NCBI GenBank assembly: GCA_030141605.1
Contig: JAQGDQ010000051.1
Location: 310,001-374,000 of the forward strand
Source: Tubiluchus corallicola
Lineage: Eukaryota; Animalia; Priapulida
Length of the DNA stretch: 64,000 bases
Reading direction: 5' to 3'
In this document: positions 1 through 64,000 of the stretch, in pieces
Layout: every line of letters begins with the position of its first letter
How positions within the stretch are numbered: position 1 is the first letter of the stretch
Position numbers and translations under genes: made by a program
The notes under the pieces: generated by a model
The model's input: the letters and a program-made list of their open reading frames with translations, nothing else
What the model was told of the DNA's origin: nothing
Database searches by the model: none

Positions 1-17
1 CCTTTCCTAGACGTGTT

Positions 18-1036
18 CTGTCCTGTCCTGTCCTGTCCTAAGCTTGTTTCAGCTTAGTCTGTTCTGATCTGTTCTGCAGTCTATGGTTGGTTGTTCGTCC
101 TTCATAGTCGAAGAGGACCATGACTTCATTCTGACATCGTAGGATGGGTACGGAGGTGGCTTGTAAGCACGACTCCCGCTGAGAACCCCCTCCTGCAGTG
201 AGGACATGAGAACGGTGTACCTTGATAGGCATTGTGTTCTCTGTTTTTTCGAAGCTGTCTTTTCTCCTGTCTAACTTGGATGCGTCTGGACTCATAGTTG
301 GTCACTCCCAATAGGGACTGCCAACGACATCTTCCCAGGAGTCGACACCGATGTTGCATTCTTTCAGGCTGGCTTTCAGGGTGTCTTTGTATCTTTTCCG
401 CTGCCCTCCAACCGACTGTTTCCCTTCTTTCAGCTCGCAGTACATGTGTCTCTTTGGCAGACCATGATCTTCAATACGCCGAACATGGCCAGCCCATTCC
501 AGCCGTGCTGCCCCAAGCATTGCATGAACACCGATGGACTGCTCTCTCCCGAGGACCCCAGCGTCCGGCACAAAGTCCCGCCAGCCGATCCCGAGGAGTC
601 ATCTCAGACAATGCAGGCGGAAGGAGTCCAGTTGTCCGGCGTGGCGACCACAGACTGTCCATGACTCGCAGGCATACAGCAGAGATGGAATGACCACAGC
701 ATGGCAGACCCCGAGTCCAGCCGATAGGCATCCAAATTTAGCCATGATCTCCCAGAGCCCCCCACGAGACACGGTGCCGAAGGCCTCAGTGAGGTCAACG
801 AAGGCTGTCAGCAGGCCGACATTCCGTTCTCAACATTTTTCTTGCAGCTGCCGCACTGCAAAGACCACATCAACTGTGCTGCGTCCCTGTCTATATCCAC
901 ACTGACTTTCAGGTAGGAGATCTTTCTCTAAGTGTGCGTTTGAGACGATCTAGCAGAAATCTTGCCAGGATTTTGCCAGCAATCGATAGGTGTGAGATGC
1001 TCCTGTGATTGTCGCACTGCTGTCTGTTTCCTTTCT
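18..1036 (-). mobile_element. RTE-clade non-LTR retrotransposon, 5'-truncated, internally deleted, A>G hypermutated
   Basis: Minus-strand translation KGNRQQCDNHR..AGKILAR..LPESQCG..RQLQEKC..FVDLT.AF.TVSR.GLW..MAKFGC joins at about 727 to AVVIPSLLYACESWT..WAGHV..GGQRKRYKDTLKASLK, then a CxxC..H..H tail and a (GACAG)4 terminal repeat at 18-37. Confidence 0.9.
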
Positions 1037-2029
1037 GCAGTCTACATGGTCTATCAAAGGCCTGACCTGGTAAGACCTGGTACCTTTTTGCACCAGATAT
1101 TGGCGTAAGTATGGATAACCATACCGATCCCTATTTATAAGCTGGAGAAACTGAAAATGGTGCCAAATAAAAAAAGATTATTTTTGGGTCCTGCACAGAT
1201 AATCCCTAGTACGTTGAATTCCGCGCATATATAATAATTATGACATACTGAGGACTCATGCAAATGTAAATGAGTGACAAGGATTTTTCATTAATAATGT
1301 TGGGGAGTAATTTGCAGGTAACAAATAGCCGAATTTTTCAATTTCCCAGTAAAAACGCCACGCCATGATGATTACGATTTTCAACTCCTAGTAAATTACC
1401 TTCTACAAAAGCATCGCAGCGCTATCCTTTGATGCACATTTTCTGTAGATGCTAGCTGTACAGATCAAGACTCGGATAAATGAGACGTCAAACCAGATTC
1501 ATCATAGGTCTACTAACTGCAGACCAGGCCTCTACAGATCATTCTTTCTTCTTGGAGCATAAACTTTCTAAAAACGTTAGTTTTTCTTGTGACTTTCAAG
1601 GTGGTGACCTTCTGGTGCGACATCAACTTTCTCATCTTTATTGTAATTTTATAATGCTTATAACGTTAGCAAATTATGGAGTGGCTGACCAGATATAATT
1701 TACGTTCATTCGCCACTCCCTTCGCCTATAATTATTCAAATTCGCGCCATATTTATGTAACCTATGATAATTAGATCTTTCTCTTTATTTGTTTTTTATT
1801 TTATTGTTGTGATAATTTCTTAGCACGCGGTAAATAATTTGTTCTAATAATTTTAAAATTCTAATCAATTGCGCGTGATCCTGGGCTGACATCTGTTGCT
1901 GTAAATGTTGCCCCATAGAGTTCCGTTACCGTGCCCTTCTTTACACTTAGTGAAGATGATGATAAGAGTTTAGAGTCAGAAGATTACGGTTACTGTTTTA
2001 GTACTTAGTTTAAAAGGCATAAATGCATC

Positions 2030-3165
2030 CCCCAATTAATTATAAGGCCAGGGACATGATTCTGTTCACCTGCCTATGCCAGAACTCCCTACTCACTGCA
2101 ATGCCCCAAGTGCATTTATTTCTAAGGATCAGGGCTGAAGTGTTTAAATCTTTCTGTCCAAAATCTAAATATGTTAACATTTGTCCTCCTGCAGGTTTTT
2201 TAGCTGGTTCTATGGCTTGTTGAAGAGCTATCTTTACTGGAATATCATCAGGTAGTCTAAGCATATGCCCATATCTTAAACGGCGTCTTTTATTTTTCTT
2301 GTCCAAGGTTCTTGTTTTATTTTTTCATATAGATCTTTGTTTGAGATTTTCTTTGGCCATCTGATACCCAAAATGCTTCTGTAATTTCGCCTTTGAAACG
2401 CATCGATTATAGCTTTATGATTAGCTTTTAATGTCCGTAGCTCAGAGTTGTACAGAAATGCAGTTTCAACTAAGGCTGAGAATATCTTAATTTTTGTTTC
2501 CAAAGAAATCGTCCTATTTCAAGTAAGCTGATAATGCCATTATCTTCCGTCTTGATATGTCGTCTTCTGTTGCTAGCAGACTACCGAAATACTTGCATGT
2601 TTGCCGTGATTCATCACCATGGTGTGTCATGTGAAACTCTTCAGTTTATTTTTGTTTACTACGAGATAAATTTTGTTCTGTTTCTCTTCTATTGAGTTTT
2701 TTATTTCATCTATTTCTTCTTTGTTTCTTGTAATCTATGCCACATCATCAGCATACTGCATCGGTATAGTAGTTGACATACTTTGTAGAGAGCTGTAACT
2801 GTGTTCTTGTCTTACTTCATTTGGTATTAATTCAGGATCAAGAATTGTGTAATTGTGATCTTCTAGGTCTTTCAACTTTATCTTCACTGAGAGCTATGGC
2901 AAGATATAAAGTAAAAAGTACAGGGCTTGGGCAGTCACCCTGAGGTACTCCTTTGTTTGTAGAGAATTGCTGACTCAACTTCCCTTCACACCTGACTTGA
3001 ATTATATGTAACAGTGTAGTAGATATACTAGTAGATATACAATCTAACACTATACTTATGATGTATGTTTCATCAGGCTCAAGGATTTCTTCCAGACAGC
3101 AAAACAGAATTTTTCTCCTAACGCAATCAAAGACCTTTGACATGTCAATCATGAGAATATATATT
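2030..3165 (-). mobile_element. Decayed RTE-like non-LTR retrotransposon (second family), RT and C-terminus
   Basis: IDMSKVFD, KGVPQGDCPSPVLF, QYADDV, KYFGS, TKIKIFSALV..FLYNSE, ILGIRWP, RRLRYGHMLRLP across broken frames. Confidence 0.85.
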
Positions 3166-3499
3166 CTACACAATATATGTACACAAATCAAACGTGCAAA
3201 AAACGCATTTAGGGATTAATTTGTAATCCTTCGATCTTTGTCTCCATACAGAAAAGCAAATGCCATTTTAGGAATAATTTACAGAACATTTTATAACAAT
3301 CATACATGTATCATAATCACACTTTACGAATCAAGAGCTCACTCAATCCTATTACTTTTAGTAGTAGCAGTAGAATATGTTGCTGATATATACAAATTTA
3401 TGGTAAAACCTATCACCGATTATGCAGACGTAATAATGTTTTCTTTATCACATGATTTACTTCATAATTTTCAGCTTATTGTCACTACTTTTTTTTACT

Positions 3500-4890
3500 T
3501 TCACAGTGTGGGACAACCTAACAAGCCCTACTTTTTGATTGAACATTTTGAGGTTCCTTTTAATATTTGGTACCTTGATGATGATACTATTGGTGGTTCA
3601 GTTTTCGATGTTACACTATGTCTTACAAAATGCTAGATCTTAAATCCTGGTAAATGTGAGATTATTCCATGCAACAGTCTTAATTCTGAACAGCTTCAAC
3701 AATAAATTTCCACATTACAAGATTTCTTTCAGGAATGAAAATAGTGTCTCCTGACAAAGCAACTTTGTTAGGTGTACCTTTGGGGGATGATGCCATGGTG
3801 TCTGTTTTGGCAAAAAAATTAGATCTGTTAACACTCCTTGGTTCTCGGCTGAGCTTGTTAGATACACATGATGCATTATACCTACTTCGACATTGTTTCT
3901 CTATTCCAAAATTGGTCCATATTTTGAGATCTTCACCTGTTTTCCAATCTGATATACTTAGCCATTATGATTCTGTTCTTCTTGAAAGTCTTCTGACTAT
4001 ACTAAACATTCATATGTCTGATTCAGTTTGGCTACAACTTCCTTGCCAGTTTCCATAGGAGGTCTTGGTTTAAGAAGTTCCACCCAGCTGTCTCTTCCTG
4101 CCTTTCTTGCATTAGCTAGTAGTTCCACTTATTTAGTGCAAGAAATCCTTTCTAGAGTTCCCTCCTCTAACACTTATGCTGCATTAGCTTTAGCAAAATC
4201 GATCTAGGCAGAAATAGTTGAAGCATTGTTACGACTTTAACTGATTCAACTTCCTAAAAATTTTGGGACAAACTTCTAATCGAAGCACCTTTTGATAGTT
4301 TGTTTGCTAGGACTTCTTCTGAGGTTGATATAGCATAGCTATTAGCAATATCTTCTAGTCATGCTGGTGCATGACTTGAGGCCTTACCTATCCCTTCATT
4401 GGGTCTGCATTTAGATGATAATCAATTGCGTATTGCTGCAGTGCTTCGATTGGGTGCATATATTTGTCCACTCATCGGTGCAAATGTGGAACTTTTGTAG
4501 ATAGTTCAGGAGTCCATGGCCTAAGTTGTTTAAAAAGCAGTGGTCAGTTTTCAAGACATCAGGCTGCCAATGATTCAATTTGTCGTGCCTTAACCTCTGC
4601 TGGTCAGAGCTGGTAATGCAACTCAAAAAAACAGAAAATGCACGAAATACAACAGTCTTTTGCCAGTTTTCAATTTTGTACAAATTGCTGTTGAAACTTT
4701 GGCACTCTTGGCGCAGAAGGATGAAAAAAAATTCTTAGTACTTCAGGTAAAAAGAATTCAATGTGGCACGGGGGAGACTAAGTCTACAAGTTTTTTTATT
4801 CCTGCATTTATCTGTTGCCTTACAAAGAGGTAATGCTATAAGCATTATGAGAACAATCCCTCCGTCTGAAAAGCTTAAAAAAATTATGAA
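3500..4890 (+). mobile_element. Decayed CRE-clade (REL-endonuclease) non-LTR retrotransposon
   Basis: WYLDD.TIGG, LLGVPLG, LLRHCFSIPKL.HILRS, GGLGLR, AGA*LEALP..SLGL.LD..QLRIA..LRLG, HGLSC...SRH..AND, AVET, SVALQRGNA. Confidence 0.85.
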
Positions 4891-6426
4891 CCTCCTTCAA
4901 TATTATTATTTCACTTTATTGATCTCTTGTCCTTGATTGTAGCAAAAATCTCATTTTCAGGAGATCAAGATACAACGTTAATAACGTGTCAGTGGCACTT
5001 TTTAAATTCTGCTGCTCTTTTTTACATTGTAATACTTGCAATATGGTATTTATTGTCACTTAATTGTGCAGTTTATTATTTGTTTTCAGACATTCTGCAG
5101 AGATCAGTGTTAAATGTACAATAATATGTATTGTTCAAGATTTATATTCAACACCTGTAAATTTGCTGACAGTTCCCTAGTTATGCCTAACTGTGCATGT
5201 GGTTCAAAGATGAACGTTTCTTGTTACACTGTTGGAACTACACTGTTATTGGAACAATGATGTTTGATAAATTGATGCCAACATTGTCACTTGTAAATAT
5301 TGACATTGTTAGACTGTGCAACAATGCTAACCATTACTTACTAAAATTATTACTTGTTGGGGATGAACAGTTAAGTTATGAATTAAACTGTAAAATCGTT
5401 CATTTAATAATAATTCAGTATAATAATATTTCTCTATTTGTGAAAATACTAATGATTTATATCTTCATGATTGATGTAAGAGTACTGCAGTTTCGATTTG
5501 CTTACGTTTTAATTAATGTGTTCTTAGATGCGACTTGCCATTGTACTCTGTAACTGTAGTATTTAAATGATAAACATGAATTGAATTGAAACTTACATAT
5601 AGCCTTATCGCAGCTGTAGCCTTATTTGAGCGATGAGTTCTGAAATTGCCATCAATTTTCATACTAGTAATTTTAATACTTTTTTTATTTAATGAAGTCA
5701 TATTAAGTGAATCCCTTGAGAAATTTGTTCTGGCCAACTAATACTATTAGTAATGCTAGACAGGCTAAAAAAAATTCTAAAAAAAATGAGAGGGTAGCCA
5801 TTTCTTGTAACTCGTAATGTCTAAGATAATGAAGGTCTGAGAAATTCCAACTGTCATAAACTTTGATATAAACTTTATTTTTATTTCTTATGAACATGCT
5901 TTGCCAAGCTAACCTGTGGTTCAGTTTTCTATCTGAAAAAATACACGAAAAATAGTGCAAAATTCAGGTTCATCATGAGTAGTTTTTCTCGAAACTGAAA
6001 AAGATAAATGAGTTGAATGAGTTAATCAAAGAATTAGTAGGAATAACTTTTTCACATACACCTAGAAATAGTTCACAGAGGTGGAGTGGAATTTCATGTC
6101 TTCTCAATTCCTCATTGTCAGATTTTTTTGCTGTCCTGCTTAGATTTGAATATTTTTATCGTGTTACTATAGTGTGAATCAGAGATCTTCGACATTTGTT
6201 ACTGTGTTTTTCTTTGATTACTGTGAGTTTGTTAATATAAGTGAGCCAAATTACTAATTAGGAAAAATTAAGGTAGTTTATAGACAAATTAATGAAGGTT
6301 TTTCAAGTTGCTCGAGTATCTCTTGATACCATATTTTTTTGGCTATAGCAGGTTTTAACAAGTTTAAATTGTAACTGTTAATTATTTGCAGTGTTTGCTT
6401 GAATTCATACGAAATATCTTTTCTAG

Positions 6427-9042
6427 CACTTAGTATTGGTACAAACTTTCCGGCTAAACAGTCGACTACACTTCCTGGTAGTTCAGCTGAATTTGGTAAT
6501 GATCAGATAGCAGTTTTTTCTGATGGTTCTCTCTCCTGTACACACACACGACCAGAAAAAGAACCGTGGTGGCAGGTGGACCTTCTTCAGTTGTATGATG
6601 TTGTTGTTGTTAGCCTTGTTAACAGGCAAGACAAACTAGGTAAGTTGCTAAATATTATTTCTGCAGCTTTTCAATTTTTATTCTTTAATATCACTTATAT
6701 ATTTTGCTTCTGAATGTACATGTTCACAGTATTCGTTTAAGCAAACGATATGTGGCATAGAGCTAGTTGTACTTGCATTTTGTGAGATCATTCTACATTG
6801 AATATAGCTAATCTGATCTCCTACTCTTAGTCATATTAGGTCAGTTTGTATTGCAACTGGTTTTTGGCATTTTTACTGATTTTACTGTAACCATCGAATT
6901 GTAATTTTAATTTTTGTCACTTTAATACTGTATTGCTTATTAGTAGGTTTCCATGTCAACAAAACTAGTTGACCATTAATTAGTCTGTATCTATCATGCA
7001 TGTATCAACGTAACTTTTATTCCATGTTGACCTTTTCTAATGTCACTATATTTAGATGAGTTCTGTTCGTTCCAATCTGGTCGGCTCTTCCTAGATGCCA
7101 GAGTATGGTTCAAATGCCATTAACAATTTAAGTTTCGGAAAAATGCATAAAACAACTTGAGTTAATATAAAAATTTCAGCAACTTAACCAAAAGTTTAGG
7201 AATGTAGTGTTGCTCACAGCAGTGAAATGGCTTATTTGGAAATTGGCGAGTAATTCATAGGAGCTCGATGTACAGCTTCCAAAACCTAGTTTTTAGCTAA
7301 TATGTTTTGCTTTATTTGTTCCTTTGGCTGTTAGATAAGTTTGCACTTGTCAATTGTCATTGTCATGTTCGCTTTTAATAATTAGCAAGTTATGTTAATT
7401 ACCAATTCAGGAAATGCATTAAGGGATTTAGAAATCAGGGTTGGAAATAGCACAAGCGTGAAGGAGAATGTTTTGTGTGGCTCACACCGGAAGCCGATAG
7501 GTATGATATTTTATTTCATGGTATTACAAAATGATTGGGTTGTTATATTGCTGCTATTCTAATCCACAACTTTTGTGACTCTGAGATTTGTAAAAGTAAA
7601 ATCTGCATCATTTATTGTTCAATGTATGAAGAACTCTTTGATTATTATTTATTTGATAATTTTACTTCCTGACATTTTTTACAAGCTCACATAACACAGT
7701 ATCAAGTAATAGCAAATGAAAATTAAAAATCTTGTTGTTCTGTACACTTCTTGCCTAGACACCTTTAGTACTGCTTTTTGTCTTAAAAACACTAAACTGG
7801 TATTCAAATACAGTAACTAATTATCCACTGTTTTATCTAATAGTAAGCCTGAGAATTCAAATATAATTGTAGTGACATACTTTCTGTAAGTGAGGTATGA
7901 CCTGTCCATTTATTTATAGTTCTTTCTTTATATGATGCCTCGTCACCTCTCGTCTGTCTTCTCATTTTCTCTACTTATTCAGTTCCTGTACAAATGAGTG
8001 CTATGAAAGATGCTAAAAGCTCAGTTTATTATTAAAAATACATGAATAGTAGTGTATAGGAAGTTTAACAGATTTGCTGTGGATTAAGAAATACAAATCG
8101 GTCTAACAACTGTAGATAGATAATCTTTTTGTCATTTCCCTTAACTTTGCAAGTATTTTTTCAATGGGATAAAGAGGATTAGGTGCATCTTTATGTTGCT
8201 GTTATATTATTCTTCTTGTATAGAGAATAGGTATATTTTTAAGACCTTTCAGCATTGTGTTTTGTTGTTACATTATTACTTAGAGTACAATAAGATAAGA
8301 ATTTGTTATGCTTTTTGGTAATCATTTATCACAATTTCTTTTGGCTCATTAAACATTAATGCAGTACTAAAATGAACAGCGACCCCGCATAGGGAAAAGC
8401 TGAGAAGAAGAAGAGCAGTACTAAAATAAACATGCAAAATACATACGAATGTACCCAAGATTAAAACAATCATAAAATGAGTTAAACAGTTGCCCCGTTC
8501 ACCTGGGCCAATACCAGCAGAGTAAAATTAAATGATACATCATAGAAACTAGAAAACTGATTATCACTTGAACTGTCTTACTGCACTTGGAATAAAAGAG
8601 TTCAGAAATCTATTTGTTTTACAAATAAGGCTTTTATACCTGTCAGAACTCGGTTTTTCAAAATTTGATGCAAGAGGATGGGATGGGTCATTTATATTAC
8701 ACTTTGACATTTGGTTGTTTTTTCCATAAAAAGATCTTCCAGTGTAAATATTGAAGTACCACAGACCTTACCAGCAATACCAGTATTTTTATTTAAAAAA
8801 TACATGTCATCATTAGTAACATTGTAATAATTTCTTATGTTGTCCTTGTGCATAACTAAATCTGCAAAGAGCATTAATTTTTATTTCTTTTTCTTCATTT
8901 TTAGGTCGAGGTGCAGTTGTAGATTTTCGTTGTGAAAAAGCTATAAGGGGTAGATTTGTCAGCGTGCAAATTGCATCAGAAGACCAGTCATTCACAACCA
9001 ACGTACTAAGTTTGTGTGAAGTTTTTGTGTTTGCTACAGGAG
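6427..9042 (+). CDS. F-type lectin (fucolectin/FTP) domain, 3 exons
   Basis: Exons 6427-6639, 7411-7500, 8905-9042, all phase 1. Motifs AKQSTT, SCTHT, PWWQVDL, NRQD, LRDLEIRVGN, LCG, C..AIRGRFVSV, LSLCEVFV. Confidence 0.9.
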
Positions 9043-12000
9043 GTAAATAGTAAACAAAATTTAGCTTTATAAATTATTCAGAAATAGTGTTTAACTTTTG
9101 TGATGATATTAATGATAGTAATTGTGATCTTTTATAGAATCACTTGCTGTTCTGAAGTATTTTTGTTAAAGCATGAGCACTTAGATGCTTGGACTGCTAA
9201 TCGATTTTATATCTTTGAAATAAAACTGTTTTAAAGGGGAATTGCAATAAATCAAATTTAGAAATGCTTTGTGTTAGATAAACCTGAAAAACTTCTTAGG
9301 TCTAAAAATATGACATTGTGACTGTTTCTAAAATACTTAATTTTGGAACATAATTGGCATTTTGTCCTGAAATTTAATATTGCATGTTTTTGGAAATTGT
9401 CACTGTCAATTTTTATCTCGGCCATTGGACCTCAGTTCCAATGGAACAATGGGAATGGTTCATTGGAACAATTTCATTTCCTTGACAGAGTTTAGGCATT
9501 CACACCTCGATCGACTCAAAGTCTCATCTTGGTGTACTGCAATAACGATCTGTTTAAGTAGACTCTAAGAGCTGGATACAGGCTCGCAGAATGCCAACTG
9601 TGTGCAAATGTTTTGTTGTTTAAATTTACCATATATTTCTGAAATTTATGCTTTGTTTATGTTTCAGTGCCTCCTGAACAAAACTGTCCATATTTTAATT
9701 ATACACTGCCATTGACTACAAGTTTTGATGGAAAATGCTACAGCTTTTTCCGTGTGTCAGAAAACGGTTGTACATGGAATGATGGTAGAAATGATTGCTC
9801 TGCTAAGGGAGGACAATTAGCAGTCATTCAGAACCAGAAGACACAACTTTTTTTAAAGTCACAATTGGAAGGACTTGATCGCATTAACCAAGCAGCAGAC
9901 AAATATTTCATAGGTTTAAGAACCAGTGATATTCATTTTAAAGAATGGATTGATGGTAAATGTTCATATTTGATATTTTTGGAAGCTACCATTTTTTTGT
10001 TAATTCAGGATTTTTTCTTCAGTCCAAGTGCCAGGGTAATGTGCTTCTTGAATAAAGTTATTACAAGTTAGTTTGCCTGACAAAAGGCTTGATAAAGTGA
10101 ACCTACAATTTTTAATTTTTTGAACCCCAACTTGGCTGAAAATATGGAAATTTCAAAGGTGGGGATGAGTCTTGATATAAACCAACAATCTATGGATTAC
10201 AAGTCTGGTGTTTATTTCTGTATCTGTCTCTATGCAGCCAAGTGCCAATAGCAGAATTATCAAAATAGGCCTTTAGCAGGCACTGACGAAGTAGCAGAGA
10301 ATCAGGAGATATTCATGTATAAGCTTTTATTTTTAATTGTCAATACAACAAAAAGTTTCACCGCTTACTGTAAGGCTATAACTTGCTGACAAACTATGGT
10401 GTTATTAAATAAATTATGTCCTAATGTATAATCGTGAAGTAAAAACTTATTGTAAGGCAATCTTATTTAGAGATATTAAAGCAGCATTTCCAAAGTTTGT
10501 TTAATGAGTTTAACTTTGGATTTGATTTTGTGTTTGTAACTGTGTATTCAGGCATCTGATCACAACGGGCACTTTTACTGCTACAGGTAGTGTAGTGAAT
10601 TTTACAAGTTGGAATAATGGGCAACCCGAAGGTATTCATGGTGATCGATGTGCAGTATTAGATTCTACAGTTGATTGGAAATGGAATGTCGAATCATGTG
10701 AAAACAAGTTAGAGTTTATCTGCATGAAAGGTAAGCAGCTACATCATTGGGAAATAGCTACATTATCTGATGATTAAGTAAGCAAGGCTTACTCATTTTT
10801 AATTTTTTATTAATTTACTAAATTCTGGCTGATAGCCCATCTACTGATTGCATATCAAAACTATGGAAGCCATTATGAACAACGGGTATAGGTCATGCAT
10901 AGCCTTTGTCACCTCAAATTCACATGTATCACATTTTTTAACCTGAAACTATTGCTATTATTTAGTTGAATCATTTTATGCTTTTTTTAGTGATTATTTA
11001 GTGATTTTATTTGTGCTAATCAGCATCGTGATTGAATTGAATTTTTGGGTGAATAGATTTTGAGGCATGCATTCGTCCTCGAAGATATCAACATGTTCGG
11101 ATGGTTGGCGATGATTTTTCTGTTAATAGCAAAGTATCATTTGAATGTGAAGAAGGCTATGAGCTTATTGGTTCACGTGGTGCCACTTGTTTGCCTAATG
11201 GATTATGGGATGCAGAGTCACCCGTATGTATAAGTAAGTGATCTTTGATGTATTAATTAAAATACTCAATACTTTTTGTTTCATTTTGGCAACTTTTGTA
11301 ATAATAAGTGTGGAAGAAAACCAGAATCCTAGGTGTCTGTATAAGTGTGGCTATAAGTGGTGTAAATGATGTACTATGTCTCGATAAATTTGAAGTTATT
11401 TTTGTTGTAAAGCAAAAGAATGAACAACTGAATTGATTGTGTATTAATAGCTACTTTTTTGGAATTTTTTTAAAAGTTTATTTTTTCCTTGAATACATGA
11501 TACTTATATGTTATTTCCATTATAGTCCAAATGCTAGTAAAAGTGAAATCACAAAAATTAAAATACACAGAGACTATTAAATTTGCTGCAGATTATTATA
11601 CAGTAAACTAAGATTATGTACAAATCAAATAATAATAAAAATGTGTTAAAACTTAAATGTACTATAAATCTTTGACTAATATGATAGTAATGTCATAAAC
11701 AACTAATCATCAATTAAGAAAATACAAATGAAACAAAAGGATAAAAGCTATGTATGTTAATATATTGTAGAGTGCTATAAGTTATGAATTATTGTATGAA
11801 TTAAGAAACTAATGTGAAATCCAGATTGTAAAAATTGTAAGTTTAAAAGATATTGAATAGACAAAAAAAATCAAAGCACAAAAAATCACCGATGCTTATG
11901 TATACAAAATTTGGATAAGATCAAATTTGTACAGAAAGACTAAAACACAGTATAAACCTAAAGAAAAACTAAAAGTAATCTAAGATCTATAATAATTATT

Positions 12001-15000
12001 TAAGAGCACTATGGCTTAGAAATCTATAGTATTCTAAAATGCACTTATAATCCTAAAAAATCTGAAGTCCATCTAGAATTTGTAATGGTTATTTATATTA
12101 AAAGCAATATATATTCGACTTACTTAAAGTGTTTGTAGCAAAGCAGTTTTAAGCTGAGCTTCTGATGAATTAGACCTATTATTAGCATTGGCATTATTGT
12201 ACAATATTGCTCTAGAATATTGTAATATTGCCTTTCCAGAGTCTGTTCTTGGTTTTGATAATAAAAGTTGGCCTCCTTCCGATTGTCTCATGTTATGTTG
12301 GGTAATTTTCCTATTAAACATTTGTTTTAATTCAGCTGGCATTGAATCACATGTTTCAATCCAGTGTATCAAAAGAGTTTTTCTAAAATCTATATACTTC
12401 TCCATAGGAATTACCTTGGCCTATTTTAATCTTTCTTCTACATTGTTTATCATCTCACTCAGAATTATTTTAGCCGATTTGCTCTGTAAATTACAATTTT
12501 TTTAAATCTTTTTTGTTGCGACTGTTGCCCCGTATTATACAGCAGTATATCAAGTGGAGTAGTATAAAGGCATTATACAGCATTTTTGTTACTGTTGTGC
12601 TTAAATATGGCCTGGCTCTTTTTTCAATGATTTTTCGTGCGATTTTGCCTCTGAGTTTTGAAATATGACTATGCCAAGTAAGATGTTGATCGAGAATAAC
12701 TCCTAATAGTTTCTCCTGTTCTACTTGTTTTAGGACAGAATCTTCAATCATTATGCTTAAATTAGATTGTGTGGCACGTGCCAGCTTTTGGGCACTACAT
12801 GTTTTGGACACTGACATATTTTATTAGCATTGGCTTGCAGTTAAGATTTTTGTCTTCAATGTATGCAGTACTGTCATGTGCATACATTGCAGTTGAGCAG
12901 TAATTGATATTTTTAAGACAAATCATTAATTTGGAGCAAAAACAACAATGGGCCTAAAATTGATCTTTGCGGAACTCCTGATGTAATGAATTCGGCTGTT
13001 GACTGTTCTACTCCAATTTTAACTATTTGGCATCTATTGGATGGGTATGAATTGTACCATTTATGAGAATCACCTCTGTTGCCATACATTTATAATCTAA
13101 ACAATAATATGTCATGGTTTGTACATTACATCAAAAGCTTTTAGCAAATTCAGATTAAAACACGAGTAAAACAGCTATTATCTATATTGCCTAACCAGTC
13201 ATCAATAATACCTGCCAGGGCTGTTTTACAGCGATAGTGCTTTCAAAACCCTGAATAAAAGCTTGCAACTATCGATGTAACGAGTTAGGGTTAGCTATTA
13301 ACTCATCAGCTACTAATGCTTCCAGTTTTGTAAATTGGGGTTACTCTTGCAGTTCTCCAACTATCTGGCATGAAAACTGAATTAAAAGATCTGCTGATTG
13401 TTTGAAGTGAAAGCTTTAACATTTGAACACTTATCCCATCTAGGCTTACAGCTCTGTGAATTTTCGTAATGATTTCAGTTACATTTTGTACTGTTGCTAC
13501 AGGTAGCACAAAAACCAAATCTGGCATCTGAATATCGTGTTTGTATGGCCTAAATCATAAAGCTCTCACATTCATCATTTAGTGCATTCCCACTGTGGGA
13601 AGCTACATTAATAAAATAATTATTAAAAGCTTTAGCCATGTCACATAAGTTAACTAAAGTGTTCCTGTTAATACGTATTTGAGATGGTATTACACGTTTC
13701 CTAGTGGGTAGCAACTTTTTCAAAGTTTCCCAAAGCTTTGTTGGATTTCTTAAGGAATCATTAATAACATCTTCAAAGAAAACTTGTTTTGCTTTTCCCA
13801 CTTTCTTCATAATGTTTTTCGTCGCTTGCCTAAACAGAGTTACATACTGAGCTTCTGGATTAGTCTTAACCTTTTTGTCTGTAACTAATCCGAACTCTCA
13901 TTGCTTCTATGACGTCATCGCTCATTCACTCTGCTGTGTTATTACATTACTTTTCTTTATTGATTTATTACTTTTCTTTATGGCATTAAAATCATTTCGT
14001 GGTCACTTAACCTGGTTGTAACAATCCTGTGTTGGCATGCATGCTGGTTATCACTAATATAGATGTGATCTATAATAGTTCTTGAATTTTTTGCAATTCT
14101 TGTAGCTTCGTTAATAACTTGAGACAAATGATAAGCATCCTCCATAAAAGAAATTTGGCTTTTTCCTTCAGGTTTACTTACATCTATGTTAAATCACCAT
14201 GTTTAGTTTAGTTTAGTTTAGTTTATTCCATTTGTCATGACAAAAGGAAGTACTATGATTTCTAAATTTTCATTTACAACTTGTGATGAGTTTTTTCTAG
14301 CTTCGTCATATATTCGGCAGTACTATTTGCTGGCTTGGAAAAATTACTAATGAGAATTGGAGCACATTTTTCATGTGCTCGAATTTCGCACCAAATGTTT
14401 TCCAAATGTACGTGTTGAAGTCTTTCTGTGGGCATATTTGATGTAATTAGCTTGTAACACTAGCAATTATCTTCCCTTTCTTCCTGTTGACCGGTCTTGT
14501 CTGATAATATTGAAGCCATTAATTTGTATGCTGTCATCTGCAAGTCTCGCTCAAAACTAAGACATCAAACTTTTTCAAAACTGTCTCTGTTAGTAATTCT
14601 AGTTTGTTTACATTGTTGCTGAAATGATTAGATATTTAGATGAGCTATTTTCAGTCCTTTTCGTAAATATATATTAGTATATTCACTACATTCATGATAA
14701 CTATCATTTCCCACCAAATTGTCAGCTTCATCTTCTGCACTGCTATTATCAGCGAGTCTGTCATTATTATTGGAAAAGTCTAGCGGAACTGGTGAACGTA
14801 AATCAGGCATCTCAAAACTGCTATCATCAGCGAAATCGCGACTATAAGCAGTGTGACATTCCGTATGTGAACCTAGATTTGGGGGTGGTGTATAAGGGCT
14901 GCTTGTTAGGTTTCCCCATCTGCTGTTGGGGAATCAGCCAATCCATTCGAAAGAAAAGCCACGAAGCAACAGAAACATTATCACTAGAAGATGTGTTAGG

Positions 15001-17297
15001 CTCAGTTCCTGGTCTTGGATTAAGTTGGCAGTCTCCTACCACTATTATCAGCATGTTAATTAGATGAAGAGAACTGAAATCATTCTTGATTCATAAAAAT
15101 TGTAAAGTGTTTTTGTATCCAGAGGTAGTTAGTACTTTAAGCAGGTAGAACGTGTAGGTACAATATATATAGTTTTGAGTGATACTGTGTGGATTGTGGA
15201 TTATATGCCTCGGTGACACTAGTGTGTTCTTCAAAAGATCCCATTCACGTAATTTCTAAGGCGACAATGCAGACAAACAGCAAAGCATCGTTATTATTAG
15301 GTAAAAACTGGCCATCTTCCATACAGTGATTAACTCTCACTATTCTACCTGCCTTTTGAACAAGTGATAACAAAGCCGTGTTAATGAGGCAAAACTTATG
15401 CCGTCTAGTTTTGGCTTTTTAAGCCTGTAAACTCTTCTTGGTTTTTATCAAATAATTTTAAATCATTGCAATGCAAAATTGTATCTTTCGTCACTTAGCT
15501 CAGCAGATATTTGCATTTATGTTGGTATAAATATCATGCATATAGCATCAAAATTAACACTAAAAAACCCTCCACATTTGGGAGCACTTTAAATACACTA
15601 CTAAGTTACTAACTGATACATACAACTCGACATTTCTTATTCAGTTTGTTTTTCTAAACCTCCATAATTTATTTGAAATGAACAAATAATAGATAAATGA
15701 ACTGTAATGAACTAAAGTAATAACATTTCAGAACAATGAATATATACTGAACAGAAAATACAGCAATGGCCTCATGGTAATTTCATTTTGTATCTTATTT
15801 AAAGGTTCTGCTGTTCAAGATAGTCCTGAGAAACTTAATGGGTTTACCCAGATAGTAGGTAAGTATTATTTTCTGAATTGTAACATGTTCTTGTTTTTTG
15901 CTAAACTTTGCAAGAATTTTATTTATTTGTTATTTAGAGTTTATCAATTTAGACTAAAACATTTTTGTAGATTAAATTATCGCAGAAATATGATTTTCTT
16001 AGTATTTAGGATAATCATATGTTATGCTAAAACTAGAAAAGCTGTCAAATAGGCCCAGTGCAATGATAATTACACCACTGCTGTGAGTGAAAGCAAATTG
16101 AGGATTCAGTGACATTAAAATAGCTGAGAAGCATAGGGTCTAGCTATTTTCATGAAATATGTGGTTTAATAATTTTTTCAGTTTGGTGCAGAAATTTTTT
16201 GGTGGTTTTCTTGAATTTTTATCAGCAAAGTTTGTTTGGTTAAAATTTATTAGCTTTTAATGAATGTATCTACTGTACAGTTGTATTAAATACCATTAAA
16301 TGAAGCATTGGAAACTCCATATTTAACAGAAAATAATAATTGTGTTAATAGTAAAATCTATTCAGGTGGCCTAGAGACTGGCATTATCAACACCTGAGCC
16401 ATCATAAGTGTTTGTCCTACCATTTAAAAAATATACCAAGTTGTTTACAGACTTGTTTAATGTATACCAACTTATTTAGCATTTTTAAGTGTTTAAAAGC
16501 AGGTATTTTTACTTGGGTATTTTAAGTAAATAATTCTTGTTATTTTATATTACTTGTTATATTATATTAAGGTGAAGTTTCAGTTCGTGAAGATGTGAAA
16601 TGTCCTCAGTTGGATTTTATTTCGAATGGTGAAGCAGTATTTCTTGATGGTGGAACACAGCAAGGAGATCGGGTGCAGTATGTGTGTAATGATAACTTTA
16701 AGCTGAAAGGAAATTCTGTGAGGTTTTGTTTATTTACTGGCCAATGGAGTGGATCTCAGCCAATTTGTGGTAAGAAATGACCTAGTTATCATGATTGTCT
16801 TCGTAGTGAATAATTATAATTAACCGAGCCTGCTGATTAATTAAAGTAGCTGCTTTCCCGTCTGGGAGATTGTTGGTTTGATACTCTTACTAGTGACTAT
16901 GAAAGCTATACAAAATGTGTGTTGTTTCTCTGCTTGATGCATGAAGTTAATATTAAAAAACAGATTCATAGTAAATATTTTTATTTACATAATTTATGTT
17001 AGTTTGTTGTAGTTTGTTTTTAGTTCTTTCATTTGCATTTCGCATAATGAGCAATCACTTGACATACTTGCAATAATGAAAATTTTTAAGTAAAATTTCA
17101 ATTTGTCTTGTTAAAAGTAAATTACTTCTTTTTATGTATTATAGTATTTTATTACAGTACTTAAGAGACCAAATTTCTTGGTATCATCTTCCATGAAAAT
17201 TTGGATGTACATTAACATGATTAGTCTTAAACTATCAAAAAATGATGGTATTATTTCCCACATCAAGTACAGTCTTTCAAAGGTTCATTTCATAACG

Positions 17298-17347
<50 letters not shown>

Positions 17348-20300
17348 TTAGTTCTGCTCTATTTAAATTTTGCTTGTATTCTTCGGGCTCCACTTACCCC
17401 TCAAATTTAAATCCATTTTGTACACTGCAACGAAAATTCTTGCATAATTTTTACCGTCTTTCTAGTTTTTCTTCAATTTCTAAACAACACTTTAAAGATA
17501 GGAATCCATTAACAATTGATGATCTTGTTAAGTACAATGTTGCGGTATTTATGCAGAAACCCACTTTAATTTGTTTCTGCAATTTTTCATAAATCCTATG
17601 AACAAAAATATTAAGCATAATACAAGGTATAATGAATAATATGTGAGATATTGCAGAACCAACAATGCTAAACATTTTATTTCTTTTATAGGTCCCAATG
17701 TTTGGAATTCTGTTTTTTTTTGTAAATCAGAACAGTATCATGTCAACCTAGATTTAAGAAGGAGATGAAAACATGTCTCTTAAATACATATTAGGTGGAT
17801 TTGGTCTTCAACTTTTCTTGCTAATATTGTGTTCACCACGTTGGTTGCCACTCACAGTCCGTCCCTGTATACATAAATGGCTTATCATGCTATAGCCATT
17901 TCATTGCATTTTCAGCATTATCACCTCATCGTTTTTCTAATTTATAATTTTTTGCTTTTTTCTTCTCTTCTACTTACATACTTACACTACTTACTTACAT
18001 CCTAATTTTACCTTTATGTCATCTCTTTTCATTGCACATCTCTTTTATCCTGCCCCTAACACCTAACAACACACCATGCAATGCAGCTGGGCTTTCCAAG
18101 TTTTAGCTTTTAGCTCAGCTGCAAGCAGTTACATCATTTGTTCACTAATAATTGACAAGTAATTGCAGTAATTTTTGTTTTCAGTTTGTATAATTGTATG
18201 TAGTGTATCTTATTATGTAATTGTAATGGTGTTTTTGTCTAATAAACAAAAAATAAACAAAATTTTTATTATTATGGTTACTAATATTATTACTATGATT
18301 ATTCTACTGAAATGGGCTTTATTGTATTGTTTTAATATGTTGAGAAGTTTGTTAGAGCTTTTAGCAATTTTTTTTTACTTTACAGAGCATGTTGTTCAAA
18401 ATGATGGTTCAATTTTCTCTGTACCTGACAAAACATTGGCTTCACCTGTAGACTCTAGCTTCAGAAATCTTCCTAGTTTTGTACCTAATGAAGGTCAGGT
18501 TTTTATAGTTATTTATTCTAAGTTAGTCAGCTCAGCGGTTTTTACCCTGTAGTTATCAGCATATTAACTTCCAGTGTATAGAAAATACAGGTTTTTACCA
18601 AGAAGGTTTTGTCAAGACATAGTTATTTCTAGGTATGGTGTAAATACTGGGAGCTAATATTACTGGAACTGCCAACTTGGCACAAGCGCAGGCAGGCCTA
18701 TCAGTCATAGCTGCAGCATGTAAATGACTAAATGTGACTGCTTCTTTTACAACTGCAAGCCAGAATTTTGCTATCACAGCCACAATAAAAATTATTTATT
18801 GCAAAGCATTGTTTGTGCTGAAAAGCTCCTGCCGGCAAGCCTTCTGTCACACGTCCAATGATGGTTCTATGGTGGAAATTATTACATAAAACAAAAGTTT
18901 TTATACTAGATGATTTTAGTGCAAGCATTATAAAAATATACAATGATGTTGATATTCATGCAAATATTTCAAATTTTTTATGGATGGTTTCTTCTGCTTA
19001 CATATTTTTTATCATTTAAAATTTTTCTCTGACTCTGTGCACTAACGAACAAATCGTTTCAGTCAACATTATGTATTTTATCTGTTATCCTGACAAGATG
19101 TTTTTGCGATCATAACTGGTGTGAATTACACTTCTTTAAAACGTGGATTGTTTGTCGATTAGTTTGTTACATTCATTACGTAATGTGTATCACCAGTGTT
19201 TCTGAAAATAGAGATTTAAAATGGTTTGGCTTTGTTGATAGATGGCTTAAAATGCTGTAAACGCTTCCAGTGTAATGATTACTTGAGATGCAGCAGCGTG
19301 TCTCTTTTTATTTTAAATAACAAGTTATACATAAATATTTTACAGAAACTGCCATTGTTCCATTTGTCACAAATTGCAATGGAATGTGGTCCATGCCTCC
19401 AGAATGTAGAAATGAAGAATGTCAGTATAAAATCACTTGGTGGTTTGATGAAAGTAAAGATCTCATTAGATTTACCATCAAACAGAGAATGACAGAGCCC
19501 GAATGGATGGGAGTAGGATTTTCTAGAGACAGAAATATGGTGAAATTCTTTCTAAGTTTTTTAAAGATAGCTTTTGCAAAAATCGTCACTTCTTGCTTAA
19601 TTGTTTGTACTTCCAAGTTGAGTCTTTGTTTTGTTATTTAGTTTGCATACTTTCATATATATTACTTGGATGTGACAGTTGTGTAAAAATTATTCCTATT
19701 ATTCAAAGACAAGACTTTGGTAGCAACTATTACTTCTAATCCTTTGTAATTAAGTAAGTCAGTATAAGAATATGTCAATTTTATCCGTACACAACATAAA
19801 TTTAACTAAACTTGCATTATTAAGCTAAACTTGGTAATTATAAACACTTGTACTTATAAACACGTTATACTTGGTACTTACAATAATGTTATACTTGGTA
19901 CTTATAAACACATAATACTTGATTATTTTTAGGCTCAGTCAGATGTCATTTATGGATGGTTAAATGAAAATGGTGTTTTCATCACAGATGCATTTAGTAT
20001 TAATTATCTGCCGCCGGTACTTGATGGGAATAATGATGTTATAAATGCAAGTGCGTCTCATGAAAATGGAGTGACAACATTGCGATTTTTTCGACAGAGA
20101 AACACTGGTGATGATAGTGATTTAGCTTTTACTGATGATTCATGTCTTTATTTACTCTATCCGTTTGACAGTAATACCATTCAGCCCAACGGAATTATTA
20201 AAAAACACAGGAAGACACCAGTTGCATCTGAAAGTAAAGTGTGTATGAGGTCTTGCAGATTTGCTGAATCAACATCTGACCAAAGCCAGAATTTTGAAGA

Positions 20301-23300
20301 ATCAAAACATACTTCTGGGGTAGTTCCATTTGATCCGTTTCATTCTCATGTTGGTACTCAAGAAGAGCACAGTGGTCAGCGTTTTTATCAAGACAGAATG
20401 TTGAAAGAGTTTCCACATATTGCAGAGTCTAATTACCGTCAACTTACAGGTATAGTTGAGCAAGTGTCTGGGTTTATTAAATGATGCTTTAGATTTAAAT
20501 CCAAGCATAAATTTAAATGTAGCATGTTCTTTGAAACCTATGAATTTAGCAAAGACAAAGACAAGATTTATTTACCGTCTCTCTTTTAACGTACAACTTT
20601 GCAGCAGTGGCTATTTAGCAACTTACACAGACAACAATACAGGTAAGGACGCAACACACAAATAACAAAATAACATGTAGGGTATATGTCTTGGCTTTAG
20701 CAGCCGCTAGTCTCGAACTCAAGTCTGCGTGGTTTCGGTCCGAAATCTAAACCACTCGGCCACACAACCTAGGGCAAAAAAGTTAAGAGCATAATCATAA
20801 TGAGGACTAGACACAAGTTGCTAGGCATCAGTTGCAATGTAAGGTTTGTTTGTTTTTCATCAATAATTTTGTTTAACCATATGATTACAATAAACTTCCT
20901 AGTCTGAGTCTTACATTCATAAATGACAGCATCTTATCTTTATTATTTGGCTGCAAAAATATTTTAGTGAATTTCTTGATGAAATTTTTGCTCAAACTTA
21001 TGCTATTTTATTTGTACTTGTACATGTTATTACGCAAATTTTTACTTTCATATTTTTCAATGTTATAAGCCACTAATATAATATTTTTCCTTTTGTATTT
21101 ACGATAGTTATTCTTTTTAACTTGAGGAAGGTTAAGAATATTAGGCATTGTTTTGCTTTTAGCAGATTTTGAAGCACAAGTGAAGGTAAAAATGGGCACA
21201 GAAGTGAGAGTTATTCCTAGGCACCAGTCAGTCAGTACCCTGGTACAAGCTACACAGGTTGATGGGGAGTCTCTACCTGCTTCAGGAGAACCCAACATCT
21301 CTGGCATCATTTTTGGAGCACAAATTAATGAAGGACAGTCTAACATTAAAGGTAATATTGATGCATTCATATGGTGCACTGCAAGGTACAAGTTCTCTTC
21401 CACTGGATACCTTGTCTATTTTGCTATTGCTAAACAATTACATATTGCAACTGCAAGGTACAAGTCCTCTGTAACTGGATTTCCTGTCTTCTTTAATAAA
21501 AAATTGCAAATTGCAAGTTATTTATAAAGGTACTCTTCTGCATGTGAAATCAATCCCACCAGGTTGTATAACAACCCTTACTTTATTTTTACTGTTGGGG
21601 CTACAGTATTGGAGGAAGTATAAATATTGGATTATGCAACATGAAATTAAGTTGTTTGATATACCAATATCCGTTGCTGGAAAATGTCTTGATAAATTTA
21701 AGTGTTATTATATCAACATCTGTAATTTATTGCATGTTCTTTTTTATGTCTTCTCCCTTTTTGATGTTGTTTATGCATTAGCAACGAATAATTGAATTTT
21801 GTGTGTATTTAGAATCTAATGAATACTGAATTGATCTAGGCTTGTGAAATTCTGGTTTAGGACAGTTATTATGCATTGTGTTCACCTGGGATTAAAACCA
21901 ATTTTTGTCCTTGATTATTTTTGCTTTCTTCACATTTCCACATTTTACAAAACAGAATTTGTGTTTACTTGTTTAATTTTAGCCGAGGAATCACAAAAAC
22001 CAAGTATTGGTTCTATCAGTACAGACGTACTTGCCTATGTTGGTGACATGGTTGTTCTCACATGTGTAGTACAAAATTACGATGGAACTCAGGTATAGAT
22101 TTTCTTGCAAATTCATCTAATGCGTAATATAAATTGTAATGATAATCAGTATATTGCAAAGTTAAACTTAGCAAAGTGTATTGAATTTTTTTCAATGCCT
22201 CTTCTTGGTTTTGTCTTTTAAGTTGCTGTGAAATTACTTATACTAGCTGAACTATGTTTTTGTACATTTGCAGTGTTTAGCTATTTGATTGTGTTTTATT
22301 TTCGTGCAAATGCTACTGCAAGATATTAGCTTGCATAACAAGCACATTAACTGACTCAGTGAACATTTGAATGGAGTTGTTACAAAAAGTGGCTGACAGT
22401 CATTTAGCAAGTTTTAACTGACCTGGTCCCACAAGCTATAATTTCTTAATTGTAATAAACGAGTTAGTTCTCCTGTTTAACACTAAACAGTTTTTATAGG
22501 CAACCATCATTTTCCGTTTTCCTGTGTATAACACACAGTTAGTTGAGTAAAACGCTGCACTGATGTGAGCATATGATTACAGTGGTATTTGGAGCAACTT
22601 ACTTTAGGTTAACTTTATGTTTACGTAATAATATTTTCCTGCAAAAATTGGAAATAAGCAAAAACAAAATCACACTAAATTAAGTTATTTCACAATATAT
22701 TTTTTCTTTTGCTGCCAATGAAAATAATACTTTTTTGAGATTATAATCAAAATGATTTTTACATATGGCTTAGTGTTTTTATGAGCGAATTTCTTAAGCT
22801 AGTTATTTTATGATTTTCCTACCGAAGAAGGCTTATTTCCAAAGCTCCCAGTATGTAATTTTAACCGTGGGCAAGTACAAGAGCTGCTGATTTGTTGCAC
22901 AATATTTACTGTGTTGGTGTAATACATACTTTATGTAAAATTTTTCAGCAGTAAAGTACTGCAAGTTTTTCAAAGTTCTGCATTTAATTAGTATTAAACT
23001 TTGAACAATGTGAGGCGTTATTTCTTTTTACATTAACCCAAGTGACCTATGAGCCATGAACCATGCTTTATTTCATGTTGATATTAGGTATCTTGGATGA
23101 GGCTGAAGAATAAAGACCAGGCCGAGGGTGAACTTCTGTCAATTGCTGGAGTGTTAACCTCATTTGAAAGTCGTTACAGAATACAAATCCATGGTTCAGT
23201 GAGAGAAAAACAATATGTTTTGACCATTAATAAAGTTTTTGAATCTGATTCTGGAATATATCGCTGTCACGTACGTATTTATAATTTTTTCCTTGTTGCT

Positions 23301-26300
23301 TGATCATCTTATTTTTTAGGTTTGATTTGAAAAGGTCAAATCTAATCACTTTGTGCTGTATCTGTAACATGGTATTCTGCTGCAAGAAGAGCAGCTCATT
23401 CATGCACCACAATTCTTGGCAAATGCTGCCAAATGGTAGGAAAAACTAGCTTTTCGTTTTACTTAATTAAAATTACTATTTATGCTTATTATTTACTAAG
23501 ATTAGAAAATGAATGTTAAGACTTCAGTAAATAACACTGAAAGATTAGTGAAGGATGGTGTGGATTTAACAATGGTGTATAGTGGATTTAACAATGGTGC
23601 AGGCAGTGGATTTGACAATGGTGTGGGCAGTGGATTTAGCAATGGTACATGCTATGGATTTAACAATGATGTGGGCAGTGGATTTAATAATGGTGCAGGC
23701 AGTGGATTTAGCAATGGTACGGGTCATGGATTTAACAATGGTACAGGCAGTGGATTTAAAAAGAATGGGAAGATTAAGATTCAGTATTATGAGTTTGAGT
23801 TCAGATTTTCTTAAAACAATTATATTCTAGTAGAAATTCAGGTGAAGGTTGCATTGAGGCAGATTGTTGTTTAAGGTGATTTGTATATTGTTTAACTATG
23901 ATTAAATCAGTAAACATTAAAACTTGCTTTGGCTGTGGTCGTTGGCAACATGACATGATTGCTGCATATGAACTTTTCAGTTGATTTTATACTGATTGAC
24001 TTTTAATATGTTTAAGGTGCCTACAAAACCAGCATTAACTGCTGATGTCAGAGTCCATGTAAAATCATTAAACTGGGACAGAGAGATCCCTAGAGGTCAA
24101 ATATTATCAAGTAAGAATTTATTAAACATATTTAGTGGTTAGACAAGAAAAGTGTATTGTTAACTTTTGCTGTTCTACTTGTTCTATCATGGTTCTCCTT
24201 GTTTGTACATGTTGATCATATATCCACTTGAAATAGCAGTTGAATAAAAAGATTATCAGCATTTCGGTGATTGTACTTAGAAGTGTCACTTATTAGGCAG
24301 CGCCGTTTGTATTTGTGTCAGTCCCTTTAAGTGAAATATTGTATAGATTTTGTAACAGCTGCAAGAAGTATTCTGCTTATGTTCATGCACAGGCATCCAT
24401 TTTAATTGTAGTATGTTTCAGATGTTAGCAATCCGGATAGAATAACAGAACAATTTCCTGAAGAATACACGCAACCTAGTGGTGGAAATTCTAGATTTAC
24501 TGCAAATGAAAACTTAGGTGACAAGTTTCTTGGAAAAGATCATGGTAAGTATTATAGATCTAGTTTAATCCTAAGAACACTGAGATATACAATCCTGAAA
24601 GTAGTAGAACTTGTAGTTCAAGAACAAAAGTTTTGTGCCACAATGAACATAACCTTTTTTCTGTGCATGCATGCCTTGCCACCTATTGACTAAGAAACTT
24701 AATACACCACAGTAAGTTTTAAGATTAAAAACATTTGCTACAGCAATAGCTAGAAGTAAATTGAAGTTTGAAAATAGCATCAGATTTTTACATCATAGCT
24801 GTGACTAGAAACTAAATGAAATATATTTGCTTGGCAATTATCTTAAGATAGAGAATGTGATATCATAAAGTCATGCTGTTGTGTTTATAACTGTGGGAAA
24901 AATGATAAAAGACTTTCTATCAAGGCTAGTATTTATGTAGTTTCTTTAAAGCTAAACTTTAAATCAGGAACTGAATTCTAAAAACTTGTCATCCCCAACA
25001 GTAACTCTAATTTCAACAGTTTTTCTTTATCTATTTTTTGATTCTCTGGAAATTTGCTTATTTTTATTGACATTAAATCCCTGGATTCAATAAAAAAATA
25101 ATGTTACAGTGACAATAACAATTTTACTAAAATTTGCTCTATTGATTGTGCACATGAAATTGTATAAACTGAATACAGGGCTACTTCTGCACAGTTAGAA
25201 TTATGAAAGCACAAAGACATATTGCTGATATTAGTTGTAAAAATTTGGTTTTTACAAACTAGCCACTGATAGAGTTCTATACAAGTTTGCTGCTGCAAAG
25301 TAGTAAGTAAAAATGATCTTTAATTGAAAAGGTTCTAAGCTCGAAGGTAAAGAAGAAATGGAGGTTCGTATGGGAACTGGGATCAAGGTTTTTGTTCCTA
25401 TTGATGAGACTACACCGCAAGGTAACATCATTTTTGGTACCATTTGACCAATGTTGGTTTATCAGGTCTGTTTATGTGCAATTGTAGCAAACTGCAGGCA
25501 CTTCTAATATCATAGTGAACTACTTGACTACTAGCACAGTTAATTACTTAAAAATATTACCAAAGTCATTTAGATAAAATAGTATGAATATAACACAGGA
25601 ATTTTGTATTCATTTCTTACATATTACATATTTAAAAAGTGCCAGACTTCATTATCTGGAAGAACCAGAATTATTGTTTTATGGTGGTCCAGCTTCATGA
25701 ATCATAAATGAGATCAAAGGGGTTCATTGAATAGCTAGTAATATTACATTATTAACTATACTAGCGAAATAGAAGCTAATGTTTTGGGTTACAGGATTGA
25801 GGTTACAAAAGTAATTCATCTACTAGTTTTTAAAATAGTAAATATTTTCATCTGTTAGCTATCGTGGTTGATACTTTATTGATTGATGCACTGCTGCATG
25901 AGGGTTTAATCTTGGATTTTATATTTCTTCATCATTTTGGTTATTATATTTAGCATAGCGAAAATGTAGGGAATTTGTAGCCACCTGTACTAAATGTAAT
26001 TAAATGGTATCATATTCCAGAGTTGACTAATTTAAACACTGGTGGACCTGAGCCCAGAATACTGCAGATTAGTCAAGATTCTGAAATACCATGGGGAAGC
26101 ACAGTTGAGTTACGATGTCTAATTGAGAATGCTGCTGATTTAAATGTGAGTTTATTTCATTATAATTCAAAATTTCCACTCTCTTACAGCACAAAAAGGC
26201 TTAAAATATTGCATTCTTTCCATGTGTTGTGCTGGCATTGTGCCATTGTCCTCCAAGATTTTGGAAATAGTTATCAGTGACTTTTATCATGCTTGTTTTC

Positions 26301-29300
26301 TGATCCAAGAATTATCCAGGAATAGTCTGCTTTTAGTTGCTGGACAAACTTGAATATACTCACATATGATGCATACGATACATACTATATATATGATACT
26401 GTTGCTCATCATTGAAAGAATCACACTGTAAGATAAGAAATGAACTATATTTTTATTATTGCTCCTATTTCTGATCATTAAGAATTTTGATGCTGTATAA
26501 ACTATAGGATGCCAATCCTGACAGCCATTTTTTGGAATGAACATGGACAAGCTGAGTGCTTGCACATTATTTTCATCACCAATATTCCTATCATTTTTGC
26601 CACAATTATTAGTGCTATTGACCATTTTGTTTTTGTCATCATCATTGTCATTGTTGTCACCATCTTCCCTGCTGTTGCTGTTGTCGTCATCATTGTGTTG
26701 AAACCTTTTTCATGTTAAACAACATGCAATACTATCATTTTAGACTGGGCATGGTGGTTTGTCCATATCTTTATATCCGGAGTTAGCTACGTGTTCTCAA
26801 TTCAGCTGTATTTAGCTTCTACTGGGTCTTTATCAGCTGTCTTCCTTGCTTTGCTACAAATGCTTTTATTAGTTTATTCATTTGCTCTTCTTTTGGTAAG
26901 TGTGACCAAACAAAGTAGGTCTTCTCGTGATTTCAGCAATTTCCACCAAGACTAACCTTTTTGCCCTATCTCAACATTACAAAAAATTCCTGACATATGA
27001 AACTTTTAGTATGTTTAGTTTTATTAATCCCCTTTTATTGCAAAACAACATTGCAGTTTACAAAATTTAATTTTAAATGTAGTTTGTTTTGATTGCTTTC
27101 ACATTAATGGCAGTGTTTTCTTTCGCTGTGAAGTTTGTGTTTATTAACTGCTAACATTTATGTTTCTACACAGTACTTACCTGTGTTATATGTCCCATGT
27201 TATTTTATTTTTGTATAGTTTTGTTTAATTTTACATCAGTTTGTTTGATTTTTATTTCATTTTATTTGGTAGATTGTGTGGATATTTCAAAAAGATGGGA
27301 ACGAACCAATTATACTGTCAAGTAATTCAGCTAGGTTGGTGTTTGACAATCGTATCATTGCTAGTACCACTGGTCCTGCACATAGAAAACTTGCTGTTTT
27401 GACTATAAAGGATTTGGCCACATCAGATTCGGGTATATATACTTGTCAGATAGCAACAAAACCAAGTGTTACAGCCGATGTTATACTTACTATTACAAGT
27501 GAGTTTTTTTATTTTTAATTATACTTGCTTTTATCCTTACTTGTTTTGATATGTTTTTGGTTATTCTTTAACATGAAGGAGATACATACAATGGGCCATA
27601 ATTAGTTAAACAAAATGATACACTGCACTATTTTAATAATCACTTTGATTAACTGCATTGCCTTATTATGAGTAAATGTGTAATGTTGGAGGGTAATGGA
27701 ACTTTGTAGCATTTTATTTTAACATAAATACATTTAAGCTAGCATGGCTTTTTGAGCGTGGCTTCACAAAATGCCCTGCACCTAACTACTGCCCTACTCT
27801 AAGTAACTACTCATAGAGGAATTTTGTACATGCATAACAATGTTGAGAGTGGCATTCTGTATAGGGAAAACTTTACAGTAAGAATAAAAACTAGTCAGTG
27901 AAAAATAAATAGGGCATCAATGGTCATTTTTAGATATTCTGAGATGGGACAGTTTTAAGGATAGTACATAATGAGTTACCACTATTCACAGTTTTTTCTC
28001 CTACTATCCAGATGATCATAATGGCTCACAATATAATATTAGACAAAGTAAGCTCTTAAAGTGTGCATAGCATCATCCTTGCCATGCACAGATTTGTACA
28101 CACCTAGCTTTCTGAGCATATCCCAACAAAAGTATTGCCCTCAAAGCTGTGCCATGGGAAGGTTCAACAGGCTTTTTTGACACCTGAAGACGTGTCCCTT
28201 AATCCCCAAATAATTCATATTCGCTCCCAAATTTGACCACTATTTTTTACTAAAAATCTTAGATTTTTAATACAATGGTGTCATAGGAAAGTGTGGAATT
28301 CATTAAACTTTTGTCCCGTTATTGTTGAACTGGCAGTATTTTATGTTTCACTGCATGATTTCAACATTAACAACAAGAAACGTTCTAACTTACGCCCTCG
28401 TTTTCAAGTGTTCATCTGGGCCTAAAATTCAACTGGCATTAAAAAATTTTCGCTGAGCCTTATTCTTGGGGGATCTCTCTGGACTACTACATAACATATT
28501 GATTCAGAAAAAATGAAAACCATTTGTGTTGCTATTAATTCTCACAAACTGGGATTGGAGCAGTATTCCTACTAGGCTGTGGGGATGGGTCCCATCTTAA
28601 GTTTCAAAAGAGGAAGATCTGCATAAATCTTTGTATTTAGTGAACAGTTATTAATCTGTGTATTATAGATACAGAACAGCATATTATTAAGCAGCATATG
28701 AAAGCTCCTATTTACTTTAATATCTAAGTGAGAGCTTACATGATTCATTGCAAATAAGTCTAGAGTCAATATTTTCTAAAGCATCTTTCACTTTTTTTAT
28801 TAATTCAAACTTTTCCAATTTTGAACACTTTTGTGTCACTTTTATTGCTATTATAGCAATATTGTTATTAAGTGTCTGTGCCTGTTTTGCTAAGTTTATT
28901 TTCTTATTTCTTTTAGAACAATATAATATACATTATAAGTGTAATATTTTTATCAGCAGAGTAAGATGATACTTATTAATACTTTCTTATTCACTCCCAA
29001 ACATTTTTGTGACCTTTACCAGTAACCATTTATACATTTAATTATTTAGATAATGAGGAAACTAGTGCAACATTATCTCAGGGTGGCAGTCAAGATTTAC
29101 AGATTCCAGTTGTGCCAATTCAGACTCATCCAAAAGGGAGAGACATTTCCAAGGGAAAACCCGTGATTGTCGATGCCAGTCGAGATACCGAAATTCCTGT
29201 TGGAGCTACTGTAGAATTGACCTGTATTGCTACAAATACAAACAATTTAAATGTAATGTAGTTATCAGCTTTGTGTTCTGACACTCCGTTACACAAACCA

Positions 29301-32300
29301 GAGAAAAAGACAAATCCCTAGTACTTCTAATTATTTCTTTTCAGTGACTACGGAAAAACATTTATTTATTTGAGGTTTATGCATATATAAGAATTATTAT
29401 CCATTAACTTAAATCTGGCATTACCAAATACTGTGAATTTAAAGTATTATCTTAGTCTTTCAAGCATGCTGGTGACCGAGCCTAACGTTATTATTTCATA
29501 ATCGAAAAAATTAAATATTTTACTTTGCTGAATAATAATTAAAACTGCAAAAGTCCCTACATGGTGCCCTCATGAAATCTGAATTGACAAATTTTGAGAT
29601 GATATGAATAGCCAAGTGATCACTGTGTGTGGCTTGCAACCAAAAAGCATCAATTGTCAGTTGTCAGGCACTTAACACTGGGTATCCGACAGGTTATGGA
29701 ATCATTGTTATAGATTTTAGTAAATACACTCTACTTCACCTTTTTAACCCGTTTATTGTAGTAAAAGATTATAAATATGGAACTTTTTTCAGTTGATATG
29801 GTTAAAGCAGAACCAAGGTAAAGCTCCAGTGATGCTGACTGTTAATGGTGTAACTATTGTTAATGACAATAACATTGGAGTAAGGTTATTAGGTCCTACA
29901 TCACACCGCCAAGCTGTGTTAACTATAAAGGTATATTTATATATAGTCAGTGTATAGTACTTTATTTCATAAAGTCTTTGAATTTTATGACAAAATTTTT
30001 TTGCATAATGTTCATACTTTGGTTACAAGAAAAACAGTATTTCATTTACTTAGAGCAGCTTCAGATTATTCAGAGTATGTAAATGTTTATACTCTCAGTA
30101 GTCCAGAAAAGCGTGCTGCCACTAAACAAAAAAATTGTCTTTCTTGTAACAAAATTTTAAACATGATATGTGATTTGCTGTTATTATATTGATAAAAATG
30201 TCAGATCAAGTTTGCCTCATACCAGTAGATTTATTCAAAAACGTGAAAAGTACAATTGTTCAATGGCTGTGCCTGTATAAAGTCTGACTGAACTCTGACA
30301 ACTATAAGTACACATGCAGCTGGTGACACCATATGCTAATAAATATCTTGCGTAAGCCTAATGTTTACATTAAAACTTTTGCACTAAGATATCTGTAAGC
30401 TTGTTAAATAAAATACTGTTTTGATGCCGTGTGCATTAAAACAAGTTAGAAAAAAGTGAACTAAAGCTTATACTTCTTGAAGCTACTGGTGTGAAGTGTT
30501 GTTGGCATACTGCTCCTACGGCTTTCAAGTTTAATTTAAATTTACTTTCTGTACTTTAGTTTGACTGGATTTTACTCGCTTTATATAAATTATGTTTCTT
30601 TGTCAACTGTTCATAGAAAAGTAACTTGATTTTAAAAAGTAATAATTTATTCAATTTGTTAGCATTTTTCTAAACTGTACTGACACATATTCATACAATA
30701 TAATGGCTGTCCTGTTACTATATTGATCTTCTGAAGCATTTTGTGTTCTGTAGCAAATAAATAGGAAGTTTTAATTGCCAAAATGTCATAGAATAGCCAG
30801 TATTTATTATAAATTGTCTGTTTTTTTAAATAATTGTTTAGAATGTTGACGAAGATGATGGTGGGATATATACATGTGAAGTAGCCACTCGTCCTCCTGT
30901 CTCAGTTGATGTGAGATTAACGGTTGTTCGTAAGTATAGTGAGCTACCATAGATTCTAACATAATTAATAAAAAATGCCATTATGAATAAATGAATGGGC
31001 AATTAGTATTTAATAAAGTATTTTGTGGTTTTTCTTTCATCTGAAGGTAGTACATAGCATTTTTGTTGTACTGATGATTTTTTATTAATGATTTTAAAAT
31101 CTTGCCATTTAGTATAATATATAGGACTTTTATTTCGGCCATTGCATTGTCTGCACTCGAAATAATCAAAGCAAAACCACAATAATAATTTAAACAATAA
31201 CAAAGTGTTAGCAATACTGATTAACCCATCAAAATTTTTATTGTTCGTTATAAGATATATAGATCATCATACATTACTTTTCATTATTGTACTAAAAAAC
31301 CTTTTGGTATTGACACATCTACCTGTTTGCCTGCTTTCATACTTTTTTGTTGTAGGACATCAAAATTTTGATGAGTTTTCTCGAGTTGCAATGACTGGTG
31401 CTGAAGATGATAAACTGCTGCCATCTATTGTAGAAGTTAGCAAAGATGCAGATGTCACTGCTGGTGGAAGTTTTGATTTGACATGTATTGCAGCCAATGT
31501 TGCAAATCTGAATGTACTGTAACGTTTGTGTTTACTATTTTAAGAAATTACTTTCTTTGGTGCATTGTCAGGTAAATTTTAAAAGGCAAGTGGCATTGTG
31601 TATCATTTTAACTGATTTATTAGAAAGTTGTGTTCAATTTTAATGTTATTTTGATAGATTGTGTGGCTGCATCGTAGGTTAGGAGAAAAGGCAGCATTGA
31701 TATCGGCTAATGGTGCTTTGTTAGTGAACAGCAACAGGTTCAATGTTGAAGCATCAGGAAATTCTAAGCGTCGAATCATTAAGCTTCATGTTAACAATGC
31801 TGGACCTGAAGATTCTGGAAATTATACCTGTCAAGTGCCAACACGACCACCTATCATGGTTGATTTGCAGATATTTGTCCATGGGCGTATGTATAAGCTT
31901 CATTATTATGATTACTGAAGTTAAGTGGTTTTTGACCCTTGTCTGTACAAATTTACATTAAATGATTTTAAGTTTCAGTTTTTTGCTAATGAAAAAATTT
32001 TGTAACTTACCTGCTTACCTGTACACCTGGTGTTTCCTGATGATTAAACAGTCATTTTTTGCATTGTGAATAACGAATGGCTGATCTCGTAAAATACGAG
32101 TCGTTTGAGCAGATTAAAAATTATAAAATAACTGTAATAAAAATATTTATGCATTAGTAAAATTACATCGGAAGAATAAATATATACTTTCAGAGCGTCC
32201 AACACCTATTACTAATATTGAGCAGCAGCTGCCACCGTTAGTACCATCTTCTCCAGTTGGACAAGGAGTTGTTATTTCTCATGGTGTGAAAAGTAAACTT

Positions 32301-35300
32301 CCAGCTTCTGATAATCAACCGAAGATTATTGAGATAAGTAATGATGCTACCGTCCCTGCTGGTGCCACTGTTGAACTACAGGCTGTTGCAGTTAATGTCG
32401 GCAACTTAAACGTAAGTTAAACAAAAATATTAGTTTTGTGTAACTGTATGCATAGTGTGAGATTTTTTTTATTTTTCAAGAATTTGTATGCCTCATTTTT
32501 GAATGGTTAAGAACTGAATTTGAGTTTTTGGTCATTGGGCTTTACAATAAGGCTGCTACAAACCAAAATTATGGCGATTATTTGTCACACTGGTTCATAG
32601 ATGGTTGTGCAACAATGGAACTAAATAAATCCATAACATGTGAGTTACGTTTGTTGTTACTGATGAATTTTAAATTTACATTCAATTTTATATTGAATTT
32701 GTAATACAAATACAAATATGTAAAGCTATAATAAAAATAAAAATTATTTAGGTTGTATGGTCACACATTTCTCCAAGTTCTGCACCGATCAACATTGCAG
32801 TTAATGAACAAAAATCAATAAATAATCGAAGACTGTCAACTGCATTGAAACAACATGGTAGTCAAGCGACCTCAACAATTTTTATTGAGAATGTTGGCCC
32901 CGAGGATGAAGGCATTTACAGATTTGAAATTGCAACAACACCACCAGTATACGAGGACATTCAATTATTTGTTTCTGGAGGTACGAACATATTTTATTTC
33001 TCGCATTTCTTTTGCCTTTCTGAGATATAATTGCTGCATATTCAAGAATTGTTAAGCATCTCAGTTCATTTGTATTTTATTACAGAGCGACCAAATGTTT
33101 TGCCTACTACAATTCCTCCATCTCAAAGTTTTATACGAAGTCAGACACCTCCATCAGGACAAGATGTTTTACTTGGACAAAGAGCAACCACTGCAAGAAA
33201 CAATGAACCTCAACCCAGAATAATAGAAATTAGTAGAGGTGCAAGAGTACCAGCAGGTTCTACATTAGAACTAAAAGCTGTAGCTTTGGATGTGGAGAAT
33301 TTAAACGTAAGCTTTAAATTTACATTTTACATTTTTCTTGAGCTTAAAATAACTTTTATCTCATAATATTGGCATTTTTTACAGTGCAACATTGTGCTAT
33401 TGAAAATCACTCAGTAATAGACTTAAGAAGGTATATTATATTCATTACTTTTAAAAATTTAAGTTACATTACTTAATTATGAACTTAATATTCATTTAGG
33501 TTGTATGGTCTCTTATTCCTCATAGTTCTGCACCAATCATCATTGCAGTTAACGATCGTAAATTAGTAAATAATGACAGACTATCTTCTTCACCAACACG
33601 AGATGGTAGTCATGTGACCTCAACAATTTCTATTGAGAATGTTGGTCCCGAGGATGAAGGTATTTACAGATTTGAAATCGCAGCAACACCACCAGTATTT
33701 GAGGACATCCAATTATTTGTTGTTGGAGGTACAAACATATCTTATTTCTGTATTTTATTATTTTATATTAGTAAAATCTTAGTAGCTGCATGTTTATTAA
33801 TTCTGTGTAGATTTAGTAAACTATTTTATTGCAGACCGACCAAATGTTTTGCCTACTACAATTCCTCCATCTCAAAGTTTTGTACGAAGTCAGACACCTA
33901 TATCAGGACAAGGTGTTTTACTTGATCAAAGAGCAACCACTGCAAGAAACAATGAACCTCAACCCAGAATAGTACAAATTAGTAGAGATGCAAGTGTACC
34001 AGAAGGTTCTACATTGGAACTAAAAGCTGTAGCTTTGGATGTAGAAAATTTAAATGTATGTGGTAATTATATCAATATGGAAAACAAGACTGCTTTTGTT
34101 ACTGAGTGGCATTGCTGCTGTTATTTGAATGTGGTGCTTGTAATGACTGCTTGATGAACGTCTATCTTTGATTTTGGATGCTTTGTTAAATTTAGGCTAG
34201 TTCTGTTTATTCTCCATCTACTCAATGTTTTTGTCCAATATTTCTAATAGGCCTATAATTCAGATAGAAGCATACGTGTACGTTTCTTAAACAAAATAGA
34301 AATCAACAATTCTTAAACAATGATTTTTCTGGTTGTAAATTTGCATCATCCGAATGAAAATTTGCATCATTAAAACACATGATTTAAAAAAAATTGTCAA
34401 TTTAAATAGCGATTTAACTGATGAATTTAAATCTAATGAATGATTTGTAAATATTGACAAGCTTTCACCTTGTTTAAATGTTGTTAAAACCTTGATAAGG
34501 TGTTGACTCACATAAAAGTGTTTTGCACGTGTGAGATTGAGTTGGTTTGCGATTGATAAAATAAGAGGTAAAATTATTCTAGGTGAAGGTAATTTAATAG
34601 GTAGGATCAGCATCCGAGTGCATTAATAGTACTATTTTCAGCCAATATAAAAATAAATTGAATCGTGTACTTTTTGGTTGCAATTTATGTGAGATATTTT
34701 ACTTTTTCAAAATATGTCATTTATGCTGAAAACATAACCAGAGTGGTAATGTTGCCTTCCTTGATTAATGTATTTTGCAACAGTAAAATATTAAAATTGA
34801 ATAATGTTTTCAGTATTTTCTAATTTTCTTAAAATGTTTACTATGTGCTATATTTTTGTGCAGGTTGTATGGTCTCGTATTGCTGCAGGTTCTGCACCGA
34901 TTAGGTTTGCTATTAATAAGCAAAAGTTAATTGATAATGATAAACTCACAATTTCATTAATACGAAGTCGTGGCCAAGTAACTTCAACCATCTTTATTAA
35001 GAACGTCGGCCCTGTGGATGAAGGCATTTACAGATTTGAAATTGCAACAGCACCACCCATATATAAGGACATGCAGATATTTGTTTATGGAGGTAAATCT
35101 TTATTTCTGGTATTCGTGTGTTGCGTCATAAAATTTAATAGCTGCATATTGATGAGATATTAAACGTATTTCACATTTGTATTTTATTACAGAGGGAACA
35201 AGTGTTTTGCCCACTACATTTTCAACTACATAACTACTATGTGAAATTGGAAATAAATCAAGCTCAAATCAACAGAAACATTGTTGTGCAACTTACGGCA

Positions 35301-38300
35301 GTTTTTACATTTTATTACAGAGCGACCAGCCATTTTGCCAACTACAATTTCTCCATCTCAAAGTTTTATACGAAGTCAGACACCTCTATCAGGACAAGAT
35401 GTTTTACTTGGACAAAGAGCAACCACTGCAAGAAATAATGAACCTCAACCCAGAATAGTAGAAATTAGTAGAGATGCAAGCGTACCAGAAGGTTCTACAT
35501 TGGAACTAAAAGCTGTAGCTTTGGATGCAGAAAATTTAAATGTAAGTGGTAATTATATCAATATGGAAAACAAGACTGCTTTTGTTACTGAGTGGCATTG
35601 CTGCTGTTATTTGAATGTGGTGCTTGTAATGACTGCTTGATGAACGTCTATCTTTGATTTTGGATGCTTTGTTAAATTTAGGCTAGTTCTGTTTATTCTC
35701 CATCTACTCAATGTTTTTGTCCGATATTTCTAATAGGCCTATAATTCAGATAGAAGCATACGTGTATGTTTCTTAAACAAAATAGAAATCAACAATTCTT
35801 AAACAATGATTTTTCTGGTTGTAAATTTGCATCATCCGAATGAAAATTTGCATCATTAAAACACATGATTTAAAAAAATTGTCAATTTAAATAGCGATTT
35901 AACTGATGAATTTAAATCTAATGAATGATTTGTAAATATTGACAAGCTTTAACCTTGTTTAAATGTTGTTAAAACCTAAAAGTGTTTTGCATGTGTGAGA
36001 TTGAGTTGGTTTACGATTGATAAAATAAGAGGTAAAAATTATTCTAGGTGAAGGTAATTTAATAGGTAGGATCGATCAGCATCCGAATGCATTAATAGTA
36101 TTATTTTCAGCCAATATAAAAATAAATTGAATCGTGTACTTTTTGGTTGCAATTTATGTGAGATATTTTACTTTTTCAAAATATGTCATTTATGCTGAAA
36201 ACATAACCAGAGTGGTAATGTTGCCTTCCTTGGTTAATGTATTTTGCAACAGTAAAATATTAAAATTGAATAATGTTTTCAGTATTTTCTATTTTTCTTA
36301 AAATGTTTACTATGTGCTATATTTTTGTGCAGGTTGTATGGTCTCGTATTGCTGCAGGTTCTGCACCGATTAGGTTTGCTATTAATAAGCAAAAGTTAAT
36401 TGATAATGATAAACTCACAATTTCATTAATACGAAGTCGTGGCCAAGTAACTTCAACCATCTTTATTAAGAACGTCGGCCCTGTGGATGAAGGCATTTAC
36501 AGATTTGAAATTGCAACAACACCACCCATATATAAGGACATGCAGATATTTGTTTATGGAGGTAAATCTTTATTTCTGGTATTGGTGTGTTGCGTCATAA
36601 AATTTAATAGCTGCATATTGATGAGATATTAAACGTATTTCACTTTTGTATTTTATTACAGAGCGAACAAGTGTTTTGTCCACTACATTTTCAACTACAT
36701 AACTACTATGTGAAATTGGAAATAAATCAAGCTCAAATCAACAGAAACATTGTTATGCAACTTATGGCAGTTTTTACATTTTATTACAGAGCGACCAGCC
36801 ATTTTGCCAACTACAATTTCTCCATCTCAAAGTTTTATACGAAGTCAGACACCTCCATCAGGACAAGATGTTTTACTTGGACAAAGAGCAACCACTGCAA
36901 GAAATAATGAACCTCAACCCAGAATAGTAGAAATTAGTAGAGATGCAAGGGTACCAGCTGGTTCTACACTGGAACTAAAAGCTGTAGCTTTGGATGCAGA
37001 AAATTTAAATGTAAATAGCAACTAAGGGACTGTTACAAAAATTACAAACAAATTTTATAATATAATCCATTTTGTAGTCACCAAAAACACTGTCCACAGA
37101 GGTTAATACCACTGAATGCTTTATTAACATAATCAGTATGTCCAACATAACATGAATGTCCAACAGCTCCCATAAGTGGATTAACCTGACTGTTCAGAGC
37201 ACAGGTGTGTAATAACAGACAGGTGACTAGCAGGTAACAAACAGAAAAACTGGCCAAAACCAAAAGCTTTACATTCTCGTCACAGATGGCGCCTCGTGCA
37301 CGATAAGTAAGATTAACAAAAAAAGCTAAGTCTGCTACACATTCGGTTCCATAAGAACAGCTGTTGTTGGCAACAAGACGGCACCTCTAATGATTGGCTT
37401 TACGAGTCGATCTACTCTGCCCTTTGCCATTTCCTTGATCAAGTAAGTCTGGAGTAAAGTTTTGTTTGCTGAGGTAACACTGGACAATTGGTTAACAGAT
37501 TGGTTGCTAATGTCACTCTTAGATCTTACAGATCTTGTACTTGAGTAACTATCGAAAACAATGCCCCTAATGTCATGTGACACTTATTTCATTTCTAAGT
37601 GCGCTCGTTATCAGCACGTACTGTGGCGAACCACAGATCCCAAAATGTGCAAGTAGTTTTTTATGCTTTTTGCTTATTGCAGTAGTTACTTTCTGTTCAT
37701 ATATTCAGGATAGTAATCAGGATCAGCAAATGTGAAAAACGTAGCTGAATATTCTTGCATCCTGTAGAGTTAAAAAATCAACTGGTCTTTTGATGCCAGG
37801 TGAACTTATCTACTCATTGTCTCTATGAAGGGTAGACTATTAAGAACAGTCTCGATTCCCCGTAAGGATAAGGTGCAGGAGGATGAAGATGAGAAGTGTA
37901 TGAAACTGTATCATTGCAAGTTTCTTTTTTCCCTGCTGCTTTCCTGAAGCATGTTTCACCAAACTGACAACTTGTTCATATACTTTTCCGTGCCATAGCC
38001 ACAATCCTCAGTTATATCAGTTATCCTCAGAACATAACGTCTGATCAAAGTGCATGAACATTTTTTCTGCATCTTACTTGGCTGAACTATCTGCTACTCC
38101 CAGGTGCTTGAACAAGTTTGGGTTTATGAGAGATTTATAAACCAAAAATGTACATACATCTTCTTTGTTACTCTGGTGCCCTAATATATGTTATCTGTTT
38201 GGCATTTCTTTCAAGCTAGGAATATTGTGAGTAGGAAGCTCAGTACTGATCACTATACTACAACATATTTTATTTCTCTCAGCTAAACTACCACTATTAC

Positions 38301-40384
38301 TGCACCCATGGAGAAGCCTGCGAGTAGAACTGTAAAAAGAATTGCGTTACATTTGTAAAAGAAAGATATTGAGAGCATAATCATTGCCTTCTAAGAACTA
38401 GGGTTCATTTTCTAGAAGAAGCTGTTTTACAAATGAGGATAACATGTTTCCAGTGATGGTTGACACAGCATCTGCTATAATCTCTCTAGGGCTCCATGAT
38501 CTTTTAGAGCCCCTAGTCTAATCAAATTATGGGGCCTCCCTGAAATTGAGCTACCCTTAGCTTGCCCGTGCCCATTTTGAATATTTTTTACTCGTGATAT
38601 ATTTTTGCAACTTTCAAACTGGAGCTACTTATCTCAAATAAAAGGCCTCGAGCAGGGATCCATTATTTCAAATAAGGGCCCACTTTTTTAAAATTAGGTT
38701 TTCAGGCTCACTGGCCTCCTTTTTTAAAGTTGAAATTTTATTTTAAGTTAAACGAATTATTCAGCAATGCAAGACATTAAAATATTGTACTCATTTTTCA
38801 AACAGAAAAATGTTTATATTTGAAGATCTTATATTTATATCAGCAGGACCACCCAAACTAGAAGGCCCCTAGGCTGCGGCCTATACTGGACAATACAGCC
38901 CTGAATTTCTCTCAGGTGTCAAAAACCATACAACAGCTATTTTGGATATAATCTGCTTTGTCTGTTCTGCTCCAAATATGCTCATGTGTTTTTCTGCCCC
39001 TAGTTTCATCTGCAACTGTCTTGTAAATGATTGTTTTATAAACAGTCTTTTGCTTTGTATATCAAAAATCACTCTTATAGTGCTCTTTGCCCCACTCTCC
39101 CCATTCAGCCATAGCAGTAGACAGTGCAGTAACCTTGTGAGGGTATATGTTTTTCTTTGTTTTTCTGTATCCGTGCTACAAACAAGCAAAACACCCACTG
39201 TGTTGTCTAAATCATGCTGTTTAGTGCGAAATTTGTCACTAGTCAGAACTGGCAATCACTGTCCCTATTAATTTGTTGTCCTGTAGCAATACCTTGCTGG
39301 GAATTCACTATGTGTTTCTATGACATTTTAGAATTCTCTCTGGTGACTCGTAACACATTGTAATATTTGTACAAATAAATCCATGATTTCAAATGGTGTC
39401 AAGGGTATTTCTTTGCCATAACATGTAGCAAGTGATTTTCTAAACCATAATAGTTTCTGCATCTTTCAGCTATGAAAGAAAACAATTGTCAATAAATTAA
39501 AATGCTTTTAGCAGATGCCTTTACAGATAGAACATTTTTTTAAATATGTCGTCACTTTTTAACACATTACATTGTGTTTAGTCTCTAAAGGCTGGAAAAT
39601 GCACAGGCTATCAGAATATTCGTCATTCGGTCACAGACGTGAACATATGTTGTCAGTTTGTTGTAAATGCTTTATGTTTATTGATTGTAAATATGACTTT
39701 TATTTAGGTTGTATGGTCTCTTATTCCTCCTAGTTCTTCACCAATCAACATTGCAGTTAACGATCGTAAATTAGTAAATAATGACAGACTATCTTCCTCA
39801 CTAACACGAGATGGTAGTCATGTGACCTCAACTGTTTCTATTGAGAATGTTGGTCCCGATGATGAAGGCATTTACAGATTTGAAATTGCAACAACACCAC
39901 CAGTATTTGAGGACATCCATTTATTTGCTGTTGGAGGTACAAACGTATCTTATTTCTATATTTCCTTATTTTATACTAGTAAGATCTTAGTAGTTGCATG
40001 TTTATTAATTCTGTGTAGGTTTAGTAAAGTATTTTATTGCAGAGCAACCAAATGTTTTGCCTACTACAATTCCTCCATCTCAAAGTTTTATACGAAGTCA
40101 GACACCTCCATCAGGACAAGGTGTTTTACTTGAACAAAGAGCAACCACTACAAGAAATAATGAACCTCAACCCAGAATAATAGAAATTAGTAGAGATGCA
40201 AGGGTACCAGCAGGTTCTACATTGGAACTAAAAGCTGTAGCTTTGAATGCAGAAAATTTAAATGTAAGTAGCATCTGATCAAGTCTAATCATAAAATATG
40301 GTTCATTCCTGTATTTTTTTACTTTTTTTGGTTTATTAAGGTTCTGCTTCAGAGCAAAATCTTCTTGATTTACCTCCGGTTTTT

Positions 40385-40440
<56 letters not shown>

Positions 40441-43400
40441 TATCATCATCACCATCATTATTTATTTGACTTTTTTGTTTCTTTAATAACTCACCAATGC
40501 ATAGGGCTGGAGTCATGAGGCTCACAGGTCGCTCACCCCAGGTAGGGACTTTATGTTCATGTGTAACCCATCACTGCCAGCTCAAAAGTCATGGAGTGGA
40601 CTTCACATTTTTTTTGTGAGGCTGGAGCTTCTTTTAGAGCTTTTGATGCTGGGCCACAATTTTTGGTGTGTGTTAGGTGGGGTCGATATCTAGCGTATAG
40701 CTGAGTTTGCATATAGTTGCGCCACTTGTATGTGGGAAAATTTCTTGGTATGGGGCAATAAGCGAAATCAGTGGGGTGTCGTGGATACCAAAGTCCTTGA
40801 TGAGACAGTTTGAACAGTATGATTTATGCCAAAATTGGTTGATCCCTGACTGAACTATAGGAGGTAAAAACTTGTGGTCTGAGATACAAATACTTCTAGT
40901 GTTGAGCAACAGTAGATCGTAGTATATCAAGTGAAATAGTTTAGGTGGTATGGGCCATGTCCACATTGGTTGACCCCTGACCTCGAGGTCACAGGCTGAA
41001 AGTGACAGATTTTTAGATTCTAGTTTGACAAGTTCCAATTTTGGTGTCATGGAGCACATGAAGTGAAAGGTCTTGATGAAACAAATTGGTGTGTGTTAGC
41101 CAGCATTTGGTTAACCCTTGACTGTTCACGTGTCAAGAGGTGACAACTTCCGATTTCATTTGAACTATTACTGTCAAGCACAACTGTACTTACTTATTAT
41201 TATTTGTTGGTAAGTATTTTGAAAAACATTTTTTATTTGTAAACACGAAACAAAAGCTGCCACTTAAAGCACCTCTTGTCACAGAAGCAGAATCTTACCA
41301 CAATTTTTGACTAGATCAAAAACATTTTTCATTTTAATTTTTTATGTGATATATCATTTATTCTATTGTGTAATGTGAAAATTATAAAGTTAGTAGTTGG
41401 CTAGTGTTTCTTACAGCATCAGAAACTGAAGAATTTACTGTCTTTGTCTACCCTACAGTGCCTAAATACATGTGCAAAAAATTAAATTCGCTTCAAAGCT
41501 CTTTAACTAATCGCAAAAAGCTGTTCCATTTTCTCGTTTTGGTTCCCATCTTGGGTCTTTGGAGAATCCCAGCTTTTTAAAATCAGAGGTGCACATCTAT
41601 CCCACTATACTAAATACTTGTGAAAAAGATTTTCAATTTAACTCAAAAGCCCTGCAAGAAGTTGAGAATTAATCGAAAAACTGACTGATATCCAGTGTTG
41701 TAGACTTCTTCACCAGAGATCACAAGTCACTACACTGCCATCGTTTCCCAAACTGGGCCTACCTGCTCCGTGGGTTTGATGGCCCTAGCTTGCACATTTT
41801 TGGAGTTATTAGGCGAAACATTGAAGAACAAAGAAAGAAAAAACTAGTAAACGTTTTTGACTGTGTCAAAAACTGCGGTAACATTCTACTTCTGTGACAG
41901 GACATACTTTAAACAACATGTTCTGTTTTGAATTTTCAAATAAAAATTCTTTTTCTAACTAGCTAGTGACATGTTTGTAAGTGCTGTTGTGCTTGGTATT
42001 AAAAGTTTCAGTGAAATCGGAACTTGTCACTTTTTCACCAGTGCCCCATAGATCAAGGTTCTGAAAGTCGTAACATTTCCTCCTTTGAATTCACCATGCT
42101 TAATTGTTTAGGAATTGCATTTCGTTTTAGTGAAATCGGAACTGCGAATTTTTTTAATGGTTACCAGTTCACCTTTGTCATCGAAGTTCTATGTTACTTT
42201 TCTTCGTAACAAGCACATAACGTGACCACACAGCTAATTTCTTCCCCAGTATCAGCGAGTTTCAGAAACTAGCAAATTAATTAATTTTACTGTCAATAGT
42301 ATTTTAAAAGTAGCACATTCAAACCAATTTTAAGGAAAACACAAATTAATATACTTTTGTAGAGACTAGCAAAAACCTGACAAAAGCATATATCAAAATA
42401 GTGTGAATTGAAAAAAAGATATCAAAAAGATGTGTGAGGCAGAAAGTTTTGACTGGGATTCAAACCCACAACTTTTACATGCAAATAGGAGCGCTTTTAC
42501 TCACTAAGCTATCTCGCATTTCAGTAACTACACTCACTTATTAACTGCCGTAGTGGTACACAATGCGGCGGTACACTTTATGGTCATGCGCATTGCAGTT
42601 GAATAAAATGCAGGTTTTCAAATTTGCAGCAGTTTTATTAGCGACCATTTGGGTTGATTTTACTTTCCTTTCAAACTACATGAATTTCCTTGTCACAAAA
42701 TGCAATCGATAATTACTGGTGTTGTCACTTCAGACATGTGTTTCACTCATTTATTGTGGGTGGTTATTTAAATTTGCGCATTGCTATTTTGACAATGGCA
42801 TTTAATATGTCAAACATTACATGAAGTGTGAGTATGAGAGAGCTTTCCTGAGCTTTGCAATATTTAACATAAAAAACGTAATGCCCTTTATAGTCTCAAT
42901 GATTATATATTTTTATTTCAGAAGCTTTGATATCAGCGGGCCTCGTCAGCTGAAAAAATGCTAAAACAATATGTACAAGTGTAAAACAAGAACATTAAAA
43001 CCAAAAAGTGGTAGCTAAACATCATTGATTTGAAATATAATAAGTTAAAGAATAAAAATGACTGAACGACTGCATAAGTAGAAAAACCCAGAACTATACA
43101 ATTGCTCTTGCCAGAACAGTTTTGGCAAGCAAGGATGAAAGCTTCCGAAATAAAGATATATAATCATTTAGACTATAAAGAGCATTACGTTTTTTATATT
43201 ACTTGACGTGTTTTAAAAAGTGTATTACTTTTGTGTAGGTTGTATGGTCTCGTATTTCAGCAAATTCTGCACCTATCAATATCGCAATTAATGAACAAAA
43301 ATTAATTGACAAAGATAGACTTTCATCTGCATTAAGGCGAAATGGTGGTCAATTGACCTCAACAATTTATATTGAAAACGTCGAGCCCGAGGATGAAGGC

Positions 43401-46400
43401 ATTTACAGATTTAAAATTGCAACAACACCACCGATATACAAGGACATAGAGATATTTGTTTTTGGAGGTAAAAATATTTTATTTCTTATATTCTGTTATG
43501 TTATATTGATAAAATTTAATCACTCTATTGTTTATGATCTATTTAACATGTCATTCCAATTTTACATGTATTACAGAGCAACCAGCCATTTTGCCAACTA
43601 CAATTCCTCCATCTCAAAGTTCTATACGAAGTCAGACACCTCCATCAGGACAAGATGTTTTACTTGGACAAAGAGCAACCACTGCAAGAAATAATGAACC
43701 TCAACCCAGAATAATAGAAATTAGTAGAGATGCAACTGTACCAGAAGGTTCTACATTGGAACTAAAAGCTGTAGCTTTGGATGTGGAGAATTTAAATGTA
43801 AGTATTTTCTAACCGTTATTTTTTTAAATACTTAATATGGGTTATTGTTTTATTTGTCAGTTACTACAGAATTTTTTTGTTCTTGTTATATTAAGATTTT
43901 GCAAAGTATATGGGTGTGTAAGAGGTAAATGGGATTCTGCTGCAATGTAAACTACATTAAAAATCATATATAGTCTTAAAAGTGTTTTCAAATTGATCTT
44001 AAGTGTCCAAGTAAGGCTAAAATTAAACTTAATATCCTTGCAAGTTTTATTAAAATGAACTATCCGTAGTGTAAAATTATGACATTCTCTTTTAGGAAAA
44101 CTGGCTTTGAAATCGTTTTTGTCTACAAAACATTTAATTTAGAATTTTGGAAAATGTAGACGTGGCCCTACTTTGTGGCAGCAGTTTTTTTTTTTTGCTT
44201 TTTGGAATAGTGGCACTTTGTGGTTTTTTTACAACAATTTTTATGCTATCTGATGACTTTTCTAACAAGAATATTGATGCACATTATAGCTGTTGACTAC
44301 AAAATCATAAGAATCAATTTTAACAAATTTACCAATTTTGAATTCAGTCTTGTAATTAGTTTAAACTCATTGTAGTTTCATCATCAGCAAAACACGTTCT
44401 GTAGACCTTTTTTAAATTAATGGAAGAAAAGTAAAATGTTTATTATTAAACTACAGAATGTAGTCATATGTTATAGATTATCCTTTATCATTTATTTTAG
44501 CAATTGCTGTTGTGTTTATAAAGCATTGCTGTTTACAGCATTTGCTATGCAATATACATTGAACAGCTAATTTTAACTGTCAAAATTATTTTCTACCAAC
44601 ACTAGTGAATTGTGTTGCTGAAGCAACTGTTTTTTTATTTCTTAAACCTATAGTTCTTTTTATGATTTGCTTTAGAATCTGTTGCTCCTACATAAAGTAC
44701 ATTTCTTCTAACAGACAAGTTTTTAGGGTGGCCTCTTTTTTTATTATAAGATCACGGCATGAACCAGTTTGCATTTATTTGCATGAGTTTTTGGCAAGAA
44801 AATGCAACTGTAATCATAACTGTAAAGTTATTGATATATTTAGGCTGTGTTTACTTATCATCCAATTAGTAAATTAAAATTTAGCAATATAATTAATAGC
44901 AAAATTCAAATTCTAATTTAAAAGATTTTTATTTTTGAGCATGAGATGAGTCATTAGAAAGTGTGAGTTCACAGATTTTGGATCTCATAATTTAAGTTTT
45001 TTGAACTTGCTTCTCTTCTAGAATTGCTAAAGGCCTTCATTATGCTTGATTTAAAAAAATATTGTGGATAGACAGCATAATCTTTTCTGATAAAAATATC
45101 ACGTTATACATCAGAAATATTACATCTTATATACTGTTTATTAAAATTTTGGAAATTTTGACATTGAGTCATATGTAATTTGTTTGTTGTCTGGATGTTG
45201 TAGTTTCTCGTCGAGTTTCAATAATATTTAAATGTTAATAAAACATTTAGGAGTATGTTTTTGCTACTTAAGTTTATTCTAATGTTTTGCAAAACTGGCT
45301 TCAGGTAACTGTTAATAGTTATTATTTTATAGACAACTTATTATACTGTGACACGACTAATAATTTTTGTCGTTTTTAATAAGGTTGTATGGTCTCACAT
45401 TGCTGCAAGTTCTGCACCTGTTAACATTGCTGTTAATGAACGAGAATTAGTAGATAGTGGTAGACTTTCAGCTACATTAACAAGAGATGATGATCAAGTC
45501 TCTTCAACCATTTTTATTGAGAATGTTGGTCCCAAGGATGAAGGCATTTATAGATTTGAGATCGCAACAACACCATCAATATATGAGGAAGTGCAATTAT
45601 TTGTTTCTGGAGGTAAAACTTTTTGTTTTTGGCATATTATTATATTGTGTGGTAAAATTTAATACCTGCTTGTTTATCTGGTATTATTCAAACACCCTGA
45701 ATTATAATCATGTTGACACAGAAATGAATCTAAATGAATTGTGTTGAAGTAACATAATTATATTTTTTCTATCATTTCGCCTATCAATTATATTTGTATC
45801 ACACGATCTGGAAGTTTACAATTTAGTGTTTGTCGTGTTTTCTTCTCATGATGTTGATTCTTGTAATTTTTATACACAATTTTTATTTCGGTAGTTTTTG
45901 TGTGAGCAGGGTCGAAACGTTGCAGATATTTGTGTCTGAATAAAAGCTATGTCTTTGTTTAAGTGCGTCCTGGTTTTTAGTTTCACTTTAAGAATTCGTT
46001 TTCCCCATCACCAATCAATCTTTTTAAACATTTTCCTTTTGTATTTTCTTTCAGACCCACCAGCTATTTTTCCAACTACAGTTCGTCCTTCTCGGGGTTT
46101 TGTACGCAGTCAGACACCTCCATCAGGACAAGATGGTTTAATTCCTGCAACAGATGGTCGATCTCAACCAAGAATAATAGAAATTAGTAGAGATGCAAGG
46201 GTACAAACAGGTGCTACAGTAACACTAAAAGCTATAGCTGCAGATTCTAAGAGTTTGAATGTAAGTTTATTATTAACTTTTCTTTGAGGCTTGTACATTT
46301 TTATTGGGTGGCATTACAAATTTATTTCTTTGAATTACTGCGGTTTTGTTCCCAAACAGCATACCAATATTTTTGAGACATAAATGCTTAAATGTTTTTA

Positions 46401-49400
46401 CTTAGACAATATTTTCACTTTTCTGCATGAAAGCTTCAAACGTCTCCCAGACAATATTTTCACTTTTCTGCATGAAAGCTTCAAACGTCTCCCGTTGTTA
46501 AGATACAGTAATTGTGCTGCAACTGGTCTGCAGGCAAATGCCGACTTGCATGTATATAGAACATGTTCATAGAATGTAATGGCTATTGACAATTGTAATC
46601 CTGTTCATTTGCAGAGAAGTTTTTAAATGTAGCGTTTTTTGCCTAGATGTGCACGTTGTAAAACAAGCAATAGTCGTTTGATTAAATTTCTTTAGTTTTC
46701 TTCGTTTTTTTTCTAAATATTGTTAAATTGAGTCAAAAACTGAAATTTATGATTCTAGAAAGAAAATATCGACCATTTGTGCTTAATCATTCTTAATTTG
46801 TAACACTAATGATTGCAAAGGTGGCAAAAATTTCAAGTTGATTTTAAATCTAAATATTTTTGCACAATAAAAATGCTTATAGTGTACACTCAAAAGTATA
46901 TAATTGTTTATGTATAATCAAAATTGCAAATTTAACTGAGCCAAAACTAGTTTCTCATCAACTCAACCATATGCACATACTACAATTTTGAATTTAATTA
47001 CATTATTTCAATAAATTCAAACATAATTCTGCATTTTATAGTTTTTTATGCAGGATGTTGCCAGTTAGGTATGCCAATTTCGTGGGCTTTTTATATATTG
47101 TATTATTTAGCTTTAAGTTTTTTTTTATGAAATATCAGTAAATAATGTCATACTGAAATGTTTTGCCTCAAATGTTGCAGTTTTTTAATTTCATCATGAT
47201 TTTTTCCTGGATTGCTTTTTTCATCCTTTAATGTTGAAATGTAAACGTTGTGTTGAGATGATGTGCTTGTTTATCAATTTTCTATAAAATGATTTTTTTG
47301 TTAATTGGCATAATTCTCACCTACTAAAATTATATAATTTATGCAGGTTTTATGGTCCCGTGTTCCTGCAAATTCTGCACCAATCAACATTGCAATTAAT
47401 AAGCGAAAATTAATTGATAACGATAGACTCACGACCACACTAACACGAGATGGTGACCAAGTGACCTCAACAATTTTTATTGAAAATGTTGATCCCGGGG
47501 ATGAAGGCATTTACAGATTTGAAATTGCAACAATGCCACCAGTGTACAAAGATATTCAGATATTTGTTAGTGGAGGTACATCTATATTTTTGTTTTACAG
47601 AAATTCATGTAATTGCTTTCTTGTAGTATCAAAAGAAATTGATGAAGATTAAATTAATGTATTTGACCAAATAGAAAGAAGGCTTTAAGAACTGATTTAG
47701 ACTTTCAGTATGATCTGATACATGCTTTTTGCTGATATGTTTAACCCAATTGTTAAAAATTTGTCATTGAGTAAATTACGTTATTTAATCTGATAATGTT
47801 AACTTCAAACAAAATTGACAGCCTACTGCCTCTCCACCACCTCAACAATAAAAAACCTTTATACCATGGTGAGATACTGATACAAAAATTACTAAATTTC
47901 TTCATTTTTTTGCAACTTCCAAGCAGTCTAGACAGCCAACATCAGTAGCTCACAATACTATGGGTGAACATTGCTTTCTGATTTTCAGATTAACATTTTT
48001 TTTACCTGCTAATAATGTTCTATTATAGTATAAATTGTAGTAGTATGTTTGATAAATGTCTTGGCAAATTTTTGAATCACATGTTTTGTTAACCACCAAA
48101 AATTCTGGTTGTTTAAGTGAAAGTTGTCTGCTTTTGACTACCATTCACTCGTAACGATGGATTTCAAACCAAGAACAGATTGCTTAAGATGGTTAAAATG
48201 CCTCTTCCCTTATCTGTAAATTCGTTGTGCGTTTTGCCCTATAGTTCATTTTTCAACTTTTTTCGGGCTGACGAACCACTACCATCGTGTTTGCGTTATT
48301 TCGTTGTTTATGCATATACTTAGTTGTGACTGCTATTCTACAGTTTATATTAGTAAAACTTTACGCCACTTAAAAGTTTGTTAATATGAGCATTGGGCAA
48401 ATCGCTGCCTACTGGCAGACAGATGAAGTCGGTGTCACACTCGTCTGTCCATGAGCATTGTTCCCAAACTCAACATCCATTTAAGCTTGATAATTTCAAA
48501 ATTTTAGAATCCGGCTAGCAGTGACTTTGATTCGCACATTTTTAAAACTCTTTTTACGTAAAGCTTCAGCCGGAGCTTATTGATCAACTGTCTTCTCTAC
48601 CCCTGGGACTTTTTAAACTGGTCGTTTTAGCTGCTAATATTACATAGTTGTTCATGTTTGGTGCAAAGGTTTCTCTTATTACCAAACACAGACATTTGTC
48701 AGAGAATGAATTGTGTTGGAGTAATGTAACATAACATAACTTTACCAAAATTGAATTTATTGCCGACCGGTTTCGAACAAACTGTTCGTTGTCAAGACAT
48801 CTAAAAAAAGAAATTTACCAGAATTTAGAAACAACATCAAAATGCAATTCAGTAGTTAGATAGCGAAAAGATATATGATAAACCATTTTATAGATAATTT
48901 AGCAATTTACCTTGCAGACTACATCTCTTGATTGGTATGAAACTATGTTACACTTCACAAACAAACATGTTATGATATAACATAACTTTGTTTTTGGTGT
49001 CATTTGACATTGTATGACATGATCTGTAGATTTACAATTTAGTATTTGTTTTGTTTGCTTTTCATAATGTGAATTTTTGTAATGCTTGTACTCTATATTT
49101 GTGTTTAAGTGGATTGTTGCATGATCTTGTTATAGTCGAAATGTTGCAGATGAGGACTGGGCGTACTTTCCTCATGTGTGAGCTGGCTGTGATTTTCATC
49201 TCCTTATTAGCTTCTAAATGTGAGTTTTATTTCAGGAATAAGACCAACCACTGCTTCAGTGTTTAACAATTTGCAAACGATTCAACAACCAAACCTGCTA
49301 GATGTACAAATAAAAACAACTCAGGCACCTCATTCAACTTCTCCTGCATCTATCAGTGATGACAAGAAGTTGTTTGATGGTGTGCCAAAAATAGCCGAAA

Positions 49401-52400
49401 TTTCAAGGAACAGTAGTGTTCATGTAGGAAACAGTGTCATTCTCAGCTGCGTAACTACTGGTGCTGACCAGCTAAATGTAAGATGACCTTTTCATACAGT
49501 CATACACATGCAGGGCATCTCAAAAGTCACTATACACTTTGATATCTAAATTTCTTTCTCCCTTCTAAGTATTTCTCCAGTTTTAACAAGCTCTTACATG
49601 AACAAAAGAGACCTTTGGCAATTCTTTTTGTTATTTGACTGGAACCCCATTACTATATAGCGATGACAGTAATGTTAGAAGTGAGGTGCAAAATCATCCT
49701 GGCATGAAATCACCAACTGAAGTTCAGTGGAAATTCAGAGTACTGCTCTATTTTCTCACATTTAACATTGCAGTTTTTCAACAAGGTAAAGTCCTTCCTC
49801 ACTACTCATGAGCTGTAAGAGAGTTTCTCAATGCGAGATGCCCGATTTGACATTGGATTGGTCTCTAAAGCTCTTGAGATGCCTGAAAATGGTAGTAAAA
49901 GTAGCAAATCCTACTAGTGCAGTAGTTCTTTCCAGATTTTTGTGGAACTTGACTAAAAGAGTTACCCAAGGTTTTAGTTCATCTGTACCCATTTTCAAAC
50001 ATTTTACTTTGATTGTTAAAAAACTATGGAAAATGTAAAGTTTATATAATGACTTATGAGGCTCCTGCATTTTTGTTAAAGTAGTGCTTTGTTAAAATTA
50101 TAATATATTACTTTGTAAATATAATAATCACAATATTAATTGCTTGCTGAGTAAATATTTCTGTATATTTCTTCCAAGCAGCACAAATGTATGTTCTTAA
50201 TAACTTGGAATGACAACTTAGGTAATCGTATGATTTGTAAAGATTTTTTATTTTTTTATTTTTATGTGATTTGTATTTTTTATATATCATTCTACCTGTT
50301 ATTTAGGTCGTATGGTTACAGAAGCAACCAGGTGAACTGCCAATTGTTCTTACTGTTGACGAAGTGCAAATTGTAGGAGACGAAGGATTTCGTAGCTTTG
50401 TTGAGCAAGTAAATCAGCATAAAGTTGTTCGGTTAGAAATCTCAAACATTCGTCCCAAAGATGAAGCTGTCTATATCTGTGAAATCTCATCTGTACCTCC
50501 AGTTTCTGTTGATGTCCATGTTGAAGTCATAGGTATGTTTGTTTTTTTAAATATTAGCTCTTTGTCCATGTTGAGTGTTAAACTATGCAAATTCTACCCA
50601 AAAAGTGCAATAGAGAATTTGTTGTTACTAAATACATCATATTTATTTTAAATATATTTTCTTAATTTGTTAACTACAGCTATTACAGTATTTGAGAGCT
50701 TGCACATTCTGTGACCAAATGATGCGGAGGTAGCACATAAGAAATCTTAAACAGCTTTGTTAAAAAATTACTGATGGTTGTCGTTCGAACAGTTTTGTAA
50801 AATAGAATGACTTTGTATTCCATTTTATATGAAGCACCCCAAGCAGGGCTATCTTAACAGCATCATAGGCCCCTGAGGAAAGCAGTGCACTGGTGCCACT
50901 ACCTACATAACCACTCGCAAGAATAAAATAGTCGATAAAATTAAATATATATTTATTGTATTTGTACTTTCGACAAAATCAGTGTTTAAACATTAAAGAA
51001 CGTGCTATACAGCAAAGATTAATCAACACAAATTAATGAATAATATAACATGAGCCTTGAAAACACAAAAAATTCAACATATAAACGATACTCAATTGGT
51101 TAACTATACTAACAGAGATAGCATGGTATGAAATTACTGTGAATTGTTTTCAAGTGTTCAACTAAACATTTCTTTGCAGAGAACAAGTCACAACATACAT
51201 TCATTAGCCCTCTATACTCATGTGGGCCCCCGGGCAACTGCCCGGCGTGCCCATGGGTTAAGACAGCCCTGGCCAAAAACTGGCCCAACAGCAACTCATG
51301 ACAGGGTGTTGTAGTGAAAAGGTGAAGATACGAATACTTGTTCAGGAAGCCAGATTTTATATAACTAACCCATGATAGGAAGTATCTGTTGATATTCTTC
51401 TTGAATAAAATGAGGTTGTAGTTGTCAAAAGCGATTTGCTGGAAGAAAATTTTACATAAAAGAAACCCAAGCAAAAAACTAGTTTTCAAAATTTATAAGG
51501 GCATTTTATGATTCTTCAGAATCAAGATTGACTAATTGCTTGTAATTGGTATTTGCTTTCCATGTTAAACTAATGTTAAAAGGCAACAGATGATAATTAA
51601 TGGATTTTTATTTCTGTGCCGTTGTCGATAGCAGACGTTGCAAACTTCCAAATGCAAATTTATATTCCTTCTTTTCATATAGTAGGAAGAGGCTCGGCGT
51701 CCGCTGAAAAAGAGTCGCCACTGCCAGTAGAGCGGACTTCTATAATTCGACCTCAAGCTACACCTCCATCATTTATAACTGATCCAAATAAACCAAAAAT
51801 CACAGACATCAGTAGGAATTCGAATGTACCAGCAGGTGTAACGATAAAGCTTGTATGTGGTGTCAGTAATATTGGCAATCTCAATGTAAGTATGTTACTC
51901 ATTATACATTTATAATTTTACTGAGGTTTGTGTTGCAATTAAGTATGTAAAAATATATATAAAAAATTTACATGTAATACTTCCAAATTCACATACAGTT
52001 GCGTACGACATTAACACAAACACACTCAGCCTCACCCTCACACACATGTACACATGCACACCTGCTTAAATACACCCACTTATGTTAGGCCCAATTTAAC
52101 TTTGTCTGTTTTATATATACGTAAAATAACAAGTCAATAAATTAAATCATATATGTCAGAAAACCAGCAGGCTTGTAAATACAGTTGTGCAGTGGTAAAT
52201 ACAGCAAACTATCACCTTGAAACGTCACAGAATAAATTCTGAGAATGTATTTTACTGTCATTTACTTGTAGGTGGTTTGGCTACTGTCTAAGGAAGGTTC
52301 AACATCACATATGTTAAGTGCTGGTGATATGCTTCTGGCTGATAATGATCGCCTAGAATCTTCTTCTATTGCTAATGGAAATCACGTAACAGCTGAGCTT

Positions 52401-55400
52401 ATTATTGAAGACATACGATTAGAAGATGCAGGTGTTTATATCTGTGAAGTACCCACTATTCCACCTGTAACAGCCAGTGTTTCCATTGATGTTTTTGGTC
52501 AGTCTGTATTTATTACTTTCATTTTACTTTGTATTCCAATTTCTACATAGCTAATTGTAACAAAACTGGTGTGTACACCAGTTAAGTTAAAGTAGTTAAT
52601 GTATTAAGTACATGATATAGGCAGTTGTCAATTTTTTTCAGAGCTATGTTTCCGTATTTATTGTCCCAAAAACAATGAGCAACCATTATAGTACTACGAC
52701 GAATGAGAGAGATTGAGTGAGTGAATGAGTGAGTGAATGAGTGAGCAAGCGAATGAGTGAGTGAGTGAGAGAGAGGGAGAGGGAGAGAGAGAGAAAGTGA
52801 GAAGGACAGAAAGAGAGAGAGAGAGAACAAGAAAGAAAGACAGAAAGAGAGGGCATGCAAGCGAAGCAAGCAGGAATGCAAAAATCGAAATGAGTGATGC
52901 TTTTCCTTGTACTTCTAAATAGCTGCTTGCACAGCTTTGAGCTGTGTTTTGAACTTTGAACTTTGAACAAAGTTTTTGTGTGTAATCGTGAGAAGCATTT
53001 GCAAGACAATGATACTCTGTTGAGATAATTTTCAACTGTGTCTAGACGTGACTAAAATCAAAAACTAATGTAACAACATAAGTGCCAACCATTTTTGCTG
53101 GTCTTGGTCTCACTCTCTGTTTTGGTGTTGGTCTCTGTCTCAGTCTTTGGCCGTGGTACATGAAGCAAAAGTATGTTTGTCTGTGTCACAACGGAGACAG
53201 CATGTGGCATAGACAAACATCAGCATGTGGCAAGAATATAATATAATAATTAGATTTGGGGGAATATGATCCTTGGTTCAATCAGTCAACCTTGACAAAT
53301 GAGTTGCACAAATGCACACTCATTTCAAGTGCACGGAGACAGGTTGGTTAAATAAAGTAATAAGGTAAGTTGTTGAAAAGGCACATTTGGAAAAATGTGC
53401 TCATGGAAGCAGCTGCGTCATGGTTGGCGTTTATGCTGTTGCATTAGCTTTTGGATTTTCGTTCCTATAATGTTCCCCAGGAATGAGTCTGTTCTGCAAA
53501 TGAAATCCTCGCAGCACTTAGTTTATTAATCATTTTTTTTCATATTTTGTTATATAAGAACAGAAAAAGTTGGAATGCCAAGTGTCATTCCACTTTTCTC
53601 TGTCTCTAACTTGAACCATGTTTTTTCAGAAGTGGCTACTTTAGCTGCATTAAGTCCGTTTACAACTCAAAGACCTCCAATAGCCGTAAGAACTACACCA
53701 TTGCCAAGACCTCGGAGACCGACAATTGAAGCAACAACTGCGCCTCGCAGAACTCCTGAGAAGCCAAAACCTGCTATTGTTGAAATAACGAGTGATTCGA
53801 ATGTTCAAGTTGGTAGCAATGTTGCGCTCAGTTGCTTTGTAACAAATGCAGATGGGTTAAATGTAAGTGACAACAATTTGTTTAATAGGTTTAATAGGAA
53901 GTTGCCATCTTGTACATCATAGTAACATACATTTAACATCCAAATTATGCAATGATGTACATATATGGTTGCTAAATATATGTTACTTTGATATACTATC
54001 GATGTGAAATAAATAAATTGAATTGAACAAAAATTGAATTGAATCATGTTTTCCCGTAATAAAGAAAACTGTGGAAAAAGAGTTCTATTGACATTGATGT
54101 TCTAGTGAGAAAAGCTTTTTAATGGTTGTCAGCTGGTTTATAGCAGCCAGCCCTATGATAAGTTGAGGTTATACTAGGTGTAGATGCAATTCTTATAATG
54201 ATCACAATATTTTTTCCTAATTTATGAACAGCTTTATTTCAAGTTTTAGACAGTTTTGTGCAAGAAACAATCAATATTTTGATAGCTATATCGTACAAAG
54301 AGCATTTAGTGCTTTCTACTACAGTTACTATTATATTGTGTGCTTGCATAGCAAAATCGTCCATAAGTCGGCAATTAAGCTTTTCTAGTTGTTCACATAT
54401 CCTGAATCTCCATTTCATGACTCACATTTTCATACTAAGCTCATCGCTCTATTATTTCTAAGCTAAGATAATCCACATTGAAGTTGAGGTGCACGCTGCG
54501 CACTGAAAAACGTAACCTTTAGAAATCGCTGTTAAAGTTAGCCATTGTTTTTTGTTGCATTTCTACAAAGCACTTAGCAACCGCACAAATGTTGGTTGCT
54601 ATGGACATTGCAAGAACACATCGAAGTTATATTTAAATCCAGTAAATGGCTCTTTCTGACGATTATCTGGGCTTGGCAATAGAAAAAAACAGGAAGCAAA
54701 ATGATTGCTTCCATGAGCTACTAATGGAGTTTGAAAATACAAGTTTTTTGCAATTGCAGTACTAGTTTTCTAGACAAAAAAGTGGGTACAGGGTTATAAA
54801 ATTAAATTTTTAGTATTTTTTAAACATTTTCTTGACAATTTGGTGATAGATTGTTAAAGTTCAATATATTTAGCATTTGTTTTTATAAAAAACAAAAAAT
54901 GATATTTGACCAAATTTTTGGTAGATTCTGCTTTGAAGCATCATCATGTAGTTTTAATCATGCCGACTAATGGATGATTTTGGTTTGCAAGCAGGTCACA
55001 GAAGCACACATATAGCTGCTAAGGCAAACAATTTTTGAATCATTACTATAGCAACTGCTACTTTTCCTGTGGGTTAAGATTTGTTGTCAGTTCGTATAAT
55101 TGTCAGGTTTCTCAAATATTTTTTAATTAAACCTTATTATCAGTGCTGTTGCTAAGATAAGCAGTATCCTTGGCAATTAATTTATGAGAATAACATTTTT
55201 TTATATTATTAGACGTATATGGTAACCTAAGCTAGATGGCATTAGATGCTTATGAAAATGTCAGTAACAACATGGTTGCTAAGGCAGATGCTGTGTAGGA
55301 CGGTCCTCTAAAAAAATTTTCATGAAGGCCAATTGAGGGGGGAATTTTTCTGTAATACTACATAATATCCTGATTAAAAAAAACAAATTGCATTTGTGTT

Positions 55401-58400
55401 GTATTTAATTGCTAAAACATTTGTTCGCTGATCAGCTTGTTAAGAAATATGCTTGCTTTTCTTTAAATATGCCTCTAGCAGTTACAAAATATGCTTGCTT
55501 CTTTTCTAATACACCACAAGCAGTTTGAGGTTATGCATGCTTCTCTTCAAATACACTAGATACAAATAGGAAAAGTGCTTGCTTCTCTTCCAACACACTC
55601 GCATATTGCAAAATTTCTATTCAGAAGTTAGATTTTTGTTGTGTAGGTGTTGTGTTAGTAAATTGCCACAACTGTTTTTGCTTATCTGTACATATATATA
55701 TATATATAGATGTAAGTACATATATATTACTTTTAGGTGCATAGGCCTAGCAGCTTTTGTGTTAGCAAAATGATTACATGCATTGGTTTCTAATTCTTCG
55801 GCATTTGCAGGTTGTTTGGTCATGGACAAAACCTAGTCAAGATTCTCAGCTGCTGACAGTTAATGCTGTCAGGCTGCTTGATGATGAGAGATTTCTGTCC
55901 TCTGTAAAAAATCTTGGAAGTAAGCAAGAGTACAAATTAGAAATCTCAGACATAGACAATGCTGACAGTGGAACATATACCTGTGAGATTATGACTAAAC
56001 CATCTGTGGCGTATGACATAAAAATTAATGTTCATGGTAAGTTCATATGCTTTGCATATAGTGTTTTAATTAAAATGTCTTCTTTTATATAAAAGTATCG
56101 CTGGATGTTATTCTGTTCTTTAACACTTTTTTATTTTCATTCATTTTACACTTGCCTATGTGTAAGCATTGGCTGAGACTAGTTGTATCTTTTCATACTG
56201 TGTGATACTAGCATCCTATGCTCTTATATTATTTTAGATAGAGCTCTTACAGCTCTGTTTTTGTTCTTAGACTAGCTTCTAAAAGCCTTTTTCCAAGTAT
56301 TAGACAACCAGCTATATAAGCATTGTCCTAAGAGAAAAAAATTAAATTATTTATCACTGTATGTTACACCTTTTAGATCATCACCAAAACCTTAAACAAA
56401 AATGGTAAAAAATAGCAACTCAAAAAGACTTTGTGATTCCGTTAATGCTGAAATCACAGGCAACAACTAAGTGATGGAAAACTGTAAACTGTAACTCAGT
56501 AAAAAACAAATGGAATTGTGTTGTTTATCTATTGAAATGTCTAATGTATCAATCTCTACATAGTTGCCCATTCTGACTATATTAAGAACATGCTGAAATA
56601 TTGGCTGAACCAGTAGTGTATATTTTCGATCTTTGTTCTTAAAAAAGTACCAAGCGCATGGAAAAAACAGGCTCATATAAGAAGTTAATAGCTTCCAGGA
56701 ATCTTAGCTGGACAATTTGAAAAACAATGTGTGGAAACTACTTTTCGAGTTGTGGAAAAAATGATCAGTACATTTACTACAAACAAATTTATTCTTCTTG
56801 TCATTTTTAACAAAAATTATAAGTGACTTCATAAGGCTGAAAAGTCAAACACCAAGGATCAAATGAAGCTACATTTTCAAATTTACACATAATTCAGATT
56901 TCCGCAAAGAACTGCTAGTGACTCCTACTGCTTTTCAATACAATATCAATGATCTAAAAAGATGACACTAATTTAACAATATCTTTGAAGAAAATTCAAA
57001 TGTACTTCGATGGTAACAAAAAGTCATAGAATGTTTGCAGGACTAGCTGCCGTCTGTAAGAAAGTTGGTAGTTGTAGCTTGTTGCGTAAATGGGACAACT
57101 AAAATTTCAAATGTTCTTATAGTAGGACTAGGTTACTTGTAAACTGATGTGGTTAACAGATATTTATAGTGGACCACTTCGGAAATAACTAATAGTTTTG
57201 TAATTGTCGGTTGAAGTGCTATTGATGTTAAATAAAGAATTAATAATAATAATAATAATAATATTAGTAACTACAGGATGACAGTTCAGCCATTTCATTT
57301 GCAATTCAATCTCACGAAACTTTTAAGCAAATTAAATGCACTCATTATGCTTTTGAATTCATTAATTTTGCTGGCATTTTTTAACGTGTGTGAAATTTGG
57401 AACTCTGCCACATTAGATGATTACAAGCTAAAGCATGTGAGATCTTGAAGGCAAATGCAGCGAGAAAAGCCAGCACATATTGTTAAAACATTTTTAGGAA
57501 AAAATGATGATAAAATGTTTTGGAAAATTCAGTCAACTATGTACTCTTTTTATAAATATCTTCTTCGTATGCTGTGAAATATACTCTAGCGTCTAGACAA
57601 TTGCTAAAACAGAAAGGGCAAGTCAAATTTCCATATAAAGATACATTTTTAACCAAGATTTTTTCTTTTAATTCAACACAACAAGAATTAAACGATTGTT
57701 TCCTTGATGGTGATGCAATTTTTGTGGTGTAAAATTATTGTGATCACAGACATTTATTATATTCTCAATAGAAGCCCTATGTTGTTTTTGCTGTTGCCGT
57801 CATTTCTATCCTCCTTGTGGTCATTGTTGTAATTGCTGCTGTTGTTGTTATTATTACACTACTGTTATAAAGTAATTGTCTAGAGAATCATTGAGTTAGT
57901 TTTGTCAGTATTATTGTTCAAGTTCTAGAATTTTATGTTATTTATAATTTCTAGTAAATTTTTTAAAATTTACTGTAGAGTTTGAAATTTAGTATTTGTG
58001 AGTATGTGGCTGGCCGGGATTCTATAATTGTAGAGACACCATTTCTTCCAGCAAATAAGCTATATAATTTGTCACTGTATCAAAAGTTGTTACCATTTGA
58101 CTATATCACTACATGATGTATCTTACTGGTTGGAAAATACATTAACTCTTCAATGTTAATATTGCTTTTTTCAGGTGAGAGAACACTTTCTACACCAAAG
58201 AATCCAGCAATAAGACATCCAGTATCACCAGTAACAACTCCATCAGCCGTTGAAATAAAACGACCAAGACCTGCAATTTTAGAAATCAACAGTGATTCAG
58301 AAGTCCCATTTGGAGCTACTATTGAGCTATCATGTATTGTTAGGAATGCTGGTCATCTTAGTGTGAGACTTTTTTTCACTTTAAAGGGTTTCTCACAGAT

Positions 58401-61400
58401 GAAGATGCATAGAGTGCTCACTACTTTGACATTTTGATTAATTCTAGTGAAAGATCCAGTGCTTCTTAAAAGCATTACACAAATAGTTTATTAAATAATC
58501 TTTAACTACAGTTTGATTACATGCACAGCAATCTTAGCTGAACAATAGAATTGATTAGTAGTATTGCCATTTCAAGTTTAGTACAAGTTAACAGAAAACA
58601 AAAAAAATGTCATGATGACTAACAACAGCAAAAAAGAATTTTAATATATCATATTTATACAAACATATTTACTCAATATTAAAAATGGCCATAATTTTTG
58701 TGAAAATTAGTATAATGGCCTCCTTTGAATTTTTGACACAACTTACAAACTGCGCTTAGGAGTTTTGAGCATTCAACACATCTTTTTTCGCTGCAGACAT
58801 ATTAAGATTGCATAGCCTTTAAGTTTACTTATCATTTAGCTTCATAAAGTTTTATAAACAAGAGTTCTTCTTTATAAACTGTTTGCAATAATTGCAATAA
58901 TTCTTGAGAGTAAAACTGGATTTAGACTGTATGCTTTGTAAAATTTAGGTTTTAAAAACTTACATTTTACTAATGTAGATTCTTTGGACTCAAAGCAAAC
59001 AAGGGCAACGACCACAACTACTTACTGTAAATGGAGCTAGGCTGACTGGTGATAAACGTTTTATGAGTTTTGATCGAGAGATACAGGGTGATCGAGAAGT
59101 AAGACTACGAATCTTAGATGTACAAAGACAAGATGAGGGTGGATACACTTGTGAACTTCCAACCATACCACCAGTATCAGCTGATGTTAGAGTTACAGTA
59201 GCAGGTACTCTATAGTGTCTCTCTTTGTATTCTTTTCTGCACTTTCTGCTTCTACCTTTTATTTTAATAAAGTCTTATTGATGATTCTTAATATCTCTGC
59301 TGTTCATTTGTCATATACATTCAGACCACATTGATGTTTTTTTGTTTGTCTGCTTTTCTTGTAAGAAATCTTTTTGAACAGTAAGGGAAATGAACGTAGA
59401 ACAGTGACTATTAAATCACATGATAGGTTTAAATGTGGAATTGGGAACAGTTTCATTTATTACAACAGTCACAGTTATTGAACACATGCTGGTGAAACAT
59501 TAATTAATCATCTTGTATAGTTTCAGGACAAAGTTTATTTGATCATTGTGAAGTAATATGAATAAATATCAATAGATATCGCAATACATAAAGTAATATT
59601 AATAGATTAATGACTAATTTTCATAACTTTTTATAGGTGGTGCTAGTAGTAGTGTAACTGTACCTGATGAACTCAGGCAAGCTTTTGACATTGGTGTAGA
59701 TACTAGCAGTGGCAAAGCAACAGTTCCTGTTGCACCGAAACGATTGCCAGCAATCACGCAGCAACCTAACATTGAAAAAGCGACAACAGCGACATCTGAG
59801 GTTGAAGGTCAGACTTTTCACTACTATGAATGCCTCCCATATTTTGTTCACTTCACAGAATATTGTTCCCTACATTTAAATGTTTTTTTCTTAAAAACTG
59901 ACAAATTGTTATAATAAGAATTTGCTATTAATGCTGTGAATATGAGGTAATAATATAGTTTATGTGTATGGGCTTGATGATTGAAGTTAAGACATGCCAG
60001 ACCTGGTAAAAGAAAGTAGGAATGCCTGCTGGATTCAATGCTTAATTTGCATGATTCCTTTCTGCCATATTGCCTCTGATTCTTCCTTCCATTAAGGGAA
60101 GATGTATGTATAATGCACACCTAAATGTGGCTAAGCTTCCTTTTGTTGAACCAGTGTCTTGTCTTAGGTATTTGTAAAGTATGGCATTCAAATCAGCTGT
60201 ACACCTCTCTTCACTTAATTTATTTAAAAGGGTTTGTATTTTCTTAATGCACAGCACAAGTGTGCAAGGTAAAAAACACGTGTCTTGAAACTGTGTTTTC
60301 TACATTTTTTCTTACAATATTTTTCTCGAAATTAATCTGCATTAGTGCTTTCTTGAAAAATACAAAAACTTTTTCTGATTATACTAGTGCTTCTAACTAT
60401 GGCAATTTGGGGGTGTAAAATTACCTGTGTATTACAAAACATATTTTAATATAATTTTTGTAACAACATAACCCATTTGGCTATTTGTTACTTATTTATA
60501 AGTAATTTAGCTATTTGTTATTACTTTCAATTTACAAGTAACACCTACTTTGCTTCCTGCTGTGTTGCTGATTGATTGTGTTTCATAAATTTTGAAATTA
60601 TAGCAGAAGTGATAATGAACTGAATAACTAATAAAGGAAATATACAAAAAATAATAGATATTGTATGTTTTCCAATCATTAATTAGTCTCTTTGCAATAG
60701 AATTGTGCAAAATTACTAACTGGTTTTTGCACTAATGATTGAAACCTAAGTGGAGTTTTTGAATGGTGCCCTAATGCTTTAGTTCTCCCTTGATGTTGTG
60801 AGGCAGCCCGCAGATAATTAAACACAGCTTGAAATATTTAGGAAATAATATTTGGTTTGTTGTAAAATATATTTTGTTTTATCAAATTTAGGCAATTTTG
60901 AAAGACCATTTTTCTCCGAGTGTGCTGGAATGTATCAAGTACCAGAAGTATGTGATTTTAATGAGAACTCTAGACTATCAGATTGCCAGTACCGCATAAC
61001 ATGGCAGTACAGTGCAGCTAATGATAGCGTGAGGTTCGTTATTCATGCTAAGAATAAAGGACGTGACTGGACTGGTGTTGGATTTTCTCGTGATAGAAAC
61101 ATGGTAAATGCACACTTAATTAGAGTAAAAACTCAGTATTAGTGGATAAAATTTTTTTGTTTGACTACCGAAGTTTGTCTATGTTGTGAGTTTGTTTTTG
61201 ACATTGAAAAAAGAGAGAGGAGATTTATTAATGATTGGCTTGAACTGCTTTTACTGAGAAGATAAATCATTGTTAACTACTTACAATAAATGAATATTAA
61301 GATGCTTAATAGCTCTTGCAAAACATAAAAGATGTGTAATGGTACTCGTATTTTGTTTTCTTTAACAGGATAATTCTGATGTAGTATTTGGCTGGGTTGA

Positions 61401-63947
61401 CGGAAGTGGAGAGACGGTGCTAATTGATGGGTGGGTACTGAATAACTTGCATTCTTGATTTTTTGCTAGATTTTGAACTGTTAAAGATAGTTAGTATCAA
61501 AGAGCTGGTTAGAACAATGAATGTCGTTTTAATAGATCTGGTCAGTTTAATGTAATGAAATAAGCTAGAAAATATTCATGACTTTTTAGGTATTTGTTGT
61601 ATAAGGGTGTGCCATTCCGTGATATAATCTCAGATGCAAAACTATCATATGGAAAAGTTATTAATGGTGTCACAGTACTCGAATTCTGGCGTTCGAGAGT
61701 AACAAGGGATGAACAACGTGATCTGATGTTTGGTGATACTGATGATGAGTGCTTTTATTTTTTCTTTCCTTACGACACCAGTGCATTTATCACAGAAACA
61801 CGTACTATAACAAAACATCGATCTACACCAGCCATTTCTGACAGAAAAATTTGCATTAGGAAATGCGTAGGTGAGTATAATTAATACTTCATTGTTATTG
61901 TATGAATGACACTACATTATTTGTGGAAGTAAGTGTATTTTGCTTTGTTGCAAAAATGTGATACTTTTTGCCTGTTTTTTGGAATTCAGCCATCGATTTT
62001 CCTTGTGTTTGCTACATTTTTTTGTTGAAAGTTATCAGAAAATTTTTTTGTGCTCAAATATTTTGAGCAGCAGATAAAAGATGAGAAAACCACTTTTTCA
62101 TTAGTTACTTTAAGTGAATTACGCAAGTTAAAGTTTGAAAGAACTTCATGACTTTATTTCATTAACAGAAGTTGTAGTTAATGCCAGAAGGTACATTGCC
62201 AATTAAGAAATTCACTGTGTTGACATTATTGTCATCCAAAACATACAATACATACAAATCCTGCTCATTTGCCATCACCTCTATTACTGGCTCAGCAGCT
62301 AAATTATATAAACAAGATTAACGATGTGATCAAAACAGTTGCCTCCTGGCTATAAACTTGCTCTCAGGTTCTGCTACTGAAACTGAAATTACAAACAAAA
62401 ACCAAAATTTATAAAACATAGGAAATCGATACTGAAACCAAAATCGCTCATTTTTTATAGGCAGGTAGGTATACCTTAAAGTAGAAACAAATCTTGTCGG
62501 GAAACTAGAACAATATGTATGGTTAAAGGTCATGATGTTTCAAAACACTTTACAAAATTTCATTGGTTTTTAACATATAGCAAAAAAGAAAAGGTAAACT
62601 GGACAAATGTACTACTAAAACCTCCAAAAAATGTACAGAAAAATTACCGAAAGTTTTGTCTATGACATAAATTGTTGACGAAATTGAATTATTGGCAAGC
62701 CGAAATTTCGGATCGGTAACAACTCTGATTTACTGTAATTGAGTTTAGCATTTAATCACCAAACTAAAGCTCACTAAAATGTCCTGAATAGTAAGTAGTG
62801 ATTAAAATATACAGTGCGTTTTATTAACCATGGTAATCACTAATTGACACGTGTTGGCACAGCCACCTGCTCCAGTGATTCATGGTTTTGTAAACTGAAT
62901 AACTATCATCAAATGAATGGGACATGCTGCTGCAAGAGCCAGCATGGCTCAATTTATCCCTATAATAATTATGTGCAAGGAAATTAATGCACTGGGCTTC
63001 TTTGCATCATTTGCCAACATTTTCAACACATATTTTTCTGTTTACAGTACTTTTCTAATAGAATCTTTTTTCTTTCACATTAAGATTTTAGCAATGGGAT
63101 TACATATGACGGTTTTGGACGTCCTACTGGTAGCATGAATTTGGACGTTGTCACAGCTCAGACTTCAGCTACACCTTTCTTTGTTTCACCTTCAGTATCT
63201 ACTGAAAGACCTATTGATGTAGTCAACTTTCCAAGTACGATTCATTATTAGTGAAATACGACCACAATTATTGAATTCTTAAACCAAATTCTGGCAGAAA
63301 AAAATAAATGTGAAAAAGTCGTCACTGAGCTAAGATTTAAAGCAGTGATATTTAGATTAGATGTCTATTGTCGTAGACCTTTAGATCATCACTTTAGATG
63401 TTCACCAGGAGTCGCATCCAACTTGTTTGCAATAGTTTTTAGAGTCCTTATGATTACAGTGTTGCCTCACTTATCGCGTGTGTTCCCAATTCAAACTCAT
63501 TAGTTCAGATCTAGGCTCAGTCTTGGCTGCTCCAGGTTTCCTTTGTTTCCAATGAATTTAATTTCAAAATTTAATAATTTTTCGGAGCAGCCCATCACAA
63601 ACTGATTATTGTGAAGTTAAAATTGTAGGTAGTTGAACCATTTGTTGCATTTTACTTTTATACCTGTGTTTTTCTTTTAACCCCTTTTTGATGAAGATGA
63701 AGTAGTTAGTCTGTTTATCAGCTGAAGTTCATTGAAAAATTTATTGAGAATTTAAGAACAATGACTATTAAAATGTTACTATCATATTTCAGCCAACAAC
63801 TCGACTACATTAACTACTCAGCCACCTACATTGTCAACTGTGGATTATAGAAAACCAAGAATAACAGAACTTACTAGCAATAGCCGGGTACCTGCTGGAT
63901 CTACTGTTACACTCACTTGTGCTGCAGCAGATACTGAAAATCTTAAT
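6427..63947 (+). CDS. Giant multi-exon extracellular mosaic protein (partial at both ends): FTP-CTL-CCP-CCP-DOMON-(Ig)x16-DOMON-Ig...
   Basis: 54 exons with AG/GT boundaries and compatible phases, summing to about 10,460 nt with no internal stop. The first traced exon starts in phase 1 (no start codon or signal peptide found) and the last ends at a phase-0 donor, so the gene extends both ways. Exon coordinates are given in the domain entries below. Confidence 0.85.
8570..8810 (-). mobile_element. 3' fragment of a Rex1/Babar-like LINE
   Basis: Minus strand reads DPSHPL...KPSSDRYKSLICKTNRFLNSFIPSAV, the typical C-terminal motif. Confidence 0.6.
9668..10730 (+). CDS. C-type lectin domain, 2 exons
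   Basis: Exons 9668-9955 and 10587-10730. Motifs FDGKCY, TWNDGRNDC..KGGQLA, YFIGL, WIDG, WNNGQPE, DRC, WNVESC, FIC. Confidence 0.9.
11057..11233 (+). CDS. CCP/sushi domain 1 exon
   Basis: Phase 1-1 exon (tag|AT...ATA A|gtaagt) encoding C..P...VSFECEEGYELIGSRGATCLPNGLWDAESPVC. Not shown in the ORF track. Confidence 0.9.
   Translation: MLRHAFVLEDINMFGWLAMIFLLIAKYHLNVKKAMSLLVHVVPLVCLMDYGMQSHPYV
12100..15100 (-). mobile_element. Decayed CR1/L2-group LINE ORF2 (APE + RT), intronic
   Basis: GLKIAHLNI (APE start), KLWETLK, AFNNYFINV, WRTARVTPIYK, SGVPQRSILGPLLF, EKLLGVILDQHLTW..HI, LYNAFIL, PRTDSGK; many stops and frameshifts. Confidence 0.88.
15805..15858 (+). CDS. Short linker exon
   Basis: aaag|GT TCT GCT...GTA G|gtaagt; 54 nt, phase 1-1, SAVQDSPEKLNGFTQIV. 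Confidence 0.65.
16572..16769 (+). CDS. CCP/sushi domain 2 exon
   Basis: CPQL..ISNG...GDRVQYVCNDNFKLKGNSVRFCLFTGQWSGSQPIC; donor G|gtaaga. A second in-frame acceptor at 16583 is possible. Confidence 0.88.
17150..17800 (+). mobile_element. 3' fragment of an L2/Crack-like LINE
   Basis: TKFLGII.HENL near 17170, LTIDDL.KYNVAVFM, and SFIGPNVWNS near 17690. Confidence 0.55.
17299..17345. repeat. (TA)n microsatellite
   Basis: Perfect TA run of about 23 units. Confidence 0.97.
18386..18493 (+). CDS. Linker exon
   Basis: tttacag|AG CAT...GAA G|gtcagg; 108 nt, phase 1-1. Confidence 0.7.
19346..20449 (+). CDS. DOMON domain 1 plus linker, 2 exons
   Basis: Exons 19346-19539 and 19933-20449. Motifs YKITW, WMGVGFSRDRNM|AQSDVIYGW, GVTTLRFFR, TGDDSD, IKKHRKTP. 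The 3' donor (ACAG|gtatag) is the least certain boundary. Confidence 0.85.
20549..20770 (-). mobile_element. tRNA-derived SINE
   Basis: Minus strand: A box TGGCCGAGTGG, B box GAGTTCGAGAC, about 130 nt body, then AATAAA and a short TCTTG-type tail. Confidence 0.7.
21163..21351 (+). CDS. Linker exon with VKVKMGTEVRVIP motif
   Basis: ttttagcag NAGNAG acceptor (start 21163 or 21166), donor AAAG|gtaata; phase 1-1, open. Confidence 0.7.
21983..24110 (+). CDS. Ig domain 1 (V-like, both Cys), 3 exons
   Basis: Exons 21983-22092 (GDMVVLTC), 23088-23270 (VSWMR...LTINKV..SDSGIYRCH), 24017-24110 (VPTKPALTADVRVHV). Confidence 0.88.
23560..23760 (+). repeat. 24-bp minisatellite, about 8 units (GTGGATTTAACAATGGTRYRGGCA)
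   Basis: Visible tandem units inside the second intron of Ig1. Confidence 0.93.
24422..25421 (+). CDS. Two linker exons
   Basis: Exons 24422-24544 (VSNPDRITEQFPEE..., donor gtaagt) and 25332-25421 (EVRMGTGIKVFVP; weak acceptor, alternative donor after 25436); both phase 1-1. Confidence 0.65.
26021..27498 (+). CDS. Ig domain 2, 2 exons
   Basis: 26021-26145 (GSTVELRC) and 27273-27498 (IVW...DSGIYTCQIATKP). Confidence 0.9.
29050..30929 (+). CDS. Ig domain 3, 3 exons
   Basis: 29050-29252 (GATVELTC), 29793-29930 (LIW...LTIK), 30842-30929 (NVDEDDGGIYTCEVATRPP). None is shown in the ORF track. Confidence 0.88.
31356..31886 (+). CDS. Ig domain 4, 2 exons
   Basis: 31356-31513 (GGSFDLTC) and 31658-31886 (IVW...DSGNYTCQVPTRPP). 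Confidence 0.9.
32194..32980 (+). CDS. Ig domain 5 (Cys-less), 2 exons
   Basis: 32194-32411 (GATVELQAVA) and 32752-32980 (VVW...DEGIYRFEIATTPP). Confidence 0.88.
33086..33728 (+). CDS. Ig domain 6 (Cys-less), 2 exons
   Basis: 33086-33306 (221 nt) and 33500-33728 (229 nt). Confidence 0.88.
33835..35092 (+). CDS. Ig domain 7 (Cys-less), 2 exons
   Basis: 33835-34055 and 34864-35092. Confidence 0.88.
33850..37010 (+). repeat. Recent tandem duplication, period about 1.47-1.49 kb (exons and introns)
   Basis: Intron 34056-34863 matches 35542-36332 almost base for base apart from small indels; 34864-35541 matches 36333-37010. Confidence 0.93.
35321..36561 (+). CDS. Ig domain 8 (Cys-less), 2 exons
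   Basis: 35321-35541 and 36333-36561; near-identical to Ig7 including the intron. Confidence 0.85.
36790..39936 (+). CDS. Ig domain 9 (Cys-less), 2 exons
   Basis: 36790-37010 and 39708-39936. Confidence 0.88.
37070..39270 (-). mobile_element. Heavily decayed BEL/Pao-like LTR retrotransposon remnant with an internal MITE-like insert (about 38490-38903)
   Basis: IRVIFDIQSKRLFI...MSIFG resembles the Pao protease motif (LFDSGSQRSFI..FG); an LW.WHG-like stretch near 37990; RSVRSK..NQSVNQL resembles the integrase C-terminus. Recalled motifs only. Confidence 0.45.
40043..43467 (+). CDS. Ig domain 10 (Cys-less), 2 exons
   Basis: 40043-40263 and 43239-43467. Confidence 0.88.
40385..40458. repeat. 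(CAT)n microsatellite
   Basis: About 24 mostly perfect ATC units. Confidence 0.97.
41264..41912. mobile_element. Non-autonomous DNA transposon with about 60-bp TIRs and TTAA flanks (Kolobok-like)
   Basis: Left TTAA|AGCACCTCTTGTCACAGAAGCAGAATCTTACCACAATTTTTGAC is an imperfect inverted repeat of right GTCAAAAACTGCGGTAACATTCTACTTCTGTGACAGGACATACT|TTAA; termini AG...CT. Confidence 0.65.
42451..42517 (-). mobile_element. Degenerate tRNA(Ala)-like SINE head or tRNA pseudogene
   Basis: Minus strand TAGCTTAGTGAGTAAAAGCGC...TTTGCATG...GGGTTTGAATCCCAG: A box, TGC anticodon-like loop, decayed B box. Confidence 0.5.
43577..45612 (+). CDS. Ig domain 11 (Cys-less), 2 exons
   Basis: 43577-43797 and 45384-45612. 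Confidence 0.88.
46055..47575 (+). CDS. Ig domain 12 (Cys-less), 2 exons
   Basis: 46055-46260 (GATVTLKAIA) and 47347-47575 (DEGIYRFEIA). Confidence 0.88.
46404..46493 (+). repeat. Perfect 45-bp tandem duplication
   Basis: AGACAATATTTTCACTTTTCTGCATGAAAGCTTCAAACGTCTCCC twice. Confidence 0.95.
48731..48989 (-). mobile_element. Penelope-like element 3' fragment with 13-bp flanking direct repeats
   Basis: ATAACATAACTTT at 48731-48743 and 48977-48989 flanks a 233-bp insert ending (minus strand) in a minimal hammerhead-like motif and AATAAA. Confidence 0.6.
49236..50532 (+). CDS. Ig domain 13, 2 exons
   Basis: 49236-49477 (GNSVILSC) and 50307-50532 (VVW...DEAVYICE). Confidence 0.9.
50844..51271. 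mobile_element. MITE with 15-bp TIRs (hAT-like CAGGG termini)
   Basis: CAGGGCTATCTTAAC ... GTTAAGACAGCCCTG (1 mismatch), with subterminal GGCCCC motifs; no clear target-site duplication. Confidence 0.7.
51683..52497 (+). CDS. Ig domain 14, 2 exons
   Basis: 51683 (or 51686, tagtag acceptor)-51885 (GVTIKLVC) and 52272-52497 (DAGVYICE). Confidence 0.9.
52700..52855. repeat. Compound (GAGT)n/(GA)n/(GAAA)n purine-rich microsatellite
   Basis: Visible low-complexity tract. Confidence 0.93.
53630..56036 (+). CDS. Ig domain 15, 2 exons
   Basis: 53630-53862 (Pro/Thr/Arg linker, GSNVALSC) and 55811-56036 (DSGTYTCE). Confidence 0.9.
58175..59204 (+). CDS. Ig domain 16, 2 exons
   Basis: 58175-58362 (GATIELSC) and 58979-59204 (ILW...DEGGYTCELPTIPP). 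Confidence 0.9.
59637..59807 (+). CDS. Linker exon
   Basis: ttatag|GT GGT...GAA G|gtcaga; 171 nt, phase 1-1, open. Confidence 0.75.
60892..61870 (+). CDS. DOMON domain 2, 3 exons
   Basis: 60892-61103 (YRITW, WTGVGFSRDRNM), 61369-61430 (DNSDVVFGW, phase-2 donor), 61590-61870 (GVTVLEFWR, ITKHRSTP, KICIRKC). Confidence 0.88.
63085..63947 (+). CDS. Linker exon plus N-half of Ig domain 17
   Basis: 63085-63234 (Ser/Thr/Pro linker, phase 1-1) and 63793-63947 (KPRITELTSNSRVPAGSTVTLTC..ENLN|gtatgt). Confidence 0.82.
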
Positions 63948-64000
63948 GTATGTCGATACAGTAATTAAATATCATCATTACCATGATTTTATTTAGTTAA

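Follow-up and report, generated by a model that had tools for sequence, protein, structure and literature searches.

One copy of a LINE on the minus strand of the window, as we call the whole stretch of 64,000 nt that was analysed, contains a bounded tract in which about half of the readable adenines of the sense strand are replaced by guanines. It represents a real and well-supported single example of an ADAR-type scar. The copy bears the marks of target-primed reverse transcription (5' truncation, a target-site duplication (TSD) of 12 bp, and a short repeat tail), which support its origin by retrotransposition, and it probably derives from a paired LINE transcript that was hyper-edited by ADAR and then retrotransposed in the germ line. 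The duplex, the enzyme, and the order of events are what we infer from the data presented below.

The LINE copy and its surroundings

The minus strand of 84-1035 specifies the 3' half of a LINE endonuclease-reverse-transcriptase (EN-RT) frame, spread over three frames, and a short 3' UTR of about 42 nt (84-125, the ORF ending at 126) with short repeats of the AAC/AACC type at its end. Of 1455 candidates in a search with the read-through peptide, 125 proteins reached E<=1e-10, and EN+RT proteins of 1068 aa scored best. The closest relative, P0002, has a single frame of this length with PF03372/PF14529 and PF00078. In tblastn it matches the copy in four pieces (residues 552-583, 586-654, 860-992, and 998-1068), three of them with 64-81% identity and the last with 45%; only RT-side pieces are retained in the copy. 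With two in-frame TGA codons, frameshifts, and the RT core missing, the copy is dead. One of the smaller lesions is a deletion of about 20 nt with a frameshift near the 3' end (309-332), outside the edited tract, where a family contig from run X1 carries 22 extra letters and the tblastn alignment switches frame.

Since family contigs extend beyond position 1035, at which the family alignment stops, the copy was considered 5'-truncated. It is bordered by a TSD of 12 bp, an exact match without extension, whose 5' copy is located at 1033-1044 and whose 3' copy is located at 72-83 of the minus strand. The duplication begins with T in the sense of the element, and the last three bases of the 5' copy also match the family, which constitutes microhomology. 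Upstream of the duplication only three T are present, at -12 to -14; for the RTE clade, the available text of PMC6007223 describes duplications that start with T, at a distance of about 10 nt downstream from a T stretch. For truncated RTE copies, the features described are loss of the 5' end, a TSD of 6-12 bp, and simple repeats in a short 3' UTR (PMC2887409, available part). The resemblance to RTE-clade LINEs therefore includes one EN+RT frame, as seen in the relatives, a short repeat-ended 3' UTR, 5' truncation, and a 12-bp TSD starting with T (PMC2887409, PMC6007223), while the internal deletion and the A>G tract are features of the present copy. The initial annotation had named the element an RTE retrotransposon copy. 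EN-RT frame, TSD, and 3' UTR fit this designation, but the clade label derives from architecture and known motifs, and none of the homologs found carries the name RTE; the copy is thus referred to as RTE-like.

Besides this copy, the window harbors a second, more decayed LINE RT remnant of another family (2100-3215, minus strand; PF00078, E=1.6e-8), which is AT-rich. On the plus strand, exons with F5/8 type C, C-type lectin, and DOMON domains are located at 6375-20481, and Ig V-set-like exons form a long tandem array at 26000-64000. Some exon-intron blocks of the array were duplicated recently, with up to 98% identity over 300 nt, and the array may represent a fast-evolving immune or allorecognition receptor. 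These intron-split lectin, DOMON, and Ig exons suggest an animal host. The one array exon that was searched gave no homolog, and the DOMON exon gave none among longer proteins. A tandem 24-nt repeat of about 10 units (23557-23791) lies within the open frame 23506-23814 and would encode a Gly/Asn-rich repeat. MITE-like inverted-repeat elements are present in introns of the Ig array at 41127-42043 and 42865-43201, with arms of 67-128 nt that are 73-91% complementary.

Extent, polarity and context of the A>G tract

As family reference, Logan contigs from DNA runs (X1, X2, X4) with at least 80% likeness to region 150-1250 were used; run X5 yielded no contigs, which carries no weight either way. 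They represent the dominant subfamily of the LINE and not the true source of the copy, with about 4% other differences, so that a few of the A>G changes may be subfamily differences. Against this reference, C>T on the plus strand, equivalent to sense A>G in the copy, was recorded at 33, 30, and 33 places for X1, X2, and X4, respectively. The other plus-strand differences numbered 9/7/8 for T>C, 3/7/4 for G>A, and 4/5/4 for A>G. A second contig alignment, covering 430-810, listed all 26 of its rows. Subtraction from the piece counts indicates about 14 further, unlisted differences near alignment ends, of a kind not given, which were excluded from the counts; for several of these, homolog majorities suggest A>G (S at 532, Q at 580, Y at 706, K at 751), and these are likewise uncounted.

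The tract extends from 479 to 868 on the minus strand, and family letters could be read for 277 of its 390 bases. Among these, 40 of 81 sense A are changed to G, compared to T>C at 2 of 61 (Fisher p=2e-10), G>A at 2 of 60, and C>T at 3 of 75. No A>C is among the differences listed, and two A>T occur in the tract. High-depth family contigs account for 36 of the A>G sites and the loose end of one low-depth contig for the other four; if the stretch of the latter is left out, 36 of 72 sense A are changed. For 544-573 and 710-727 the family letters come from loose-end strings, with seven A>G in each, because the changes are so dense there that the alignments broke. In the dense core (499-825), 37 of 62 sense A are changed (about 60%). 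No change is seen at 12 consecutive A in 827-857; positions 865/868 and 479/463 are outlier sites. The 5' part of the copy (869-1035, minus strand) serves as an unedited internal control with 1 of 55 A listed as changed, and even if all unlisted C>T rows are placed outside the tract, the worst case is 7 of 153 (p=1e-15).

These data largely bear out the initial annotation. It had reported more than 20 A>G sites by comparison with expected RTE residues, and the real family contigs do carry A at these sites; the G letters do not belong to the family consensus, and the substitutions are far from balanced among types. Its contrast of seven sense A in 541-600, all preceded by G, with 23 in 361-420 was reproduced on recounting. 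The tract it had placed at 499-868 is indeed bounded, but its limits had to be refined to the core, the gap, and the outliers at 463, 479, 865, and 868.

The direction of change was deduced from homologs, of which 111 and 120 of 120 aligned. In codons recoded by A>G only, they side with the family residue in 22 of 23 cases, often at a frequency of 0.9-1.0, indicating that the G letters are, judged by this comparison, the derived state in the copy. Seven codons were recoded otherwise; here, four favour the family, two the copy, and one is a tie. By the same comparison, the source of the copy appears as a subfamily slightly different from the dominant contigs, the copy being ancestral at two codons. 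The A>G sites are distributed over the codon positions as 15/12/13. That CpG decayed in the family while the copy stayed unchanged was ruled out, since only 9 of the 40 sites are CpG and the homologs side with the family. RIP-like or APOBEC changes were ruled out as well, because they would be of the wrong polarity (sense G>A at 2/60).

Of 251 metagenome loci, 80 were kept, and 622 alignments among 67 of these 80 served as controls. The best excess of one substitution type per 200 columns was 3-4 in the control loci versus 19 in the copy, the latter falling to 14 if all unlisted differences count against it. No A>G cluster was detected among the related metagenome loci compared, which is a weak control, because repeat contigs are collapsed and the 80% cut-off can miss edited tracts. 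With a DNA identity of 55-62% in the 15 longest alignments, the metagenome loci are too distant to serve as reference. The A fraction of 499-730 is 0.138, compared to 0.235-0.396 in the 34 relatives covering this stretch. Among viral contigs, 23 pattern matches but no relatives were found.

The presence of the G letters in DNA was assessed with contigs, not raw reads, from runs X1-X3, which stem from one sample, possibly the source of the assembly. Exact-match contigs were found in X2 for 417-655, at a depth of 249 (unique flank 185), and in X1 for 417-613 and 696-859, at a depth of 13 (flank 14); no listed piece extends over 656-695 or 860-868. From run X3, no exact contig was obtained. The contigs thus match the assembled bases over most of the tract and, within this one sample, argue against an assembly or cDNA artefact. 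Flank-like depth and ordinary decay of the copy suggest that it was inherited through the germ line. In X4, which belongs to another study, the same LINE family with nearly the same letters over 150-1035 is present in contigs without the unique flank; X4 may come from another individual at low depth or from a related species.

Within the core, the frequency of change depends on the 5' neighbour, with 9/10 sites changed after U, 12/17 after A, 10/21 after C, and 6/14 after G (trend p=0.004; the core limits were set after the data were seen). For the whole tract the values are 10/11, 12/25, 10/25, and 8/19, respectively (p=0.016). Under saturating kinetics, the core rates for U:A:C:G are 1 : 0.53 : 0.28 : 0.24. 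This ranking fits the order U>A>C>G known for hADAR1 (PMC3113232, available text). According to the initial annotation, changes after G should be depleted, yet a strong sparing of these sites is not seen, since 8/19 are changed (p=0.60 versus the rest), as are 6/14 in the core (p=0.22). If a relative rate of 0.3 is assumed for sites after G, at least 8 of 19 changed would be obtained with p=0.006. When surviving A of the unlisted zones are added, their unlisted edits being omitted, the core values become 6/22 for G (p=0.049) and 9/12 for U. Strong depletion of upstream G is described for hyper-editing in all metazoans examined (PMC5625713, PMC9989829, PMC2873906, available sections). The 3' neighbours are uninformative, for A with 16/26 versus 24/54 (p=0.23) and for G with 8/18 (p=0.79); ADAR is described as preferring A downstream in invertebrates and G in amniotes (PMC5625713, same sections).

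Origin of the tract

That a dsRNA-edited LINE RNA was retrotransposed had been proposed in the initial annotation, and this proposal is supported by the one-strand A>G changes together with the exact 12-bp TSD. ADAR as the agent is suggested by the ranking of 5' neighbours, which fits, while the depletion of 5'-G is weak. According to the preferred explanation, the source transcript would have been partly paired with an antisense RNA or with a family fragment located in inverted orientation at another genomic site, and ADAR would have deaminated 50-60% of the A in the duplex to inosine, at rates declining from a 5' U through A and C to G. LINE proteins, probably supplied in trans or translated prior to editing, would then have reverse-transcribed the edited RNA with C placed opposite inosine, and target-primed reverse transcription would have been followed by second-strand synthesis. 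The edited copy would subsequently have been inherited and have aged through ordinary point mutation.

Candidates for the duplex partner were searched in the window. As a self-hairpin, the tract folds no better than shuffled sequences (z=+0.92), and neither another family copy nor an inverted partner was detected in the 64,000 nt by blastn, tblastn, a repeat finder, or low-stringency and three-letter searches. The latter two yielded two overlapping 18-mer matches at one place, which were taken as chance. If pairing occurred at the source locus or with antisense RNA, no partner is expected in the window. Sense-antisense pairing is a documented editing substrate in some animals (PMC9989829, available part). 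The 12 consecutive unchanged A at 827-857 suggest that the duplex was interrupted there.

Inside the edited tract, at 724-728 of the minus strand, lies the junction of an in-frame internal deletion, which had been overlooked in the initial annotation although the tract reported there straddles it. A family contig of X4 contains 635 letters where the window has 17, a net in-frame loss of 618 nt. In tblastn the corresponding gap spans residues of about 654 to 860 of the relative, corresponding to a loss of about 206 codons from the RT core. On the 3' side of the junction 7 of 8 A are changed, and on the 5' side an unchanged AAA is present at 737-739. Among the family contigs, a deleted but unedited sister was not seen. 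This leans towards, without establishing, a full-length RNA that was edited over about 1 kb, the deletion then being introduced by a template jump or by later loss. A spliced intron was considered as an alternative reading of the 618-nt deletion.

Several other explanations have to be weighed. The tract covers only about 390 of the 952 nt of the copy and has the deletion inside, and both would be explained if recombination or gene conversion had later introduced an edited, deleted cDNA into part of an unedited insertion, ADAR-edited RNA still being the source. A partial duplex, however, gives bounds without a second event, and the ragged limits (463, 479, 865, 868, and the gap at 827-857) resemble an imperfect duplex and not a clean conversion tract, which makes later patching improbable. 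Equally improbable is deamination of adenines in sense DNA paired to antisense RNA, during second-strand synthesis or in an R-loop, by ADAR or an unknown adenine deaminase. ADAR acts on DNA:RNA hybrids, the same strand polarity is predicted, and the weak avoidance of 5'-G could mean another substrate or enzyme. Yet the occupancy of about 60% in the core would presumably require DNA to be deaminated very efficiently and the hypoxanthine to evade repair. C>T is not raised (3/75), which rules out chemical deamination of single-stranded DNA.

Errors of a polymerase inserting dG opposite template T in second-strand synthesis, caused by low dATP or a Y-family polymerase of the eta/iota type, would yield a 5' T/A bias, and sites after U and A are in fact the most changed. 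Pol eta, too, prefers A preceded by T or A, and misinsertion of G opposite T is known from pol iota. But with half of all A changed, no A>C, and two A>T, the tract is far above known error rates, and unchanged stretches flank it within the same insertion; polymerase error is therefore very unlikely. Finally, the copy might descend from a rare G-rich subfamily or reflect an assembly or library artefact, so that no burst occurred in it at all. Other sites of the copy likewise depart from the dominant family, and the supporting runs represent one sample, in which X3 lacks an exact contig. Against this stand the destruction of near-invariant residues (22/23), the unbiased codon positions, the exact contigs of flank-like depth in two libraries, and the fact that no sister contig, whether deleted or rich in G, was seen; if a non-autonomous G-rich subfamily existed, the same event would merely shift to its founder. 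Subfamily descent or artefact is largely refuted already and hardly credible.

RNA editing is normally not inherited. An ADAR-type scar in a target-primed insertion would show that edited LINE RNA can complete retrotransposition in germ-line or stem cells, a process that turns RNA edits into DNA mutations. Whether, and how often, ADAR restricts LINEs by editing becomes testable from genomes alone, and repeat copies carrying sense A>G clusters can mislead both the calling of RNA edits and the dating of repeats. The single dead copy itself likely has no function of its own. A bolder and rather doubtful possibility is that in animal germ lines ADAR mutates LINEs heritably under the guidance of dsRNA, in which case a duplex of about 1 kb would have been edited and a jump of 618 nt during reverse transcription would have left the copy hypermutated and gutted. 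If true, such scars could be dated and would preserve, like fossils, traces of dsRNA in the germ line and of the specificity ADAR once had, which in this copy shows an unusually weak avoidance of 5'-G; they would also be an invertebrate counterpart of APOBEC restriction.

Relation to known hypermutation systems

In the literature searched, which had most subscription papers outside its scope, no ADAR scars in germ-line LINE copies were found, and the available parts of PMC13034634 and PMC10877575 contain no precedent for one. An A>G excess is reported for Mtv61, in which the authors found no ADAR context (PMC12548423, available text).

Dense A>G clusters in young repeats, with 5' U and A favoured, are also produced by hyper-editing of repeat dsRNA in metazoans (PMC5625713, PMC9989829, available sections). 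There, differences between RNA and DNA are observed with strong upstream-G depletion, whereas the present change is found in DNA and the depletion is weak. The APOBEC-edited LTR retrotransposons described by Knisbacher and Levanon (PMC4866542) and Zaranek et al. (PMC2873906) likewise carry the scar of a deaminase, fixed in the germ line, that abolished the coding capacity of the element. As far as the available text of PMC4866542 goes, that screen considered LTR elements only, with LINEs set aside, other mismatch types were very rare, and invertebrates were at noise level. The APOBEC scars are sense G>A changes, arising via C-to-U on the cDNA of vertebrate LTR elements (PMC4866542, PMC2873906); in contrast, the present copy is a LINE with sense A>G, and G>A is found at 2/60.

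In retroviral proviruses, too, clusters of A>G confined to one strand have become permanent in the integrated DNA once the RNA template was reverse-transcribed (PMC8586724, PMC8025556, available parts). ADAR-attributed hypermutation of this kind was described in RAV-1 and avian leukosis virus (cited in PMC8586724), and A-to-G clusters in U3 of bovine leukemia virus comprise at least seven changes in about 70 bp (PMC8025556). These proviruses belong to exogenous retroviruses in somatic or cultured cells, whereas the present copy is a non-LTR, target-primed insertion that is apparently inherited and contains at least 40 changes over 390 nt. Known so far are ADAR-type A>G changes in exogenous retroviruses and APOBEC scars in germ-line LTR elements; what appears to be new is the germ-line LINE copy.
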